From positions 1 through 64,000 of the forward strand of contig JBDGRK010000009.1 in assembly GCA_042218075.1 (NCBI GenBank): a DNA stretch of 64,000 nt, read 5' to 3'. The DNA comes from Candidatus Nanohaloarchaea archaeon. Its GTDB lineage: Archaea; Nanohalarchaeota; Nanosalinia; Nanosalinales; Nanosalinaceae. Made by a program: the position numbers and the translations under genes. Under the pieces are notes generated by a model. That model did no database searches. It was not told where the DNA came from and saw only the letters and a program-made list of their open reading frames with translations. Below are positions 1 through 64,000 of the stretch, in pieces. How positions within the stretch are numbered: the first letter of the stretch is position 1; each line of letters opens with the position of its first letter.

Positions 1-350
1 TGTGCTTTCATGTTGCTTACCCATCTTTCTACGGATGAAGGCTGAATTCCTGCTGCAATAAACTCGCCAGTAGACATCTCCTACTCCTGTCGAATCTCAC
101 CGTATTTCTGAAGGCTGATACGAACATTCGCCAACATCCAGCAATTATACAGTAACTCCGAGAACAGGAATAGGAACAGTCGGACATTATAGTTCTTTCT
201 TAGGGTTTTCGCCAGGCATTTGTTCTTCTGGACGCGATAGCCTGTTTCTATGTCCCAGAGTCTGCCGTAAAGGTCAAAGAGGTTATTTGTCAGTATTTCG
301 AGTTTTCCGCAATTGGTGGCGAAGGCTTTGAGTTGCGAATAATAACAGGT
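1..350 (-). pseudogene. ISH3/IS4-family transposase C-terminal remnant
   Basis: Manual minus-strand translation gives AFATN...LFDLYGRLWDIETGYRVQK...KNYNVRLFLFLFSELLYNCWMLAN, matching the IS4/ISH3 YxxRWxIExxYR (YREK) region. No start codon; internal TAG; not in the ORF track. Confidence 0.75.
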
Positions 351-358
351 TTAGGACC

Positions 359-517
359 ATGGTTGAAGAAGGTCGGCTTGAGAGCGAGAAAGTTTACGTG
401 CCTGCCCGTAAACAGTGCGAAGATGGATATAATGGGAAGTGTGATGTGGAAATCGAGGCCAGACTTGATAAGGACTGGGAAACTATCAAGAAAAACTATG
501 CCTCTGCCATGAGTTGA
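359..517 (+). CDS. small hypothetical ORF (52 aa), possibly a gene fragment
   Basis: Manual translation MVEEGRLESEKVYVPARKQCEDG...; charged-residue-rich; no recognisable motif. Confidence 0.3.
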   Translation: MVEEGRLESEKVYVPARKQCEDGYNGKCDVEIEARLDKDWETIKKNYASAMS

Positions 518-566
518 AAATTATACCTCCAACGCAATTTTAAACTCAGAGCCACAATTTCTGGAC

Positions 567-1835
567 ATGGAGAAGGTGAAAGTCTACCAGATAGGTGTCT
601 CCGGAATAGGAAGGTTCGGCTTCGAGAAGCTGGTTGATATCTCAAAGGAGTTTGAAGAGGTCGAGATCTGTGGTTTATGCGGAAGAGACTTTGATGCTGT
701 CGAAAGAGCGGAAAGGTTCGCGGAGGCAAACGGCATAGAGATGGAAACCTTTGAACATGTCGAAAAGATGTACGAGGAAGCTAGAAGCGGTAAAGATATG
801 GATGAGAACGTGATGGTTTACGATGCGGGACCGATGGAGAAGAGATCGGACAACATATACAGGTCGATGCAAAACGACTTCTTTCACCTCAGCGAGAGAC
901 CTCCTTCAATGAACAGGGATGAACACCTTAGAGAGAAAAGGCTCTCTGAGGAGGGAAGAGCTATGTGGAAGTGCGATTTTGTGGAAAGAGAACACCCTGT
1001 GTTGAAGAAGGCTGTTAAACTGCTTGAGGGAAAGGAGGTAGGTGAGATCGAGGTATTCAGGGAGAGCTCTGTGGGGGTTGAAAAGGCGCTGAACAATTTT
1101 TCCAGGCTTGATGTGAAGGGAGGAGATATACTAGACAGGATGGTCAACGAGGTATTCGTGCTGGATCTGCTGGAAGCCGCGGCAAGCGAAGCTGAGCTGG
1201 AATTAGAAGAAGCTAGAGCGAGAAACTTCCAGCCACGCTCAGTCGACTCGGAGAACTTCATGGATATCTACGGCGGGAAAAGCGAATCTTTAAGCTACGA
1301 GACGGCGACATCGATGACAAAGGCGGAGTTCAGCTCCGGGAATGCGGAGATCAAGCTCCATTCCAGCTGGATGGGGCTCAGCGAGGAGGCGATGCTGATT
1401 TCACAGCAGGTCGAGCAGGAGCTTTCGCATCGCTTATTCGAGAGGGATACCGCGATGCTCCGGGATTCAGCCTATGTAAGAGAGGAGGCAAGATTTTTCG
1501 TAGTAAGAGGTGAGAAGGAACTTGTGGGTGATCTGCTACACGGAAGACTTTTTGATCTCGAAAAGGGTGAGGAAATAGAACCCCCGGAATACCTGCACGA
1601 TCCGCTCCACAGGGTTATTGAGAAGGCGGTTTTTTCCGCGATGGGAAGAGAAGCCGGAATGATAACAGGGAAAGAGATAGACGTATTTATGGGCGGAATA
1701 TTCGACGTGAAAGAGTCTATCGATACAGGCAAAGACTACTTCGGCGAGCTTGAGAACGCCCAGCAGAAACTTGAAGGTCTTGTTGTCGAGGATAGCAAAC
1801 CTTTCGAGTTTGAAAACTACGAGGTGGCTGGATGA
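567..1835 (+). CDS. Gfo/Idh/MocA-like NAD(P)-binding oxidoreductase (divergent)
   Basis: N-terminal Rossmann motif IGVSGIGRFG; ERP in place of EKP; GGDILD segment; ATGA overlap with the next gene. Confidence 0.6.
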   Translation: MEKVKVYQIGVSGIGRFGFEKLVDISKEFEEVEICGLCGRDFDAVERAERFAEANGIEMETFEHVEKMYEEARSGKDMDENVMVYDAGPMEKRSDNIYRSMQNDFFHLSERPPSMNRDEHLREKRLSEEGRAMWKCDFVEREHPVLKKAVKLLEGKEVGEIEVFRESSVGVEKALNNFSRLDVKGGDILDRMVNEVFVLDLLEAAASEAELELEEARARNFQPRSVDSENFMDIYGGKSESLSYETATSMTKAEFSSGNAEIKLHSSWMGLSEEAMLISQQVEQELSHRLFERDTAMLRDSAYVREEARFFVVRGEKELVGDLLHGRLFDLEKGEEIEPPEYLHDPLHRVIEKAVFSAMGREAGMITGKEIDVFMGGIFDVKESIDTGKDYFGELENAQQKLEGLVVEDSKPFEFENYEVAG

Positions 1836-2932
1836 AGGCCGTAATTCCATGCGCAAAGAAGGAGAAATCACTTTTCCCATTCACTGAATCAATGCCCACA
1901 GGAATGATTCCTGTCATGGGTAAACCGATTGTAAAGCACCTGATACATGATCTCCAGGAGAACGGCGTCGACGACATTTACCTCGTAACTAACTACAGAG
2001 AGGATACGTTCAGGCAAGAGTTCGAAGAGTTCACCAACGTCAACACTATAACTCAGGAGCAGATGAACGGGACAGGTGGAGCGGTGGAGAGATGCAGCTT
2101 CATCGAAGAGGATTTTATAGTCGTGAACGGCGACGTTGTGACCTCGAGCAGGGATATAGAAAGGCTTATCCAGAAACACGAAAATTCTGACTCTTCAGCC
2201 ACCGTGCTTGCCGCGACGGAGGACAACCCTGAAAAGTTCGGTGTTCTCAGCATAAACGATGACAGGGTTGAAAGGCTTGTAGAAAAGCCGGAGGAGCCGG
2301 AGAACAGTCTTGTCAATACAGGAGTCTACGTTTTCTCGCCCGAGATCTTCGATGTTCTTTCAGATATGGAAGGGGAGAAAGAGCTCACAGGTGCGGTCCA
2401 GAAGTTTGTTGAGAGAGAGGAGTCAAGGTTCCGGATGGTGGAGAACTACTGGATAGACATCGGGAGGCTGAAAAAGCTCTGGAAAGCCGATAGAGTCAAA
2501 AGAGAACACATGATAGAAGGGACTCGAATTCATGAGAAAGCTGAAGTTGCGGAAACAGCTGAGATAGATGGAGAAGCGGTTGTAGGAAAGGGTGCAGAGA
2601 TCGGTCCGGGAGCGGTGCTTGAAGGCAAGGTTTTCATCGGGGAGAACGCTAGAATCGGACCTGAAACGGTTGTTTCCAACTCTTCGGTCTCGGATAGTTG
2701 CAAGCTTCGGAACTGCGGCATCAACGGTTCTCTCCTGTTCGAGAACTGTATAATCGACGATAATGTATCGGTTGAAGACTCGGTACTCGGAGAGGATGTT
2801 GACGTCAAATCCAACACAGCGATCAGGGAATCCTTTATCGGTCCGAGAAGCTTCGTGGAGCTGAACAATTCGATCTACGGGGTAAAGTTTGTTCCGGATG
2901 CCAGGACCGACCTTGGAGAGATAAGCAAGTAG
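1832..2932 (+). CDS. sugar-phosphate nucleotidyltransferase-like protein with hexapeptide-repeat domain and degenerate active site
   Basis: NTP_transferase fold (MKAVI, GTGGAV, VNGD, VEKP, NTGVYVF, WIDIG) plus a LbH C-terminus. The GxGTR motif and the PK lysine are lost. Confidence 0.8.
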   Translation: MKAVIPCAKKEKSLFPFTESMPTGMIPVMGKPIVKHLIHDLQENGVDDIYLVTNYREDTFRQEFEEFTNVNTITQEQMNGTGGAVERCSFIEEDFIVVNGDVVTSSRDIERLIQKHENSDSSATVLAATEDNPEKFGVLSINDDRVERLVEKPEEPENSLVNTGVYVFSPEIFDVLSDMEGEKELTGAVQKFVEREESRFRMVENYWIDIGRLKKLWKADRVKREHMIEGTRIHEKAEVAETAEIDGEAVVGKGAEIGPGAVLEGKVFIGENARIGPETVVSNSSVSDSCKLRNCGINGSLLFENCIIDDNVSVEDSVLGEDVDVKSNTAIRESFIGPRSFVELNNSIYGVKFVPDARTDLGEISK

Positions 2933-2969
2933 AGTAATCATAAAGAGTCTTGCCCTCCAATACTTCTCT

Positions 2970-4175
2970 ATGAAAGCTGTCTTGCTGGCTGCGGGCAGAG
3001 GAACACGCATGGAGCCACTGACGGATGATACCCCCAAGCCGCTTCTCCCGGTGGCTGGAAAGCCGATTCTAGAGCATTCGATGGAGATTCTGCGGGATGA
3101 AGTAGAAGAGATTATTATTGTTGGAGGTTACATGATCGAGAAGCTGGAGCAAAGATACGCAGGAGAGGAAGGTGTACGGATTCTAAATCAGGAGGAAGCA
3201 CTTGGTACAGCCGACGCAGCCCTCCAGGCCCGCGAGTTTATCGATGAGGGAGCGATAATACTCAACGGCGACGATATATACGGTGAGAGGATACTGGAAC
3301 TTCTGGATGCTCCCAAGGTACTTGCCTCGAGAGCGGAGAAACCGGCGAATTATGGGGTATATGAAAAACAGGATGGAAAGGTAGAGAATATAGTGGAAAA
3401 ACCCGACGATCCACCATCGGACCTTGTAAACACCGGATGTTTTTCCGTTGAACCGGAGTTCTTCGAAATGCTAGAAGAGGTTGAGAGGTCGGATAGAGGA
3501 GAGTATGAGATTACTGATGCGCTGGAGATATACATGGATGGGAAAGAGATTGAACTGGTCGAGGCAGAGCGATGGATTCCCTGCAGCTATCCCTGGCAGC
3601 TTGTAGAGGCTAACCAGAGGATGATCGCTGGTGAAGTAGGGGAAGGAAGTGTCGAAGGAATGGTTGATGAGAGAGCGGAGCTTAAGGGAAATATAATAGT
3701 GGAGGAGGGTGCGGAGGTCCGGGAGTTTTCAACCGTGGAAGGACCGGCGATAATAAAGTCAGGGTGCTTCGTTGGCCCTCAAGCCTACATCCGATCCGGA
3801 ACTGTACTGGAGCAGGGGGCAGAGGTAGGAAACTCTGAGGTAAAGAACTCTGTAGTAGGGGAAGGATCGAAGGTTCCACATTTCAGCTACATCGGGGACT
3901 CCTATCTCGGGAGAAACGTGAATGTGGGAGCGGGTACGAAGACCGCCAACCTGAGGAACGATGAAGGAGGTGTAAGGATGATTGTTAAGGGAGAGATTAT
4001 GCAGACAGGTAGGGAAAAACTCGGCGCGATTATAGGTTCGGATGTCAAGCTGGGGGTCAACAACTCGATCAAGCCTGGAAGGAAGATAGGTTCAGGGGCA
4101 GTAACGGACAGCGGTGAAAAGATCAGTCAAAACGTTCCATCAGGCATGACTCTGAAGGATGGAGAGCTGAAATGA
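2970..4175 (+). CDS. glmU: bifunctional sugar-1-phosphate nucleotidyltransferase/acetyltransferase (archaeal GlmU-like)
   Basis: LAAGRGTRMEPLT..PKPLLPV, EKP, GEYEITD, PWQL, HFSYIGDS and NVGAGT motifs. Confidence 0.85.
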   Translation: MKAVLLAAGRGTRMEPLTDDTPKPLLPVAGKPILEHSMEILRDEVEEIIIVGGYMIEKLEQRYAGEEGVRILNQEEALGTADAALQAREFIDEGAIILNGDDIYGERILELLDAPKVLASRAEKPANYGVYEKQDGKVENIVEKPDDPPSDLVNTGCFSVEPEFFEMLEEVERSDRGEYEITDALEIYMDGKEIELVEAERWIPCSYPWQLVEANQRMIAGEVGEGSVEGMVDERAELKGNIIVEEGAEVREFSTVEGPAIIKSGCFVGPQAYIRSGTVLEQGAEVGNSEVKNSVVGEGSKVPHFSYIGDSYLGRNVNVGAGTKTANLRNDEGGVRMIVKGEIMQTGREKLGAIIGSDVKLGVNNSIKPGRKIGSGAVTDSGEKISQNVPSGMTLKDGELK

Positions 4176-5950
4176 GGATAGGCGTAGACTTTGACAGGGT
4201 TTTATTTGATACCGATGAATTCTCGGAGCACCTGGAGCAGGAGTTTCCCGGCTTCTCGGAGAGCTACGATGAAGCCTACGAGAACGGCTACTACAACCTG
4301 GAAAGACACGCAGAATTGCTAGGACTGAATGAAGAGGAGATACTTGATGCTCTGGAAGACTGCGACAGGTTTGTGTTCGACAGGGTTGAGGATTTCGAAA
4401 AACTTGGTCAGAACCATGAACTGGTAATAGTCACCAGGGGCGACCCGGTGTTCCAGAAAGAGAAGCTCCAGAAATCTGGCGTATTAAATCTATTCGATAA
4501 TTATGTTATAGTACAGGAAGAAAGCAAGAATGTGGAAGGTATAGAATTTCTGGTTGATGACCGGGAGGAGGAGATTGAGAGGATAGATATTCCCGGGCTC
4601 GCGATCGAGAAGGGCGACCTGGAGACAGTCTTCGAACACCTGCTGGAACCTGATTTTGAACAGGTTTTCAGGCGCTACGATATCAGGGGAAGGTACCCTT
4701 CCGAGCTGAACGAATACTTCGCCTACAGGCTTGGAAGAAGCGTGGCTGCATTCGCAGAGGAAGAAGGAGTGGAAAAGGTGGTAGTTGGCCGGGATACCAA
4801 GGAATCCTCCAGAAATCTGAAGAAGTGCCTGGAATACGGTCTGAAGAATTCGGGAATCTCGGTACTTGACATTGGAACAGGCCCCACAGATTACGTTGCA
4901 TACTCTGCCAAAAAGAAGGATGCGATCGGTGTACAGGTCACGTCCTCTCATCTTCCTCTTGAATTTAACGGATTCAAGCTTCTCTACCCGGAGGGAAACG
5001 GCTTCCTCAACAGCGACCTTGATCGTGTAAAGGATATCTTCGGGCAGGAAGATTTTTCGGATGGAAAAGCTGAGATAAAAAATATCTCAGGCAACCTGGA
5101 GGAAAAGTACAGGTCCAAAGTTAAGGGGTTCGTTGAAGGCTTCAATACAGATTTCGATAAGAAAATCGCTGTAGATACTCTGGGAGGAGCAGCATACAGC
5201 TTTCTAGAGCAGCTACTGCATGAACTCGGGGCCGAAGTGGTACAGGTAAGTGGAAGCAGCGGGCCAAGGATTGATCCTCCTGATCCGAAGCCTGACAATC
5301 TTGAAGAACTGGTGGAAAAAGTTGAAGAGCGAGAAGCGGATCTGGGTATAGCAACTGACATGGACGGGGATAGACTCAGCGTTTTTGACGGGGAGGAGTT
5401 TGTACCGGGAGACGATCTGCTGTCAGTTTTTGCACAGCTGTTTGATGGAGATGTCGTGGCCTCGGTAGATACCTCGGAGGCTCTAGAAAATACCATCGGT
5501 GGCGGCAGAAAGGTTTTTTACACCAGGGTGGGCGATCCCTTTGTGATGGATATGGCACTGGAAAAAGAGGTCGAGTTTGCGGGAGAACCGAACGGACACT
5601 ATGCATTCCCTGAATTTGTGCCCTACCATTCAGGCACTTTGGCAGGATTGATTGCCGCGGGTGTCGATCTTGATGAAATGAGGGAAAATGTACCTGAATA
5701 CTACACTCTGAACGAAAGCGTAGAGGTTGAGGATAAAGAAGGCAAAATGTCGAGGTTCAAGCAGGAGGTAGAGAGCCAGTTCGAGTTTGTTTCAGAGGTA
5801 GACGGAATCAAGTTCAGAAGTTTGGGCTCAACAGCTCTTGTCCGTCCGTCAGGCTCTTCTCCCAAGCTGAGGCTTAAAGTCGAGTCAGAGCACGAGAAGA
5901 AGGCGGAAGAAGTGATGTCAGGGATAAGAGATATCGTCCGGAACGCATAA
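4172..5950 (+). CDS. HAD-like domain fused to phosphomannomutase/phosphoglucomutase
   Basis: N-terminal DFDRVL (HAD motif I) and LVDD; then FRRYDIRG, TSSH, DMDGDR, GEPNGH and RPSGS of the alpha-phosphohexomutases. Confidence 0.85.
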   Translation: MRIGVDFDRVLFDTDEFSEHLEQEFPGFSESYDEAYENGYYNLERHAELLGLNEEEILDALEDCDRFVFDRVEDFEKLGQNHELVIVTRGDPVFQKEKLQKSGVLNLFDNYVIVQEESKNVEGIEFLVDDREEEIERIDIPGLAIEKGDLETVFEHLLEPDFEQVFRRYDIRGRYPSELNEYFAYRLGRSVAAFAEEEGVEKVVVGRDTKESSRNLKKCLEYGLKNSGISVLDIGTGPTDYVAYSAKKKDAIGVQVTSSHLPLEFNGFKLLYPEGNGFLNSDLDRVKDIFGQEDFSDGKAEIKNISGNLEEKYRSKVKGFVEGFNTDFDKKIAVDTLGGAAYSFLEQLLHELGAEVVQVSGSSGPRIDPPDPKPDNLEELVEKVEEREADLGIATDMDGDRLSVFDGEEFVPGDDLLSVFAQLFDGDVVASVDTSEALENTIGGGRKVFYTRVGDPFVMDMALEKEVEFAGEPNGHYAFPEFVPYHSGTLAGLIAAGVDLDEMRENVPEYYTLNESVEVEDKEGKMSRFKQEVESQFEFVSEVDGIKFRSLGSTALVRPSGSSPKLRLKVESEHEKKAEEVMSGIRDIVRNA

Positions 5951-5974
5951 AATAGAGCAGAGGAATCAGTTTAT

Positions 5975-6190
5975 ATGGCAGAAGTTTTGCATGAATTCAG
6001 GCAGGGACCCTACGACGTTCTCGAGTTTTCAGTCAAAACTAAGGATGGAAAGGCGATAGTCGAGATAAACGATGGCGATCTCGGAAGGCTGCCGATAGAG
6101 AACCTTGAAACTGTAGAAGAGATAAGAGAGGCTCTGGACCGGATTGAAGCCCACCTCAAAGAACAGGCGAGGAGAAAGGAAGAGCTTTAA
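5975..6190 (+). CDS. small hypothetical protein
   Basis: 71-aa acidic ORF, co-oriented with its neighbours. Confidence 0.7.
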   Translation: MAEVLHEFRQGPYDVLEFSVKTKDGKAIVEINDGDLGRLPIENLETVEEIREALDRIEAHLKEQARRKEEL

Positions 6191-6226
6191 TACAGGCAAG
6201 ATAACCAGGTGTGAGGGCCAATACTA

Positions 6227-8092
6227 ATGGAAGATGAACCGGAGATCGAAACTGACCTTGAAGAGATCGAGTATCCAATTATAAGGTTGCTTAAAGAGTA
6301 CGGAACTCCAAGGAAGTGGCTATTGACGGTTGGCTTAATTGGCGGAGTGTTCGGATATCTTGTGAACCTGCTACCGCCGACATTATTCGGTCGAGCGATA
6401 GATACGGTCTTCGGATCGAAGACTTTAACCCTGCCATTCGTTCCGCAAAACATCATTCCCGAGGCAACCCTTGGACAGTTCCACCTGATCGTTGCACTGA
6501 TAGTCGCATCCTTCCTGATCGAGGGGGTTCTCAACTGGGTTAGAGGATACGGACTCAACGCTTTCGCACAGAAGATCCAGCACGACATCAGGGTAGATAC
6601 CTACAATTCCATGCAGAAGCTGGACATGGACTTTTTCCACAACAATTCCTCCGGAGAATTGATGAGTATCCTGAACAACGATGTCAACAACCTCGAAGAG
6701 TTCCTCAGCGGAGGTGCCACTGTCTTCGTCAGAATCGTGTTCACGATGCTTGGAATCTCGATCATCCTGTTCTCCATCAACTGGCAGATGGCGATCGTCT
6801 CTCTGATTGCTGCGCCGATGATAGCTTTCTTCACCTACTGGTTTGTGAGGACTGTCCAGCCAATCTACTCAAGAGTCAGGGATTCGGTGGCGAGGATGAA
6901 CTCCCTGCTGGAGAACAATCTGGATGGAATAAAAGTGATCAAGGCCTCTACGATGGAAAGCTTTGAGAGGAAAGAGGTGGAAAAGGTTTCACGTGACTAC
7001 TTCGACACAAACTGGAAGGCGATAAAGACACGGATAATCTTCTACCCTGGAATGCGGATTCTGGCGGGAACAGGCTTCATACTCACTTTCTTAATTGGCG
7101 GCTACTGGGTGATAAACGATACCGCACCTTTCTTCTTCTCCGGCAATCTAACGGTGGGAGAGTTCGTGACTTTCATGCTGCTGACACAGGAGTTCATCTG
7201 GCCTATGGCAAACTTTGGAGACTTCGTGAACATGTACCAGGAGGCCTACTCTTCTGCGGAGAGGATTTTCGGCCTGATGGACCAGTCGCAGAGGGAGGAA
7301 GAGGATGAGGACAAGCCTAACCTAAAGTTAAGGGAGGCGAGGGTTGAATACGATTCAGTAAGCTTCGGCTACGATGAAGAACGAGTGGTCGAAGACCTGA
7401 ACTTCAAGATCGATCCCGGAGAGACCCTGGCTCTTGCTGGCCCTACAGGAGCGGGGAAATCAACGGTTGTAAAACTTCTACTCAGGTTCTACGAGATCGA
7501 TGAAGGAGAAATCAGGATCGACAGCCAGAATATTTCAGACGTGAATCTTGAGAGCCTGAGGGAATCGATCGGATACGTCAGCCAGAACACTGTTCTCTTC
7601 CCTGAGACTGTGGAGGAAAACATAGCCTACGCGAGGGAGGATGTATCTAGGGAGGAAGTGATCGATGCCGCCAGGAAGGCGAGAGCCCACGAGTTCATTC
7701 AGGATCTTCCAGAGGGATATGACTCAGAAGTGGGAGAGGATGGCGTGAAGCTGTCAGGAGGCCAGAGGCAGAGGATGGGCATAGCGAGAGCAATCCTGCA
7801 GGACCCTGAGATACTTATACTGGACGAGGCCACCAGCGACGTTGATACTGAAACAGAGATAAAAATCCAGAGAGGTATTGAAGAGCTGGTGGAGGACAGG
7901 ACGGTACTGGCGATCGCACACCGCCTGTCGACTATCAAAGACGCGGACAAGATCATAGTTCTTGAAGACGGCGAAATTGTCGAAAGAGGCGATCACGAAC
8001 AGCTTCTCGAAGAAGATGGAATATACGCCAAACTGTGGAAGGTCCAGGCCGGCGAGATGGAGGAGGTCTCGGACTTCTTCCTAAAGGAATGA
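6227..8092 (+). CDS. ABC exporter, fused permease/ATPase (MsbA/MdlB-like)
   Basis: Hydrophobic TM domain; GPTGAGKS, LSGGQRQR, LDEATS and AHRLST motifs. Confidence 0.95.
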   Translation: MEDEPEIETDLEEIEYPIIRLLKEYGTPRKWLLTVGLIGGVFGYLVNLLPPTLFGRAIDTVFGSKTLTLPFVPQNIIPEATLGQFHLIVALIVASFLIEGVLNWVRGYGLNAFAQKIQHDIRVDTYNSMQKLDMDFFHNNSSGELMSILNNDVNNLEEFLSGGATVFVRIVFTMLGISIILFSINWQMAIVSLIAAPMIAFFTYWFVRTVQPIYSRVRDSVARMNSLLENNLDGIKVIKASTMESFERKEVEKVSRDYFDTNWKAIKTRIIFYPGMRILAGTGFILTFLIGGYWVINDTAPFFFSGNLTVGEFVTFMLLTQEFIWPMANFGDFVNMYQEAYSSAERIFGLMDQSQREEEDEDKPNLKLREARVEYDSVSFGYDEERVVEDLNFKIDPGETLALAGPTGAGKSTVVKLLLRFYEIDEGEIRIDSQNISDVNLESLRESIGYVSQNTVLFPETVEENIAYAREDVSREEVIDAARKARAHEFIQDLPEGYDSEVGEDGVKLSGGQRQRMGIARAILQDPEILILDEATSDVDTETEIKIQRGIEELVEDRTVLAIAHRLSTIKDADKIIVLEDGEIVERGDHEQLLEEDGIYAKLWKVQAGEMEEVSDFFLKE

Positions 8093-8204
8093 AAGGAGGC
8101 TGATGCCCTTCTTTCTCTGGAAATCCTGATCTTTACCTCCCACTGACTCAAAATCGATTTCCATACTTTTCTATTGTTCTGATCTGCTTAAATCTTTTTT
8201 CCAG

Positions 8205-9197
8205 TCAATCGAATAGAAAGTCGCATTCTTCTCTCCACCTGTTGTATCTTCGAAGAAGCCCTTCTCTCATCTCTTCTTTAATTTCCTCTTCCCAGTCCGA
8301 AGACCAGTTGGGGAATCCCCCCATCAAGACCAGAGTCGTCAGATAGTTGTAAATCCTTATCCTGTCTTCGAACTCTTTTCTTTCAAGATCGGAAACTTCT
8401 CTGTAGCCTTCACAGATCGAATCCTTCAGACTCTTTTCATCCAGATCATCTCTATCCGTCAATCTCCAGTCCACCAGCATATACTCTGCCCTCGCAAGAT
8501 CAAGCTCTCTCGGTCCAACTTTTGGATGGCTCCAGTCAAGAAATCCTGTGATTTCATTTTCATCCACCAGAATATTGTTGAATCTGTTGTCGTAGTGAAC
8601 AAGAACCGCTTCAGGATTTTTCGGAACTTCTTCTGCCAGTTTTTTTCTATCCGGAACGTGTATTTCAGGCGGATTCTCCCAGAGCCTTCCGATCTTATCT
8701 CTCAGTCCGGACATCATTCCGTGCAGTGCCCGATCCCACCTTTCCGCTCCTTCAAAAACCTTTAATTCTCCATTTTCTGCACCCAGAACTCCGTGTTTAT
8801 CGAAACTCCTTATATTGTGGATCCTGGCCAGTATCTCACCGTACTGGCGGAGTATCTCTTCAAGCTGCTTCTGGCTGATTTCTTCTTTAAAATTCTCTGC
8901 ATTTACGCCATCAATCTTCTCCATTATGTAGAAAATATTCTCCCGGTTCTCTCCTTCTAAATCGGTGTGGATTACTTCCGGTGAAGGTACATCCGTTTTA
9001 TTCGATATCAAGCTGTAGATAATCGGTTCTGACCTGAACCATTCGATCTCGTTCATTTCATTGGTGCGCTCCTTGAGGATCAACTTTTTCTCATCCGATT
9101 CAAGGAGATAAATAGTGTTAAGCCCCTCATCCAGCTCCCTCCAGTCGAAAACTTCATCCAGTCTTTCTTCCACCTTTTGCTTAAGTTTCGGTTTCAT
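8205..9197 (-). CDS. aminoglycoside/choline phosphotransferase (APH) family kinase
   Basis: LVHYDNRFNNILV and GFLDW motifs. Confidence 0.85.
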   Translation of the reverse strand: MKPKLKQKVEERLDEVFDWRELDEGLNTIYLLESDEKKLILKERTNEMNEIEWFRSEPIIYSLISNKTDVPSPEVIHTDLEGENRENIFYIMEKIDGVNAENFKEEISQKQLEEILRQYGEILARIHNIRSFDKHGVLGAENGELKVFEGAERWDRALHGMMSGLRDKIGRLWENPPEIHVPDRKKLAEEVPKNPEAVLVHYDNRFNNILVDENEITGFLDWSHPKVGPRELDLARAEYMLVDWRLTDRDDLDEKSLKDSICEGYREVSDLERKEFEDRIRIYNYLTTLVLMGGFPNWSSDWEEEIKEEMREGLLRRYNRWREECDFLFD

Positions 9198-9655
9198 AAC
9201 CGCTTCTCCATCCTGTTAACGGATATTTCCTTTCCTTCAATTTCAGATTTATCTTTTTCCACTAGATCAAATCCAAGTTTCCGGTAGAAATCTCCTGCAG
9301 AAATCGAAGCTGTAGCCTCAAGCTTCTCCAAGTCTTTCTCCCTGGCCTTTCCCTCCAACTTTTTCATAAGTCGACTGCCTACTCCCACACCCTGATTCGC
9401 GGGATTCACAAAAATTCCAGCGACTCTACCATTTTCAATATTCAATCCTGCGCATCCGAGAAGATTATTTTCATCCTCGACCACGAAGAATCGAAACTTT
9501 TCCTCCTCTGCAAACCCGGCAACCATCTCCGTTATCACACTTTCAAGATGCCTGAGTTCTTCCTCATTGTACTTCTCTTCAATACCTGATAAAGAATCCC
9601 TGATCAATTTCTCCACATGCTCTTGGTCTTCCGAATTGTATCCTCTAATTATCAT
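9194..9655 (-). CDS. GNAT acetyltransferase
   Basis: FVNPANQGVGVGSRL acetyl-CoA motif; FYRKLGF. Confidence 0.9.
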   Translation of the reverse strand: MIIRGYNSEDQEHVEKLIRDSLSGIEEKYNEEELRHLESVITEMVAGFAEEEKFRFFVVEDENNLLGCAGLNIENGRVAGIFVNPANQGVGVGSRLMKKLEGKAREKDLEKLEATASISAGDFYRKLGFDLVEKDKSEIEGKEISVNRMEKRL

Positions 9656-9668
9656 GAATTACCATAAA

Positions 9669-10082
9669 TCAAAACTCCCTCCACTTCATTACATCGAGAT
9701 CTTCAACCGGTTGGAAGTGATCCGGGTTTCCTGTCAGTAGTTCGAGATCGTTAGCTACTCCTGTAGCGGCTATGTATGTATCGTGAAGATCATCAACTTT
9801 CCTTCCTTTGTCTTTCAAATCTGGTACTATTTTTGCAGCTTTAAGACATACATTCCGATCGATTGGGAGAACTTTGAAACGAGAAATCAATTTCTCAATT
9901 TCATCTTTAGCATCGCTATATTCATCATTTCCCGAATCGTAACGGTACTCAACTCCCATAAACAGTTCAGTTACCGTAACCTGGCTTATAGCATGAGTTC
10001 CCAGCGTGTCCAGCCTCTTGATTTTTTCCGGCGAGTTACCCCTGTCAATCTCTACAACAGCGGAAGTATCAAGCAACTTCAT
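9669..10082 (-). CDS. vapC: PIN-domain VapC toxin
   Basis: MKLLDTS, TELF, DTYIAATG and LLTGNPDHF motifs; start moved to the ATG at 10082. Confidence 0.9.
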   Translation of the reverse strand: MKLLDTSAVVEIDRGNSPEKIKRLDTLGTHAISQVTVTELFMGVEYRYDSGNDEYSDAKDEIEKLISRFKVLPIDRNVCLKAAKIVPDLKDKGRKVDDLHDTYIAATGVANDLELLTGNPDHFQPVEDLDVMKWREF

Positions 10083-10296
10083 CTTCGATCCTCTCAATGC
10101 TTCCACTGCTACTCTTTCTCAAATCTTCCTTGACTTCATCTAAAGTTCCCCTAGTCAGGACGTTTGAACCTGATACATCCTTGAGTTTTCCACCTGTATC
10201 AATTTTCTCCTCTATAACCTCACTGAAACTCTTCTCACCCTTCTCCCTCTTCAACTTCTCGTAAACCTCATCTGAAATAGCAATATTCTTGCTCAT
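10069..10296 (-). CDS. vapB: VapB antitoxin (DUF217-type)
   Basis: KNIAISDEVYEKL..EK..KSFSEVI signature; overlaps vapC. Confidence 0.9.
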   Translation of the reverse strand: MSKNIAISDEVYEKLKREKGEKSFSEVIEEKIDTGGKLKDVSGSNVLTRGTLDEVKEDLRKSSSGSIERIEDEVA

Positions 10297-10300
10297 ATCC

Positions 10301-10322
10301 TATGTATGTGTACTCATACATA
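10301..10322. promoter_or_regulatory. palindromic operator of vapBC
   Basis: TATGTATG-TGTACT-CATACATA, a perfect 8-bp inverted repeat between the TATA-like element and the vapB start. Confidence 0.7.
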
Positions 10323-10470
10323 AAAAATTTATCTTGGATTATAGAACTACAATCTGAAAAGAAATCAAGGCATATGCAATCGGAGGTTTCTTAGGTTTTT
10401 AATCGGTTAATAGTTGCTTCACTATATTTCGTTATCCAAAAGTAAAAAAATTCTGGTAAACTAAATTGAC

Positions 10471-11196
10471 ATGGTTGAAAAGGTAAGGGTTTCTCAATAT
10501 GAGGAGAAAAAGCCAAACGGAAATCCTTCTGAAGAAGATTATCGGTGGCTTGAAGAAAACGATTTAATCAGGGATGGAAACACTTTAGAAACAGTTCTTG
10601 CGGCCGAAGGAGTGAAGAACGGAACCTTTATTGAGGTATTTCTTCATGATATCGATCAAGAAGATTTTCAGCAAGAATACAATGAATTTATTGAAGGACT
10701 CACTAAATTAGGCCTGAATGTGTATGTTCCAAGAGAAAATAAATCGGAAATAGCCGATTCAGAAGAATCTATGGCCATGGTAACAGCTTATGTCACCACA
10801 TGCGACTTCTATTCTGTGCGTGATTTCGAAGAAATGCCAGGAAGAGGCACGTATGAAACACCTGATTCAAGCCTCCAAAAGGCCATGTTTCTCGGCTATC
10901 CCCTAAAATCAGCTGTAGGGTACAAGAAAAGAAATATGCCAGATCAAGAGTTCGAAGATACTGTAAGGATTTCAGATAATGAGTTAGAAGAAGAACCTGA
11001 AGCAATGGAATTATTTCCGAGTAAGATCCAAAAAAGGATTCCAAGTTCTGAAGAAAGAAAAATAAATCTTATTTCATACGGCGTCTTTGGAGACGATGAT
11101 AGTATTGAAAAAGCTCTCAAATATGCCGAAGAATACTTTCAAACTATTCAGGAAGTTGATGAAAAATACAATACTTCATTCCTGAATCTAATCTAA
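10471..11196 (+). CDS. hypothetical protein (AT-richer)
   Basis: 241-aa acidic ORF containing FLGYP; no family assigned. Confidence 0.7.
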   Translation: MVEKVRVSQYEEKKPNGNPSEEDYRWLEENDLIRDGNTLETVLAAEGVKNGTFIEVFLHDIDQEDFQQEYNEFIEGLTKLGLNVYVPRENKSEIADSEESMAMVTAYVTTCDFYSVRDFEEMPGRGTYETPDSSLQKAMFLGYPLKSAVGYKKRNMPDQEFEDTVRISDNELEEEPEAMELFPSKIQKRIPSSEERKINLISYGVFGDDDSIEKALKYAEEYFQTIQEVDEKYNTSFLNLI

Positions 11197-11219
11197 ATGA
11201 CATACAAATATTAATAGAG

Positions 11220-11292
11220 TGGCAGGACCCGGATTTGAACCGGAATCTGCACCGCCCGAGGGTGCAATGATAGTCCGCTACACCATCCCGCC
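11220..11292 (-). tRNA. tRNA-Pro(CGG), no intron
   Basis: Cloverleaf GGCGGGA/TCCTGCC-A; anticodon arm GCACC-CTCGGGC-GGTGC; T-loop TTCAAAT; 73 nt; CCA not encoded. Confidence 0.92.
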
Positions 11293-11315
11293 CAAAAAAG
11301 AGTGAAAGGATAGAT

Positions 11316-12548
11316 TCAAGTCAGTTCTTCCACCACCTCCTCTGAATCGAATCTCTCTTTCTCTCCATCTCTAGTTTCTATCTCCACGGTGTCCTCCTCG
11401 ATGAAGTTCTTCCCGACAATCAATTTCCTCCTGATTCCAAGAAGATCTGAATCCCTGAACTTTTCTCCAGCCGATCTTTCTTCATCGTAGAGGATGACCT
11501 CTATCCCGGAGTCTCTGAGCTCTTGATAGATGTCTTCCGCCTTCTCCATGACTTCTTCCTCGTGTCTCGCAACTATGATAGAGGTGTCGAAAGCCGAGAC
11601 TTCTCTGTTCCATGCTATTCCTCTCTCATCGTGGTTCTGCTCGATAATGGTGGAGATCAGCCGGGAGACTCCTATGCCGTAGCAGCCCATCAGGACCTCT
11701 TGCTCAACTCCTTCCCCTGTCGTGAAGGTGAGATCCATCGAATCCTCAGCTGTGTATCGGTCTCCCAACTTGAAGCAGTGGCCTACCTCGATTCCATTGA
11801 CTTCCCGGAGATCGGAACCACATTCCCGGCACTTTCCAACTTCAAGATCTTTAGTTCCGAAACTGCATTCCCGGCTTTCACATTTGAGATAGGTGTCACT
11901 CCCGACTTCAGATTCAGCTATGAACTCGTGGCTACCGCTTCCTCCCATGTCGCCGTTGTCAGCCGAAACTTCGGAGTACTCAAGCCCAAGCCGGTCGAAG
12001 ATATTCCTGTAGACCTCCACCACTTTCTGATACTTCCTGTCGAGACCTTCTCTATCCTCATGGAAGCTGTAGGCATCCTTCATCACGAACTCTTTTCCCC
12101 GGATCAGGCCTTTCCTTGCGTGGTCGTCCCTGAACTTCCTTCCGATCTGGTAGATAGTTAGATCAAGGTCGCGGTAGCTCCGAATGTACTTTCGCACTAG
12201 TTCAACAGCTGTCTCTTCATGCGTCGCTGCGATGGTGAACTTCTTTCCTTCGCGGTTCTCAAGGCTGAAGAACTCCTCTCCCTCGAAGTTCTCCCATCTT
12301 CCTGACTTCTTCCAGATATCGCTCTTCTGGAGGATGTTCATCTTAACCTCCTGCCCGATCCGATCCATTTCATTCCTGATCACTTCCTCGATGTTTTCAA
12401 CCACTCTCAATCCAAGGTTGGTGAACCCAAACGTTCCAGAGCCGTAACTGTGGATCAATCCTGCCCTGATCGCAAGTTCTTCACTGGCGCAATCAGTATC
12501 TGCCTCAGCCTCCTTGGAAGTCGTCGCAAACAGATTACTTCTCCTCAT
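11316..12548 (-). CDS. proS: prolyl-tRNA synthetase, bacterial-type, lacking the INS editing domain
   Basis: SGRW, ATHEE, KFRD, EFVMKDAYSFH, GGSGSHEF, GIEVGHCFKLG and MGCYGIGVSR motifs; C-terminal anticodon-binding domain; 410 aa. Confidence 0.9.
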   Translation of the reverse strand: MRRSNLFATTSKEAEADTDCASEELAIRAGLIHSYGSGTFGFTNLGLRVVENIEEVIRNEMDRIGQEVKMNILQKSDIWKKSGRWENFEGEEFFSLENREGKKFTIAATHEETAVELVRKYIRSYRDLDLTIYQIGRKFRDDHARKGLIRGKEFVMKDAYSFHEDREGLDRKYQKVVEVYRNIFDRLGLEYSEVSADNGDMGGSGSHEFIAESEVGSDTYLKCESRECSFGTKDLEVGKCRECGSDLREVNGIEVGHCFKLGDRYTAEDSMDLTFTTGEGVEQEVLMGCYGIGVSRLISTIIEQNHDERGIAWNREVSAFDTSIIVARHEEEVMEKAEDIYQELRDSGIEVILYDEERSAGEKFRDSDLLGIRRKLIVGKNFIEEDTVEIETRDGEKERFDSEEVVEELT

Positions 12549-12763
12549 TCCAGATCACCCTCCAGGTATCGATCCACTATCTGCTTCAATTCCGAGAGTT
12601 CCTCCAGATCAACCTCATTTCCTTCTTCATCCAGCACAATTCCTTCATCGTATCTATCCACAATTTTGTAGAGATTGATCAGCTGGGATAGCTCCTGTCT
12701 CTGGTTAGACTCGTGGATTAACGAGTCATACCGGGAGTAAACTTCATCCAGCAGTTCCTGCAT
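12545..12763 (-). CDS. small hypothetical protein translationally coupled to proS
   Basis: MQELLDEVYSRY... (72 aa, acidic); ATGA overlap with the proS start. Confidence 0.7.
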   Translation of the reverse strand: MQELLDEVYSRYDSLIHESNQRQELSQLINLYKIVDRYDEGIVLDEEGNEVDLEELSELKQIVDRYLEGDLE

Positions 12764-13050
12764 CCTGCTACCGGAAAGAAGGTAGAGGGAATCAACGTTT
12801 TGAGTTAGATTTTGAGATTTCTGACCTGAATTGCGTGAGTGGAACGCGTCCACCCTGATTGTCGTGTGTCATGGTGTGATACACCTGAGAAAAAGAACAA
12901 TCCTCCAGTCTATCAAAGAAGCTCAGGAGGAAGGTATCCACCCTTTATTGACAGGATGGAGAAGAGTGTGAAGCAGTGGATAAAGTGGCGACTACTTGAA
13001 TCGAGAAAGTCATTCAAGATACCGAAATGGAACGCAGCCACCAGACATTG
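12764..13050 (-). promoter_or_regulatory. long structured 5' leader of the orf-proS-tRNA-Pro unit, with short uORFs and three GGTGG-N5-TTCC repeats
   Basis: Several inverted repeats; motif copies at 13029-13042, 12929-12942 and 12841-12854; uORF MSGGCVPFRYLE starts at 13048. Confidence 0.5.
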
Positions 13051-13073
13051 TAGTGATCAATAAATAACTAAAA

Positions 13074-13089
13074 CTTTATATAATTTTCG
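13074..13089 (-). promoter_or_regulatory. BRE-TATA promoter
   Basis: Minus strand CGAAAATTATATAAAG, about 26 nt upstream of the ATG at 13048. Confidence 0.65.
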
Positions 13090-13141
13090 CCAGATAATTG
13101 TTTTGCCGGATGTAACCAATTAGGAAGCAGAGATACCTCAA

Positions 13142-13648
13142 ATGAATACCGAAGAAAGAGTGGCAGCTTATGTAGATGAACACAGAGAAGTTCCAGATTA
13201 CTTAGATGATGCCATACTCGAACATATGCAGCAAGATTATGAGAGACGAGAACCTGCTGAACTCCCCACAGACTTGGAAGAAGAAGCTTTCGTGTATACT
13301 ATCGGCAGGGATTCCAATACTGTAGAGGCCCTCAAGTTTGTTGACTCTATGATGGAGCACAGCGAGTATGTGCAGGAATCGATTATAGTGCCGAAAGGGG
13401 TTTTCGCACCAGTATTCGACAGATTCCTCGGAGCAGCTATGGAAACCGTAGAAGACGAGAAAGTAATCGTCTACGATGAAGATAACGACAAAGTTCTCGG
13501 TGTCACCGATGACCAAATCGAGATAATAGGTTACACAGTCAATTACCTTGAAGAACAGGGTCTAGTCTCTGAAGGACTGATAGAAGGGTTCGATAGCAAC
13601 TTCGAGGCACTGGATATGGTAGGCCGATGGATAGAAGACGTCAGATGA
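13142..13648 (+). CDS. hypothetical protein
   Basis: 168-aa highly acidic ORF. Confidence 0.75.
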   Translation: MNTEERVAAYVDEHREVPDYLDDAILEHMQQDYERREPAELPTDLEEEAFVYTIGRDSNTVEALKFVDSMMEHSEYVQESIIVPKGVFAPVFDRFLGAAMETVEDEKVIVYDEDNDKVLGVTDDQIEIIGYTVNYLEEQGLVSEGLIEGFDSNFEALDMVGRWIEDVR

Positions 13649-13667
13649 TTTGAAGAAATCCGATTTT

Positions 13668-14801
13668 CTACCTTCGGGCCTCCACCACAATGTAGTTATC
13701 TTCCTCTTCCAGAACATTTACTTCTTCAAATATTTCTCTCAGTTGATTCTCAAAGCTCATATTTTGGTTGTAGACCAGATACAGCCTTCCGCCCTCTTTC
13801 AGCCGATTATATGATTCTTGGAATATTTCATCTGTCACTGCTTTTCCCTGGTGTGTAGGCGGGTTCGTGACAATGACATCAAACCGTTTATCTTTGTAGC
13901 AGTCGAGACAGTCGGCATTTTCTAAATTATAGAAATCAATATCGTTTCTCCGGAGATTCTTCTCTGCTAATTCTACGGATAGAGCGTCATCATCGCTGAG
14001 ATAAATATTGCAGTCGTAGAGTTTCTTCAGGAAGATACCTATAGTTCCATATCCGCAGCCTACATCCCATATCCTTTCTCCCTTCTCTATCTCTACATTT
14101 TCAATCAGTAATCTGCTTCCTTCATCCAGTTTATCAGGCGAGAAAACACCCTCTACCGCCTCAAAACTGGCTTTAACTCCTTTGACTTCTACTTCAAACT
14201 TTTTTCCGATAGCTTTCTTCTCTGGTTCTACATCTCCTTCTTTCTTGTACCTGTAGACCTGATATGAATCTCTATGATTAACCCTGCCTAACTTGCCTTC
14301 AAATTCTTGAAGCCAGTCCCTGTAGCGGTTTAAACCTTCTTTTTTACCTGAGCAGATGAAAAGTTCACCTTCATCCTTCAGTAGACCTACCGCTTCAGAA
14401 ATTCTGTTCTTCACTAAATCTATAGGGGAATAGGGTTGCGGTGCATAGATTATCTTGTCGAAATCTCCATCCAGTTCTCCAGGTGAGCTCACCTTCCTAC
14501 ATTTGACATCGTCGATTTCATTTAACTCTATATTGTGCTTAGATATTTGGTAGGCGCTATCACTGGATTCCATTAGAACCGTATTTCCTTCAGGAGCGCA
14601 GTCCCCAAGTATTCCCAGGAAACCATAGCCTGAATACAGGATTAATATATCATCATCTATTTCTGGTTCCACTGTATCTGCCAACAATAGTTCAGATTCT
14701 CGAAAACTATTCTTAGATGAAACACCATCTGAGGTCTCGAACAAATACTCCTTGCCGGTTTTCTCTGACCTTAACTTGTTCTCATACAGATACTCTTTCA
14801 T
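13668..14801 (-). CDS. RsmC/MTS-like two-domain SAM methyltransferase
   Basis: GVFSPDKLDEGS, DVGCGYG and TNPP motifs; degenerate N-terminal repeat domain. Confidence 0.85.
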   Translation of the reverse strand: MKEYLYENKLRSEKTGKEYLFETSDGVSSKNSFRESELLLADTVEPEIDDDILILYSGYGFLGILGDCAPEGNTVLMESSDSAYQISKHNIELNEIDDVKCRKVSSPGELDGDFDKIIYAPQPYSPIDLVKNRISEAVGLLKDEGELFICSGKKEGLNRYRDWLQEFEGKLGRVNHRDSYQVYRYKKEGDVEPEKKAIGKKFEVEVKGVKASFEAVEGVFSPDKLDEGSRLLIENVEIEKGERIWDVGCGYGTIGIFLKKLYDCNIYLSDDDALSVELAEKNLRRNDIDFYNLENADCLDCYKDKRFDVIVTNPPTHQGKAVTDEIFQESYNRLKEGGRLYLVYNQNMSFENQLREIFEEVNVLEEEDNYIVVEARR

Positions 14802-14808
14802 CGATATC

Positions 14809-15719
14809 TTAACTCCTTCGAGTATTTTTTAACTGCTTTTCAAGCCCTTCTTTGTTCATTCTCATAAGCTCTTCTGACCCAATCCTGATGCCGTCAATCA
14901 ATCCTATCGTGGCGTGGAGTATTTCCTAGTAATCTTCTCTTGTTCTCCAGTCTTCCTTCAGTTTGTCTTTTCCATAGGCTTTGATGAACTCTTCAGATAT
15001 CGAGTGCTCTTCCGTCCAGTGACCCATCGCCCTCGTGATCTCGTATTCCCGGCAACCGACAAAACTTGCTTCACAGTCCAAAACTCCTAATCTATCATTT
15101 TCGTTGATTACAGTGTTCCAAGCATGGTAATCGCCGTGGATAAGAACAGGCTGGTAATCTCCTTCTATCTCATCCAAGTTATCTTCCAGGTACTTGATGC
15201 CTTTGTCCGCTATTTCAGGGGTGTCGAAACCTTTCAGAAATTCAATGAGATTTTCGACAAAGTTTTTCCATTTATTGTAGGAATCCTCTACTCCATTCTG
15301 GTTCAGTTCTCCGAATTTTTGATATTGGACAGAGTGAATCTCTGCGAGAGCTTTTCCAAGTATTTCAGCCATTTCCTGTTTTCTATCGCCCTCTTCTATC
15401 TTGAACCCGGTGTTTTCTCCTTCCAACCAGTCGCAGATTACATAGTCTTTTTCGTTGGTGGCTATAATTTCAGGAGCTCTCAGACTGGTTTCCGTCCTGA
15501 TCCTGTTGAATGTGTATATCTCCGCTGACAATCTTTGTTTAATACTCCTGCCTCTTTCCCCACCTCAGGCTGCTTGTACATGTATACTCCTATCTCTCCC
15601 CTGTCTTCAGTCTGGACCCGGAAAATATTCTTCATCCGTCCTGCATCTTCTGAAATCTTTTCTATAATAGTGGGCTTAATTGATTCCTGTTCCAGAATAC
15701 CTCTGGCTTTTTCTTTCAT
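14809..15719 (-). pseudogene. APH-family kinase pseudogene
   Basis: LIHGDYHAWN and VLDCE motifs; frameshift near 15540-15565; in-frame TAG at 14926-14928 followed by EILHATIGLIDG... to TAA at 14809. Confidence 0.8.
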
Positions 15720-15735
15720 TTGAGAACCTCTTTAC

Positions 15736-16389
15736 CTAAAGTTTGAAACTCTCTATCACTTCAAAGTTCTTGCCTTCTTTTAGATCATCTCTTACCAGAG
15801 AAATTTCCTCAACCTCGAATCCACCAAATTCCTGTTTCCTGATCTCCTCCAGCCTATCCACAAGTTCTCCAAACTCTTCTTCACTACCGAAGTGGCAGAG
15901 TGTTACATTGGGAAGAAAATCGTATGGTTCATTCATCAATTTCTCTATCTGGCACATTTCGTTATGTAGAGATTCCAGTTCTCCTTCAATATCGTAGGTC
16001 TCAGCAAAAACCACATTTGAAAACAGATTCAGGTTTCTCACTTCCAGCCTGAAACTTTCATGCTTTTCAACTATTTGTCTGATCTCTTCTACAATTTCAT
16101 CCAGGTGATCCTCTCCAAGCTCGTCTTCTTCACCCGGATCTTCAACAAGAAATCCTCCAAGCTTGACAGTAATGTGGAAATAATCTTCCGGTACCGGATC
16201 CACGCATTCAAACTCCTCAATCTCTTCCTGCGCTTTTCTCAATTCCTGCCTCAATTCTTCCTCTTTAACCTCTACCAAGATAGTGATAAACTCCGTTCTT
16301 TCCGGTATTTCCTCCACCTGAGGTTCTAATTCATTTCTGTTCCGCCAGTTTCCCAAGAATTTCTTTTGCCAGTCATTCAAAGTACTCAT
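15736..16389 (-). CDS. 2H phosphoesterase (2'-5' RNA ligase family), second HxT motif degenerate
   Basis: FHITV present; PNVTL in place of PHxTL. Confidence 0.75.
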   Translation of the reverse strand: MSTLNDWQKKFLGNWRNRNELEPQVEEIPERTEFITILVEVKEEELRQELRKAQEEIEEFECVDPVPEDYFHITVKLGGFLVEDPGEEDELGEDHLDEIVEEIRQIVEKHESFRLEVRNLNLFSNVVFAETYDIEGELESLHNEMCQIEKLMNEPYDFLPNVTLCHFGSEEEFGELVDRLEEIRKQEFGGFEVEEISLVRDDLKEGKNFEVIESFKL

Positions 16390-16909
16390 CCTCGGTTATG
16401 CTCAGGTAGATTAGATCTACCCATTCTCCATCCACATACTTGTAATCCCGCTTTCTTCCCTCCTCTCTCATACCAGCTTTCTCCATTATCCTCCTCGAAG
16501 GCTCATTTATCTCAAGGTATCCTCCTCTTATGCAGTGGAGATTCAGAGTCTCGAAGCCGTACTCCAGAAGCATCTTTAAAGCTCTTGAGCCAATTCCCTG
16601 GTCCTGGAAGTCAGGGTATATTGAAATACCAATCTCGGCTCTGCCGTACTCATTATCAAAGTCATTAAGTGAGCACTCCCCAGCCTTTTCACCATTAAAT
16701 TCGATTATAAAACTAACCTTCTCATCTTTATCGACACCTTCAATCCATTCTCTAACTTCTTTCAGATTCGCAGGCTTGGGAGCCATTCCAATTGTGTACC
16801 TTACTCCCTCGTGAACTAAAAGATCTCTCAGGAACTCCGCATCTTCTTTCTCTACAGGTCTCAGGACAACATCTCCTTCCTGTTTGAAAACGCTCCTCGT
16901 GTCAGCCAT
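16373..16909 (-). CDS. GNAT acetyltransferase, RimJ/RimL family
   Basis: AEIGISIYPDFQDQGIG and NEPSRRIMEKAG motifs; start taken as MADTRSVF. Confidence 0.9.
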   Translation of the reverse strand: MADTRSVFKQEGDVVLRPVEKEDAEFLRDLLVHEGVRYTIGMAPKPANLKEVREWIEGVDKDEKVSFIIEFNGEKAGECSLNDFDNEYGRAEIGISIYPDFQDQGIGSRALKMLLEYGFETLNLHCIRGGYLEINEPSRRIMEKAGMREEGRKRDYKYVDGEWVDLIYLSITEDEYFE

Positions 16910-17435
16910 GCCATTCACCCTCCAGAACTCCATAATAGACCACGTTTTTGTATTCTCCCATAGTGTAAGTGTGATCCTTGAAAACACCTTCTTTCTCGAA
17001 TCCAAGCTTCTCCCAGATCCTCTGGGATGCCTCATTGCCCTGGAAAGCCCTGGCGTAAATCTTGTGATAGTTCAAATGATTGAATCCATGATCCGTTATT
17101 AACTCTACTGCTTCAGTACCGTACCCGTTTCCATGATGATCCGGGTGAATCCAGATTCCTATCTCTCCTAATTTCTCCGCATCATCGCCTTTACTTCCAA
17201 GTTTTACGATTCCAACTCTCTCCTCGCCCCTGCAGATCAATAATTGTAGAGAATCTTCGCTACAAATTACTTCCTCGAAAAACTCTCTTTCATCTTCAAG
17301 GTTCTGGGGTTTCCTGTTTCCCATGTATACTCTGACTTCAGGATGGTTCACACCATTCCGCAGGAATTCAAGATCCTCTTCTTCTACCGTTCTCAGGTTA
17401 ACTTTATCGCCTTCTAGAAAGACTGCTCCCGGCAT
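16902..17435 (-). CDS. GNAT acetyltransferase, RimJ/RimL family (tandem paralog)
   Basis: GEIGIWIHPDHHGNGYGTEA and NEASQRIWEKLGF motifs. Confidence 0.9.
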   Translation of the reverse strand: MPGAVFLEGDKVNLRTVEEEDLEFLRNGVNHPEVRVYMGNRKPQNLEDEREFFEEVICSEDSLQLLICRGEERVGIVKLGSKGDDAEKLGEIGIWIHPDHHGNGYGTEAVELITDHGFNHLNYHKIYARAFQGNEASQRIWEKLGFEKEGVFKDHTYTMGEYKNVVYYGVLEGEWHG

Positions 17436-17465
17436 AAGACGAAATTGTGGAGAATCTAAATAAAT

Positions 17466-18062
17466 TTACCCCAGGTGAGCGGTATCGTTAAGCCGAGTGA
17501 TCTTCCAGCCGTATATTTCATCATATTCCAGCTCTGTTATTGATGCGTTGTCCGTTTCCAGTTTTCTGTAAATCTCGATCCCCCCATCCAGTATAACCAT
17601 CAATGCAGCCTTAGTTGCCACGCTGTGAGCTCCAATAAGAATGCTGGAACTTCTGTCATGCTGATTTCTCAGCCTGTCTAGAAATCCAACTATTCTTTCT
17701 CCGGTTTCCATCAGACTTTCCCCGTTTTCCGGCCTCAAAAGATGCTTTTCGCCATCAAATTCACCTTCCATTCTCCTGTAATCTTCGATTGGCTTTCCCT
17801 CCAGAATGCCAAAATCCCTCTCACGCAAATCCTCTTTTTTTTCTTTCTCGATTCGATTCTCATCTGATATAATCTCGATTGTTTCAGATGTTCTTCTCAG
17901 GTCACTGGAGTAAGCTTTCTCAAAATCCCGATCCGCAAATCTTTCCGAAACTTTTCTAGCCTGCTCCCGGCCATTCTCAGTTATCTCTACATCCATCTGA
18001 CCTGTAATCGAATCCTTCCTGTTATGTTCTTTCTCACCGTGCCTCACAAGTACTGCTCGCAT
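17466..18062 (-). CDS. histidine phosphatase family (GpmB/CobC-like)
   Basis: VRHGE, SSDLRR, LRERDFG, GES and LNDTAHL motifs. Confidence 0.9.
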   Translation of the reverse strand: MRAVLVRHGEKEHNRKDSITGQMDVEITENGREQARKVSERFADRDFEKAYSSDLRRTSETIEIISDENRIEKEKKEDLRERDFGILEGKPIEDYRRMEGEFDGEKHLLRPENGESLMETGERIVGFLDRLRNQHDRSSSILIGAHSVATKAALMVILDGGIEIYRKLETDNASITELEYDEIYGWKITRLNDTAHLG

Positions 18063-18378
18063 AAAACCAATAATTTCTATCCTTTATTCTGTTTTCTATT
18101 TTTTCCCAGTGCCGGTCTCCCGAATGTGTGAATTTTGAGCCGAAGATGGCAATAACCACGATCTCACCATCTTTAACATCGATGTAAACTCGGTGTCCGG
18201 TTTCATCAATATTAAGCTGCCATACCGGATGTTCCAGAAGAGGATTCGACACCAGCTTCAGATCTTCATGACTTAAAGAATTTGAAACTTCCTTTATCTT
18301 TGATTTGACTTTCTCCCAATCTTCCCCCTCTATAGATTCTTTATACCTGAGAGCAGATTCAGAGAGCTTGGTTTTCAT
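18034..18378 (-). CDS. RelE/ParE-like toxin
   Basis: Small ORF with HRVYIDV..GEIVVIAI, directly downstream of an RHH gene. Confidence 0.55.
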   Translation of the reverse strand: MKTKLSESALRYKESIEGEDWEKVKSKIKEVSNSLSHEDLKLVSNPLLEHPVWQLNIDETGHRVYIDVKDGEIVVIAIFGSKFTHSGDRHWEKIENRIKDRNYWFYASSTCEAR

Positions 18379-18380
18379 GG

Positions 18381-18596
18381 TCAGGCCTCGTCTATATCCA
18401 CGAGTTCATCCTCATCGTATTCCATCCTCTTGTTCAGCTCTGCAATCGCTCTCGGGCTCAGGGTCTCTGTGTCATCCAGCATCCTCCTGACCGCGTAGCG
18501 GATAAAATCAGAGTTCGAAGTGTACTCTCCGCTCTCTACCTTCTCCTCAATCCTCTTCTTCAAAACCTCGGGAATCTCCACACTTGTCGTTGGCAT
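18381..18596 (-). CDS. ribbon-helix-helix antitoxin/regulator (Arc/MetJ/ParD type)
   Basis: TSVEIP...VESGEYTSNSDFIRYAVR. Confidence 0.85.
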   Translation of the reverse strand: MPTTSVEIPEVLKKRIEEKVESGEYTSNSDFIRYAVRRMLDDTETLSPRAIAELNKRMEYDEDELVDIDEA

Positions 18597-18650
18597 AGTA
18601 ACAGTATAGGATTGAAAGTTTAAAAATTTCCATACGGAGTAGCTAAATTT

Positions 18651-19429
18651 TCACCAGTTCCTCTCTTCTATCCTGTGAAGCTCAAGTCCTGGAAATTCTT
18701 TCTGCAGATGCTCTCCAAGTGCGTAGACACCCCATTTCTCGCTGGAAGTTTCCTCCATTTCGATGGTGTCCAGGCCTTTTTCATGGATGTAGATATTGGT
18801 CGGAAAACCTACATTACCTGTAACAAAGAAATCGGATCCTTCATCAATGGTTTCCTGAATTATACTGTGGACAGTCCTCCTCCACCCGTTACAATTCCTA
18901 TCTTTGAGTCCTCAATACCTTCCAGACTGCCGATCAGGTTGTAATCAGGTTCTATTTCCTTTACTCTTCTCTCAAACTCATCCTTTGATACCTCCAGCCT
19001 TCCGTATCTTCCATGGTAGCCACCTTGGATGTCCAGGTACTTGCCCTCAACTTTTATTCCAAGCTTTTCAGCGCACCTGACGACCACTCCATAATCATCC
19101 GCACAGTCAAGCGGCTGATGTGCGATATACCACGTGATTCCAGCTTCCTCTATCGCCTCTTTCTTCTGCTCCAGCAGATCCTTATCGAACCGTTCCCATC
19201 CTCCATGATGAACAATCACGAGATCGCAGTTTTTATCTTCCGCTGCTTCAATATTCTCGAAGGTGGTATTCGTGCAGAGACCTATCTTCTCAACTTCTCC
19301 AGAACCTTCCGTCCATGCACCGTTGAAGTCCGTGTCCTCTTGTTGGTTGAAATGCTCAGTATTCAACTCCCGATCAAGAAAATCCAGTATCTTATCTCTC
19401 CCGACCATAAAACTAGCATAGTGGCTCAC
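18651..19429 (-). pseudogene. Nif3/YbgI dinuclear metal protein pseudogene
   Basis: VHHG, AHQPLD and IGIVTGGG motifs; the C-terminal part (IIQETIDEGSDFFVTG...SEKW / GVYALGEHL...ERNW*) needs two frameshifts, near 18865 and 18732. Confidence 0.8.
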
Positions 19430-19504
19430 AATAAAAACAGTTATTGCCTTTATTGGTCATAAACAGATAGAAAAGAAAATGGAAAAGTTGGATCGCAAGA
19501 GACT

Positions 19505-19672
19505 TTACACGTCTCTTGCCTTGACTGTCCTGCGTCCGTTTTCTTCCGCTCTCTCTACTGCCCTGTCGATCATGTCCTGTACTCTGTCGTCTAGAGCATC
19601 GTAGAAGTCGGAGCCCACGTTGACTCCGGAAGCGGCGTCACGGACGCCTGATTTTTTAAGTACATCTACCAT
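19505..19672 (-). CDS. small histone-fold protein (DUF1931-like / face-to-face histone type)
   Basis: Manual translation MVDVLKKSGVRDAASGVNVGSDFYDALDDRVQDMIDRAVERAEENGRRTVKARDV; RxTV..RD C-terminus; below the ORF-track size cut-off. Confidence 0.88.
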   Translation of the reverse strand: MVDVLKKSGVRDAASGVNVGSDFYDALDDRVQDMIDRAVERAEENGRRTVKARDV

Positions 19673-19805
19673 GGTAATCAACCATTACCGTATTGGCTGT
19701 CGGCTTTTTTATACATGTGGGCTTTAACCCTTCAAAAAGACTTAAATAGGAGCCAGTGAAGCAGTATTTTACTACAGATGTGTGAAAAAGGGGTTAAGGC
19801 GGTTT

Positions 19806-20660
19806 TTAAAGCCTGCGCTTGAGCCTCAACACCAATCTATAGAGCAGGTAAATAGCCGCGAAAGGAACTATGTAGGCTCCTCCAACTATCATGAGTCTTA
19901 TGCCCTTGAATAAACCCCTGTAGGCATCCGAAAAAGTTTCCCTGAGGTCGAACCTTGACTGGAAGCCCTGGGGTCCTTCCAAATCTATATAAAATCTCGA
20001 GTACTGGACATCCTCTTTTAGCTCTTCGAACCTCTGCGTCTTGTAGTCAAGCCGGCTTCTTATCTCTGACATCCTCTCCTGAAGCTTTATCAGCGTTTTA
20101 ACCTTTTTAGTTCGGTTCATTAGTTCTTCCAGCCTTCTCTGCTCCTTCCTTAAACTCTCTATCTCCGCCTCCAGCTCGCTGTAGGAATCAGAAACATCTC
20201 TTCTATCCACATTTTTCGAACGGATTTTCCATCTCTCCAGATTCTTCTCGAATTCGGAAAGATTGCTGTCAGGTACTTTGACTGTCATGCTTCCACGGTT
20301 CTCCCGATCCCTTTCAATCGAGCTTGACTCCACGAAGCCTCCGTAATCCTCAACAGCTGAACTTATTTTTTCCATAGAAGACTCAACATCACCCACCTTC
20401 AGAGTCGCACGCACGGTCGTAACAATCTTTTCTCCGGATGGAGATGCTGAATCACTCTGCTTTTCCCGACCTCCAGAGCCTGATAGAGCCACAGCATCCC
20501 TATCGGAGCTGTACTCCCTTGCATCTCCTGAAGCTGCCTGGGACATTCCTGAAAAAGAGGATGCAATTAATCCAGCTGCCAGGACTACAGCAAGTAATCC
20601 AAAAATTCTGAATCTTCTGTCCATCTCCTGAAATTTCTTTTTTACTTTCATACCCATCAT
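19806..20660 (-). CDS. DUF4349 domain membrane protein
   Basis: N-terminal TM; GGFVESS, TVKVP and DVSDSY coiled coil; C-terminal TM; start uncertain. Confidence 0.8.
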   Translation of the reverse strand: MMGMKVKKKFQEMDRRFRIFGLLAVVLAAGLIASSFSGMSQAASGDAREYSSDRDAVALSGSGGREKQSDSASPSGEKIVTTVRATLKVGDVESSMEKISSAVEDYGGFVESSSIERDRENRGSMTVKVPDSNLSEFEKNLERWKIRSKNVDRRDVSDSYSELEAEIESLRKEQRRLEELMNRTKKVKTLIKLQERMSEIRSRLDYKTQRFEELKEDVQYSRFYIDLEGPQGFQSRFDLRETFSDAYRGLFKGIRLMIVGGAYIVPFAAIYLLYRLVLRLKRRL

Positions 20661-20694
20661 ATGCAGTTGCTCCGCTTTAAAAACATGAGGAGAC

Positions 20695-20712
20695 GTTCGA
20701 TCCAAGTCGAAC
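20695..20712. promoter_or_regulatory. operator between the divergent DUF4349 and ArsR genes
   Basis: GTTCGA-TCCAAG-TCGAAC inverted repeat lying between two TTTAAAAA boxes. Confidence 0.6.
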
Positions 20713-20756
20713 ATGTCTGGAAAGTTTAAAAATAGATTACCAAGAAAAAACATTCC

Positions 20757-21293
20757 ATGGAACTTGACTTCAAATCGGTTAGGGCACTTTCATCCCCAAC
20801 CAGGGTGAAGATTCTTAACCAGGTAATGGATAAAGAAGCGACGCCAACAAGACTGAGTGAAGAGCTGGGGAAAAGCAAGTCCACGATTTCCTCGCACCTG
20901 GATAAGCTGGTTGAAGCGGGTTTGATCGATAAAGATGAGGAAGAAGGCAGGAAGAGAGTGGTTTACAACCCGACCAGGAAGGCGGATGCTATAGTAAAGG
21001 GAAAGGAGAGGAAGGTCAAGTTCACTCTTGCATCTTCGGTGGTCTCAATGTTGGCAGGCCTGGCGCTTGTAGGAGGTTGGACTAGGGAGAAACTTGGTGG
21101 ATCTGGCGCGGCAGATCCCAATGCTGCGATGACAGCGACAGAGTTCGCAGCTGGATCAGCGAAAAACACCGGGCAGTCATCCGAGCTGGTAAACTTTTCA
21201 CCCGAGATTTTTCTTATCGCGGGAATCTTATTCCTTGGGATATCTGTTATCAGCTTTCTCTACGGTATCACCGTGAGAAAAATTTCAAGGTAA
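20757..21293 (+). CDS. ArsR-family wHTH regulator with two C-terminal TM helices
   Basis: ALSSPTRVKIL...SKSTISSHLDKLVEAGLI; hydrophobic C-terminal segments. Confidence 0.85.
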   Translation: MELDFKSVRALSSPTRVKILNQVMDKEATPTRLSEELGKSKSTISSHLDKLVEAGLIDKDEEEGRKRVVYNPTRKADAIVKGKERKVKFTLASSVVSMLAGLALVGGWTREKLGGSGAADPNAAMTATEFAAGSAKNTGQSSELVNFSPEIFLIAGILFLGISVISFLYGITVRKISR

Positions 21294-21309
21294 AAAAAAT
21301 CGGTAGATA

Positions 21310-21591
21310 TTGGAGTTTTCAAGGCTGAATAAGAAGAGGGGTGCAGTCGTTAAAGTATCTTCAAATTACGATAACATACTTGAGGAACTTGATCCGGATT
21401 ATGAAGTAGAAAAAATAGATGAGAAAGGAGGAACAGGCGCAAGATTACTGAGGTTAAGGGATGCACTGGATCAAGAAAAAAATATAGCATCGATAGAGCG
21501 TTTAGATAGGTTTGAAACCGTGTTACCTTACAGGGTTGCCTCGAGGCAACTGAGAAATTCAAGAAAAGTTGCGGATTCGGGAATATTTTAG
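21310..21591 (+). CDS. hypothetical protein or fragment
   Basis: 93-aa ORF with a TTG start; no motif. Confidence 0.35.
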   Translation: MEFSRLNKKRGAVVKVSSNYDNILEELDPDYEVEKIDEKGGTGARLLRLRDALDQEKNIASIERLDRFETVLPYRVASRQLRNSRKVADSGIF

Positions 21592-21673
21592 AACACTCAC
21601 AAGTTATTAAACGTTCAACAAATATAATTAAGTAGAAAACAATCTTTCACAATCTGGATCAAGTGCAAAAAAG

Positions 21674-22123
21674 ATGTCATCATGCGAATTATGCGGTAGA
21701 GACGTAGATTCTTTAAAAAAAGTTAAAATCGAAGGAGCGACTCTCAGCGTATGTGACAACTGCTCGGATATGGGAGAGCAAGTCAGCAAGACCAGCAGGA
21801 AGAGGTCACAGAGTACTTCTAGGTCGAAGAAAAGAAGCAGTGAAGAGATACTTATAAACAACTACGGCGAGAAACTGAAGAAGGCCAGGGAGTCGAAGCA
21901 GCTTTCGATAAAAGAGGTTGCCGAGGACCTGAACGAGAAGGAGTCACTGATCTCCAAGATTGAGAAGGAACAGCTGAAGCCCGACAAGCCGCTGGCAAGG
22001 AAGCTGGGAAAGAAGTTCGAACTTACACTTTACACAAATCCCGAGGTTAACGACTATTCGAGCCAGTCGGAAACAAGTAACAGGAAGGCTACAGTCGGAG
22101 ATGTCGCGGAGATAAACGATTAG
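21674..22123 (+). CDS. mbf1: archaeal multiprotein bridging factor aMBF1
   Basis: CELCG..IEGA..VCDNC zinc ribbon, HTH domain and C-terminal TVGDVA. Confidence 0.92.
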   Translation: MSSCELCGRDVDSLKKVKIEGATLSVCDNCSDMGEQVSKTSRKRSQSTSRSKKRSSEEILINNYGEKLKKARESKQLSIKEVAEDLNEKESLISKIEKEQLKPDKPLARKLGKKFELTLYTNPEVNDYSSQSETSNRKATVGDVAEIND

Positions 22124-22590
22124 GAAATCTTGAACTCGCCGTCAAGCACTAGATGCGACACCGTTCCAAGGAAGATTGCGATACCGGGCATAGATGACCC
22201 CAAGAATAGAACCGAGGCTATTGCGGTGATTGAAGCTGAGATAGCTGCAAACGAGAACGAGTGGGCGAAACCCCTGTGCCTGAAATTTATCGATCTGAAT
22301 GTAATATAGACAGTGAGGAATCCCAAAACGCCCAACAGAAATTTTTTCTCGAGCGAAACCTGAACTGTTGTAAAGAGAAAAGCTCCAAGAGATATTGCTG
22401 CAAGAGCTCTAACAGACCTGTGGATGTAAGAATTTTCGTGATCAATATCCGGCAGTATCGATCCCGCCGCCAGCGCTATAGAACCCGCGAAAGATTCGAG
22501 AAAGCCTAAAGAAAGAAAATCCTGCGCCAGATAGATCAGGATAATTCCGGACATGAAACCAAAGAGAACGTGTTCGGAGAAATCACCCAT
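22120..22590 (-). CDS. membrane-bound metal-dependent hydrolase (YdjM-like)
   Basis: LPDIDH, HRGFAHS and SHLVLD motifs. Confidence 0.85.
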   Translation of the reverse strand: MGDFSEHVLFGFMSGIILIYLAQDFLSLGFLESFAGSIALAAGSILPDIDHENSYIHRSVRALAAISLGAFLFTTVQVSLEKKFLLGVLGFLTVYITFRSINFRHRGFAHSFSFAAISASITAIASVLFLGSSMPGIAIFLGTVSHLVLDGEFKIS

Positions 22591-22594
22591 CAGA

Positions 22595-23464
22595 TCACTC
22601 TTCCATCTCGCCGTTACAGACCGCTCTCAGACCGTGCAAAACAGCTTCTTCCTCTAGAGAACATTTTTCTATAGATGGAATCCTGTTGACCACTTTATCC
22701 TCCAAATCGGTCTCAAGCGGATCAACTACTTTCCCGGGATGGTTCAGGGCGACAGCTCCACCCAAAACTATCTTACCGGGGTTGTATAGATCCACAAGAT
22801 TAGCAAAAGCCCTCGCATTCATCTCCCTCATCTGCTCCAGGGTTTCCATGGCAGCTTTATCCTCTTCATCTGCCATATCGAAAAGCTCCCTCGCATCATG
22901 AAAGCTTTCACCTGTTAGATGCTTGGCCAGTCTCGGGAGATTGTTCCCGGAGCAGTATGCCTCCCAGTGACCGTAGCATCCGCAGCCACACTCCAGACCG
23001 TTCTCCGCAACCTGCATGTGACCAACCTCGCCAAAGTTGCCGTTCCAGCCCTCTATAACATTTCCATCCACTACAACACCGGCACCTATTCCGGTTGAAA
23101 TGGTCACGTAAACCAGGTTCTCACAATCATGGTCGCCGTAAAAGTATTCGCCTATTACTGCTGATGTGCAGTCATTCACAATACTGACATCACCGAACTC
23201 CTCCAGGGGATCACCGATCTGGACCTCATCAATCGGAATGTTGGGAGGATAGAAAACTCCTTCATCCCTGTCAATCGGTCCCGCTGCTGCAACTGCCACA
23301 CGGTCGATAGATTCAATTTTTTCAGCTGAAAGATTTCCTTCGAGGCAGGAACCTATATCCTCCAGAAAATCCTTCGACTTGACCATCTGTACAATTTCAA
23401 AGTCGCCGTTCCCCACCCCTATCAACGTATTTGTCGCACCCACGTCAACGCAGAGGAACGCCAT
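22595..23464 (-). CDS. glk: ROK-family sugar kinase (glucokinase)
   Basis: VDVGAT, NDC, STGIGAG, GEVGH and CGCG..GHWEAYCSG motifs; start moved to MAFL. Confidence 0.88.
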   Translation of the reverse strand: MAFLCVDVGATNTLIGVGNGDFEIVQMVKSKDFLEDIGSCLEGNLSAEKIESIDRVAVAAAGPIDRDEGVFYPPNIPIDEVQIGDPLEEFGDVSIVNDCTSAVIGEYFYGDHDCENLVYVTISTGIGAGVVVDGNVIEGWNGNFGEVGHMQVAENGLECGCGCYGHWEAYCSGNNLPRLAKHLTGESFHDARELFDMADEEDKAAMETLEQMREMNARAFANLVDLYNPGKIVLGGAVALNHPGKVVDPLETDLEDKVVNRIPSIEKCSLEEEAVLHGLRAVCNGEMEE

Positions 23465-23767
23465 ACGATAGATCAGAATGGAGAGTTTTAATAAATTTCT
23501 CTGGATGCCAGGCCAATCTTTAGACAAGAGATAATCAAAACCGGAATATTCCAGAAAGGCCTGGTCTCAGCGAGATCATATACTGATAACGAGGATGATA
23601 CAGCTACGGAAGCTATGCTAACAATACTGGAAGGTCAGAGAAAAATTCAGGAGATGGAAGATTTACTATAGCGGTAGGTAAATTAATTCTCCCACGGCAG
23701 TCCCACAGCGATTTAAAAGTTTTCGCTCCAGAGTAGTGAACACACGCCACGTGATTCACAATGAAAG

Positions 23768-24101
23768 GTGACTGCGTTCACAACGGAAAAAGATTCAAAT
23801 GATCAAAATCTTCTAGACAGCTCCAGCTTTACCGATTCAGGACTTCCGGGAAAGGAAGTCCAGTGCGTTCACGTTTTCCGCAAAGGTTGACTCAAAGAGA
23901 AGGATAACTGTACCCGCGAGAATCAGGGACAGGCTCGGACTTGAGAAAGGAGACAAAGTCTGCCTCTCGATTGATTCCCGGAAAGTGATCAGGAAAGAAG
24001 TAGAAGATAGAGAGGAAGCTATCGAATTCATCCAGCAGCAGGATTCAGTCAGGAGTTTCAGCTTCAGAGATGGAGTGGTCGAGGTGGTGCTGGATGGGTG
24101 A
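23768..24101 (+). pseudogene. AbrB/MazE/SpoVT-family regulator interrupted near its 5' end
   Basis: The frame ending at TGA 24101 encodes FTFSAKVDSKRRITVPARIRDRLGLEKGDKV (AbrB signature) but has no start codon ahead of the domain after TAG 23814. The GTG at 23768 is out of frame by one base. Confidence 0.7.
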
Positions 24102-24906
24102 AAAGGACTACCTAGTTACTGATGATGTAGTTGAGACACTAACCAATAGATACGGTTTTGATCTCAGCTACCAGCAGAGAGATGAAATCCAGGAAGCAAC
24201 TGAGTTTGCGCTGGAAGAAGGAATGCCTGAAGTCATCCCGGATAACATGGATTTGACAGTCCTCGACGCAGAGGAGCTGATTCAGTGGGCGGAATCCGAA
24301 CTTGAAGATAAATACCTTCTGATCAGTATTGACGGCACCTATTATCCTGGAGGAAACTATGAGGGACTGGAAGTTGTGGAGCTTGGGCTGACGAGAGAGA
24401 CAGAACCCGATACCGGAGAATACTGGGTTAGATCAAGGGATCCAACTACCAGTTTCAAAGACGCGGTAGAGAGCATAGCAACAGATTATGAGTTTGTCCA
24501 GGTTTTCGATGGAGGGGCATTCACTGGCGGGACAATCAACCGAGTTACAGGAGAATTGAAGAACAGCGGAGTTGAAATTGAGAAAGCGGTCGTTCCAGTG
24601 GCTAACACAGATGCCGATATAGAGACGGATCGAGTTAGCATCTACAGGCGCTTTGACTTCGGGGACTGGCTGGAAGCGAGAGACATAGCTGCGATTGATG
24701 GAAGAAAAGTCCCCAGACAAGACAGGAAAGATCAGCCGAGAACTTTCATACCCTACTGGGAGGACCCGCAGGAAATGGCCTCTATCGGGGAAAAAGATCC
24801 TTCAAAGGCTGAAGATTTCGAGGAGCTGAGCCGTAGCCTGAATTCCGAAATTCAGGAGATAATCGGAGAGGAGGTGGGAAACCGTGTCGAGGCAGAATGG
24901 GATTGA
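24094..24906 (+). CDS. type I phosphoribosyltransferase-fold protein
   Basis: VQVFDGGAFTGGTI resembles the PRPP-binding loop; the ATG at 24094 follows GAGGTGG. Confidence 0.6.
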   Translation: MGEKDYLVTDDVVETLTNRYGFDLSYQQRDEIQEATEFALEEGMPEVIPDNMDLTVLDAEELIQWAESELEDKYLLISIDGTYYPGGNYEGLEVVELGLTRETEPDTGEYWVRSRDPTTSFKDAVESIATDYEFVQVFDGGAFTGGTINRVTGELKNSGVEIEKAVVPVANTDADIETDRVSIYRRFDFGDWLEARDIAAIDGRKVPRQDRKDQPRTFIPYWEDPQEMASIGEKDPSKAEDFEELSRSLNSEIQEIIGEEVGNRVEAEWD

Positions 24907-25537
24907 CCTCTCCGATTACCGTCTCCTTATCTTCGATATGGATGGTACACTTTACAGTCGGGAGGCCGAAAGCTTCGAAGAATCTTCTCTGGGGAAGAAA
25001 GTAAGATCCAGTAAGAGAAAGTTTCTGGAAGAAAGAGGTATGGAACCTGGTAAAGTTCTGCCCGAACTCAGGAAAAAGTATGGAAGAGAAACAAGTATCG
25101 GTCTGGAAGAGCAGTACGGGATTCCAAGAGATCTATACTTCAGGAAAGTGTGGGGAAGGCTGAAAGCTTCAGAGCATGTTGGAAATTATCCTGAAAACCT
25201 TGAAAGGAGAATGGAATCACTCGATCCCGAGGTTGCTCTGCTGACCAATGCACCGCGACAGTGGGCTACGAAGGTCATGGAATACCTGGAAATTACAGAA
25301 CAGGTGGACGCAGCTTTCTACGGTAATAGAAAACCCAAACCCCAGATTGAAGCATTTCAAGAGGTCCTGGATAGTTTCGAGACCTTTCCGGAGAACGCGA
25401 TGATGATAGGTGATGAAGAGATCGATATCCAGCCTGCAGAGAAGATCGGGATGGAAACCGTTTTGATAGCTTCAAGTAGAAAAGGCGGGAGTTCTTTCAC
25501 AGGTTTAGAAGAATTCTTCGAGGCGGTCAAAGGATGA
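24884..25537 (+). CDS. HAD hydrolase (pyrimidine 5'-nucleotidase-like)
   Basis: FDMDGTLY, LTNA, KPKP and IGD..D motifs. Confidence 0.85.
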   Translation: MSRQNGIDLSDYRLLIFDMDGTLYSREAESFEESSLGKKVRSSKRKFLEERGMEPGKVLPELRKKYGRETSIGLEEQYGIPRDLYFRKVWGRLKASEHVGNYPENLERRMESLDPEVALLTNAPRQWATKVMEYLEITEQVDAAFYGNRKPKPQIEAFQEVLDSFETFPENAMMIGDEEIDIQPAEKIGMETVLIASSRKGGSSFTGLEEFFEAVKG

Positions 25538-26442
25538 AAAAACTTGTTATCGACACGGATCCGGGCGTGGATGATGCTCTTGCAATAATCTACGCGAGCC
25601 AGAAAACTGAAATAGAAGCCATCACTACAGTTTGCGGTAACGTTGGACAGTCTCAGGCTCTGAGAAACGCCAATTTTCTGAGAGAACTGCTTGATCTCGA
25701 GACTGAAGTTTGCAGGGGATCTGAAAAACCTATAGAAAGAGACCTCGACAAACCTTCCTCCCATGGAAAAGCCGGGCTGGGAAACAGTACGCCTAGAAAG
25801 GATTACGAGCGAAGCAGCGGTGAAGCTGTCGAAAGGATTGTTTCCATGGCAGATCCAGACAGAGAACTTGTTGCTCTGGGGCCTTTAACCAACATCTGCA
25901 AAGCTGTGAAGAGAGAACCCGGAATACTTACTGAATACGGCTCTTTCACACTTATGGGTGGCGCCATCAGGACGGCCGGCAACATAAACAGGGTGGCGGA
26001 ATACAACTTCTGGGCTGATCCGGAAGCAGCTGATAAAACCCTTAGAGACTCCGGATATTCACGGATAGTTCCGGTCAACCTCTGCAGAAAGACTTGCCTC
26101 GACCTGGAGTTTATGTCTGAATTGCCCCAGGAATTGAGAGAGATTTCCGAACCCTACATTCGCTATTACAGGCAGAAGAAAAATAAGAAGGGTGGAGTGA
26201 TGTATGACCCGCTCACAGTTGGCCTGGCTTTAAACCCGGAACTGGGCGCCAGGGAGAGGTTAGATATCAGGGTTGAAACCAGGGGTAAATACACGAGAGG
26301 TATGGCAGTTACCGAGCAAAGAGATAGTGAGAAGGAGGAAAACTGTGAAGTATTCACTGGTGCGGAAACCGATAAGATACAGGGAGATTTCCAAGATTGT
26401 TTAAAATCAGCATCCGAAGATTTCAATAAGAGCATAAAATGA
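25534..26442 (+). CDS. inosine-uridine-preferring nucleoside hydrolase
   Basis: DTDPGVDD, GNV, LGPLTN, MGG and AEYNFWADPEAA motifs. Confidence 0.92.
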   Translation: MKKLVIDTDPGVDDALAIIYASQKTEIEAITTVCGNVGQSQALRNANFLRELLDLETEVCRGSEKPIERDLDKPSSHGKAGLGNSTPRKDYERSSGEAVERIVSMADPDRELVALGPLTNICKAVKREPGILTEYGSFTLMGGAIRTAGNINRVAEYNFWADPEAADKTLRDSGYSRIVPVNLCRKTCLDLEFMSELPQELREISEPYIRYYRQKKNKKGGVMYDPLTVGLALNPELGARERLDIRVETRGKYTRGMAVTEQRDSEKEENCEVFTGAETDKIQGDFQDCLKSASEDFNKSIK

Positions 26443-27728
26443 CAGAGATAAACCTCGACTCACTCAAAGGAATGTACGACCGCTATCCTGAAGAGTGGAA
26501 GACCTGGAAGTATATTATGGAAGTGGTTGAGGAGACTGCGGAAGAGTTCGGCTTCCGGGAGATCGATTTTCCGAACGTCGAGAGACAGGAGCTCTGGACT
26601 TCCAAGGAGAGCAACGAGATTCTGGATCAGATGTACGCCTTCGAGGATAGGGGTGGAGAGAAAGTTACGCTTGTGCCTGAGCAGACACCCAGCAAGGCGA
26701 GGCTGATCCAGAAGAGAAAGAACCTGAAGAAGCCGGTGAAGTGGATGTGCACCTCTAGAGCCTATAGATACGAGGAGGTGAAGAGAGGTCGCGACAGGGA
26801 GTTCAGGCAGTCCGACTTCGATATCTTTGGAGTGGAGTCAGTGGAGGCAGACGCAGAGATAATAGCGGTCGCAGCCACGGTATTCAAAAAACTGGGCCTG
26901 GAGGACAGAGTGGACTTCAGGATGAATGATCGCCAGCTCCTGGAATCGCTGCTTGAATCCCAGGGTATAGAGAAGACCGAGGAAGCGATGAAAGTAATAG
27001 ATGACAGGGAGAAGATGAATAGGCAAGAATTCCTTGAAGACCTGATGGATAGAGGATTATCGAAGGAGGAAGCTGAAAAAGTGGAGGAAGTCACGGATAT
27101 CTCCGGTCCGATAAACGAGAAGATTGAGGAACTCAGGCAAAAGGCGCCTGAAGAGGTTGAGGAATCCGTTGAAAGGATGGAGAGTCTTGCAGAGGCGCTG
27201 GAATCCTACGGAGTCGCTGAGATGTGCAGGATTGATTTATCGATCGTCAGAGGTCTGGCATACTACACAGGACTTGTATTCGAGGCTTTCGATTCAGAAG
27301 GAGAGCTGCGAGCACTCTTCGGAGGAGGCCGCTACGACAACCTTGTCGGAGAGTTTGGGGAACAGGATATTCCTGCAATAGGTTTTGGTTTCGGTTACTC
27401 TCCGACAATCGAGCTGCTGAAGAGAGAGGATCGATACCCTCTGAAAGAGATACAGACGGATGTATACGTTCTGTCGGTCAGCGAATCGGTGAGAGACACT
27501 GCCCTCGACTTCGCAACCAGGTTGAGGCGGAAAGGGCTAACAGTGGAGACCGATCTATCCGGAAGAAGTTTCGGTGAACAGCTGGAGTACGCTGATGCGA
27601 TGAATGCGGAAAAAGTTCTGATCGTGGGTGAGAGAGACCTGGAGAATGATGAAGTAACTCTTAAAGACATGGAGACCGGCGAGGAAGAAAAAGTGGATAG
27701 AGAGAAAGCAATCAAGAGGCTGGAATAG
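26439..27728 (+). CDS. hisS: histidyl-tRNA synthetase
   Basis: YRYE..RGRDREFRQ, RGLAYYTG and GGGRYD motifs; anticodon-binding domain. Confidence 0.95.
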   Translation: MTEINLDSLKGMYDRYPEEWKTWKYIMEVVEETAEEFGFREIDFPNVERQELWTSKESNEILDQMYAFEDRGGEKVTLVPEQTPSKARLIQKRKNLKKPVKWMCTSRAYRYEEVKRGRDREFRQSDFDIFGVESVEADAEIIAVAATVFKKLGLEDRVDFRMNDRQLLESLLESQGIEKTEEAMKVIDDREKMNRQEFLEDLMDRGLSKEEAEKVEEVTDISGPINEKIEELRQKAPEEVEESVERMESLAEALESYGVAEMCRIDLSIVRGLAYYTGLVFEAFDSEGELRALFGGGRYDNLVGEFGEQDIPAIGFGFGYSPTIELLKREDRYPLKEIQTDVYVLSVSESVRDTALDFATRLRRKGLTVETDLSGRSFGEQLEYADAMNAEKVLIVGERDLENDEVTLKDMETGEEEKVDREKAIKRLE

Positions 27729-27737
27729 ATTTCGGCC

Positions 27738-28013
27738 CTAAGTTGCCTCCAGAAATTTATCTCCCAACTCAATATTCATGGCATTCGCAAGGCTCTGGTA
27801 GTCCTCGGCAATTGAATCTGCATTATCCTGACTGTAAAACATATAGGCCACAACTATATCTTCCAGATTTACTTTCTCCCTAGTCGCGTAATCTATCGCA
27901 GCTGAAAGATCTCCTTTGCCCGAGTTGTAGGCCTCATCGAGTTCCCTGAAAACAAATTCCAGGCCACTATACTCTAGGGAGGTTTTTTGATCCACAAATA
28001 CAATTATCTGCAA
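27738..28013 (-). CDS. hypothetical protein
   Basis: 91-aa acidic ORF with a TTG start. Confidence 0.45.
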   Translation of the reverse strand: MQIIVFVDQKTSLEYSGLEFVFRELDEAYNSGKGDLSAAIDYATREKVNLEDIVVAYMFYSQDNADSIAEDYQSLANAMNIELGDKFLEAT

Positions 28014-28022
28014 AAATTTAAA

Positions 28023-28406
28023 TTAGGCAAACTCTCCCAGGTTCTGCTGTCTCTCCCTCTTCTCCTCCATGAAGAAGTTGTACTCCCTGACGATCCATCT
28101 CATCAGCATGTCAACCACTGACTCCAACTGTGAATCAGTCAGCTCACTGTCAGGTCTTATCCTGTGTGCCATAAAGAGCTGCTCACGAGAGGCTGCGTTG
28201 CACGCATGCATAGCCTTGTAGACAGGATTTCCTGCCTTCGGAACTTTTTCCTGATCATCTTCCTGAGAGTCACGTAAATTCTCCTTAACTATCATTTCAG
28301 CATGCTCTCTGATCTGATCAATCCCCAGTTTTCTTATTAACTCTATGTCCTGCTGCTCCAGTCTCTCACGTTCAATATCTCTTCCTGGGAGTTTCAGTTT
28401 TCTCAT
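28023..28406 (-). CDS. DUF4186 family protein
   Basis: PVYKAMHA...R..L...H.I...ELT....V...MRWI pattern. Confidence 0.7.
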   Translation of the reverse strand: MRKLKLPGRDIERERLEQQDIELIRKLGIDQIREHAEMIVKENLRDSQEDDQEKVPKAGNPVYKAMHACNAASREQLFMAHRIRPDSELTDSQLESVVDMLMRWIVREYNFFMEEKRERQQNLGEFA

Positions 28407-28445
28407 AAAACATATTTGATTTGAAATGATAAAAGACTCGTCAAT

Positions 28446-29000
28446 TTAATGGAATCTCTTATCAATAGAGATGAATTCTTCCTTTACAGAGCTGTTGAAG
28501 ATATAGTGCAGACTTCCGTAGAAAATAGTGACTCCTGCCGCGATCTTCACTAGAAGACTTCCCGCCATAAAAAGTGGGATAAACAGAAGGAGTGATAGTA
28601 GGAGATCAAGCCTTCCGCCCACCCTAACTAAATCCCTGGCCTCGATCCAGCTGCCGGAAGGATGATTGAAAACAGCTTTTTCATTCTTTCCACCAGAACC
28701 AAGATTTCTGCCCTGGCTAAATATTTCAGAGATAGAATGTAGAGTGATTGAACCAATACCGGCTGTGAGCAGGGTCAGAACTAGACTCTGGTAGAAAAAG
28801 AGCGAAAACAATAGAAGCAGAAATAAAAGGGAATACTGGAAAGGTCTGTGGAAAGTTTTCCTGTGTTCGAATAAAACGTCCAGATCTGGAAACGTCGAGA
28901 AAATCATACCCATCATTACCAGAAGGGAGGCGGAGTAAGGAGTAAAAACCGAGAAGACCAGCCCGAGCACTCCTCCAGCCAGAACGTGAGTTGAAAGCAT
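28446..29000 (-). CDS. membrane-bound metal-dependent hydrolase
   Basis: STHV and FPDLD..FEHRKTFH motifs; TM helices. Confidence 0.8.
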   Translation of the reverse strand: MLSTHVLAGGVLGLVFSVFTPYSASLLVMMGMIFSTFPDLDVLFEHRKTFHRPFQYSLLFLLLLFSLFFYQSLVLTLLTAGIGSITLHSISEIFSQGRNLGSGGKNEKAVFNHPSGSWIEARDLVRVGGRLDLLLSLLLFIPLFMAGSLLVKIAAGVTIFYGSLHYIFNSSVKEEFISIDKRFH

Positions 29001-29371
29001 CAATTTTCATCACCTGGATCAATCTTCTCCGGTTGCCTGTTGAAAATTCTGTTCTTCAGAAACCATACAGGAAAATCCGTCAGTATATGAAGAACCGGAT
29101 GGTGCTCCGGGTTGAACTTTTCCAGCTCTGCTATATAGTCTCCCTCCATATCCAGATGACTGCAGTCCTTCAGTTCAAGACTGACCTCAAACCTGTCATC
29201 CCGGAATGTCTTTTCGTCCTTACCTTCGATCCCTGCAAGCGAAAGCCTTGTCTCGTGCATCCGTTCTCTTTCCTCCAGCCATTCATCATGGTCAATGACA
29301 ACATCCCTGTTGAAACCTATATCCTCCAGTCTTTCAATCAATTCATCCATACTGGGAGGTGAGATTTCCAT
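29000..29371 (-). CDS. hypothetical protein
   Basis: 123-aa acidic ORF coupled to the downstream gene. Confidence 0.7.
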   Translation of the reverse strand: MEISPPSMDELIERLEDIGFNRDVVIDHDEWLEERERMHETRLSLAGIEGKDEKTFRDDRFEVSLELKDCSHLDMEGDYIAELEKFNPEHHPVLHILTDFPVWFLKNRIFNRQPEKIDPGDEN

Positions 29372-29401
29372 CTTAAAAAGAATTCAAGGCTTAGCTTCTC
29401 C

Positions 29402-30598
29402 ATGCCATACAAAATCGGACTGGTCGGCAAACCATCAGTCGGGAAGTCCACGTTCTTCAACGCCGCGACCATGAACTCGATAGAGGAAGGTAGCTATCCC
29501 TTCACAACAATAGATCCATCGGTTGGAGAAGCCTACGTGAGAGTGGAATGTGCGGCGCCCGATTTTGGTGAGGAATGCGACCCTAGAGTAGGTTTCTGTC
29601 GTGAAGGTACAAGATACGTTCCTGTCAAACTCGTGGACGTCGCTGGGCTTATACCAGGAGCTCACGAGGGAAAAGGCCTGGGGAACAAGTTTCTCACGGA
29701 TCTGAACGAAGCAGATGTCCTGATCCACATAGTGGATTTTTCCGGGGAGACAGATACTGAGGGAGAACCGACCGAGGATCACGATCCAAGGGAAGATATC
29801 GATTTCCTGGAGCAGGAATTAGACATGTGGTACCTTGATATACTGGAGAAGGGCATCCAGAGGTATGAGAACAAGAAGGATCAGCAGGATGTAAATCTGG
29901 AGGAAGAGCTTGCGGAACAGATGTCGGCTTTTAGAACAGACAAGAACGAGATAAAGCAGATCATTTTATCACTGGGAATGGAGCTTGAACCGGAAGAATG
30001 GGATAAAGGAGAAAGGAAGCAGCTTGCGAGAGAGATCAGGAAGCAGACCAAGCCGATGATTGTAGCTGCGAACAAGATGGATACCGAAAAAGCGCAGCAG
30101 AATTTTGATGAAATTACATCCGATCCTGAATACGAGGACCTAACTATAGTCCCCTGCTCCGCACATGCAGAGAAGGCGCTGAAGAAAGCCGAGGAGGAAG
30201 AAGCTGTAAGATACCATCCGGGAGATAAAGACTTTGAGATCAAGGAAAATCTTCCTGAGAAAAAGAAAGAGGGGCTAGAGAAGATAAGAGAGTTTATATC
30301 AGATTACGGCAGTACAGGAGTTCAGGAAGCGATGGAGACAGCGCTTTTCGAGGAACTGGGTGTGATAGCTGTATTTCCGGGTGGAGCCGACGGTCTGGGT
30401 GATGAACACGGCAACATTCTTCCTGACTGCTTCCTTGTTCCAGAGGGATCGACTGCAGAAGATTTTGCGTTTTCCATACACTCTGATCTGGGCGATGGAT
30501 TCCTCCACGCGATCGACTGCAGAGATGACAGGCAGATAGGAGCAGACCACGAACTTGAACACCTGGATGTGGTAGAGATAGTCTCCGCTAACCAGTGA
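29402..30598 (+). CDS. ychF: Obg-family YchF-like ATPase/GTPase with TGS domain
   Basis: GKPSVGKST, YPFTTI, DVAGL and ANKMD motifs; C-terminal TGS domain. Confidence 0.92.
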   Translation: MPYKIGLVGKPSVGKSTFFNAATMNSIEEGSYPFTTIDPSVGEAYVRVECAAPDFGEECDPRVGFCREGTRYVPVKLVDVAGLIPGAHEGKGLGNKFLTDLNEADVLIHIVDFSGETDTEGEPTEDHDPREDIDFLEQELDMWYLDILEKGIQRYENKKDQQDVNLEEELAEQMSAFRTDKNEIKQIILSLGMELEPEEWDKGERKQLAREIRKQTKPMIVAANKMDTEKAQQNFDEITSDPEYEDLTIVPCSAHAEKALKKAEEEEAVRYHPGDKDFEIKENLPEKKKEGLEKIREFISDYGSTGVQEAMETALFEELGVIAVFPGGADGLGDEHGNILPDCFLVPEGSTAEDFAFSIHSDLGDGFLHAIDCRDDRQIGADHELEHLDVVEIVSANQ

Positions 30599-30600
30599 GA

Positions 30601-31335
30601 TCAGAGATTCTCCGAGAAAAACTCAACCGATTTCCGGGCTACTTCCTGCACACTGTTTTCGAAGTAGTGATCATCATCTATAACGTACAAATCCCCATTT
30701 TCAAGCCTCTTTGACGCCAGCTTCGAATCTTCAAACCTGATTGTTTCATCCTCCCTTCCCTGTATAACCAGCACCGGTAGATCGATATTCTCGAGTAGTT
30801 CTTCCTGATCAAGGTTTTCCTTCAATTCTATCGTTTTTTCCGGAACGACAAACCTTCCATGCTCCTTTTCTATCAAGTAGATTCCTGACTCCTCAAGGTC
30901 CTTCAACTGATCTTCCTCAAGTTTTCTTTCTCGATAGTCGGGTATTCCCCTGGTAAGCGGATTCAGAAGCAAGAGTGCCTGAATATGATGGTCACGGCAG
31001 AATTCTAAAGCTGTAAGACCTCCAAAACTTAAGCCAAAAATCCCGATTTCATCAACGTCTTCATTTTGAATAAAATTAAAAGCCGCTTCCAGATCTTCAA
31101 GCTGGTTTCCAACAGTTATACTCCTCCTTTCGCTTTCACCATGACCGGAGTAGTCGAAACTTAATACATTGAAACCTTCCGAGTTCAGTTCTTCCGCGAT
31201 CTCCGTAAACTTCCCGAACTGCTCTTTATTTCCCGTGAAGCCGTGTGAGAGAATTACACCTTTATCCGATTTGGATTCCCAGTAATTTCCCGCCAGTTTC
31301 AGCCCACTCCTATTCTCGAAGGAGACTTTTTTCAC
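30601..31335 (-). CDS. alpha/beta hydrolase
   Basis: HGFTG, DYSGHGES, GLSFGG, D and H of the catalytic triad. Confidence 0.88.
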   Translation of the reverse strand: MKKVSFENRSGLKLAGNYWESKSDKGVILSHGFTGNKEQFGKFTEIAEELNSEGFNVLSFDYSGHGESERRSITVGNQLEDLEAAFNFIQNEDVDEIGIFGLSFGGLTALEFCRDHHIQALLLLNPLTRGIPDYRERKLEEDQLKDLEESGIYLIEKEHGRFVVPEKTIELKENLDQEELLENIDLPVLVIQGREDETIRFEDSKLASKRLENGDLYVIDDDHYFENSVQEVARKSVEFFSENL

Positions 31336-31386
31336 GGGAAAAATCTAGGACTAATTTCTATAAGAATTGGTACTGGCATAATAAAC

Positions 31387-32088
31387 ATGGAACTAGAAGG
31401 TAAAAAAGCACTGGTAACAGGAGGATCAAGCGGAATAGGTGAAGCTGTAGGTAGAAAATTGAGAGAAGCAGGGGCGGAAGTAATAGTATTTGATCTGGAA
31501 GAACCGGATTACGATGCAGAATATCATGAAGTGGATGTGAGAAAAGAGAAGGAAGTAAAGTAAGCGATCAACCAGCTTGAAAAACTCAATATTCTCGTAA
31601 ATAATGCTGGAGTTTATCGACATACTCCGATAGAGGAATTTGAAGATAGAGAGTTCGAGGATACAGTAAATACGAATGTTAAAGGATACAGGATGATGTT
31701 TACTTATTCGCTTCCTCTTCTTAGGGAGAGCGATGACGGATGTGTTGTGAACATAAGCTCTGGGCTAGCTGACAATCCTGAACCTTACTCGGACATCTAT
31801 TCCGGAACAAAGGCATTCATCAATGCAATGTCAATTGCCTGGGCAAACAGTTTCTCTGAAACAGAAGTAAGAGTCAATACAGTGGCTCCAGGGCCTGTGG
31901 AGACAGAGATGCTTACGGAAAACTTCAGTGAAGAGGAGCTGGAGGAGTACAGAGATCTCCAGTCAGACGGAAAATTCAGCCAGCCGGAAGATATTGCAGA
32001 AGAAGTTCTTCGCCTGATTACAGATGGGAAGGCTAACGGAAGAATGATCAAGCACGGTGAAGCATTCTTCAATCAGTATGGGCTGTGA
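31387..32088 (+). pseudogene. short-chain dehydrogenase (SDR) with an in-frame TAA
   Basis: ATG 31387 MELEGKKALVTGGSSGIG...EVK*AINQ...VNNAG...YSGTK; single TAA at 31561-31563. Confidence 0.85.
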
Positions 32089-32657
32089 TTCTGAAGCGCA
32101 TCATCAATGATCCTGTGGTGTAGAAAGGCCATCCTCGGTAGACCTCTTACCGGGACCCAGAAAGCTCTTTCCGCATCATCTGAGCCTTCAACTTCAAAGT
32201 TCTCTGCTTTGGATACTTTCATGATAGATGTGAAGTAAGCAAAACGGTCGCCTCTCGACTCTATTTCCGGTTTCAGGTATAATTCTTCAGGTTCATCATC
32301 GGGGAGTTTTTCATCAGGATCGTAGCGGGGATCAAAAGTCATATCCGTGTTTTCATAGGTTTTAAGCACTTTTACAGCGGTAAAACTTGTCTCCTCTTCA
32401 AGCTCCCTCAAGGCGGCTGCTTCGGGCTCCTCTCCTTCATCAATATGGCCGCCCGGAATTGCAAGCATTCCCCCGTAGATGTAATCGGATGATCTCTCCA
32501 CCAAGGGCATGTAAACTCCTGGATTTCCATATCTTTCCATATCCACACCCAGATCTCTCAATCTCTTCTTATCCTGTTTTTCAAGGCTTCTGAAAAACTC
32601 ATCATCAGCTTCATCCGCCCTGAAGAAAACGACTGCGTCCACAGTCCCAGTGCTCAT
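32073..32657 (-). CDS. NUDIX hydrolase
   Basis: PGGHIDEGEEPEAAALRELEEET Nudix box; GSDDA; AFLH. Confidence 0.9.
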   Translation of the reverse strand: MSTGTVDAVVFFRADEADDEFFRSLEKQDKKRLRDLGVDMERYGNPGVYMPLVERSSDYIYGGMLAIPGGHIDEGEEPEAAALRELEEETSFTAVKVLKTYENTDMTFDPRYDPDEKLPDDEPEELYLKPEIESRGDRFAYFTSIMKVSKAENFEVEGSDDAERAFWVPVRGLPRMAFLHHRIIDDALQNHSPY

Positions 32658-32707
32658 ATTAACCCGTTCTCAACAAGCTCTAAAACTCCTGTGGAGAAAT
32701 AGTATTC

Positions 32708-33532
32708 ATGGAGATCAAGAGTTCAAAGTATTCCAAAGAACTTGAAGTCGCTCTTAAAGCAGCGGAGAAAGCAGGAGAAGTGATGGATCGCTATGCTGAG
32801 AAGAAGGGTTTTGAAGACTGGGATAAAGAAGACGGAAGCGTGGTGACGGAGGCTGATATAGAGTCTCAGGAGAAAATCGTAGAAACTATACGTGAGGAGT
32901 TTCCAGAGGATGGATTTCTGGGTGAGGAGGAAAATCTTGAACCGGATGGAGAGGATAGAGTATGGATTATCGATCCTATCGATGGCACGTTCAACTTTGA
33001 CAGTGGCTTCGGCTTCTACTGTGTCTCGATAGCACTTGAAATAGACGGGGAAATAGTTCTTGGAGTAGTTCATCTGCCGGAAAGCTCTATGGATAGAACC
33101 TACTTGGGGGTAGAGAATGAAGGAGCTTATGTATTTGAGAGAGGAAAAAAAGAAGCTGAAAATTTAGAGGTAAGCGATCACTCGGAAATTGAGGAGTCTT
33201 TATTCTTCATGACGGATTTTGACATATACGAGGAAGAACTCGATTGGGAGTTAGAGCTACTTGAAAAACTGGCGAGAAAGGATGCGACCCACAGACAGGT
33301 TGGTTCTGCTGCTATAGAACACTGTTTTTTGGCTGAAGGTAGAGTAGATTTTCTGGTTAACCCTATTCTCAAGCCCTGGGACTACTCCGCAGCCAAGTTG
33401 ATAATCGAAGAGGCGGGAGGCAAGGTAGATGTAATGGAATCGCCTTTCCCTGATTCAGAGCTGGTTGTGGCTTCGAATGGGAAAATCCATGAAAAAATAA
33501 CTGAAATTGTCGAGGGAATAGAGGCAAAATGA
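32708..33532 (+). CDS. inositol monophosphatase family
   Basis: GEE, WIIDPIDGT and PWD motifs. Confidence 0.92.
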   Translation: MEIKSSKYSKELEVALKAAEKAGEVMDRYAEKKGFEDWDKEDGSVVTEADIESQEKIVETIREEFPEDGFLGEEENLEPDGEDRVWIIDPIDGTFNFDSGFGFYCVSIALEIDGEIVLGVVHLPESSMDRTYLGVENEGAYVFERGKKEAENLEVSDHSEIEESLFFMTDFDIYEEELDWELELLEKLARKDATHRQVGSAAIEHCFLAEGRVDFLVNPILKPWDYSAAKLIIEEAGGKVDVMESPFPDSELVVASNGKIHEKITEIVEGIEAK

Positions 33533-34020
33533 AACTGGAAATTCTGGAAAAAGAAAATTATGAAATTGACAAAGTCAGGAAAAGCATCAAGGATATCATC
33601 TCATCCAATAAACTGCTTTCGATGTCAACTGTCGCCGATGATATTCCACACATAAACACTTGTTTCTACGCCTTTGACGAGGAGATGAACCTGTACATAC
33701 TGACACCGCCAGAGACCGAACACGGCAAGAAACTTGAACAGAATGATTCTGTGGCGGTTGACATCCACGATTCAAACCAGGAATGGACAGATGAGAAGCA
33801 AGGTCTGCAGATTTTTGGAAGATGCCGAAAGGCAGATGACAGAGAGAAAGGGCTGGAAATCTACTCTGGAAGGTTCCCGACACTGGAAGAGTTTGCCTCT
33901 GGCGTTGAAGAACTTGAGGATCTCAATTCAGATTTCTACATTATAGACCCGGAAAGGATCAAGGTTTTCGACGAGCCGAGGTTTGGGAAGGAAACCTGGA
34001 TCGAGGTAGAGTTAAGTTGA
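33529..34020 (+). CDS. pyridoxamine 5'-phosphate oxidase-like FMN-binding protein
   Basis: LSMST..PH...FYA, T...T.H and GLQIFG motifs. Confidence 0.75.
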   Translation: MKLEILEKENYEIDKVRKSIKDIISSNKLLSMSTVADDIPHINTCFYAFDEEMNLYILTPPETEHGKKLEQNDSVAVDIHDSNQEWTDEKQGLQIFGRCRKADDREKGLEIYSGRFPTLEEFASGVEELEDLNSDFYIIDPERIKVFDEPRFGKETWIEVELS

Positions 34021-34547
34021 CAGTGAAGATAACCTACTTCGTTCACGCCACTACCGAGGATAACCAGAGAAATCTGGCGACCGGCCAGGAACCTGGAGAG
34101 CTTTCAGAAATCGGTGTCAGACAGGCAGAGCAACTGGGAGAAAAAGTCGATGAAGATTTTGAGGCATTCTACTGTTCCGATCTTAGAAGAGCGGTTAAAT
34201 CTGCCAGGATAGCATTTGGTGACGAGTACAGTATAATCAAGGATGAAAGATTGAGGGAATGCGATTACGGAAGTAAAACTCGTGAACCCCATGACTGGGA
34301 CCTGAAAAAATACATAGAGAAGCCGTATCCTGGCGGGGAAAGTTACAGGCAAGTGGAGGAGAGGATCGAGGATCTGCTTGATTTCATCTCGGAAAAGCAT
34401 GAAGCAGAAAAAATAGCCTTGATGGCCCATCAGGCCCCCCAACTGGCTCTAGAGGTAGTGGCTAATGGAAAAACGTGGGAGGAAGCGATCGAAGAAGACT
34501 GGAGGAAAAACGGGGAATGGCAGCCCGGATGGAAATACGAACTTTGA
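34017..34547 (+). CDS. histidine phosphatase family (degenerate RHG)
   Basis: FVHATT, CSDLRRA, RLRECDYG and GES motifs. Confidence 0.8.
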   Translation: MTVKITYFVHATTEDNQRNLATGQEPGELSEIGVRQAEQLGEKVDEDFEAFYCSDLRRAVKSARIAFGDEYSIIKDERLRECDYGSKTREPHDWDLKKYIEKPYPGGESYRQVEERIEDLLDFISEKHEAEKIALMAHQAPQLALEVVANGKTWEEAIEEDWRKNGEWQPGWKYEL

Positions 34548-34570
34548 ACGATCGTAATTCCTCTGAAAAT

Positions 34571-35053
34571 TCAGTAGGCTGTTTCTCCCGTTTTCTTTTG
34601 TTCAAGTTTCTCGTTAAGTCCTATCTCATTTTTTAGACGTCGAGTATGCTCTTCAAGTGTCTTTCTACTACTCCTGTATGGTTGATGATCCACTATATCC
34701 CTGTAGAAAATCTGTTTTCCTGTGAGATGGACACCAATCTTTAATGCTGCTCCTAATTCAATCGGCTTTGGATCTTCTTTTTCAGATGCCCAGAGAATAA
34801 GCTGTTCAAGTTGATCCCCGTATCGATCTACATAGCAATGGTTCCAGGCGGTTTCTACTATCTCATCAAGATCTCGGTATGGAAAATTATCCCAGGGACC
34901 CCCCTCTCCAATCTTATCATAGTTTGGGGTTACATTCTTGAAGTATCCCTCTATTTCTCTCTGCTCTCCCATATCTCCATCTCTTAACTTCTTCCTAACA
35001 CCGCTCCAATCTATACCCTCTTGAGCATTTTCAGATGTATCTTCCTCACTCAT
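34571..35053 (-). CDS. hypothetical protein
   Basis: 160-aa ORF. Confidence 0.7.
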   Translation of the reverse strand: MSEEDTSENAQEGIDWSGVRKKLRDGDMGEQREIEGYFKNVTPNYDKIGEGGPWDNFPYRDLDEIVETAWNHCYVDRYGDQLEQLILWASEKEDPKPIELGAALKIGVHLTGKQIFYRDIVDHQPYRSSRKTLEEHTRRLKNEIGLNEKLEQKKTGETAY

Positions 35054-35380
35054 AATGTACCAGATTTCTAGATTTTGAAGTGAAATTTTAAATCCCTAGT
35101 TACACTGGACTAAAAGGAAAATGGAAAACATTTCACTTACGTTTGGGAAGATGGACTGAGCGGTAGATTTCTATAAAAAAAAGCCTGGAAAAAAGTTAGC
35201 AGATTTTCATACTTCCACCTGGAAAGTGCGAAACAGGGGCTTTAAAACCAGGTAGAAGATGGAGTGGAGGTAGAGCGGATTCAGTATAGTGTAAGCTACA
35301 GAATCTTCCATTTCTGGAACACTTGGGGAAAACATGATGGAGATCTACGAGGGCAGAAATGAATAAAGTGAACAAATATA

Positions 35381-36031
35381 TTATAGCTGGACTTTTGGAT
35401 CCTCTCTGCGATTAAGGCGACTTAAACCGCCCGATTCGGAGGCATAGCATGCCTCTGGAGAGCTTATGAAGGTCAAGTCGCGAACTGTTAGAACATTATC
35501 AGCCAGGCTCTCAAGATCAGCCATATGTTTTCTGGACTTGAATGGTGCGATAACATTTATCTGGCCGGCTCCAGCCTTCAGCAGGCTTCCGGCCACAGCA
35601 GCCTCCCTGAATCCGCTGCTTATACCCTCGCTCACTACTGCGACTTTTTGACCCTTCAAATCATCTTTCTTTCCCAAATCATGACTTGCTGATTCTTTCA
35701 GAAGCGCCGGTGATATTTCATTGGCCTGATCTTCTATATGACTCGAGGAAACACCAAGTTCCTCTCTCAGCTCCTCTTCTATCCATAAGGTGCCATCCTG
35801 GGCTACCGCACCTATATTAGCGCTGAGCTGATTCTCTACCCTTATGAAGTCAGCAAGTCTCAGGGAAAGTCCGGTGTTATGTCTTTTGCCAACCTCCAGT
35901 GCTACCGGTAAGGCGCCCTGATAAGGAATAACCACGCTATCGATCTCAATTTTATCCTGAATAAATTTTGAAAGTTCTCTTCCACCCTCCCTCCTGTCAG
36001 TATAAAGTGACATAGGATAAGTTACTCTCAC
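35381..36031 (-). CDS. phosphoribosyltransferase-like protein (DRxEAG family), degenerate PRPP loop
   Basis: YTDRREGGRELS and IGAVA motifs; VAVVSEGISSG in place of DDGIATG. Confidence 0.7.
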   Translation of the reverse strand: MRVTYPMSLYTDRREGGRELSKFIQDKIEIDSVVIPYQGALPVALEVGKRHNTGLSLRLADFIRVENQLSANIGAVAQDGTLWIEEELREELGVSSSHIEDQANEISPALLKESASHDLGKKDDLKGQKVAVVSEGISSGFREAAVAGSLLKAGAGQINVIAPFKSRKHMADLESLADNVLTVRDLTFISSPEACYASESGGLSRLNRREDPKVQL

Positions 36032-36270
36032 ATGTAAAAGTCAATTAATGCACATTAACGAAGGTGATACACCGCCCACTTTTTGAATAAGATATTCTTC
36101 GAAGTGCTCTACTACACGCTGAGGCATGACTAAACAACCTAAACATCTTAAATTATAGTTAAAATAAAAAAATATCAAAGCTTTTTTCGTCTTTTAGCGC
36201 ATTCTCAGAAACTTATAACTTCAAAAACACAACCTGTGACCTTAAAAAATTGTGAGAACAATATATTTTT

Positions 36271-36927
36271 ATGCTTAAGAAAAAACAAGGAGGAGGAGCA
36301 CTTTATCGCCAGACAGATGTGAATGAATACGATCAGCCCGCACACATATTCGCACTTGACTACTACAGGCCTGGATCAGGGGGCGATCACGAGTTTTCCA
36401 GGAAGGAAACCTGGTTTTACTACTTTGGGGACGATGAAATCCAGGAGGAATTCACAGAAAGGGTCGATGATATGGTGAACGAGCTTTTTGTAGAGAACTC
36501 GGTTGACTGGGACTATTTCACGCTTGCACCATCCAGCAGAAAAGCCAGTCTGAACGAACACATGGAAAAACTCTGCAGTGCGATCTCCGAGAAAAAAGTT
36601 ATGGAGTACCGTCAGGTACTGGAGAGATCACGCGGTATAGAGGAGTCAAGAGAGTTTGAATCAGTTAAGCAGAAGCTTGCGAACCAGAAAAACTCGATAG
36701 ATATTAAGGAAGATGTGGATGGCAAAAACATAATTATAGTTGATAATGTTTCCGTTTCAGGGATATCACTGGCATTTCTCACAGAATTACTTCTGAATGC
36801 GGGAGCAGAAAGAGTCTCCTGCCTGGTCCTTGGAGTTACAAACCATGAAAGATTTGTGCGAGACCTGGAAGAGGGCATTAGAGCCAGCACTGCCATGGCA
36901 GAGATTCAGGGTGAAAACAATGGATAA
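36271..36927 (+). CDS. ComF-like phosphoribosyltransferase-fold protein
   Basis: LAPSS motif; GKNIIIVDNVSVSG...LLNAGAERV. Confidence 0.7.
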   Translation: MLKKKQGGGALYRQTDVNEYDQPAHIFALDYYRPGSGGDHEFSRKETWFYYFGDDEIQEEFTERVDDMVNELFVENSVDWDYFTLAPSSRKASLNEHMEKLCSAISEKKVMEYRQVLERSRGIEESREFESVKQKLANQKNSIDIKEDVDGKNIIIVDNVSVSGISLAFLTELLLNAGAERVSCLVLGVTNHERFVRDLEEGIRASTAMAEIQGENNG

Positions 36928-37237
36928 CTCAAGCGATATCTACCTGAAGGAGAAGCCCGTTATGACCCTTATAACGATACATCAATCCGATGAAGATATT
37001 TTCTGCGGTAAAGTATCGGGAGAGATTGATTCCGCCTATGCTCATAAAGTAAAAATAGTTTCAAGGCTAAAAGAGATGGAAATAATCGAAACAAAGCAGG
37101 TTGGAAGAAAGAAACTGCTCAGTCTTACAGATCAGGGAAGCGAGCAGGCTGAACATCTGATAAACCTGATTAAAGTTTCAGAAAAAAATGAAATGGACAT
37201 GAGTGACAGAATAGGTGAAAAAGAAGCATTTAATTAG
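36920..37237 (+). CDS. archaeal winged-helix (MarR-like) DNA-binding protein
   Basis: EKPVMTL...IDSAYAHKVKIV.RL...GRKKLLSLTDQG; ATG follows GGTGA. Confidence 0.75.
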   Translation: MDNSSDIYLKEKPVMTLITIHQSDEDIFCGKVSGEIDSAYAHKVKIVSRLKEMEIIETKQVGRKKLLSLTDQGSEQAEHLINLIKVSEKNEMDMSDRIGEKEAFN

Positions 37238-37250
37238 AAGAAAATAACCT

Positions 37251-37823
37251 TTAGGATATCCATCTATTCCAGGAGATTAGGGATTTCAATCTTTCCATAA
37301 TTCCCTTTCCTTTATCCCTGTTCTCCATTCCCGGGTGCTCAAGCTCTCTCACAGTTTCATTATTATGCCTGACCTCGAGGCTGAAGTCTTCACCGGTGGA
37401 GAAGCTCGCATCGTAGTTGATCATGCCGATCTGCTGTATGCACGCTGAGCCGTTTCCAAGATCGGCTTCATTCACAGTCTTGATATTCAGCACGTATCCC
37501 TCCCCGGTTTCGTTCACCTCTGACTCGATAACATGGCATGGCGTCGGAGCCTCTATATTCCCGGAGAACTCCACCTCATGAGAATCATTTCTGAAAGAGA
37601 CATTTTCCAGAGTCTCGTTGACAGTACGAGGCGACCTTCCCCGCATCTTGACACTTGACTTCCACTCAGTTCCGTTCGGACCTACAGCGGTAGTTGCTGA
37701 TGCGGAGCTTCCCGACCCTGTTATAGCCATCTCTCCATCCTCCGGCTCGGGGCCTCCCACCACTGCCGAAACCGAAGTCACCATAAACGCAAGAGCGATG
37801 CCGAATATTAGTGATCTTCTCAT
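37251..37823 (-). CDS. secreted protein (PrcB-C/Ig-like, CxQ-type cysteines)
   Basis: Signal peptide; APTPCH and CIQQI motifs. Confidence 0.65.
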   Translation of the reverse strand: MRRSLIFGIALAFMVTSVSAVVGGPEPEDGEMAITGSGSSASATTAVGPNGTEWKSSVKMRGRSPRTVNETLENVSFRNDSHEVEFSGNIEAPTPCHVIESEVNETGEGYVLNIKTVNEADLGNGSACIQQIGMINYDASFSTGEDFSLEVRHNNETVRELEHPGMENRDKGKGIMERLKSLISWNRWIS

Positions 37824-37927
37824 ACCTAAGAAAGGAATCCGGTTTCTTTAAAAACAAGATCAAGTTGTTCGGCCTGAGTCTAACCAATCTGAGAGCTGTT
37901 TTTAATTATGGTCCCGAAAGCTCCAGT

Positions 37928-39136
37928 ATGGAGCATAAACACACTATAAGGATCCTCTTCCTGACGATACTCGCGGAGGTCATAGGCCTCGGCATACTGA
38001 TACCCATAGTTCCACTCCTCTTCACAGAACCCTCCTCCCAGTTCTTCATGCTGGGATCAGGTTCGATCACACTCGGCTACATCCTGCTGGGTCTTACAGT
38101 GGGTCTCTATCCCCTGGCTCAGTTTTTCTCGACGCCGATACTTGGAGAGCTGAGCGATATCTACGGAAGGAAGAGGGTTATACAGCTGTCGGTGATAGGA
38201 ACTATCGCCGCAACTCTGATATTTGCCTTTGGGATCTTGAAAGGCAGCGTGGCTGTGCTGCTCGCCTCTAGAGCTCTTAACGGCGCTACAGGAGGCCTTA
38301 TTTCGGTGGCCCAGGCGACTATAGCCGATGTATCAGAGCAGAATTCAAAATCGAAGAACTTTGGAATAATCGGTGCAGCTTTCGGGACAGGCTTCATAAT
38401 AGGACCTTTCCTCGGAGGAGTCCTGAGCTCGGATCTCTATCCCTTCCTCAATCCCGCCACACCGTTCTTCTTTGCGGCTTCGCTATCCGCTCTAAGCCTT
38501 CTATACGTCAGCCTTAAGCTGAGGGAAACCAGCCCGATGGAAAAATCGTCGATCAACTGGAAGAAACCGTTCAGCCAGGTGGTAAAAGGATTGAAACTCC
38601 CGGGACTCAAGAAACTGTTCGGCACCAGCTTCTTCTACTTCGCGGGCTTCGCCTTCTACACCACCTTTCTCCCGGTCTACCTGATCAAGAGGTTCGGGTT
38701 CTCGCAGTTCCAGGTCGGCAATACATACCTCTACCTCGGAGTATTCATACTGCTGACTCAGCTGGTGATTGTTCCGAGGCTGTTCAAAAGATGCAGGGAA
38801 ACCAGAGTTATGCCTCTCACACTTTTTCTGACAGGCTTTTTCATACTCTCGCTGATCCTTGCACCCGAAAAAGTTATTTTCTTCGGTTTGCTGGCGTTCT
38901 TCGCCGTGAATAACTCGATAAGCATGGTCTCGATCCAGACCCTGATATCGAATAAAGCTCCAGAAAAAGACCAGGGACTCGCCCTCGGCACAAATAGATC
39001 GGTCCGGGCGATGGCAACTGCCTTTCCTGCCATGCTCTCGGGCTTTGCCGCAGCTCTCTCAAATCCCGGAATACCGCTCGTGATCGCTGGAAGTATAATA
39101 ATGGCCACAGCTCTCATCTACAGTTCAATTCGATGA
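37928..39136 (+). CDS. MFS transporter, TetA/DHA1-like
   Basis: GELSDIYGRKR motif A; GFIIGPFLGG motif C; multiple TM helices; start moved to ATG 37928. Confidence 0.92.
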   Translation: MEHKHTIRILFLTILAEVIGLGILIPIVPLLFTEPSSQFFMLGSGSITLGYILLGLTVGLYPLAQFFSTPILGELSDIYGRKRVIQLSVIGTIAATLIFAFGILKGSVAVLLASRALNGATGGLISVAQATIADVSEQNSKSKNFGIIGAAFGTGFIIGPFLGGVLSSDLYPFLNPATPFFFAASLSALSLLYVSLKLRETSPMEKSSINWKKPFSQVVKGLKLPGLKKLFGTSFFYFAGFAFYTTFLPVYLIKRFGFSQFQVGNTYLYLGVFILLTQLVIVPRLFKRCRETRVMPLTLFLTGFFILSLILAPEKVIFFGLLAFFAVNNSISMVSIQTLISNKAPEKDQGLALGTNRSVRAMATAFPAMLSGFAAALSNPGIPLVIAGSIIMATALIYSSIR

Positions 39137-39552
39137 AACTGGAAGAACTGGAAGAAGGAGACAGGATACTGTTTGAGGGGAGAAAAAAACCGCTGGAGAT
39201 CAAAGAAGAGATAGAGGATGGTGTGATAGTCGAAGGTCCTTCAGGAGGAGATTACGAGATATACTCTGAGAACGATGCGATTCTTTACTGCAGGAAGGGA
39301 AACAGGCGCTACTCCTCCTACTGCGAAAATCTGAGGAAGGTCGGGGAGTGGGAGAGAAACGAAAACTCGTGGAGACATTCAGATTCAGGGAGAGAACTGA
39401 GCCTGGAAAAGAACGAGATAGAGAAGTGGATTATAGCATCCGGCGAGATCGATGTAGAGAAAGAAATGGATGTTCCAAAGTACGGTTTTTCTGATAGAGA
39501 GGTTGCGGAAAAAGAGGTAAGTAAATTTATCGAGAAGAATCCCGAGGGATAA
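39133..39552 (+). CDS. hypothetical protein
   Basis: 139-aa acidic ORF coupled to the MFS gene. Confidence 0.75.
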   Translation: MKLEELEEGDRILFEGRKKPLEIKEEIEDGVIVEGPSGGDYEIYSENDAILYCRKGNRRYSSYCENLRKVGEWERNENSWRHSDSGRELSLEKNEIEKWIIASGEIDVEKEMDVPKYGFSDREVAEKEVSKFIEKNPEG

Positions 39553-39582
39553 AAAAGAGGAGAAAGGGTTGGACCTTTCCTA

Positions 39583-39774
39583 TTACTCTGGTAAATACTC
39601 GCCCGTGAATCCCACGTAGAGCAGTACCAGCGCCAGAACGCCGAGTACCGGTGAGAGAATCATGGGCAGAGAGGTCACTGGTCCTATAGACGCAAGTTGA
39701 GCCAGCGAAACCAGCCCGGAGACTGCACCTAGAAGTAACAGTACGAGCTGGATGGCTCCTGTGTCGTCTGCCAT
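39583..39774 (-). CDS. small two-TM membrane protein
   Basis: Two hydrophobic segments. Confidence 0.65.
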   Translation of the reverse strand: MADDTGAIQLVLLLLGAVSGLVSLAQLASIGPVTSLPMILSPVLGVLALVLLYVGFTGEYLPE

Positions 39775-39852
39775 GATTGTTTATAAGATTAAAACAAACA
39801 TAAAGCTAACGGCAAGCTAAGTAATTTCAATCTTAGAGAATACTGTCAAAAC

Positions 39853-40296
39853 ATGAAAATGTACAGTCCAGAATTCGATGACGGCGATCATATGCCTGAA
39901 AAGGTCGGATACACGAGAAAGAATCTAAACCCAGAGCTCTTTATAGAGAATGTTCCAGGAGAGGCGGAATCCCTAGTTCTTGTAATGGATGATCCCGATG
40001 CGGTAGAGCCCGCGGGAAAAGTCTGGGATCACTGGACCGTCTGGAATATTGATCCAGAAAAGCAGAGGATCCAGCGAGGAGAATCGCCCGGATTTGAGGG
40101 GAAGAATGATTTCGGCGAGAGAGGATACGGTGGTCCGAACCCGCCCGATGCAACACATATCTACAGTTTCAGGCTTTACGCGGTCGATACACAACTTGAG
40201 CTAGGGGGAGACTCAACCAAGCAGCAAGTGCTCCAGGAGATAGAGGGAAATGTGATAGATAAGGCTGAACTGGAGGGAAAGTACGATCCGGTGTAG
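39853..40296 (+). CDS. YbhB/YbcL PEBP family protein
   Basis: DDPDA, WDHW, YGGPNPP and H.Y.F.LYA motifs. Confidence 0.92.
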   Translation: MKMYSPEFDDGDHMPEKVGYTRKNLNPELFIENVPGEAESLVLVMDDPDAVEPAGKVWDHWTVWNIDPEKQRIQRGESPGFEGKNDFGERGYGGPNPPDATHIYSFRLYAVDTQLELGGDSTKQQVLQEIEGNVIDKAELEGKYDPV

Positions 40297-40641
40297 CTAC
40301 CTGCTAAAAAACCTCTGCATAAACTCCTCATAATTACTATTTAGATATTCCCTGGCTTGTTCGAAATCGAGATAATTTAAATTTTCCTCAGGACTGCCTT
40401 TTTCAAAGAATCTGTGTATGTGAACCGGTTTATCTTTGTGATAATTATCTATTCTTGCTATTTCGAACGTCTTTACAGAGTTATCTTCAATATCGTAATC
40501 TCTTGATTCCAACATTACCGCCCATTTTTCGGGATCATCCAGATCTGGTATTCCCTTAATTCTTATTATTGCAGTTCTCTCGATACTATCTACGAAACCG
40601 GCGATAAATCTGTGCTCTCTCCCTTTTCTGTTTCTAGACAT
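40297..40641 (-). CDS. DUF7718/DUF6516 (TumE)-like protein
   Basis: EIARIDNYH...HIH motif. Confidence 0.55.
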   Translation of the reverse strand: MSRNRKGREHRFIAGFVDSIERTAIIRIKGIPDLDDPEKWAVMLESRDYDIEDNSVKTFEIARIDNYHKDKPVHIHRFFEKGSPEENLNYLDFEQAREYLNSNYEEFMQRFFSR

Positions 40642-40693
40642 AAGCTTGGTCTCGTTCACCAACAATAAAAAGATTTGGAACTAATCCTATTCT

Positions 40694-41131
40694 ATGGAAA
40701 ACAAGAAAAATAAATACTCAATAAATAGAGAAAAAGAAAAATTGACTATCAAGGATCTTGAAGCCAAGCTAAAAAAACTTGAACAGGCTATGTCTCAGAA
40801 ATCAGAAAAATTAGATATAGGATCCGGGGTTCAGGACAAAAATTTTGAATCAGTTGAAAATGATATTATAAGTGTAGATTTTGATACAGCCGCGAAATTA
40901 TTTAGCGGAAAGAGAATAGAGCTTCTTGATAAACTATCTGAGAAAAAATTTAATTCGATTAGCCAGCTTGCAAGAGAGCTTGATAGAGACAAGAAAAACG
41001 TCTCGGAAGATATTAAATTACTATTTGAACACGGCATAGTCGATCTAGAGGAAAAAGGGCGTTCTAAAAGGCCTATATTTAATTTCTCAAGAATTGAGAT
41101 TAATCCACTTGAGTTTGAAGAAAACAGCTAA
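40694..41131 (+). CDS. HVO_A0114-like HTH DNA-binding protein
   Basis: KRIELL...SISQLARELDRDKKNV..D...L...G...GRSKRP. Confidence 0.8.
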   Translation: MENKKNKYSINREKEKLTIKDLEAKLKKLEQAMSQKSEKLDIGSGVQDKNFESVENDIISVDFDTAAKLFSGKRIELLDKLSEKKFNSISQLARELDRDKKNVSEDIKLLFEHGIVDLEEKGRSKRPIFNFSRIEINPLEFEENS

Positions 41132-41220
41132 ATTATTAGAGAACGATAATGGCAGGTAATAGATAGTCAAGATTATCAAGCTATACTATTTTAAAAAGTA
41201 TTACGTTATATTACGACAGG

Positions 41221-41517
41221 ATGTCTCTCAGAAAGGTAAGCCCCAGAGAATACATAAGAGAAGAGTACGGTTTCGATCCTCGTGAAGTCAGTCAGGGATT
41301 AATTACGCGGGTTCTAGGGCCCGATTTCTATGAAAGCTACGATAGTTTGACAGAATATGTTAGGGAAGAGGCAGATCACGAGGCAGAAATGGAACATATC
41401 GCAATGAAACAATCTCTAGAGAAGTGTGGACAGACAAATCAAAAACTAACTGGAATAGATGAAATCTTGGAAACCGAAACTTGGATGAAGCCAGGAGAAG
41501 AGATTGAAAGCGATTAG
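41221..41517 (+). CDS. hypothetical protein
   Basis: 98-aa acidic ORF with a TATA-like element upstream. Confidence 0.65.
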   Translation: MSLRKVSPREYIREEYGFDPREVSQGLITRVLGPDFYESYDSLTEYVREEADHEAEMEHIAMKQSLEKCGQTNQKLTGIDEILETETWMKPGEEIESD

Positions 41518-41533
41518 TCAACCGGAGGATGTT

Positions 41534-42070
41534 TCACGGAAACTCCGATACTGGCTGGCTCAATAAGTCACCATCTTCCTTGCCATCCCCTATGATGACA
41601 TCGTAACCTCCATCGATCAACTGCCTTTCAATCCTTGCAGTCATTCTATCCATCTCAAACACTCCACTAAAGTCTCCTCTATCAAATAAATCTCTCGCGT
41701 AACCACTTGTCATCTCCTCAGGCTCGGTCTGGACCAATTCTTCAATTCCATCCATGTCCTCTTCTATCACACTTCTAGGTCCTATAGCTTCATTTACATT
41801 GAAAGAATCTGTTAAAACATGATACTTTACAATACAACTTGCATCGGGGTGCTGGACTCCATCAGGATAGACATCAAAGGCAACAGTCAATTGATTCAAA
41901 TTTGTCTCCTCAATAATAGCTTCTTCAGGATTATCACCTTCAGAGAAATCCCTATCTGTAGGCGGGGAAAATGCTAAATAACCTTCAACCCTATTTCCAT
42001 TATTCTCAAGATATTCAGCAGCCTCCGAAACCTTGTCTCCAATATCTCCAGTATATTCGTCTAGAGTCAA
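41534..42070 (-). CDS. hypothetical protein
   Basis: 178-aa acidic ORF with a TTG start. Confidence 0.65.
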   Translation of the reverse strand: MTLDEYTGDIGDKVSEAAEYLENNGNRVEGYLAFSPPTDRDFSEGDNPEEAIIEETNLNQLTVAFDVYPDGVQHPDASCIVKYHVLTDSFNVNEAIGPRSVIEEDMDGIEELVQTEPEEMTSGYARDLFDRGDFSGVFEMDRMTARIERQLIDGGYDVIIGDGKEDGDLLSQPVSEFP

Positions 42071-42133
42071 AAAGTGTTGTTACTCCCAAATTTTAAATAT
42101 TCCGGGATGGATTTGGAATCCTCCTTCGAGCTG

Positions 42134-42988
42134 CTAATTAACGCCCTCAACTTCCAGCCAGGGCACTTCTACCAGCGGAGGAATATGTTTCTCAATATGG
42201 TGCCCCCACACTCCCTGCTCACCAAAAGCATCTCCGTGATCAGATGTTATGATAACATCTCCTTCAAGATCTTCAACTAACTTTTTTGCCTCTTCCATTA
42301 CCTTCCTCTGATTTTCCCGGTGGAATTCCATCAGTTTCTCCGTGCTCTCCCCTGATACTACTTGGAGTAGAGATCTCTTGTCAAGACTCGAGTAGAGACC
42401 CAGCTTCATGAATAACTCCATATCCTCCATCCTGCTGATTATGTCGGGCATAACTTCTGCTATTTGGTCGCTTATCACTCCATTGGTTCCACCATTTGTT
42501 TTCAGCTTCGAGAAACTCTTCTTCAGATGAGCGTTCAGTCTTCCCTTTCCCCTCCCCAGGAAAGGTACATGAGGCTGCATGTAGTGTATGACCGTTCTAG
42601 CTCCATCCAGATCATCCCTTCTCTTCCTGAACTGCCTGTTAACGTCCTCAGGCCTCACAGTACCTATCTCGTCGTCCCAGGCTACGTCCCATAGATCGAT
42701 TATGTTGGTTATGTGATCCGCAGGAACAACATCGTAATTCACATCTCCAACCTGTCTCAGCGACATTCCAATACTGTTGATAAAAGGGTTGGTGGAGAAG
42801 TAATTCATCCTGTGCCTGCCTTCAAAAACTTTCGCAGCCCATTCTGGCGTTGCTGATGCCCTGCTCTTTCTCTTCTCTAGCTCTCCTTCGAAATAATCAT
42901 CGTAGAGCTGGCTGAAAACATCGTAACGTGCAGCGTCAAAAATTATTGCGTAGTCCCAGTCTTCTTCAAGGAAGTTCTGGCCCTTCAT
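42134..42988 (-). CDS. alkaline phosphatase/sulfatase superfamily protein
   Basis: FDAARYD, HYMQPHVPF, TSDHG..FGE and VPW motifs. Confidence 0.8.
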   Translation of the reverse strand: MKGQNFLEEDWDYAIIFDAARYDVFSQLYDDYFEGELEKRKSRASATPEWAAKVFEGRHRMNYFSTNPFINSIGMSLRQVGDVNYDVVPADHITNIIDLWDVAWDDEIGTVRPEDVNRQFRKRRDDLDGARTVIHYMQPHVPFLGRGKGRLNAHLKKSFSKLKTNGGTNGVISDQIAEVMPDIISRMEDMELFMKLGLYSSLDKRSLLQVVSGESTEKLMEFHRENQRKVMEEAKKLVEDLEGDVIITSDHGDAFGEQGVWGHHIEKHIPPLVEVPWLEVEGVN

Positions 42989-43079
42989 TACACTGAATCA
43001 GTAATACTTCACTTTAATATTTTGCGAGATCGAACCGGAATCAGAAACCAATTTATAGCCTTCCCTTGAACACCTATGC

Positions 43080-43442
43080 ATGAACCTTGAGAAGCTTATA
43101 CCGGAGGATTACGGACAGCTTGAAAATTCCGACCTGGCATTGAGCGAGGGCAGGATAGCCAGGATACTGAGGGAAAGGATGGATGAAGACCAGACCCTAG
43201 ATGGAGACGTTCCCCACGTGATCAACTGCGTGCTTTCAGAACTTCTTGACGAGATAGTGGACGAAACTGTAGACGAGGCAGAGATGCTTGCCAAGGTAAA
43301 GGAATCGCACCTTAGAGTAGCACTCAGGAACGTTGAGGTGAAAGAGAGTCAGAGGGCCAGAACAGAGGCTTTTATTGAACAACTGAGATCTATTTCGGAG
43401 GAAATGGAGAAAACAGCAAAGAGGCTTGAAGGAAGGTCATAG
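43080..43442 (+). CDS. histone-fold protein with C-terminal coiled coil
   Basis: LSEGRIARILRE (alpha1), a long alpha2, VKESHL..AL (alpha3), then a heptad helix. Confidence 0.6.
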   Translation: MNLEKLIPEDYGQLENSDLALSEGRIARILRERMDEDQTLDGDVPHVINCVLSELLDEIVDETVDEAEMLAKVKESHLRVALRNVEVKESQRARTEAFIEQLRSISEEMEKTAKRLEGRS

Positions 43443-43492
43443 TACGGAAGAATTTAAAAAGTGGTTCTAAAAACTGTTCACGGTGTTTAACT

Positions 43493-43723
43493 ATGAATGA
43501 AGTAAACTCTCTTGACTGGATTTCCCTTGTCCTAGTGATTTTAGGCGCAGTAAACTGGGGTCTCGAAGGCCTTGGACAGTTCGCTGGAAGCAACCTCAAC
43601 GTGGTAAACCTCCTCCTCGGAGGAGTAGCCGGCGGACAGCTTGAATCACTGGTCTACGTGCTTGTAGGTCTTGCGGGACTCTACCAGGTCTACTTCGGCT
43701 ACGAGCTCCACGACCAGCAGTGA
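43493..43723 (+). CDS. DUF378 membrane protein
   Basis: LVILGAVNWGL and VYVLVGLAGLY motifs. Confidence 0.9.
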   Translation: MNEVNSLDWISLVLVILGAVNWGLEGLGQFAGSNLNVVNLLLGGVAGGQLESLVYVLVGLAGLYQVYFGYELHDQQ

Positions 43724-43727
43724 TGAA

Positions 43728-43949
43728 TCAACCCTCTCTTTCTTCTTTCCCGGCTTCTTCTACTTCCAGTTTATCCTCCATTCCCTCGAACGCCTCGTCC
43801 ATCTCCGCTGTCATATCCATCATCTGCTCCATGTTCTGCTGGAAATCTCCCAGCTGGCGGTTAATCCTCCACCTCACGATGAAGAAAGCTGCTACGATGC
43901 CAAACACAGAGCCGGCGACGAAACCTATAGACAAGAAGGTTAGTGACAT
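43728..43949 (-). CDS. small membrane-anchored protein
   Basis: N-terminal TM followed by an acidic helix. Confidence 0.65.
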   Translation of the reverse strand: MSLTFLSIGFVAGSVFGIVAAFFIVRWRINRQLGDFQQNMEQMMDMTAEMDEAFEGMEDKLEVEEAGKEEREG

Positions 43950-43991
43950 AGAATTAAACGTTTTGCACAGCTTTATACTATTTAGTACACA

Positions 43992-44180
43992 ATGGAGAAT
44001 ACCGAAAATCTGTCCAGAAAATATCTGGCAAGTGCCATAACAATAAATCTCGTGGCCGCCATTCTGGGGTTATTTGTGCTCTACATACTAGGCCCTATTC
44101 CAGGTGCTGCAACATTCCTGGTTTTGATAATCCTTCTACCTCTTTTATTCCACTATTTATACCTAAAAAGAAGGTCTTAA
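43992..44180 (+). CDS. small two-TM protein
   Basis: Two hydrophobic helices and a basic C-terminus. Confidence 0.6.
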   Translation: MENTENLSRKYLASAITINLVAAILGLFVLYILGPIPGAATFLVLIILLPLLFHYLYLKRRS

Positions 44181-44291
44181 GCCTAGTTTCTTCTTCTCAA
44201 CCCTTTCAATTTCAGTAACTCTCACCGTTTTAAAATAGCATGAACGGCTGAACCTTTGAAAAATTAAAAGGTAAAAAAATTAAGTAGTGAA

Positions 44292-45683
44292 ATGTCATCA
44301 AATAATATGTCATACCTGCGCAGAGGTATATTGCTACTATTTGCCACTTTTTTCTTCTCTACAGTAGTATTTGCCAGTCATCCTCCTGGTTCATGTGGCT
44401 ACGGCAATCATGACTGTAGCGGTGAAGATACAGAGCCAGATTTTGTCACCTCGAACCCTGCAGGAGAACTGCTGTTGACAGGTTTCAACAATAAAACCTC
44501 AAGATTCAAGGGAGGATTCGACCATGAAGGTATAAGGGCCACAGGGCAGTGGGATAGCGACTCGAATTTAGAGTTTTTCGCTTCCAAGAGATTAAGTAAA
44601 AAAGAGGTACCGAGGCTGATTTACTTCGATTTGAAAGAATGGAAGAAAGGAAATTATCACAATCTGGGGATCAAAGCCAAACCTGGAGACATCGGGAGTG
44701 TTGCAGATATAGATCAGGACCATAAGCTGGAATTAACATACTTGAGACCGACACCCGGTGACAAGGCAGAGGGCAACTGGTCCTACCTCAACGTGGATGG
44801 AGGCAAATTTGTTTCATCGATACCTGGGAAGCAGTTTGATACCATACTGCCAACTGTAGACTGGGATAATGATGGCAAACTGGAGTCCGGAGCAGTAGAA
44901 ATTGACAGCCAGAAGATATATATCCTGAATCAAGAGGGCTCCATCGATAAATCGATAGGAAGAACAGTAAGCGTGGACCAGGATATAGGAGGTGCTGGAG
45001 ATATTGATGAAGATGGATTTCCTGAACTTCTTGTAGACTTTAAGGGCGGTACTGGAACTATAGATTACAGGGGCAGGAAAAATCTACTGTTTGAAAAAGC
45101 TACTATTGCAAAGGTAGGAACTGTAGCAGACTTTGATGTAGACGGAGAAGAAGAACTGAGCATGAGCCCCACTACATCCTGTGGAAGACAGAATATATGC
45201 GGTCAAGACAAGCTTTGGATCACAGATAAAGAAGGCAAGATAGTAAAAGTCCTGAGCTCATCGAGAGAAGGCGAGATAATAACGAGCCAGGCCTTCGCTA
45301 ACGTCTATAGACAGGAACCGAATATCAGTTCTGCAAGGGTAAAACCTGAAAAACTTGAACCCGGTGAACGTATAGACTATTCAATATCCACAGAAGATCT
45401 ATACGGTATAAAAAAAGCTTACCTCACGATTTTAGACGACGGAGAAAGAGTCAAAGATATAAGAAAGGAAGATGTTTCCGGGAAAAAGATTGAATTCAGG
45501 AATACCTATAACGCGACTGGAGGAGAAATTTCAGCCAGAATAACAGTAAAAAACAAGGACTACAGAAACATTTCAGTTCGCCTGAACAGTAGTGTTGAAA
45601 AACAATCCGGTTCATTAATAACAGGAAAAGCAATATCAGAACCAGGTTGGATTCTCAAATTAATCAAATTCCTTGCCAATTAG
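44292..45683 (+). CDS. secreted FG-GAP/VCBS-like repeat protein with C-terminal Ig-like domain
   Basis: Signal peptide; repeated DxDxDGxxE loops (DWDNDGKLE, DIDEDGFPE, DFDVDGEEE). Confidence 0.75.
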   Translation: MSSNNMSYLRRGILLLFATFFFSTVVFASHPPGSCGYGNHDCSGEDTEPDFVTSNPAGELLLTGFNNKTSRFKGGFDHEGIRATGQWDSDSNLEFFASKRLSKKEVPRLIYFDLKEWKKGNYHNLGIKAKPGDIGSVADIDQDHKLELTYLRPTPGDKAEGNWSYLNVDGGKFVSSIPGKQFDTILPTVDWDNDGKLESGAVEIDSQKIYILNQEGSIDKSIGRTVSVDQDIGGAGDIDEDGFPELLVDFKGGTGTIDYRGRKNLLFEKATIAKVGTVADFDVDGEEELSMSPTTSCGRQNICGQDKLWITDKEGKIVKVLSSSREGEIITSQAFANVYRQEPNISSARVKPEKLEPGERIDYSISTEDLYGIKKAYLTILDDGERVKDIRKEDVSGKKIEFRNTYNATGGEISARITVKNKDYRNISVRLNSSVEKQSGSLITGKAISEPGWILKLIKFLAN

Positions 45684-45779
45684 ACCCGAGAATCAATAAT
45701 TCAAACCTTGCGTGCCACTCCAAAATCGCAGAAGTGATTTTGTGCGTTGGCAGAAACTCTTGGATAGAGTTTCGCGAAG

Positions 45780-45913
45780 AGCGTAACGAGTTGGACCGGC
45801 TGGGATTTGAGACCCCGAACTTCAGAAAGTTCGATCATAAGAATGCATGGGTCCGGGAGACCCATGCCTTGCGTACCAACTCAGCGTAACGAGTTGGACC
45901 GGCTGGGATTTGA
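45780..45913. repeat. 31-bp direct repeat of the tRNA-Ala 3' end plus trailer
   Basis: AGCGTAACGAGTTGGACCGGCTGGGATTTGA at 45780-45810 and 45883-45913. Confidence 0.9.
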
Positions 45914-46024
45914 ACCCAGGGCCTCTTCCAAGTTGGCGTCGAAGATCGGAGATCTTCTCGAACTCCCTTCACGGAGGAAGGAAGTGATGCCAAGGAAGCG
46001 TTCTGCCAGCTGAACTACCGGCCC
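45895..46024 (-). tRNA. tRNA-Ala(GGC) with 57-nt intron (45931-45987) at position 37/38
   Basis: GGGCCGG/CCGGTCC-A with G3:U70; BHB helix TTGG/CCAA with 3-nt bulges; mature length 73 nt. Confidence 0.92.
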
Positions 46025-46115
46025 GCAACTGCTGATGCAGTTGGCAGATCTAGACGGTCGCAGGGCGACCGTCTTCGGTATAGTTTTTCATCTGTCGGAA
46101 AAGCCTATATAAGCT

Positions 46116-46850
46116 TCAATCGCTGTACTCCTGCTTCAGGGTTTCCACTTCTCTGTCCGCGAGCCTTGTCGGTTCGGGAAGTTTGTAGTCTCCATCAAAC
46201 CTTTCCACTAGATCGACCGCAGTTTCCTCACTCACTTTATGGCCTGAAGAAACGTATAGAGGATTGATCTTGCTGTTCGGGGAATCATACTGCCTGGACT
46301 GGTAGGCGTAACCTATAATTTTACCATTCGGTATATTCTCTACTGAACCATCCGATACCACTTTTCTGCTCGATTCCTCGCTCATCTTTTCCGGTAAATT
46401 TACCTTCCCGCACAGAAGATTCTTCGCGATTCCTATGCTGGCTTTATCAAATAATACTCCGATATGAACCGCGATACCTGCCTGTCGAAAGTGAATCCTG
46501 CCGGAACCGTCCAGCATCAGTAGATCAGGCTCAGCGGAAAGATTATCCAGAGCATCGATTATTGCCTCGCCTTCCCTGAACGCAAGGAGTCCCGGAATGT
46601 AGGGAATTTTAAGATCTGCCTCACCGGAAGCTTTCTCCACTACTTCTCCATCCTGCATCACAACCGCAGAACTCACAGCTTTTCCATTCGTGAAAGCCTG
46701 GTCGATACCACAGACCTTCAAATCTTCATCCAGAGAAAAAATTAAATCATCCTCAAACACGGCCTCTTCAGCTATATCAAGCTGTAGCTGTTTCATCTGG
46801 TTATTTTCCATTTCCGGATAAGGCACATATCTCTGTTTAAATACTTCCAT
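46116..46850 (-). CDS. nfi: endonuclease V
   Basis: GIDQAF, PYIPGLLAFRE, DGSGRIH, GIAK and PEPTRLAD motifs. Confidence 0.93.
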   Translation of the reverse strand: MEVFKQRYVPYPEMENNQMKQLQLDIAEEAVFEDDLIFSLDEDLKVCGIDQAFTNGKAVSSAVVMQDGEVVEKASGEADLKIPYIPGLLAFREGEAIIDALDNLSAEPDLLMLDGSGRIHFRQAGIAVHIGVLFDKASIGIAKNLLCGKVNLPEKMSEESSRKVVSDGSVENIPNGKIIGYAYQSRQYDSPNSKINPLYVSSGHKVSEETAVDLVERFDGDYKLPEPTRLADREVETLKQEYSD

Positions 46851-46880
46851 ACCATGTCATTAAGGGTTAAAAATCCTGTA

Positions 46881-47960
46881 TCAAGTTTTTGATTTCATAA
46901 AATCCTCTACTGCAACTGCTAATACATCTGCAGCTACCTTCACCTTTTCTTTTTCCACATACTCCCTCCTGGAATGTGCAACACCTCCCTCTTCGTCTTC
47001 TAATTTACCTGGACCGAAAACTACCGTCGGGATTTCTGGCGCAAAGTAAGAGGCCTCACAAACTGCGTCAAAGTTCCTGAGCTCGCCTGCCGAATTTTCT
47101 AGAAGTATATTGACCAATTCGGTATCTGGATCAGTCCTGAATGCACCTAGGAGCGGTGAATTGGTCGCGGCTCTACTCACCTTAACCTCTGCCTCAAAGT
47201 CAAGATTATCAATAAAACTTTCAAACCTCTCCATGAACTCTTCCATGTTCTCACCAGGAACACTTCTCCTATCTATCCAGACCCTGCACTTATCAGGCAC
47301 AACGTTTGAAGCATCTCCTCCTTCCATTACTGTTGGAGTTAGAGTTGGTTCTCCAAGTTCTTCATCTTCCTGACCAGTATCGAAATCATCAAGTACGGAA
47401 ATAAGTTTAGAAGCAGCTCTTATTGAATTAACCCCCTTTTCAGGTCTAGCAGCATGTGAGCTCTTACCTCTTACTTCTAGCTCTATCTCAAACCTTCCTC
47501 TTGAGGCATTGCAAACATCGCAGTCCGTTGGCTCTCCTACTATAACAGCATCCGGTTCATCAGAAAAATCTAACTCTCCGACAGCCCTCGAATCGGTCTC
47601 TTCGTCAGGTGTAAGAGCCAGGGAAAGTTTTCCACCCTCATCATCGAAATTTATTAGCGTGTCTAAGAAAGCCGCTATAGAGGCTTTTGCATCGCTAGAT
47701 CCTCTTCCTCTGATGGTTTTTTCATCCTCACTAAAATCTATATGCGGTTCTACAGTATCCATGTGTGACTGGAGCAGTAAATGCGGTTTTCCCGATCCCT
47801 TCCGAGCTATCAAATTACCTGCTTCATCGACCTCAAAATCTATCTTAAATTCTTTCAGAACTTTAACCATCATTTTTCTGAAATTTTCAACAGATTCATG
47901 TGATTCGGTCTTGACTGCCTTTCTCAAAAATTCAATAACGTTGAACTCTTCACCTTTCAT
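46881..47960 (-). CDS. M20 family metallopeptidase (ArgE/DapE/LysK-like)
   Basis: SHMDTV, GRGSSDAK, DEE, GEPT, SSHAA and AHS..E motifs. Confidence 0.88.
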   Translation of the reverse strand: MKGEEFNVIEFLRKAVKTESHESVENFRKMMVKVLKEFKIDFEVDEAGNLIARKGSGKPHLLLQSHMDTVEPHIDFSEDEKTIRGRGSSDAKASIAAFLDTLINFDDEGGKLSLALTPDEETDSRAVGELDFSDEPDAVIVGEPTDCDVCNASRGRFEIELEVRGKSSHAARPEKGVNSIRAASKLISVLDDFDTGQEDEELGEPTLTPTVMEGGDASNVVPDKCRVWIDRRSVPGENMEEFMERFESFIDNLDFEAEVKVSRAATNSPLLGAFRTDPDTELVNILLENSAGELRNFDAVCEASYFAPEIPTVVFGPGKLEDEEGGVAHSRREYVEKEKVKVAADVLAVAVEDFMKSKT

Positions 47961-48088
47961 CTGTAATTTATCTGAGAATCCAATTTTTATAATCAGACTG
48001 GCATTTAGATAACTAGCCTTTTACAGTATTCATGATATATTCTACGAATATCGAAGTATTTATAAGGTTAAATTTCTATATCCGTAAC

Positions 48089-48175
48089 ATGGTGAAGAAA
48101 ATGACCGAAAACTTTACTGCTGATCGAGATCATATCGATCAAAACCACAGAACACTGTACGAAGGGGAGATCTGA
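48089..48175 (+). CDS. putative leader uORF (28 aa) overlapping the dapA-like start
   Basis: MVKKMTENFTADRDHIDQNHRTLYEGEI*; TGATG overlap; starts about 25 nt after a TTTATAAG box. Confidence 0.4.
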   Translation: MVKKMTENFTADRDHIDQNHRTLYEGEI

Positions 48176-49173
48176 TGGACGAGATTAGAGGAGTATATCC
48201 GGCGATGCCCACGGCGATGGATGAAGATTTCCGTATCAACTACGAGGCGATGGAGCAGCTAATAGACTACCTGGAGGCCGGAGGAGTCGAAGGATTGGTA
48301 CCCGCGGGCTGCACAGGTCATGCGCCAACTCTAGGGGACATGAGCGAGGAGGAGCTCTACGATGAACACGTCAGGTATGTCTCCGAGATTTCGGAAATGA
48401 CTGATCTACCTGTGATAGCCGGAGACGGGATGAACAGCACCACCCAGACTATTGAACTTGCGGGAGCGGTAGAGGACGAGGCAGATATAGATGCCCACTT
48501 AGTTATCACGCCGTACCAGAATAAACCTCCGCAGGACAGGCTGATCAGTCACTACGAGGATGTGGCGGCAAGCCTTGAAGAACCTCTAACTGCCTACAAC
48601 GTTCCCAGCAGAACCGGAGTCAATATCGAGCCCCGGACTCTCGAGTCTATCGCTGATATACCCGGAGTTATCGGCATAAAGGAGGCATCAAACGATCCAG
48701 ACCAGATCAGGGAGATTGGGTCCAGGCTAGGTGAACAGGAAGACTTCGCCATAGGCTCGGGCGATGATCCAAGGAATCCACTGATCTTCGAGCAGGGCGG
48801 AGAGTTCGCCATCAGTGTCTCCGCCAATATCTATCCCGAAGCAATAGTGGAAGTATTCGAGGAAGGAGTTGAGAACAGGGATCACGATGCTGCCAGAGAG
48901 AGAAACAGGGATCTTGAACCTCTCCATGAAGCGATGTTCCAGGAGGGCGAAACTAACCCGATCTCTGTTCAGTATGCGCTGGATGAACTGATAGGTGGCT
49001 TCGGAACACAGAGAGCACCACTCGACAGGCGGCCGCTGGAGGGATATGATGAGGCCCATAACCAGATCTTCACGAACAGGACGGAGATCCAGCACGTCAT
49101 CGACCACTATGATCTTGATCAAAACCTCCAGGAAAATCTGCAGCAGGGAGCGGTATCGGCCCAAAACTTTTAA
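48175..49173 (+). CDS. dapA: DapA/NAL-family class I aldolase (dihydrodipicolinate synthase-like)
   Basis: GVYPA, GCTG, YNVPSRTG, GIKEAS (Schiff-base Lys), SGDD and ETNP motifs. Confidence 0.75.
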   Translation: MDEIRGVYPAMPTAMDEDFRINYEAMEQLIDYLEAGGVEGLVPAGCTGHAPTLGDMSEEELYDEHVRYVSEISEMTDLPVIAGDGMNSTTQTIELAGAVEDEADIDAHLVITPYQNKPPQDRLISHYEDVAASLEEPLTAYNVPSRTGVNIEPRTLESIADIPGVIGIKEASNDPDQIREIGSRLGEQEDFAIGSGDDPRNPLIFEQGGEFAISVSANIYPEAIVEVFEEGVENRDHDAARERNRDLEPLHEAMFQEGETNPISVQYALDELIGGFGTQRAPLDRRPLEGYDEAHNQIFTNRTEIQHVIDHYDLDQNLQENLQQGAVSAQNF

Positions 49174-49356
49174 AAATCGATTCCTCAATAATTGCTATGG
49201 CTGAATCCTTAACAATAGGTAATGCGGAACTCAGTATAGAAGGATTCAGCACCAGCTTTACCTTTACCTATTTCTTCTGAGAGAGCCGTTAGATTACGGC
49301 TCCTGTACTAAAAGAGGTGTCCAAAATCAAGACTAAAATGCCAAAACTCCACGGAG

Positions 49357-49686
49357 GTGCTTAAAATGGAAAGATCGAAGGGAATTTGCTGGAACCGGAA
49401 CTACAGAAGAAGATTCGTCCAGACATCAGAAGGTGTTCTCTTGCAGCAGGAAAGCGATGGTTATGAAAAAGTCCATTACATACCTGAGGGTGACAGGAAC
49501 TCGAATATTGAAAGCGAAGGCCTGGAAACAGTAGACAACATTCTTGATCCCGGGACAGATATAGATAGAGTGATAAGGATGGCAAAGAACCAGAAGGCTG
49601 CAGAGAACCTCGGAAACTGGATAGATGGAACAAGAGGATACCCGCAAGATGTGTACAGTCAATCCTCGACAGTGGCTTCAGACTAG
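49357..49686 (+). CDS. hypothetical protein (possibly the 3' part of a decayed gene starting at 49197)
   Basis: 109-aa ORF preceded by short broken frames. Confidence 0.4.
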   Translation: MLKMERSKGICWNRNYRRRFVQTSEGVLLQQESDGYEKVHYIPEGDRNSNIESEGLETVDNILDPGTDIDRVIRMAKNQKAAENLGNWIDGTRGYPQDVYSQSSTVASD

Positions 49687-50087
49687 AGCTTCCGTTGCTT
49701 CAGAACAGTGTAGGTCATTGTATCCCTGACACCTGACACTGCCCTTATCTGATCAAGCAGACTGTTAAGCTCTTCAGGAGATTGTTCTGAAAGTTCAAGC
49801 ACCAGATCGTATTCTCCCGTAACCTCTTTCATCACCAGATCGGCTGGAAGTTTATCTACAACCTCGTCGATATCTATACCAGTCTCCAGTTTCACCATCA
49901 CCAGCGCCGAGTTCTCAGCTTCCGAAGTTTCCACCGTAAACTTTTCGATAATGCCACTATCCTGCATCTCCCTCACCCTGTTCCTGACTGTGGCTTCTGA
50001 GACGTCTACCTCCTCCGCTATCTCGGTGAAAGATGCTCTGCCGTTTTCCTTCAAAATCTGAATAATTTTTCGATCCTTCGAATCCAT
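49683..50087 (-). CDS. Lrp/AsnC transcriptional regulator
   Basis: DSKDRKII..L..NGRAS..EIA..V.VSEATVRNRV; VTGEYDL. Confidence 0.93.
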   Translation of the reverse strand: MDSKDRKIIQILKENGRASFTEIAEEVDVSEATVRNRVREMQDSGIIEKFTVETSEAENSALVMVKLETGIDIDEVVDKLPADLVMKEVTGEYDLVLELSEQSPEELNSLLDQIRAVSGVRDTMTYTVLKQRKL

Positions 50088-50118
50088 AAACTATAATTTT
50101 AAGCTTTTCTTAAAATAC

Positions 50119-50769
50119 CTACGGTTTTTGTAAGTTTTTCTGCTCCACCAGAACAACTTCCTCCACATCCTCTACTCCTCCTTCATCTCCGATCTCGACC
50201 GAGAAAGCCTTCCCGGTCTCGTCAGCCGCGGCGTTCAGGACTGTTGTTCCTAGCAGAGAATATTCACCAAAATCCTCATGGACGTGGCCCGATGCCCAGA
50301 GAGCCGGTTTTTCCTTGATTATCAGTTCCCGGAACTGCTCGAAGCCTATTCTCTTCCCTGATCTCACCCTGTCGCCCATCTTGTGTGGAGGATAATGCGA
50401 ACCTATAATTGTTTTTGAAGCATCGCCGTGCTCATCTATTATTCTTTCGACCTCTTCCTTAACGTTATCAGGGAAGTTTCCTCCAATCAGGATTATCATG
50501 TACTCATCGTCTATCTCCGCCTCAAGGAAGTTGAAAACAGGCACCGGGCCATCGAGAAACTCGTTTGAAAACATCATGTCTCGATTCCCGGTGCATCCCA
50601 GAGCGACTATATCGATCCTCTCCATCATATCCTCTGCGTAATCCTGGTCCATGTAGTCGCCGAGGTTAAGATAGATATCGTAGTCTCCCGAGTTCGCTTC
50701 CTCGATCGCGGCTTCCTTGAGTTCCTCGGATGCGTGAAAGTCGCTGGTCACCAGTATTTTAAGGCCCAT
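50119..50769 (-). CDS. calcineurin-like metallophosphoesterase
   Basis: SDFH, GD, GNRD, HYPP and GHVHE motifs. Confidence 0.88.
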   Translation of the reverse strand: MGLKILVTSDFHASEELKEAAIEEANSGDYDIYLNLGDYMDQDYAEDMMERIDIVALGCTGNRDMMFSNEFLDGPVPVFNFLEAEIDDEYMIILIGGNFPDNVKEEVERIIDEHGDASKTIIGSHYPPHKMGDRVRSGKRIGFEQFRELIIKEKPALWASGHVHEDFGEYSLLGTTVLNAAADETGKAFSVEIGDEGGVEDVEEVVLVEQKNLQKP

Positions 50770-50835
50770 GGATTCTAGATGAGATGAAGTCTTAAAAGTG
50801 TATATAAAGGAAGTAGAAAAAGTTTGAAGATTCTT

Positions 50836-51438
50836 TTACTGGAATGCTTGTCCTGTATTCATATCATCGCCCATTGGCATAGCTCCCATAAAATCTTCTA
50901 CATCCATGCCAATAGATGGCACCTCAAGATCCTGTCTGTATTCCAATTCAAATTGATCTAGATCCTCATGTTCGCCTTCAATTTTTTGGACAGCTTCATT
51001 CTTGGCTTTCCTAAAGTAGTGATAATTCAAAACATCACGAGTTGTGCCCTTAATTTCTTCTTATCCGGCAAGTATAGCAACTCCCGCAGCTGTCAACCAA
51101 TTTGGATTTCCAGTTTCCAGAAGCTTAAATACCGAGCCTGCTGTAGTGCCCATGGATCCAAGAGCCCAACCAGCACGGGTTTTCGAAGGCTTGTAAAATT
51201 CTTCCTGTTCATTAAGTGCTTGACCAACCATCTCAAAGTCTGCATCCCCAAGATAGATTTTCGATTCATCTTCTTTCACTACTGAGGTAGGGCCCTGAGT
51301 CAATCCAGCAGCCCTAAAACCGTCGTATTTATCCTTGAATTCTCTATAAGTTGGATTCTCTTCTCTAACATAATCTCTTATTTCTTTGGAATTTTCAGCC
51401 ATATCAACATTTCCATTCTGATCAACAGCAATTGACAT
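50836..51438 (-). pseudogene. hypothetical membrane-associated protein with an in-frame TAA
   Basis: ORFs 51061-51438 and 50836-51030 are in the same frame, joined across the TAA at 51061-51063 (...ILAG*EEIKGTTRDVLNYHYF...). Confidence 0.65.
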
Positions 51439-51555
51439 ACCCACACCCTTATGATTAACTTTTAAGTAACAAATTACTGGTTGAAGCAAAATAACGGAAT
51501 TCCGGAACGGCTCATCAATTCTTTATAAACTGAGTTTCTGCAATCCTTTAATCCA

Positions 51556-51672
51556 ATGATATGCTGCGAGCCAAACTGCCTTGAATACGCCGAGTCGAAC
51601 TCTGTCTACTGCAGAGAACACATGGAGAACTCTGAAGAAAAGCAGGAAAAACTTCCTGTTGAGGTGTTCTGA
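51556..51672 (+). CDS. small Cys/His zinc-finger microprotein (38 aa)
   Basis: MICCEPNCLEYAESNSVYCREHMENSEEKQEKLPVEVF; TTTATAAA about 25 nt upstream. Confidence 0.5.
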   Translation: MICCEPNCLEYAESNSVYCREHMENSEEKQEKLPVEVF

Positions 51673-51739
51673 TGGCAGAAGGAAAGATGCGAGAGGTGGT
51701 GTACTCTATTGGAGAGAATAACGCTGATTCAGACCTTTT

Positions 51740-52018
51740 CTATTTTTCGAAAAATACTGCTCCGCAGTCTTTATTTGCACATGAATAAACCTGGAGCGGT
51801 TCTCTACCGTAACCTTTCGACCTCATGTTGGATAAGTCTACCAGAGCAGTCCATCTCTCCGGTCCATAGCTGTCGCAAGACGGGCAAGAAATTTCCTCTT
51901 CCCTAGCCTGAGGCTCCTGCTGCAGAATTTTGCGTACCACTTCTTCACCTAGAGAACTCTCAGAACCTCCTGTAAATCCATAAATTTCAAAATCTTCAAC
52001 TTCGTTGGTTTCAGCCAT
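51740..52018 (-). CDS. small zinc-ribbon protein
   Basis: CPSC...CANKDCG; starts 3 nt after the tRNA-Ile 3' end. Confidence 0.65.
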   Translation of the reverse strand: MAETNEVEDFEIYGFTGGSESSLGEEVVRKILQQEPQAREEEISCPSCDSYGPERWTALVDLSNMRSKGYGREPLQVYSCANKDCGAVFFEK

Positions 52019-52021
52019 GAT

Positions 52022-52209
52022 TGGTCCACCCGGGATTCGAACCCGGGACCGCCGCCTAGCCTAAAACCGCGAGCAGAGCTCGCTACCGGTGAAACCGGTA
52101 ATTGCGCTGGCTTAGCGTAACAAGCCTAGGCAACACGCAGGCCTCTCGGCAAGAATTTCTGCGTGAGGTCCGTATAAGGACGGTGCTCTAACCCCTGAGC
52201 TAGTGGACC
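52022..52209 (-). tRNA. tRNA-Ile(UAU) with 115-nt intron (52058-52172) at position 37/38
   Basis: GGTCCAC/GTGGACC-A; anticodon arm CCGTC-CT-TAT-A|A-GGCGG; BHB CTTA/TAGG plus outer GGACC/GGTTT; mature length 73 nt. Confidence 0.88.
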
Positions 52210-52331
52210 TTTACAACGAAAAGTTTCACTGGTAATCTAAAAAAGGCTTCCGGAATCCTGGGATTGGGCAAGACCACCTTAATAAATCTTCCAAATGATT
52301 ATTACGCATAGAGATAGGTGAAATTCTACAA

Positions 52332-53042
52332 ATGCAGATGACCAACCAGCAACAGCAGCAGTACGACAGGGGTATAACAATTTTCTCTCCGGACGGAAGG
52401 CTTTTCCAGGTGGAGTACGCAAAAGAGGCGGTAAAGAAGGGAGCTACAGCACTTGGATTGACCTACGAGGAAGGAGTGGTTCTCGCCGCGACAAGGACTA
52501 ATTCACACCTGAAGGTCAGGAACCCGGAGAAAGTTTTCAAGGTCGACGATCACCTCGGTATAGTGACTTCGGGTCTTGTGGCAGATGGAAGAACCCTGGT
52601 CGATGAGACAAGAAATGAGGCGCAGAAGTACCTGATGACCTACGACGAAGAGATCCCTACTCCTGTGCTTGCGAAGTTTGTCGCGGATCGATGCCAGCAG
52701 TTCACCCAGTACGGCGGAGTAAGACCGTACGGAGTATCGACGATCACAGGAGGCATGAAGGACGGCAATCCCAAGGTATACCAGACAGATCCCTCGGGAA
52801 CACTCAACCAGTGGAACGCGATAGCGATCGGAAAAGGCGGTGAAGACACCAAGGAGAACCTGGAAGAAGAGTGGGAGGAAGGAATGGATGAAGACAGCGC
52901 GATCGAGCTTGCTGTAGACTCCCTGAAGAAGGGAGAGGAAGATATTGAGACAGAGAACATTGAGCTGGCGATAGTTAATGGAGAGAAGGACTACCAGAGA
53001 GTCGAGCCGGAAGAACTGGAAGACAGAGGTTTAGGAGTCTAG
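52332..53042 (+). CDS. psmA: proteasome alpha subunit
   Basis: YDRGITIFSPDGRLFQVEYA, RPYGVS and DPSG motifs. Confidence 0.97.
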   Translation: MQMTNQQQQQYDRGITIFSPDGRLFQVEYAKEAVKKGATALGLTYEEGVVLAATRTNSHLKVRNPEKVFKVDDHLGIVTSGLVADGRTLVDETRNEAQKYLMTYDEEIPTPVLAKFVADRCQQFTQYGGVRPYGVSTITGGMKDGNPKVYQTDPSGTLNQWNAIAIGKGGEDTKENLEEEWEEGMDEDSAIELAVDSLKKGEEDIETENIELAIVNGEKDYQRVEPEELEDRGLGV

Positions 53043-53045
53043 GAT

Positions 53046-53426
53046 TTAATCCCTGTAACTCCTAATACCTTCGACAATTCGACCGTAAGAATCCTGACTA
53101 CCTGCCATCGATCTCTGGAAGATATCATCAACACATTCATACCCGGGTTCTTCAGGATTGGGAACCGCCCAAGCGATGTAGCAATCCTCCCGGCAACACC
53201 CTTTATCTTCGAGACTTTCCAAAAGTCTTCGTCCTTCTCCATTCAAGAGGCGGACTATAATTCCATCAAAAAACCCCTTATCTCTTTCATCCAATTTATC
53301 TCCAGCTTCACTCGATGTCTCAGCATGGTAAACCCTGAGATCATCCATACCTCTGTTTCTCAATCTCAAGGCCAGTACATCTGGTGCGTCATCATCCTCG
53401 TCCGCGACAAGAAGCTCCAAACTCAT
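53046..53426 (-). CDS. receiver-like (REC-fold) protein without a phospho-acceptor Asp
   Basis: LLVADED...A.T..EA...L...FDGIIVR pattern. Confidence 0.5.
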   Translation of the reverse strand: MSLELLVADEDDDAPDVLALRLRNRGMDDLRVYHAETSSEAGDKLDERDKGFFDGIIVRLLNGEGRRLLESLEDKGCCREDCYIAWAVPNPEEPGYECVDDIFQRSMAGSQDSYGRIVEGIRSYRD

Positions 53427-53515
53427 AGTTATTCTCGAGTCATAAATATTAATAGAATCACGACCGGATCGAAAATATTCGAACAAATTAAAACAGTTGA
53501 AATTAGTAGAAAATT

Positions 53516-54202
53516 ATGGACACTTCTGACGCGATAACCGTTCAGTACCGGGGAGACAAGCAGTTCGAGATTCTGGTTGAACCTGAACTTGCGAAAGAGT
53601 CAAAGCTTGAGGGAGAGGACCACGATATACAGAGGCTTATGTTCGTGCAGGAAGTCTTTGTCGACGCTGGAGAAGGTGAAAGAGCATCAGCAGACGAGCT
53701 GGAAGACGAGTTCGGGACAAGACAGGTGATGAAGGCCGCAGAAGAGATATTCCAGAAGGGAGACATGCAGCTGACAACAGAGCAGAAGGCGGAGATGAGA
53801 CAGGAAAAGTGGAAGCAGCTGGTTAACATGATATCCAGGAGAGTCCAGAACCCCAAGACAGGCAATCCTCACCCGCCTGATCGAGTCGAAAATGCACTGG
53901 AGGAGACAGGATTCAACCTGAACTGGGACTCAGATCTTGAGGAGGAGTTCGAGGAGGCGATAGACGATATAAGGCCGATCATTCCTGTATCCCTTGATGA
54001 GAAAACTGTCGCAGTCAGGATTCCAAACGACCAGGCGGGAAAGGCCTACGACAGGCTGCAGCAGGTAGCCGATCTGAAAGAGGAGCAGTGGGGCAACGAC
54101 TACTTTATGGCGAAGATCACTCTCCCGGCCGGAGTCCTGAAAGAACTCAGGGAAGAACTCCAGGAAATGACCTCGGGGCAGACAGAGATGAAGGAGGTTT
54201 AG
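53516..54202 (+). CDS. sdo1: ribosome maturation factor SBDS/Sdo1
   Basis: FEILV, QLTTEQK and NPKTGNPHPPDR motifs. Confidence 0.95.
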   Translation: MDTSDAITVQYRGDKQFEILVEPELAKESKLEGEDHDIQRLMFVQEVFVDAGEGERASADELEDEFGTRQVMKAAEEIFQKGDMQLTTEQKAEMRQEKWKQLVNMISRRVQNPKTGNPHPPDRVENALEETGFNLNWDSDLEEEFEEAIDDIRPIIPVSLDEKTVAVRIPNDQAGKAYDRLQQVADLKEEQWGNDYFMAKITLPAGVLKELREELQEMTSGQTEMKEV

Positions 54203-54205
54203 AAT

Positions 54206-54622
54206 CTACCATTTTTCAGCAACTATCCGATCAGTAGTTATATTTCCATCATGTAGGAACATTAGGTTATCTTTCTCACTGTAAGGTAGTTCTCCCGCCT
54301 GAAGCTTGCGATAATCTAATCCTCTTTCAAGAAACCGATCCATTCCCATATTTTCGACAGCAGTGTCGCCGTATCTCGCGACATGCACATCGGATTTTAA
54401 AACTTCAACCTCCACCCAGTTATCTCCAAATCTCTCTTTTATGTATCCATCGAGTCCTTCCGGATCGTAGAGATAAACGCACCGGTACTTTACCATATTG
54501 CTGTAATGAAGATCTGGCACTTCGCCTCTTTCTGACCTCGTCAGTAGACCATCTTGATCTATTGAATCCAGTTTATCATCAGAAGTACCGTGGAAAAGAT
54601 TGACCACTTCTTTCTTTACCAT
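54206..54622 (-). CDS. putative ADP-ribosyltransferase/KptA-fold protein
   Basis: LFHGTS...SI..DGL, VYL and C-terminal GNI..DRI. Confidence 0.5.
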   Translation of the reverse strand: MVKKEVVNLFHGTSDDKLDSIDQDGLLTRSERGEVPDLHYSNMVKYRCVYLYDPEGLDGYIKERFGDNWVEVEVLKSDVHVARYGDTAVENMGMDRFLERGLDYRKLQAGELPYSEKDNLMFLHDGNITTDRIVAEKW

Positions 54623-54673
54623 TAACTAGACCAGGCACAAAAACTTTATATTCACGATATTTGGGCGACCAGG

Positions 54674-55537
54674 TTACTGGTTTAACTGCTCTAGAACCCT
54701 GTATTCCTGCCATTCCTCCATTTCCGTACCCCTCGCAGATTGCTGGTACATTATATTTTCCTTGGTTTCAAGCCTGTCCAGGCCGAGGGCGTGGTAAACC
54801 TCATGCATCATTAAATAATCGGAAGGCGTGCGGACAACTTCTTCATCCAACTCTCGCATGTTTTCTGCTAAAAGCACGCACCTATCCCTCTCTGATTGAC
54901 CATCATAATTTGTGGAAAGCGCATCAAATCTATCAGGCAACACTATCACCTGGATCGCAGCATCCCTGATTATAGAATCCAGCTCGTAGTAGAAGGATTC
55001 ACGGGATGTTACTTCACTATCAGTATTTGCTCCAAGTATTTTCCTGACATTATTCCCATACTGTTCCTCAAAATCTCCGAAGCTAGGATTTTCTTCTCTT
55101 TCCTGGGCCACGGTGTTGATAGTTGGATCTCTGAATTCTTCGGGAACCCCCAGGGGAGAATGCCAGGCACCGGTTTCGCCCGTAAGATAAACGAATTGAC
55201 TGTCTACACTGATGGCCTCAATATGCTGTTCCATATCTTCCAGCATTTCATCAGGCACATCGGCTTTACCTACAGTAATAATGTCCAGGAACACATTAAA
55301 CTCATCTGCTTCAAACTCGTCGATCCGGCTTTTACCATATAGTTCTCTAGAAAGCTGCTCCAGTTCATCCCTCTCATCAACGTCAAGCCTGTGTTCTGGA
55401 ACTCCTGTATATCTTCCTTCGTTCTCTACAAGCTCCGGTTCATAATTAAATTTACTTAACCCCAATACTGATCCAGCTGACAGAATCCCCGCAAGAGACC
55501 CTATAGACCCAAGAAGTTCTCTTCGTGATAAATTCAT
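54674..55537 (-). CDS. Tat-exported zincin metalloprotease-like protein
   Basis: SRRELL twin-arginine signal; HEVYHALGLD; NIM Met-turn. Confidence 0.7.
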   Translation of the reverse strand: MNLSRRELLGSIGSLAGILSAGSVLGLSKFNYEPELVENEGRYTGVPEHRLDVDERDELEQLSRELYGKSRIDEFEADEFNVFLDIITVGKADVPDEMLEDMEQHIEAISVDSQFVYLTGETGAWHSPLGVPEEFRDPTINTVAQEREENPSFGDFEEQYGNNVRKILGANTDSEVTSRESFYYELDSIIRDAAIQVIVLPDRFDALSTNYDGQSERDRCVLLAENMRELDEEVVRTPSDYLMMHEVYHALGLDRLETKENIMYQQSARGTEMEEWQEYRVLEQLNQ

Positions 55538-55653
55538 AACAACATATTAATACTGCTTGCCATCCCTATTTAAGATTTTCTGCCCTCATTCTATATATAA
55601 CACAGATTTTCTCTGAGGAGAGAAGAAGATAGCTTTCAAAGGTGCAAATGAGA

Positions 55654-56343
55654 ATGTCACGTGTAAAAGAGGACAAGGATATGGTTACGCCGGGAGAAAC
55701 GGTTTTCAAGGGCGATGAGCTCTACGCAAACTCCGGTGTCTTCGAAGAAGATGATAAAATCGTTTCAAAATATGTGGGGATAGTCGAGTACGGAAAGAAC
55801 TCTGTAAGAGTCGTTCCGATGTCCGGAAGATACATTCCGGAAGAAGGTGACATAGTGATCGCGGAAATAACATCGGTAGGTTACAACAACTGGAGAGCTG
55901 ATCTGAACTCGCCCTATGACGGTATGCTGAAGATTGATGTCGCGGTCGACGAGTACATTGATCTGGATGAAGACGATCTTACAGACTACTACGATGTCGG
56001 AGACGCGATTGTAGTAGAGGTGACGAAAGTGACTGAAGGTTACGACGTCAACCTCTCGATGGAGGACAAAAGATGCAGGAAGCTGAGAGGCGGCAGAATA
56101 ATCGAGATCTATCCTTCCAAGGTTCCCAGGGTTATCGGCAAGAAGGGAACTATGGTAAAGCAGATCAAGGAGAAAACAGGATGCAAGATCATAGTCGGGC
56201 AGAACGGCCTGGTATGGATAACCGGAGAGAATCCCAATCTTGCAGCGAGAGCAGTAAAGAAGGTAGAGGAAGAAGCCCACGTTTCCGGACTGACTGATAA
56301 AATCGGAGAATGGCTTGAAGAACAGCTGGAGGGTGAGAAATGA
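55654..56343 (+). CDS. rrp4: exosome RNA-binding subunit Rrp4
   Basis: VTPGE, YIP..GD, PRVIGKKG and GQNG motifs. Confidence 0.95.
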   Translation: MSRVKEDKDMVTPGETVFKGDELYANSGVFEEDDKIVSKYVGIVEYGKNSVRVVPMSGRYIPEEGDIVIAEITSVGYNNWRADLNSPYDGMLKIDVAVDEYIDLDEDDLTDYYDVGDAIVVEVTKVTEGYDVNLSMEDKRCRKLRGGRIIEIYPSKVPRVIGKKGTMVKQIKEKTGCKIIVGQNGLVWITGENPNLAARAVKKVEEEAHVSGLTDKIGEWLEEQLEGEK

Positions 56344-57074
56344 TGGAAGAGGATGTTGAATTTCTTGATGAAGACAGGAAGCGAGTTGACGGAAGAAATC
56401 TGGATGAGGTAAGAGAAACTTCCATGGAAGTCGGAGTCCTTGAAGAAGCGGATGGATCCGCGATGGTGGAGACAGGTAACACCAGAGTTGTTGCATCAGT
56501 CTTTGGTCCACAGGAACTGCACCCGCAGCACCTACAGGAGTCGGACAGAGCTGTGATCAAGATGAGGTACAACATGGCTCCGTTCTCCGTTGACGATAGA
56601 ATGAGCCCCGGCCCGAACAGAAGAGCGAAAGAAATTGGACTAGTTGCGAGAAGGGCTCTTGAGCCGGCAGTAGAGCTTGAAGAGTTTCCAAAGGCTGGAA
56701 TCGACATCTCAATGGAAATAGTTGAATCCGATGGAGGAACCAGGGTAACAGGAATAAACGCAGCTGCTCTGGCGCTTGCTGATGCAGGAATACCGATGAA
56801 GGGTCTTGTTTCAGCTTGTGCCGCGGGAGTGGTTGAGGAAACCGCTGTGCTCGATGTCAACGGGGTAGAGGACAAGAAAGGAAACGCCGACATCCCGATC
56901 GCTCTAGTGAACGGAGAGGACAAGATTTCACTGCTCCAGATGGACGGCGACATCGATAGAGAAATGCTGGACGAATGTATTTCACTCGCCAAGAAGGGAT
57001 GCAGGGAACTCCACGAGCAGCAGATAGAAACCCTGAAACAGAGATACGAAACGATCAGGGAGGACTACAGGTGA
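56340..57074 (+). CDS. rrp41: exosome catalytic subunit Rrp41
   Basis: R.DGR, ADGSA, FGP, MAPFS, DGGTR, ED..G.AD and LLQMDG motifs. Confidence 0.96.
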   Translation: MMEEDVEFLDEDRKRVDGRNLDEVRETSMEVGVLEEADGSAMVETGNTRVVASVFGPQELHPQHLQESDRAVIKMRYNMAPFSVDDRMSPGPNRRAKEIGLVARRALEPAVELEEFPKAGIDISMEIVESDGGTRVTGINAAALALADAGIPMKGLVSACAAGVVEETAVLDVNGVEDKKGNADIPIALVNGEDKISLLQMDGDIDREMLDECISLAKKGCRELHEQQIETLKQRYETIREDYR

Positions 57075-57083
57075 TGTTGAATC

Positions 57084-57875
57084 ATGAAACTAAACATTGA
57101 TACAATCAGAAAGATGGCCCAGGAAGGAGAAAGACTTGATGGAAGAGACCTGGACGAATTCAGGCAAATCGAGATAGAACCCGGTTACATCCACGAGACA
57201 GCGGCTGGAAGCGCCAAAGTCACGATAGGAGACACGCAAGTAGTGGTAGGCCTGAGCGTGGACGTAGAGGAACCTTACCCTGACAGACCCAACACAGGCA
57301 CAATAGTTACCAACGCGGAGCTAGCTCCTATGGCGTCGAGAGAGTACGAGTCCGGCCCTCCACAGGAGGACGGTGTAGAACTTGCGAGAGTTGTTGACAG
57401 GGGAATCAGGGAATCAGAGGCGATTGATCTGGAATCCCTCTGCATCGAGCCAGGAGAGAAAGTGATGACAGTTTTCATCGACGCTCACATCCTGAACGAT
57501 GATGGAAGCCTTATAGATGCGTGTTCGCTCGCGGCAATGACAGCACTGATGACTGGAACTCTTCCAGAGTACGATGAAGAGACGGACACCCTCAACAGGG
57601 ATAATAGGGAAAGAGACATTCCCCTTCAGGAAGAACCTTTCACCGTTACCGCCCACAGGATTAATAGAGAGATAGTCTGGGACACGACAGGCGAGGAAGA
57701 AGAGGCACAGGGCGCAAGACTAACGGTGTCGATCAACGAGCATGGAAACGTTGTGGCTATGCAGAAAGGAGGCACTGCTCCACTGACACAGGAAGAAGTA
57801 ATGCAGATTGTAGAGGAAGCGGAGGAGAAGACCGGGAAACTGAGACAAAAAGTGGAGGAGGCGACCTCCGAATAA
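57084..57875 (+). CDS. rrp42: exosome subunit Rrp42
   Basis: RLDGR, GSA.V, ELARVVDRGIRES, DDG and QKGG motifs. Confidence 0.96.
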   Translation: MKLNIDTIRKMAQEGERLDGRDLDEFRQIEIEPGYIHETAAGSAKVTIGDTQVVVGLSVDVEEPYPDRPNTGTIVTNAELAPMASREYESGPPQEDGVELARVVDRGIRESEAIDLESLCIEPGEKVMTVFIDAHILNDDGSLIDACSLAAMTALMTGTLPEYDEETDTLNRDNRERDIPLQEEPFTVTAHRINREIVWDTTGEEEEAQGARLTVSINEHGNVVAMQKGGTAPLTQEEVMQIVEEAEEKTGKLRQKVEEATSE

Positions 57876-57911
57876 AAAACTTTCCAACAATTAATTCTAC
57901 AAGGTGAGAAA

Positions 57912-58196
57912 ATGGCAACCAGAAACCCTTCGAAAAGATTCGGCTCAAGGTACGGAAGCAGGATAAGGAAGAACGTCGATGCGGCTGAGAAAGTTGAGGG
58001 ATCATGTCCCGAATGCGGGTCTGAGGTTGACAGACAGGCCGCAGGTATCTGGAAATGCAGGAGCTGCGATAAAAAGTTTTCAGGAGGAGCCTACGAGCCG
58101 GATACTGGAGCCGGAGAAATGCTTGACAAGGCACTACAGGTCGGCACTGAAGAACTTGAAGAGGCAAAAGAAATAGTGGAGGATGAAGCAGAATGA
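57912..58196 (+). CDS. rpl37ae: 50S ribosomal protein L37ae (eL43) with acidic tail
   Basis: RFGSRYG, CPECG, GIWKC..C and GGAY motifs. Confidence 0.95.
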   Translation: MATRNPSKRFGSRYGSRIRKNVDAAEKVEGSCPECGSEVDRQAAGIWKCRSCDKKFSGGAYEPDTGAGEMLDKALQVGTEELEEAKEIVEDEAE

Positions 58197-58333
58197 CAGG
58201 TTTTGTATGCGTGGAGTGCGAGGAACAAGTTGAACTCGATCCAGTCGATGATAAAATAATATGTCCTTCATGTTCGCATCGCGTACTGCTGAAGAAAAGG
58301 CCCGAAGACACTGACCACGTTGAAGCGGTCTGA
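58193..58333 (+). CDS. rpoP: RNA polymerase subunit P (Rpo12)
   Basis: Manual translation MTGFVCVECEEQVELDPVDDKIICPSCSHRVLLKKRPEDTDHVEAV; expected synteny. Confidence 0.92.
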   Translation: MTGFVCVECEEQVELDPVDDKIICPSCSHRVLLKKRPEDTDHVEAV

Positions 58334-58551
58334 TGAGATCGGAAGTCGAGTTAGATTCAGGTAGAGCAGAAGACCTCCAGGAAATACTTAAACCGAGTCT
58401 TGAAAACTCAGGGAAAATCGGGCATGAACTCAGGAGCGAGAATGAAACCCTGAGTGTGGGTGTTGAGACAGAGACCTTCGGACAGTTAAGGGGGTGCACT
58501 GACACGGTTTTCAGGCTGGGATCGCTCGCGAAAAAAATACTAGAGAGGTGA
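58333..58551 (+). CDS. pcc1: KEOPS complex subunit Pcc1
   Basis: Size and position between rpoP and prefoldin; ..QLRG..DT..R pattern. Confidence 0.75.
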   Translation: MRSEVELDSGRAEDLQEILKPSLENSGKIGHELRSENETLSVGVETETFGQLRGCTDTVFRLGSLAKKILER

Positions 58552-58557
58552 AACAAA

Positions 58558-58893
58558 ATGGAACAGAACAACGACGCTCAGAAGATGATAATGGAGATGC
58601 AGAAAAACCAGCAGCAGATGCAGCAAGTAGTGCAGCAGAAAGAGGAGGCGGATTCAGAGATCCAGGAATCCAGAAAGGCGCTTGAAGAACTGGAGAAAGA
58701 AGAAGGCGAAGATGTCTACAGGCAGGTTGGAAATATTCTAATCGCGAAGGATAGAGATAAACTCCAGGAAGAACTTGAAGACAGGATTGAAGATCTTGAA
58801 GTGAGGAAGAAAAGCCTGGAGAAGAAGGAGAAACAGCTGCAGCAGAAACTGGAGGACTCGCAGCAGAAGATGATGCAACAGCAGCAGGGGTGA
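58558..58893 (+). CDS. pfdB: prefoldin beta subunit
   Basis: Coiled coils flanking VYRQVGNILI. Confidence 0.93.
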   Translation: MEQNNDAQKMIMEMQKNQQQMQQVVQQKEEADSEIQESRKALEELEKEEGEDVYRQVGNILIAKDRDKLQEELEDRIEDLEVRKKSLEKKEKQLQQKLEDSQQKMMQQQQG

Positions 58894-58897
58894 GAAC

Positions 58898-59146
58898 ATG
58901 GCAAATCTTAAAGCCCTGACAACCAGAATGAGAGACCTCGCGGAGAACGGCAGTATTCCTTCTAATGTATCCGATATGCTGGAAGAAGCTGCTGACAAGC
59001 TTGAGGACGAGGAGGAACAACTTTCCGTCAGGGTTAACTCCGCAGCTTCACTGCTTGACGAGATAAGTAACGACCCCAACATCAAGCAGCACACCAGGAC
59101 AGAGATTTGGAACCTGGCCTCAAAAATAGAAAATCTCAGCGACTGA
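58898..59146 (+). CDS. UPF0147 family protein
   Basis: LDEISNDPNI..HTRTEIWN. Confidence 0.9.
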   Translation: MANLKALTTRMRDLAENGSIPSNVSDMLEEAADKLEDEEEQLSVRVNSAASLLDEISNDPNIKQHTRTEIWNLASKIENLSD

Positions 59147-59201
59147 CACAAGTTATAAAAACATCTGTAGGATTATTCATAACCAAGAGGTAACCAATAA
59201 T

Positions 59202-59564
59202 ATGGCTCTAGGATTTCTAAACTCCGAAGACTCCGGAACTGAACAGATAGTTGAAGACGATTTTGTTGAACTTGACGCGGAAATGGCTGAAACCGATGAA
59301 AAAGTAGTTATCAGGGCTGAAACACTGAGCGAGTTTGAAGACGTGGAAGCCGTGCAGGAACACCTGAGAAACAACCATATTGTATGGGTGAACATAAAGC
59401 CACTGAAGGGCAGGGACATGCCTGACCTGAAGAGAGCTGTGAAGCGACTCAAGAAGACTGTGAAGTCGATCGATGGTGACATGGCGGGAGTCGACGAGGA
59501 TTGGATTGTCGCTTGTCCCGGCTACGCGGAAATCGCGAGATCAAGCGATAAGATAGAGGAATAA
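59202..59564 (+). CDS. sepF: archaeal cell division protein SepF
   Basis: LKRAV..LK......DGDMAG...WIV..P. Confidence 0.88.
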   Translation: MALGFLNSEDSGTEQIVEDDFVELDAEMAETDEKVVIRAETLSEFEDVEAVQEHLRNNHIVWVNIKPLKGRDMPDLKRAVKRLKKTVKSIDGDMAGVDEDWIVACPGYAEIARSSDKIEE

Positions 59565-59579
59565 AGGTTCTACTGGCAG

Positions 59580-59807
59580 TCAGTGCTTCTCAAGTCCAAG
59601 CTCATCCTTGATCCTGTCCATCTCTTCCTCCAGCTGCTCCACTCTATCACTCAAAGCTCCGGTTCCGAACTCGACAAAATTCTTAACACATTCCTTGCAG
59701 TAGATTTCCCCATCGAACTCTATAGCTTTCTCGGGCAGCCTTCCGTCATCCTCTCCACCGAAGTCGATCAGTTGGCCGCACTCCGCACACTTCTTCTCGT
59801 ATACCAT
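59580..59807 (-). CDS. small zinc-binding protein with coiled-coil tail
   Basis: MVYEKKCAECG...YCKEC; start moved to 59807. Confidence 0.7.
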   Translation of the reverse strand: MVYEKKCAECGQLIDFGGEDDGRLPEKAIEFDGEIYCKECVKNFVEFGTGALSDRVEQLEEEMDRIKDELGLEKH

Positions 59808-59862
59808 GTTGGAAATTGATAGATATCGATTAAATAGAATTGGGTATAAATTTCGAGAAATA

Positions 59863-61743
59863 TCAGTTAAGACGATCAATCTCAAGGTTCTGTGGTGCGC
59901 TCGTGTCGATGTGGAGTGCCTTGTGGAGGGTCGAGGCGAGCTGGAAGCATTTCTTTTCCTCGCCATGGTTGGTGAGCACCTTGTTGGGCGAGGAGCGCAG
60001 GTTCCTGCAGAAGTTGATTATCTGCTGTCTGTCGCTGTGGGCCGAGAAACCCGAGACAGTTGATACATTCATATTCATTTCTACCTGCTCTCCATTCACA
60101 GAAATCCTGTCCGCCCCGTTCTGTATCTTCCTTCCCAGCGTTCCCTCGGCCTGGTACCCTACGAAAATCATCGAGTTTTTGTCGTAAGGAGCTAGATGTT
60201 TCAGGTAGCTCATAACCGGGCCTCCCGTCACCATGCCTGAAGTTGTGAGTATAACGGAAGCTCCACCCTCGTAGACATCCTCTCTTTCATTGTGAGAGGC
60301 AATCTCCCTTAAGTTTTGCTTCAGGAATGGAGAATCCTCCTCTTTCATAATCTTTGTCTGCACCTTCTCCGAAAGAAATTCCGGATAGGCCGTGTGGAGG
60401 GCGTTTGCATCGTTGATCATCCCGTCCATGTACACCGGGAAGTCGAAGTACGAGCGGTCCATCTCATCCGCCAGCATTCCGATTATCTCCTGGCTTCTCC
60501 CGATCGCGAATACAGGCACCAGTACTTTTCCTCCCTTGTTCAGGGTCTGCTTCATCCTGGAAAGGAATTTCTTCTGCGCCTTCTCAGTCGGCTGCTGCTC
60601 GTCGCCCTTACCTCCGTAGGTGGATTCAGTTATCATGGTCTCCACACGCTGGAAGTTGGTGTCCGCCGGCCTGAGCATCTCCGACTGGTCATAGTTGTAG
60701 TCGCCCGTGTAAAGCACGTTGTGTAGACCCTCCCCTACGTGTATGTGGACCAGTGAGCTTCCCAGGATGTGGCCCGCGTTCTTTAGCGTCAGCCTCATGT
60801 CCGGCGTGATATCAGTCACTTCTCCATACTCGGGAGTTATAGTTCTCTTCACCGCCTTCTTGATCGCCGAGGAATCGTAAGGTGCGTTGTTACCCTCGGA
60901 ATGGGCTATGCCGATGTAGTCCAGGGTGTTCATTATCATCAGGTCTCTCGTCGGTTTCGTGCAGTAAAGCGGACCATCGTAACCCATCTTGTAAAGGTAC
61001 GGGACCATCCCCCCGTGGTCCATGTGGGCGTGCGACAGAACTACAGCGTCAAGAGCCTGGAGGTCAAGCTCCGGTGCATCAAGGTAAGGAAAGTTCTCCT
61101 GGGAACCTGACTCGGCGGAAGGATCTATACCCGCGTCCATCAGAATCTTCGACTCCTCTGTCTGCATCAGGAAGCATGATCTGCCTACCTGCCTGCATCC
61201 ACCGAGACCTCCGATCCTTATCCATTCATCACCCGCTGATTTATCAAGCCGGATCTTCTTGCCGACCTCGTGGAGAAAGTCTTTCCTGAATTTAGGATCT
61301 TCCACCGTTAGCTCTCTAGCACGATCCACGATCTTTGAGCTGATGGATGGAACCCGCTCGACCTGCGGATCCCAGAGAGAGGCCTCTTTTATCTCCTGAA
61401 GACCTTTTCCTCTCTGACCTATGACAGAGCCAGGATTTTCCGCCCTGATGATCACCTTTCCGAGAGAGGGCTGGAATATCATCTCCTCTATATTATCTTC
61501 ATCAGTGACACCCTCTATCCTTTCCTTCGCGACCTCGGGATCCCGGAAAAGCTTCGAGGAAGGTCGGACCTCCACCCTTTTCTTCAGTTCGGAGACTATC
61601 TCCTGCACAGTATCCGAGTTATCAAGCAAAAATTCTTCACTATCGGTGTATATAACTATATCTGATGCCTCGAAACGTATTTCCGAAACTTCCGCTCCTG
61701 AGGGCAGGAATTGTTCTACCTCTTCAAGTTCTTCAGTCGGCAT
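59863..61743 (-). CDS. fttA: beta-CASP ribonuclease aCPSF1 / transcription termination factor FttA
   Basis: KH domains; SHAHMDH, AGHILGS, ESTYG, FSAHSD and NHGE motifs. Confidence 0.96.
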   Translation of the reverse strand: MPTEELEEVEQFLPSGAEVSEIRFEASDIVIYTDSEEFLLDNSDTVQEIVSELKKRVEVRPSSKLFRDPEVAKERIEGVTDEDNIEEMIFQPSLGKVIIRAENPGSVIGQRGKGLQEIKEASLWDPQVERVPSISSKIVDRARELTVEDPKFRKDFLHEVGKKIRLDKSAGDEWIRIGGLGGCRQVGRSCFLMQTEESKILMDAGIDPSAESGSQENFPYLDAPELDLQALDAVVLSHAHMDHGGMVPYLYKMGYDGPLYCTKPTRDLMIMNTLDYIGIAHSEGNNAPYDSSAIKKAVKRTITPEYGEVTDITPDMRLTLKNAGHILGSSLVHIHVGEGLHNVLYTGDYNYDQSEMLRPADTNFQRVETMITESTYGGKGDEQQPTEKAQKKFLSRMKQTLNKGGKVLVPVFAIGRSQEIIGMLADEMDRSYFDFPVYMDGMINDANALHTAYPEFLSEKVQTKIMKEEDSPFLKQNLREIASHNEREDVYEGGASVILTTSGMVTGGPVMSYLKHLAPYDKNSMIFVGYQAEGTLGRKIQNGADRISVNGEQVEMNMNVSTVSGFSAHSDRQQIINFCRNLRSSPNKVLTNHGEEKKCFQLASTLHKALHIDTSAPQNLEIDRLN

Positions 61744-61786
61744 TAGGATTCAGCTCCGATCATAATTTTATCTCAAGAGAAGAAAT

Positions 61787-62440
61787 TCACTCAAGTCTGG
61801 ACTCGACTTCTTTCTCCTCCATTACTTCATATCCTTCATCTGTGATCTCGACAACCATTATACCATTCCCTGAGCCTGTATCTCGCTCCATCGCCGCTTC
61901 AACTGCTCTTACCGCCAGCTCTTTTCCATCCTCGTGGCCCATTCCTTCCTCGTAGTCGTCTTCCAGTACACCGTAGACCATAGGGCTTCCCGAGCCAGTG
62001 GTGGCAAAGTTATCATGCCTGACCAGGCTTCCCGTAGGGCCGAGCGTAAATATAACCCCTCCATCATCATCTGTCCCTCCAAGCAGGAACTGGTTCATGA
62101 ATGGCATCATCTTGTTTCCATGTAGAATATTGGCCAGTAGCGTTCCGGCTCCTTTAACAGTCAATTCCTTCGTCTCGAGCTTGTGGAGTTTCAGTTGAGA
62201 CCTCATTAGCCTGATAATCTTCTGAGCGTCACCGACACCTCCAGCTATAGTGATACCTATAGAATCATCCAGCTTGTGGATCTTCTGGACGTTCTTGGCG
62301 GAGGTCATGGTTCCAAGGGATGCCCTGGTGTCGGCAGCCATTATTACCCCCTCATCCGTCACCAGACTCAGAGTAGTGGTTCCCGTTTTGAATTCTTCCA
62401 TCTTTTCATCATTCTTGTTTACCTGTTCATTCTGCATCAT
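61787..62440 (-). CDS. psmB: proteasome beta subunit
   Basis: Propeptide then KTG|TTT; AADTRAS, GSGS and RD..SG motifs. Confidence 0.96.
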   Translation of the reverse strand: MMQNEQVNKNDEKMEEFKTGTTTLSLVTDEGVIMAADTRASLGTMTSAKNVQKIHKLDDSIGITIAGGVGDAQKIIRLMRSQLKLHKLETKELTVKGAGTLLANILHGNKMMPFMNQFLLGGTDDDGGVIFTLGPTGSLVRHDNFATTGSGSPMVYGVLEDDYEEGMGHEDGKELAVRAVEAAMERDTGSGNGIMVVEITDEGYEVMEEKEVESRLE

Positions 62441-62559
62441 TATACACCTAGAAGCTAAAGTTAGGTGAAAAACCTATTTTTAGATTCGGCGCTGAGCTTT
62501 AAATAGGTGTCGAGATAGACAGCACTTTAATAATTCACGCCGGAACCTAAACTAGTAAG

Positions 62560-63672
62560 ATGGATTTCAGAGATCTGAAGCTGAAGAAGAATATTGTGGA
62601 GAACCTGAAAGAGGATGGAATCGAAGAGCCGACAGAGGTGCAGAAGAAGGCTATACCGGAAGTTTTCGAGGGAAAAGACCTGATGGTTGAATCAGAGACA
62701 GGGTCAGGCAAGACTTTTGCGTTCTCTCTCCCGATAATAAATGATGTTTCAGGCTATGAAACACAGGCACTGATACTGACGCCGACGAGAGAGCTGGCTA
62801 AGCAGGTCAATGCGGAGATAAACAGGGCATCGGATAAAATTGAAACCGTCACCATATACGGTGGAGTAGACTACGAGCCCCAGATTCAGGGGGCGAAAAA
62901 AGCCCAGATGGTGGTGGGTACCCCCGGAAGGACGCTCGATCTCCTGAAGCAGGGAAAGCTGGAAATAGGAAATGTGGACTACCTTGTTCTCGACGAGGCG
63001 GACAGAATGCTTGACATGGGATTCCAGGACGAGCTCGAGGCAATAATCGAATTTCTCCCGGATGAGAGGCAGAACCTGCTTTTCGGCGCAACAATCCCGC
63101 CGGAACTCAGGAAGATGTGCGACCGCTACTCGATCGATCCAGAAACGATAAGGATCAAGGCCTCGAGACACACAAGAAATCTTGACGAGAAGTATATCGA
63201 CGTGGATTCGAACAGGAAGATTTCCGCACTCTACACACTGCTCAAGGAGAGGGACACTGATCTATCAATAGTCTTTTGCCGTACAAAAGCGACGACAAGG
63301 TGGCTTACCGACAAGCTGAAGAAGAATGGTATAGACGCACAGACTCTCAACGGAGACATGAGCCAGAACAAGCGCGAGAGAACGATCAAGGAGTTCAAGG
63401 AGGGAAAGTTTAATGTGGTGGTGGCTACTGACGTGGCAGCGAGAGGCCTCGACGTGGACAACGTAACCCACGTCTTCAACTACAACGTCCCGGACAAGCC
63501 CGACACTTACACCCACAGGGTGGGGAGAGCTGGAAGACAGGGAAGGAGAGGTGAGGCGATCACCCTGCTCGAGAGCGACGAGCACTCCAAGTTCCGCAGG
63601 ATCAAGAGAAAGAAGGATGGAATCAAGAGGATGGATAGAGATAAGTTAAACCTGAGAAAGGTCAGGACGTGA
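62560..63672 (+). CDS. DEAD-box RNA helicase
   Basis: TGSGKT, PTRELA, DEAD, ARGLD and HRVGRAGR motifs. Confidence 0.95.
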   Translation: MDFRDLKLKKNIVENLKEDGIEEPTEVQKKAIPEVFEGKDLMVESETGSGKTFAFSLPIINDVSGYETQALILTPTRELAKQVNAEINRASDKIETVTIYGGVDYEPQIQGAKKAQMVVGTPGRTLDLLKQGKLEIGNVDYLVLDEADRMLDMGFQDELEAIIEFLPDERQNLLFGATIPPELRKMCDRYSIDPETIRIKASRHTRNLDEKYIDVDSNRKISALYTLLKERDTDLSIVFCRTKATTRWLTDKLKKNGIDAQTLNGDMSQNKRERTIKEFKEGKFNVVVATDVAARGLDVDNVTHVFNYNVPDKPDTYTHRVGRAGRQGRRGEAITLLESDEHSKFRRIKRKKDGIKRMDRDKLNLRKVRT

Positions 63673-63775
63673 ACCCGTAAAAGTTTAAAACTCTTCAGGG
63701 AATACACGGTTCTATGGGAATTTTTTACCTGATAGTAAAAAATAAAATATCGACCAGGGAGAGGGCAGGGAACTG

Positions 63776-64000
63776 ATGAGCGCTGAAGCTGAAAGCCGGA
63801 TAGAAGCTATTCTTGATCCGGGGAGAGAGGAAGAAATGAACCGCGCCCTTGACAGACAGAAGGATAGAGTCAAGCAGCATGAACACGCGGAACCTGATGG
63901 TATCAATGTAGGACTTGAGGAAGAACTTTTTGTGCTGGATGGAAACGAGCCTGTGAATGAATCTACGAGAGATGAGCTTATAGGAAAGCTGGGAAAATGG
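63776..64000 (+). CDS. glutamate-cysteine ligase (GCS2)-like protein, 5' partial
   Basis: MSAEAESR...INVGLEEELFVLD; runs off the end of the window. Confidence 0.5.
   Translation, partial: MSAEAESRIEAILDPGREEEMNRALDRQKDRVKQHEHAEPDGINVGLEEELFVLDGNEPVNESTRDELIGKLGKW

Follow-up and report, generated by a model that had tools for sequence, protein, structure and literature searches.

In bacteria, T-boxes and leader-peptide attenuators control aminoacyl-tRNA synthetase (aaRS) and amino-acid genes, with trpL, hisL and leuL as familiar examples of the attenuators and mgtP as the one built on proline codons. In prfB, an internal SD-like element and the slippery P-site CUU_U precede an early 0-frame stop, and reading on in the +1 frame leads to expression of the gene. 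Ribosome arrest peptides that end at proline include SecM (...RAGP) and ApdA (...RAPP). We know of no established equivalent cis-acting amino-acid sensor in archaea and, to our knowledge, 'hungry-codon' frameshifting has so far been viewed as a translational error.

The promotion of +1 shifts by 'hungry' A-site codons has been described (PMC5009743), and UUU_CGU of influenza PA-X is a proven +1 site (PMC3498833). In mycobacteria, leaderless short ORFs with Cys codons serve as attenuators of a 'ribulon', with control exerted at the level of translation through ribosome pausing (10.1101/834739). ATGA overlaps in Haloferax give strict termination-reinitiation coupling (Huber et al. 2019, PMC6728339).

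The window analysed here, a 64,000-nt stretch of a Candidatus Nanohaloarchaea contig, carries proS and a tRNA-Pro gene on its minus strand. The ~500 nt leading from the promoter (about 13080) to proS very probably constitute a translated, proline-responsive regulatory leader, as judged from sequence comparisons. It probably enables the ribosome itself to detect a lack of proline and to turn proS on, a form of control so far undescribed in archaea; the literature searched yielded no description of such a leader.

The proS leader in the window

The product of proS scores 427.9 bits against NCBIfam TIGR00409 proS_fam_II (cut-off 306.7) and is devoid of the INS editing domain, in place of which C223, C228, C240 and C243 are conserved as invariant Cys columns. 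The gene is an extra prolyl-tRNA synthetase gene of the archaeon. The tRNA-Pro gene sits 23 nt 3' of it, behind a T6 run (Table 1).

Upstream, a BRE/TATA-like sequence was found where the preliminary description had placed a BRE-TATA promoter: the TATA-like ATTATATAAAG at 13074-13084 is preceded by GCGAAAA on the minus strand of the window. The centre of the TATA-like box lies ~31 nt 5' of the uORF1 ATG (13048), so that uORF1 would be leaderless or almost so. The related leaders contain TTTAAR or TTATAAA at the same distance, with the centre ~30 nt 5' of the uORF1 ATG in most of them. The same description had the promoter followed by ~290 nt without a long ORF, which does not hold, because overlapping GTG-headed frames of 42, 49 and 102 codons cross the leader; its 'orf72' is the C-terminal part of the 102-codon frame, which starts within motif 3. 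Contigs from two DNA runs agree with the window sequence at the locus, and a third run contained a strain variant in which +1 and -1 indels within uORF1 compensate each other (a single contig, depth about 5). A search for RNA runs containing the locus found none.

The 64-kb window contains exactly three matches to the pattern GGTGGNNNNNTTCC, each of them on the minus strand, compared to 0.46 expected by chance, and 0/100 shuffles reached three; these are the three GGTGG-N5-TTCC copies already noted from the sequence. In module 1, the SD-like GGTGG is followed by a 4-nt spacer, GTT (13033-13031), the Pro codon CCA (13030-13028) and then T. ORF b1 stops just past module 2, which it reads as G-G-Y-L-P-P, and corresponds to the micro-ORF ...KGGYLPPELL* ending at 12913. 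Module 2 is an extra module present only in the window and in locus L071, and TATCCAC (12976-12982), located 5' of it, is able to pair with it. Within ORF b2 lie the uORF3 ATG and, 9 nt before it, the SD-like AGGTG, and the frame reads module 3 as G-G-R-V-P; in this last module, the Val codon GTT (12845-12843) and the Pro codon CCA (12842-12840) are followed by C. The short frames with G-G-x-(V/L)-P, including the SD-like AGGTG before the third, had thus been located correctly. Finally, the TGA of ORF c (12547-12545) overlaps the proS ATG (12548-12546) as ATGA; searches of orf72/ORF c against Pfam gave no family match.

Table 1. Positions of the leader elements and downstream genes in the window
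Feature	Position	Strand	Basis
BRE/TATA-like promoter, GCGAAAA-TTATATAAAG	13074..13090	-	sequence
uORF1, MSGGCVPFRYLE*, frame 0 of module 1	13010..13048	-	sequence and relatives
Module 1 motif, GGTGGCTGCGTTCC	13029..13042	-	motif search
Helix 1, GGUGGCUGC (13042-13034) with GUAGUCGCC (12995-12987)	12987..13042	-	window MFE
ORF b1, +1 frame, 42 codons from GTG within motif 1	12913..13041	-	ORF list
Module 2 motif, GGTGGATACCTTCC (CTT, then CCT CCT)	12929..12942	-	motif search
ORF b2, +1 frame, 49 codons from GTG within motif 2	12792..12941	-	ORF list
uORF3 ('uORF2' of relatives), MTHDNQGGRVPLTQFRSEISKSNSKR*	12792..12872	-	sequence and relatives
Module 3 motif (12854-12841) within hairpin GGGUGGA-CGCGU-UCCACUC	12837..12855	-	folding, alignment
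ORF c, +1 frame, 102 codons from GTG within motif 3; includes 'orf72' (12545-12763)	12545..12853	-	
proS, 410-aa bacterial-type ProRS	11316..12548	-	Pfam, NCBIfam
tRNA-Pro (CGG)	11219..11292	-	ARAGORN; Rfam tRNA, 48.1 bits

Conservation of modules and reading frames among relatives

Upstream regions collected from relatives showed the leader, its motif and its uORFs to be conserved in the phylum genomes and in 18/18 metagenome loci with at least 59% ProRS identity and usable upstream DNA (L077, L067 and L081, with too short upstream DNA, were left out), compared to 0/8 loci examined at 48% identity or below. Among the 41 genomes searched, the leader lies ahead of the bacterial-type proS in all 6 carriers (G000 included); it was also found ahead of bacterial-type proS in G055, G058, G061, G062, G063 and G068, ahead of archaeal-type proS in G006 and G009, and ahead of proC-proB in G016 and G060. 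The leader is conserved across a DPANN family and tied specifically to proS, of both enzyme types, and to proC-proB. In front of unrelated genes, the same cassette carries Leu, Phe/Trp or Tyr codons in place of the Pro codon.

Homologues of uORF1 are ORFs of 9-17 codons reading M-x-G-[GED]-x-[VI]-P...; in 26/28 multi-module leaders the ATG lies precisely 6 nt 5' of the motif. An alignment of 22 leaders shows that the block SD-ATG...S-T-x-G-G-R-V-P is kept and that its ATG and GGTGG do not vary. Most relatives have two modules where the window has three. In more than 30 loci, both uORF1 and uORF2 begin with ATG, stop early and have their Pro codon at a constant place. The exact pattern GGTGGRYGCGTTCC also matches coding regions (V-D-A-F) in high-GC relatives, and 18 of the 30 loci fetched with it (32 matches) were not leaders; the weak matches to model R1 include false positives as well, for example L169, in which only the SD-ATG part matches an ordinary gene start. 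At the peptide level, the G-G-x-V-P context is conserved and the Pro codon varies synonymously ahead of proS and proline-biosynthesis genes. Since these micro-ORFs are conserved before proline genes, the general idea with which the locus was first described, a proline- or tRNA-Pro-responsive leader, was right.

The same comparisons bear on the possibility that there is no regulator here, the region being a decayed gene or else a gene or RNA on the plus strand, and the repeats remnants of duplication. The plus strand at 12800-13100 does have the purine skew typical of local coding strands, and it contains a 74-codon ORF (12839-13063). However, the 74-aa ORF has no Pfam match, the open stretches on the opposite strand of the leaders are patternless (28 to 101 codons), and in more than 30 loci it is the ATGs, stops and motifs of the minus strand that are conserved. 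Moreover, the orientation of the leader to the downstream Pro gene is constant, whereas the upstream neighbours differ among loci. We regard this possibility as next to negligible, and the decayed gene or plus-strand RNA considered in the preliminary description is effectively refuted by the comparative data.

The module consensus comprises the SD-like GGTGR, 4 nt, NUU, CCN and C, and the frame that contains the Pro codon opens with an ATG and meets a stop a few codons on. The +1 frame remains open as far as the next module, or as far as a stop overlapping the start of the gene. Across 41 distinct motifs, the Pro codon is CCA in 18, CCT in 12, CCG in 11 and never CCC, the genome usage of which is 21%; with C after it, CCC would create a further Pro codon in the +1 frame. 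The base after the Pro codon is C in 38/41 motifs. The codon before it, at which the regular expression used to collect the 41 motifs allowed only [GA]T[TC], is GTT in 37, ATT in 3 and GTC in 1, with GTT accounting for 27% of the Val codons of the genome; extra modules have CTT or TTT at this place. NUU_C is accordingly found in 40/41 of these motifs, with the CUU and UUU variants besides, and 2/3 pairs would be kept after a +1 shift. The GGTGR element is complementary to the 16S rRNA 3' end (...GGATCACCTCC) and stands 4 nt from NUU in 41/41 motifs, compared to 6 nt at genuine starts.

The preliminary description had missed a conserved staircase of +1 frames. Downstream of the gene-proximal motif, the +1 frame of 31/31 analysable leaders, as against 5.1 in shuffles, stays open until a stop that lies within -9..+11 nt of the gene start, and frame 0 is closed in all 31. 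In 27 of them the stop overlaps the start by 4 nt (ATGA/GTGA/TTGA), and in these the motif-to-start distance, which takes 18 different values between 69 and 306 nt, is 0 mod 3; the remaining four stops are found at -6, -9, -9 and +11 nt, with a 1-nt correction applied to the L143 start. These overlaps resemble the ATGA coupling of Haloferax, but the upstream partner in the leader is a regulatory junk ORF and not a protein gene. The inter-motif distance is 1 mod 3 in 30/30 adjacent pairs (12 lengths), and likewise in the window (100 and 88 nt). In L044 (G016, proC-proB), an N run with duplicated sequence on either side interrupts the junction and obscures the frame relation.

Frame 0 appears to be truly read, to judge from an invariant ATG with its own SD and from the S-T-x-G-G-R-V-P block, which is kept through synonymous changes. 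For ORF b, codon-phase variability is weakly structured (0.309/0.367/0.375) and only the share of synonymous changes is raised (35% vs 19-20% in the other frames), so that the peptide-level constraint on ORF b appears modest. Long forms of ORF c, about 100 aa, acidic and 26-40% identical, occur in L050, L069/70 and L075.

RNA structure and structure-based explanations

Helix 1 encloses the end of uORF1 and sequesters module 1. In an alignment of 21 relatives, with the window outside it, the homologous 10-bp helix is 91.4% paired with compensatory changes in 5/10 pairs, a covariation matched in 0/500 shuffles. RNAalifold on 10 leaders returned only helix 1 and a 7-bp motif hairpin, which is retained in 10/10 aligned leaders, largely via G-U/G-C changes. 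In the window, the 313-nt leader folds more strongly than its shuffles (z -2.57). The hairpin arms reported from the sequence alone (CTTGAAT/ATTCAAG, TATCCAC/GTGGATA, TCCTCC/GGAGGA) were recovered, and GTGGA/TCCAC lies in the hairpin that is conserved among relatives. The 3' strand of helix 1 lies ~15 nt 5' of the next SD, and the next ribosome-binding site (RBS) is not inside the helix.

Conserved helices and stable folding, together with GGGUGGACGCG, which superficially resembles the T-box sequence, could speak for an RNA-only sensor, T-box-like or otherwise binding a tRNA or ligand, in which the GGUGG...UUCC repeats would bind tRNA-Pro and the ORFs would be incidental. The leader shares with the T-box (RF00230) a position ahead of an aaRS gene, a presumed response to tRNA charging and a short GGGUGG-like string. 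It differs in being devoid of Stem I/specifier and antiterminator and in that its conserved features are reading frames. With cmscan against Rfam, run on window positions 11000-13800 at E<=10 and on 11 related leaders at E<=1, only tRNA was significant; the earlier proposal of a T-box-derived or tRNA-binding RNA finds no RF00230 covariance-model match in the window or in the 11 leaders. In addition, the third base of the Pro codon varies freely, as in a translated codon, the placement of ATGs and stops and the frame relations are kept across indels, and the bases facing the tRNA 3' end are not conserved. A sensor of this kind is very improbable.

The individual T-box elements do not fit either. 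In 22 leaders, the base before GGTG, which would pair with A76 in a T-box bulge, can be T, C, G or A; in the tRNA-Pro next to proS, the discriminator opposite the UGGA of motif 2 would be A73; and Stem I/specifier, terminator/antiterminator or SD sequestrator were not among the structures returned by RNAalifold for the 10 leaders.

Classical transcription attenuation, in which a ribosome at the Pro codon of uORF1 would select alternative structures or modulate termination at a T-run, is improbable. In its favour, the leader has an ORF carrying a regulatory codon, covariation backs helix 1 as region 1:2, and the stretch separating uORF1 from the 3' strand of this helix contains a conserved T4-T5 run, of the form GTTTTCT and, in the window, TTCTTTTTCTC; oligo-T is a termination signal for archaeal RNA polymerase. 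Against this stand the 2:3 alternative, in which the 3' strand of helix 1 pairs with motif 2 no better than shuffles do (-7.3 vs -6.3 kcal/mol, 27 leaders), and a search of the aligned leaders that found no conserved terminator hairpin. Each module has a single Pro codon and no run, and attenuation gives no reason for the 31/31 open +1 frames or the mod-3 spacing. What remains of the Pro-codon uORF attenuation first suggested are the conserved leader ORFs and the 1:2 helix, with neither a supported 2:3 alternative nor a conserved terminator hairpin among the aligned leaders. The likeness to leader-peptide attenuators lies in a short ORF, predicted to be translated, with a pathway codon and in helix formation tied to ribosome position; the differences lie in the one codon per module in a fixed peptide and nucleotide context, in the apparent lack of a terminator, in the unsupported 2:3 pairing, and in the conserved overlapping +1 frames.

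Frameshifting and stalling as candidate mechanisms

The conserved staircase of +1 frames changes the likely mechanism. We tentatively favour, with a confidence just short of even, a reading of the sequences in which a hungry Pro codon would trigger a prfB-like +1 frameshift in each module and the last frame would couple to proS. The mRNA would begin at the uORF1 ATG or just before it. At each module, the ribosome would meet the internal SD-like GGUGR and, 4 nt on, have NUU in the P site and the Pro codon in the A site. With ample Pro-tRNA(Pro), the Pro codon would be decoded and translation would terminate a few codons on, far from proS. With ProRS activity or proline in short supply, the A site would stay empty, the P-site tRNA would re-pair from NUU to UUC, and reading would continue in the +1 frame into the next module, where the test for shortage would repeat. 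The final +1 frame, ORF c with 'orf72', would end at the TGA on the proS ATG, and termination-reinitiation would start proS. Low ProRS output would in this way raise proS translation, as low RF2 does for prfB. On untranslated RNA, helix 1 and the motif hairpin would mask the GGUG elements.

The proposed device shares with prfB an SD-like element a few nt 5' of a slippery codon (CUU_U in prfB, NUU_C in the leader), a slow 0-frame codon tied to the regulated product, the slowness being predicted in the leader, and an early 0-frame stop. The slow codon is a stop in prfB and a sense Pro codon here; the leader has 2 or 3 sites in series and an archaeal host, and its +1 frame ends on the start codon of the enzyme, to which it would be coupled, and does not encode the enzyme. 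A P-site NUU followed by C and a predicted slow A-site codon also recall PA-X, the shift in the leader being hypothetical.

Several observations argue against frameshifting. At motif positions 2-4, all motifs have a start-like [GA]TG, including those that have lost the SD-like GG (AGTG in L066, TGTG in L143/L065, GATG in L045), so that the +1 frames could simply begin there. In the wider cassette family, G-G-R-V-x is no better conserved than the V-D-A-F of the +1 frame, which appears AbrB-like by eye in G020 and is a long acidic ORF with no Pfam hit in G052. The codon-phase signal of ORF b is weak, though its synonymous changes are enriched. Re-pairing from GUU to UUC gives a first-position mismatch, and one module has GUC. 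Because uORF2 has its own SD and ATG, module 1 is not strictly required. Finally, the long forms of ORF c resemble real proteins, which seems odd for the product of serial frameshifts only. The 92%-complete assembly yielded 12-23 tRNA genes; tRNA-Val(GAC) was not found among the 23, in which Val is represented only by UAC. Helix 1 is a further point against frameshifting, which leaves its role unexplained.

Foremost among the competing readings is stalling or attenuation that involves no frameshift; stalling we consider rather unlikely. The G-G-x-V-P uORFs would be sensory and arrest-peptide-like, and separate +1 ORFs starting at the GUG or AUG of the motifs would relay ribosomes to proS through termination-reinitiation. 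Ribosomes that pause at the Pro codon, helix 1 and the hairpin would jointly set the exposure of the GUGs or of downstream ribosome-binding sites. The [GA]TG retained in every motif, including the variants that weaken the SD-like GG, fits such starts, as do the GUGs placed inside helix 1 or the motif hairpin and hence masked unless translated through, and the V-D-A-F-headed +1 frames of G020 and G052, which are long and protein-like. The 3' strand of helix 1 can also pair with the proS RBS region moderately better than shuffles do (-9.4 vs -6.3 kcal/mol). As with SecM and ApdA, the nascent peptide would meet an incoming Pro, here after R-V; the peptide motif differs, and arrest in the leader is hypothetical.

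A precedent is at hand in stalled ribosomes on leaderless short ORFs that open RBS-sequestering duplexes (10.1101/834739). The mycobacterial Cys ORFs are leaderless sensory ORFs at the mRNA 5' end, as uORF1 is predicted to be, and they too belong to a device placed before several genes of one pathway. They differ in having a Cys run, where the leader has a single Pro codon, and a duplex that hides the next RBS, which helix 1 does not include; the frame staircase is found only in the leader.

On the other side, a ribosome with CCN in the A site would cover the GUG 8 nt upstream, so that starting there would be blocked and not favoured, and none of the motif GUGs has an SD 6 nt away, the usual distance. 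A stall on uORF1 would free the anti-SD-like strand for downstream SDs and hence cause repression on shortage, the wrong sign for proS and proC-proB. Stalling also leaves unexplained the lack of CCC, the C after CCN and the third base of NUU, frozen beside a free third base of the Pro codon.

Extending the frameshift reading beyond this locus is more tentative still: Nanohaloarchaeota may possess a modular, ribosome-only sensor whose specificity would depend on the codon in the A site, a Pro codon ahead of proS and proC-proB and Leu or other codons ahead of further genes, and in which 2-3 chained shifts would be followed by reinitiation. If frameshifting holds, 'hungry-codon' shifting would be harnessed as a sensor in what would be its first natural regulatory use, the leader would be the first amino-acid-responsive cis-regulator of archaeal aaRS genes, SD-stimulated +1 recoding would reach archaea, and the device would amount to a compact, portable and protein-free amino-acid-responsive switch. 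If stalling holds instead, this would still be the first regulon in archaea in which sensory uORFs respond to an amino acid.

The proS leader and its setting

The three copies of GGTGG-N5-TTCC that the preliminary description had placed ahead of the ProRS gene are the only ones in the window, where 0.46 would be expected by chance, and the micro-ORFs and larger hairpin arms described with them are present as well. The leader folds somewhat better than its shuffles (z -2.57). Its RNA (12700-13100) is pyrimidine-rich, opposite to the surrounding purine-rich coding strands, which fits peptides that are not protein-like.

Features of the proline locus in the window
Feature	Position	Strand	Size	Basis
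TATA-like box	13074-13084	minus		sequence
Leader, between TATA-like box and ProRS gene		minus	roughly 500 nt	sequence
ProRS gene (proS)	11316-12548	minus	410 aa	
tRNA-Pro(CGG), after ProRS gene	11219-11292	minus		

The window ProRS belongs to the bacterial type, scoring 427.9 bits with NCBIfam proS_fam_II (cut-off 306.7), and is missing the INS editing domain; four invariant cysteines (C223, C228, C240, C243) occupy that place, in residues 222-243, and suggest a small zinc-binding insertion. The same contig encodes, outside the window, a second, archaeal-type ProRS of 490 aa (proS_fam_I, 562 bits; G000:C40:66169-67638, equivalent to L172:670-2139, minus strand), which has a short ordinary upstream region without the leader, marking the window proS as an accessory, probably regulated copy. 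Small ORFs 3' of the tRNA (9194-10296) resemble, by eye, an acetyltransferase and a PIN/antitoxin pair.

Distribution among relatives

Bacterial-type proS was found in 6 of 41 genomes (that of the window, G000, and 40 relatives), G000 being one of the six, each time with two conserved micro-ORFs upstream. A metagenome scan used the ProRS protein as its anchor and hence took no account of the leader; it gave 80 loci, 21 of them with at least 59% identity. All 18 of these 21 that had usable upstream DNA carried the motif pair, as against none of the eight examined at 48% identity or less. All 70 phylum genomes were also searched by pattern, with 32 matches and none for the reversed control; the 30 loci fetched comprised 12 leaders and 18 stretches of coding DNA of other genes. 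Further copies came from a covariance model of the SD-ATG-motif region (sequence only); they include a complete leader before proC-proB (G060), a leader before archaeal-type proS (G009) and another four ahead of bacterial-type proS. Archaeal-type proS in G006 and proC-proB in G016 are also preceded by it; the element stands upstream of three different kinds of proline genes.

Several of these loci have peculiarities of their own. P5CR and the amino-acid kinase form one open frame, an apparent proC-proB fusion, 3' of the leader in G060 (L154:1683-3068) and G016 (L044:1-1221, minus). At L050 (G057:C47), all that comes after the leader and its ORF c, which resembles orf72, is an anticodon-binding fragment of ProRS (81 aa) starting at the overlap; it looks like a truncated proS. 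In G015:C3 (L052/L006), proS is split into two frames (133 and 331 aa), with more ProRS fragments ~6 kb upstream; the gene is either broken or misassembled. ARAGORN places a tRNA-Pro(TGG) after proS in G023 (L003:2733-2809, L049), a call that is absent from the Rfam hits for L049 at E<=1.

A staircase of reading frames and the codons it probably senses

Every leader was read in three frames, and all share one layout. The first short frame, uORF1, has the form M-x-G-[GED]-x-[VI]-P, with a stop 2-10 codons past the Pro codon; its ATG lies ~30 nt 3' of the TATA-like box and, in 26 of 28 multi-module leaders, 6 nt 5' of the motif. Between motif 1 and motif 2 the +1 frame meets no stop: it crosses a conserved F-L-S-R-W stretch, then the SD and the ATG of uORF2, reads motif 2 as S-T-x-G-G-[RYCH]-V-P and closes 3-14 codons further on. 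ORF c, the +1 frame that follows, extends 23-102 codons from motif 2 and terminates on the start codon of the regulated gene; in the window it takes in 'orf72'. An inserted third module is present in the window and in L071.

Of 33 distinct leaders, 31 were analysed; L077 was set aside because its upstream DNA is too short and L044 because of a run of Ns. In all 31, the +1 frame stays open as far as a stop between -9 and +11 nt of the gene start, against 5.1 expected from shuffles, a contrast whose significance is overstated because the leaders are related by descent; frame 0 is closed in all 31 and frame +2 open in 14. Stop and start overlap in 27, although in one leader group a TGA near the gene start is met by two of the three frames, which softens the argument from stop position and leaves that from openness unaffected. 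ORF c ends 11 nt inside proS in L071 and 6-9 nt 5' of the start at three loci. Across 18 different lengths, the motif-to-start distance in the 27 overlapping leaders is a multiple of 3, and adjacent motifs are spaced 1 mod 3 in 30/30 pairs (12 distinct lengths).

ORF c also holds a TCAAAAYCT element (window 12796-12827; 25-45 nt 5' of the gene start in relatives), whose reading frame varies between loci, indicating conservation at the nucleotide level. Long forms of ORF c (L045, L058, L065, L066, L068, L089, L143) have a degenerate copy of the motif as their third, GAGAAG-R-GTGCGTTCC; it lies within the 3' arm of a strong hairpin, whose loop holds the frame-0 stop.

Among 41 distinct motifs, the third base of the Pro codon is free (CCA 18, CCT 12, CCG 11), yet CCC, 21% of Pro codons genome-wide, is absent; the following base is C in 38. 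The preceding codon is GTT in 37, ATT in 3 and GTC in 1, counted with a regular expression admitting only [GA]T[TC], which left no module unaccounted for at protein-anchored loci; CTT and TTT occur in extra modules. The pattern is thus N-U-U then C, with a frozen third base beside a freely drifting one. GGTGR is complementary to the anti-SD of this organism's 16S rRNA and stands 4 nt from the NUU codon, as compared with GGTGA-N6 at genuine starts. At the peptide level, S-T-x-G-G-R-V-P of uORF2 is kept through synonymous Ser, Thr and Gly changes.

Every examined cassette (SD-ATG-motif unit) before proS or proC-proB has CCN, and copies before other genes have different codons at this position. 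Leu CTG or CTA follows G-G-[RC]-V before an acidic protein family in G001, G004, G010, G046, G048, G053, G056 and G064; other copies have TTT-TGG, TTT-TTC or GTT-TAC. At the Leu loci (L159 and L161, from G001 and G004 of the window's genus, and L162, L171, L167, L170, L168 and L157), the +1 frame (V-D-A-F-C/Y...) has its stop at, or close to, the start of an acidic protein of ~190-480 aa without Pfam match, and in G001, G004, G046 and G048 it terminates in a run of Leu codons (for example ...IIVLILLLALLL). Further cassette variants are G-G-R-F-W (L163, G052), G-G-R-F-F-L (L164, G005) and G-G-R-V-Y (L165, G020); their +1 frames, headed V-D-A/V-F, respectively continue as a long acidic ORF, end overlapping the start of a 362-aa gene without Pfam match, and resemble, by eye only, an AbrB-like protein.

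A possible frameshift link and the leader RNA

Conservation of the ATG, peptide and Pro codon of frame 0 means that this frame must be read, and so must the +1 frames, because they are open and their mod-3 relation is kept across indels. The simplest link, which we favour only tentatively, may be +1 shifting at hungry Pro codons followed by reinitiation at ATGA. A ribosome waiting at the Pro codon would shift at NUU_CCN_C, driven by the SD-like element a few nucleotides away, and a chain of such shifts would end in termination-reinitiation. In prfB, a closely spaced SD-like element drives a +1 shift, and the proposed module has the same arrangement 5' of its shift codon. Such shifting would regulate proS and proC-proB in the right direction and would account for the missing CCC, the C after the Pro codon and the NUU before it. 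The main competing account, that the uORFs are sensors and the +1 frames initiate at the invariant [GA]TG of the motif with no shift, draws on the GUG invariance and the protein-like +1 ORFs of the wider cassette family, but a ribosome stalled at the Pro codon would cover that GUG and the regulatory sign would be wrong; we consider it less likely. Our literature search found no description of this leader. Related published observations are ATGA coupling in Haloferax (PMC6728339), UUU_CGU as a +1 site (PMC3498833), hungry codons, whose natural use is unclear (PMC5009743), and leaderless Cys short ORFs (10.1101/834739).

A T-box, also raised in the preliminary description, gained no support, as an Rfam covariance-model scan of the leader matched no family, T-box included. 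In helix 1 (10 bp), uORF1 codon 2 and GGUGRNU pair with an AGYCRCYRR element ~50 nt downstream; pairing holds in 91.4% of cells (81.2% in shuffles), and 27 cells are changed on both sides against 9.3 expected, values reached by 0/500 shuffles in each case, with slid controls at 23-54% pairing; here too the relatedness of the sequences inflates the significance. Pairing of the 3' strand of this helix is moderate with the proS RBS and no better than chance with motif 2, which itself lies in a conserved 7-bp hairpin. In the window, the SD-like AGGTG of uORF3, the counterpart of uORF2 in relatives, would be masked by a small hairpin just 5' of the ATG (12868-12886; GGUGU/ACACC); that of L071, in the same position, is GGUGUA/UAUACC.
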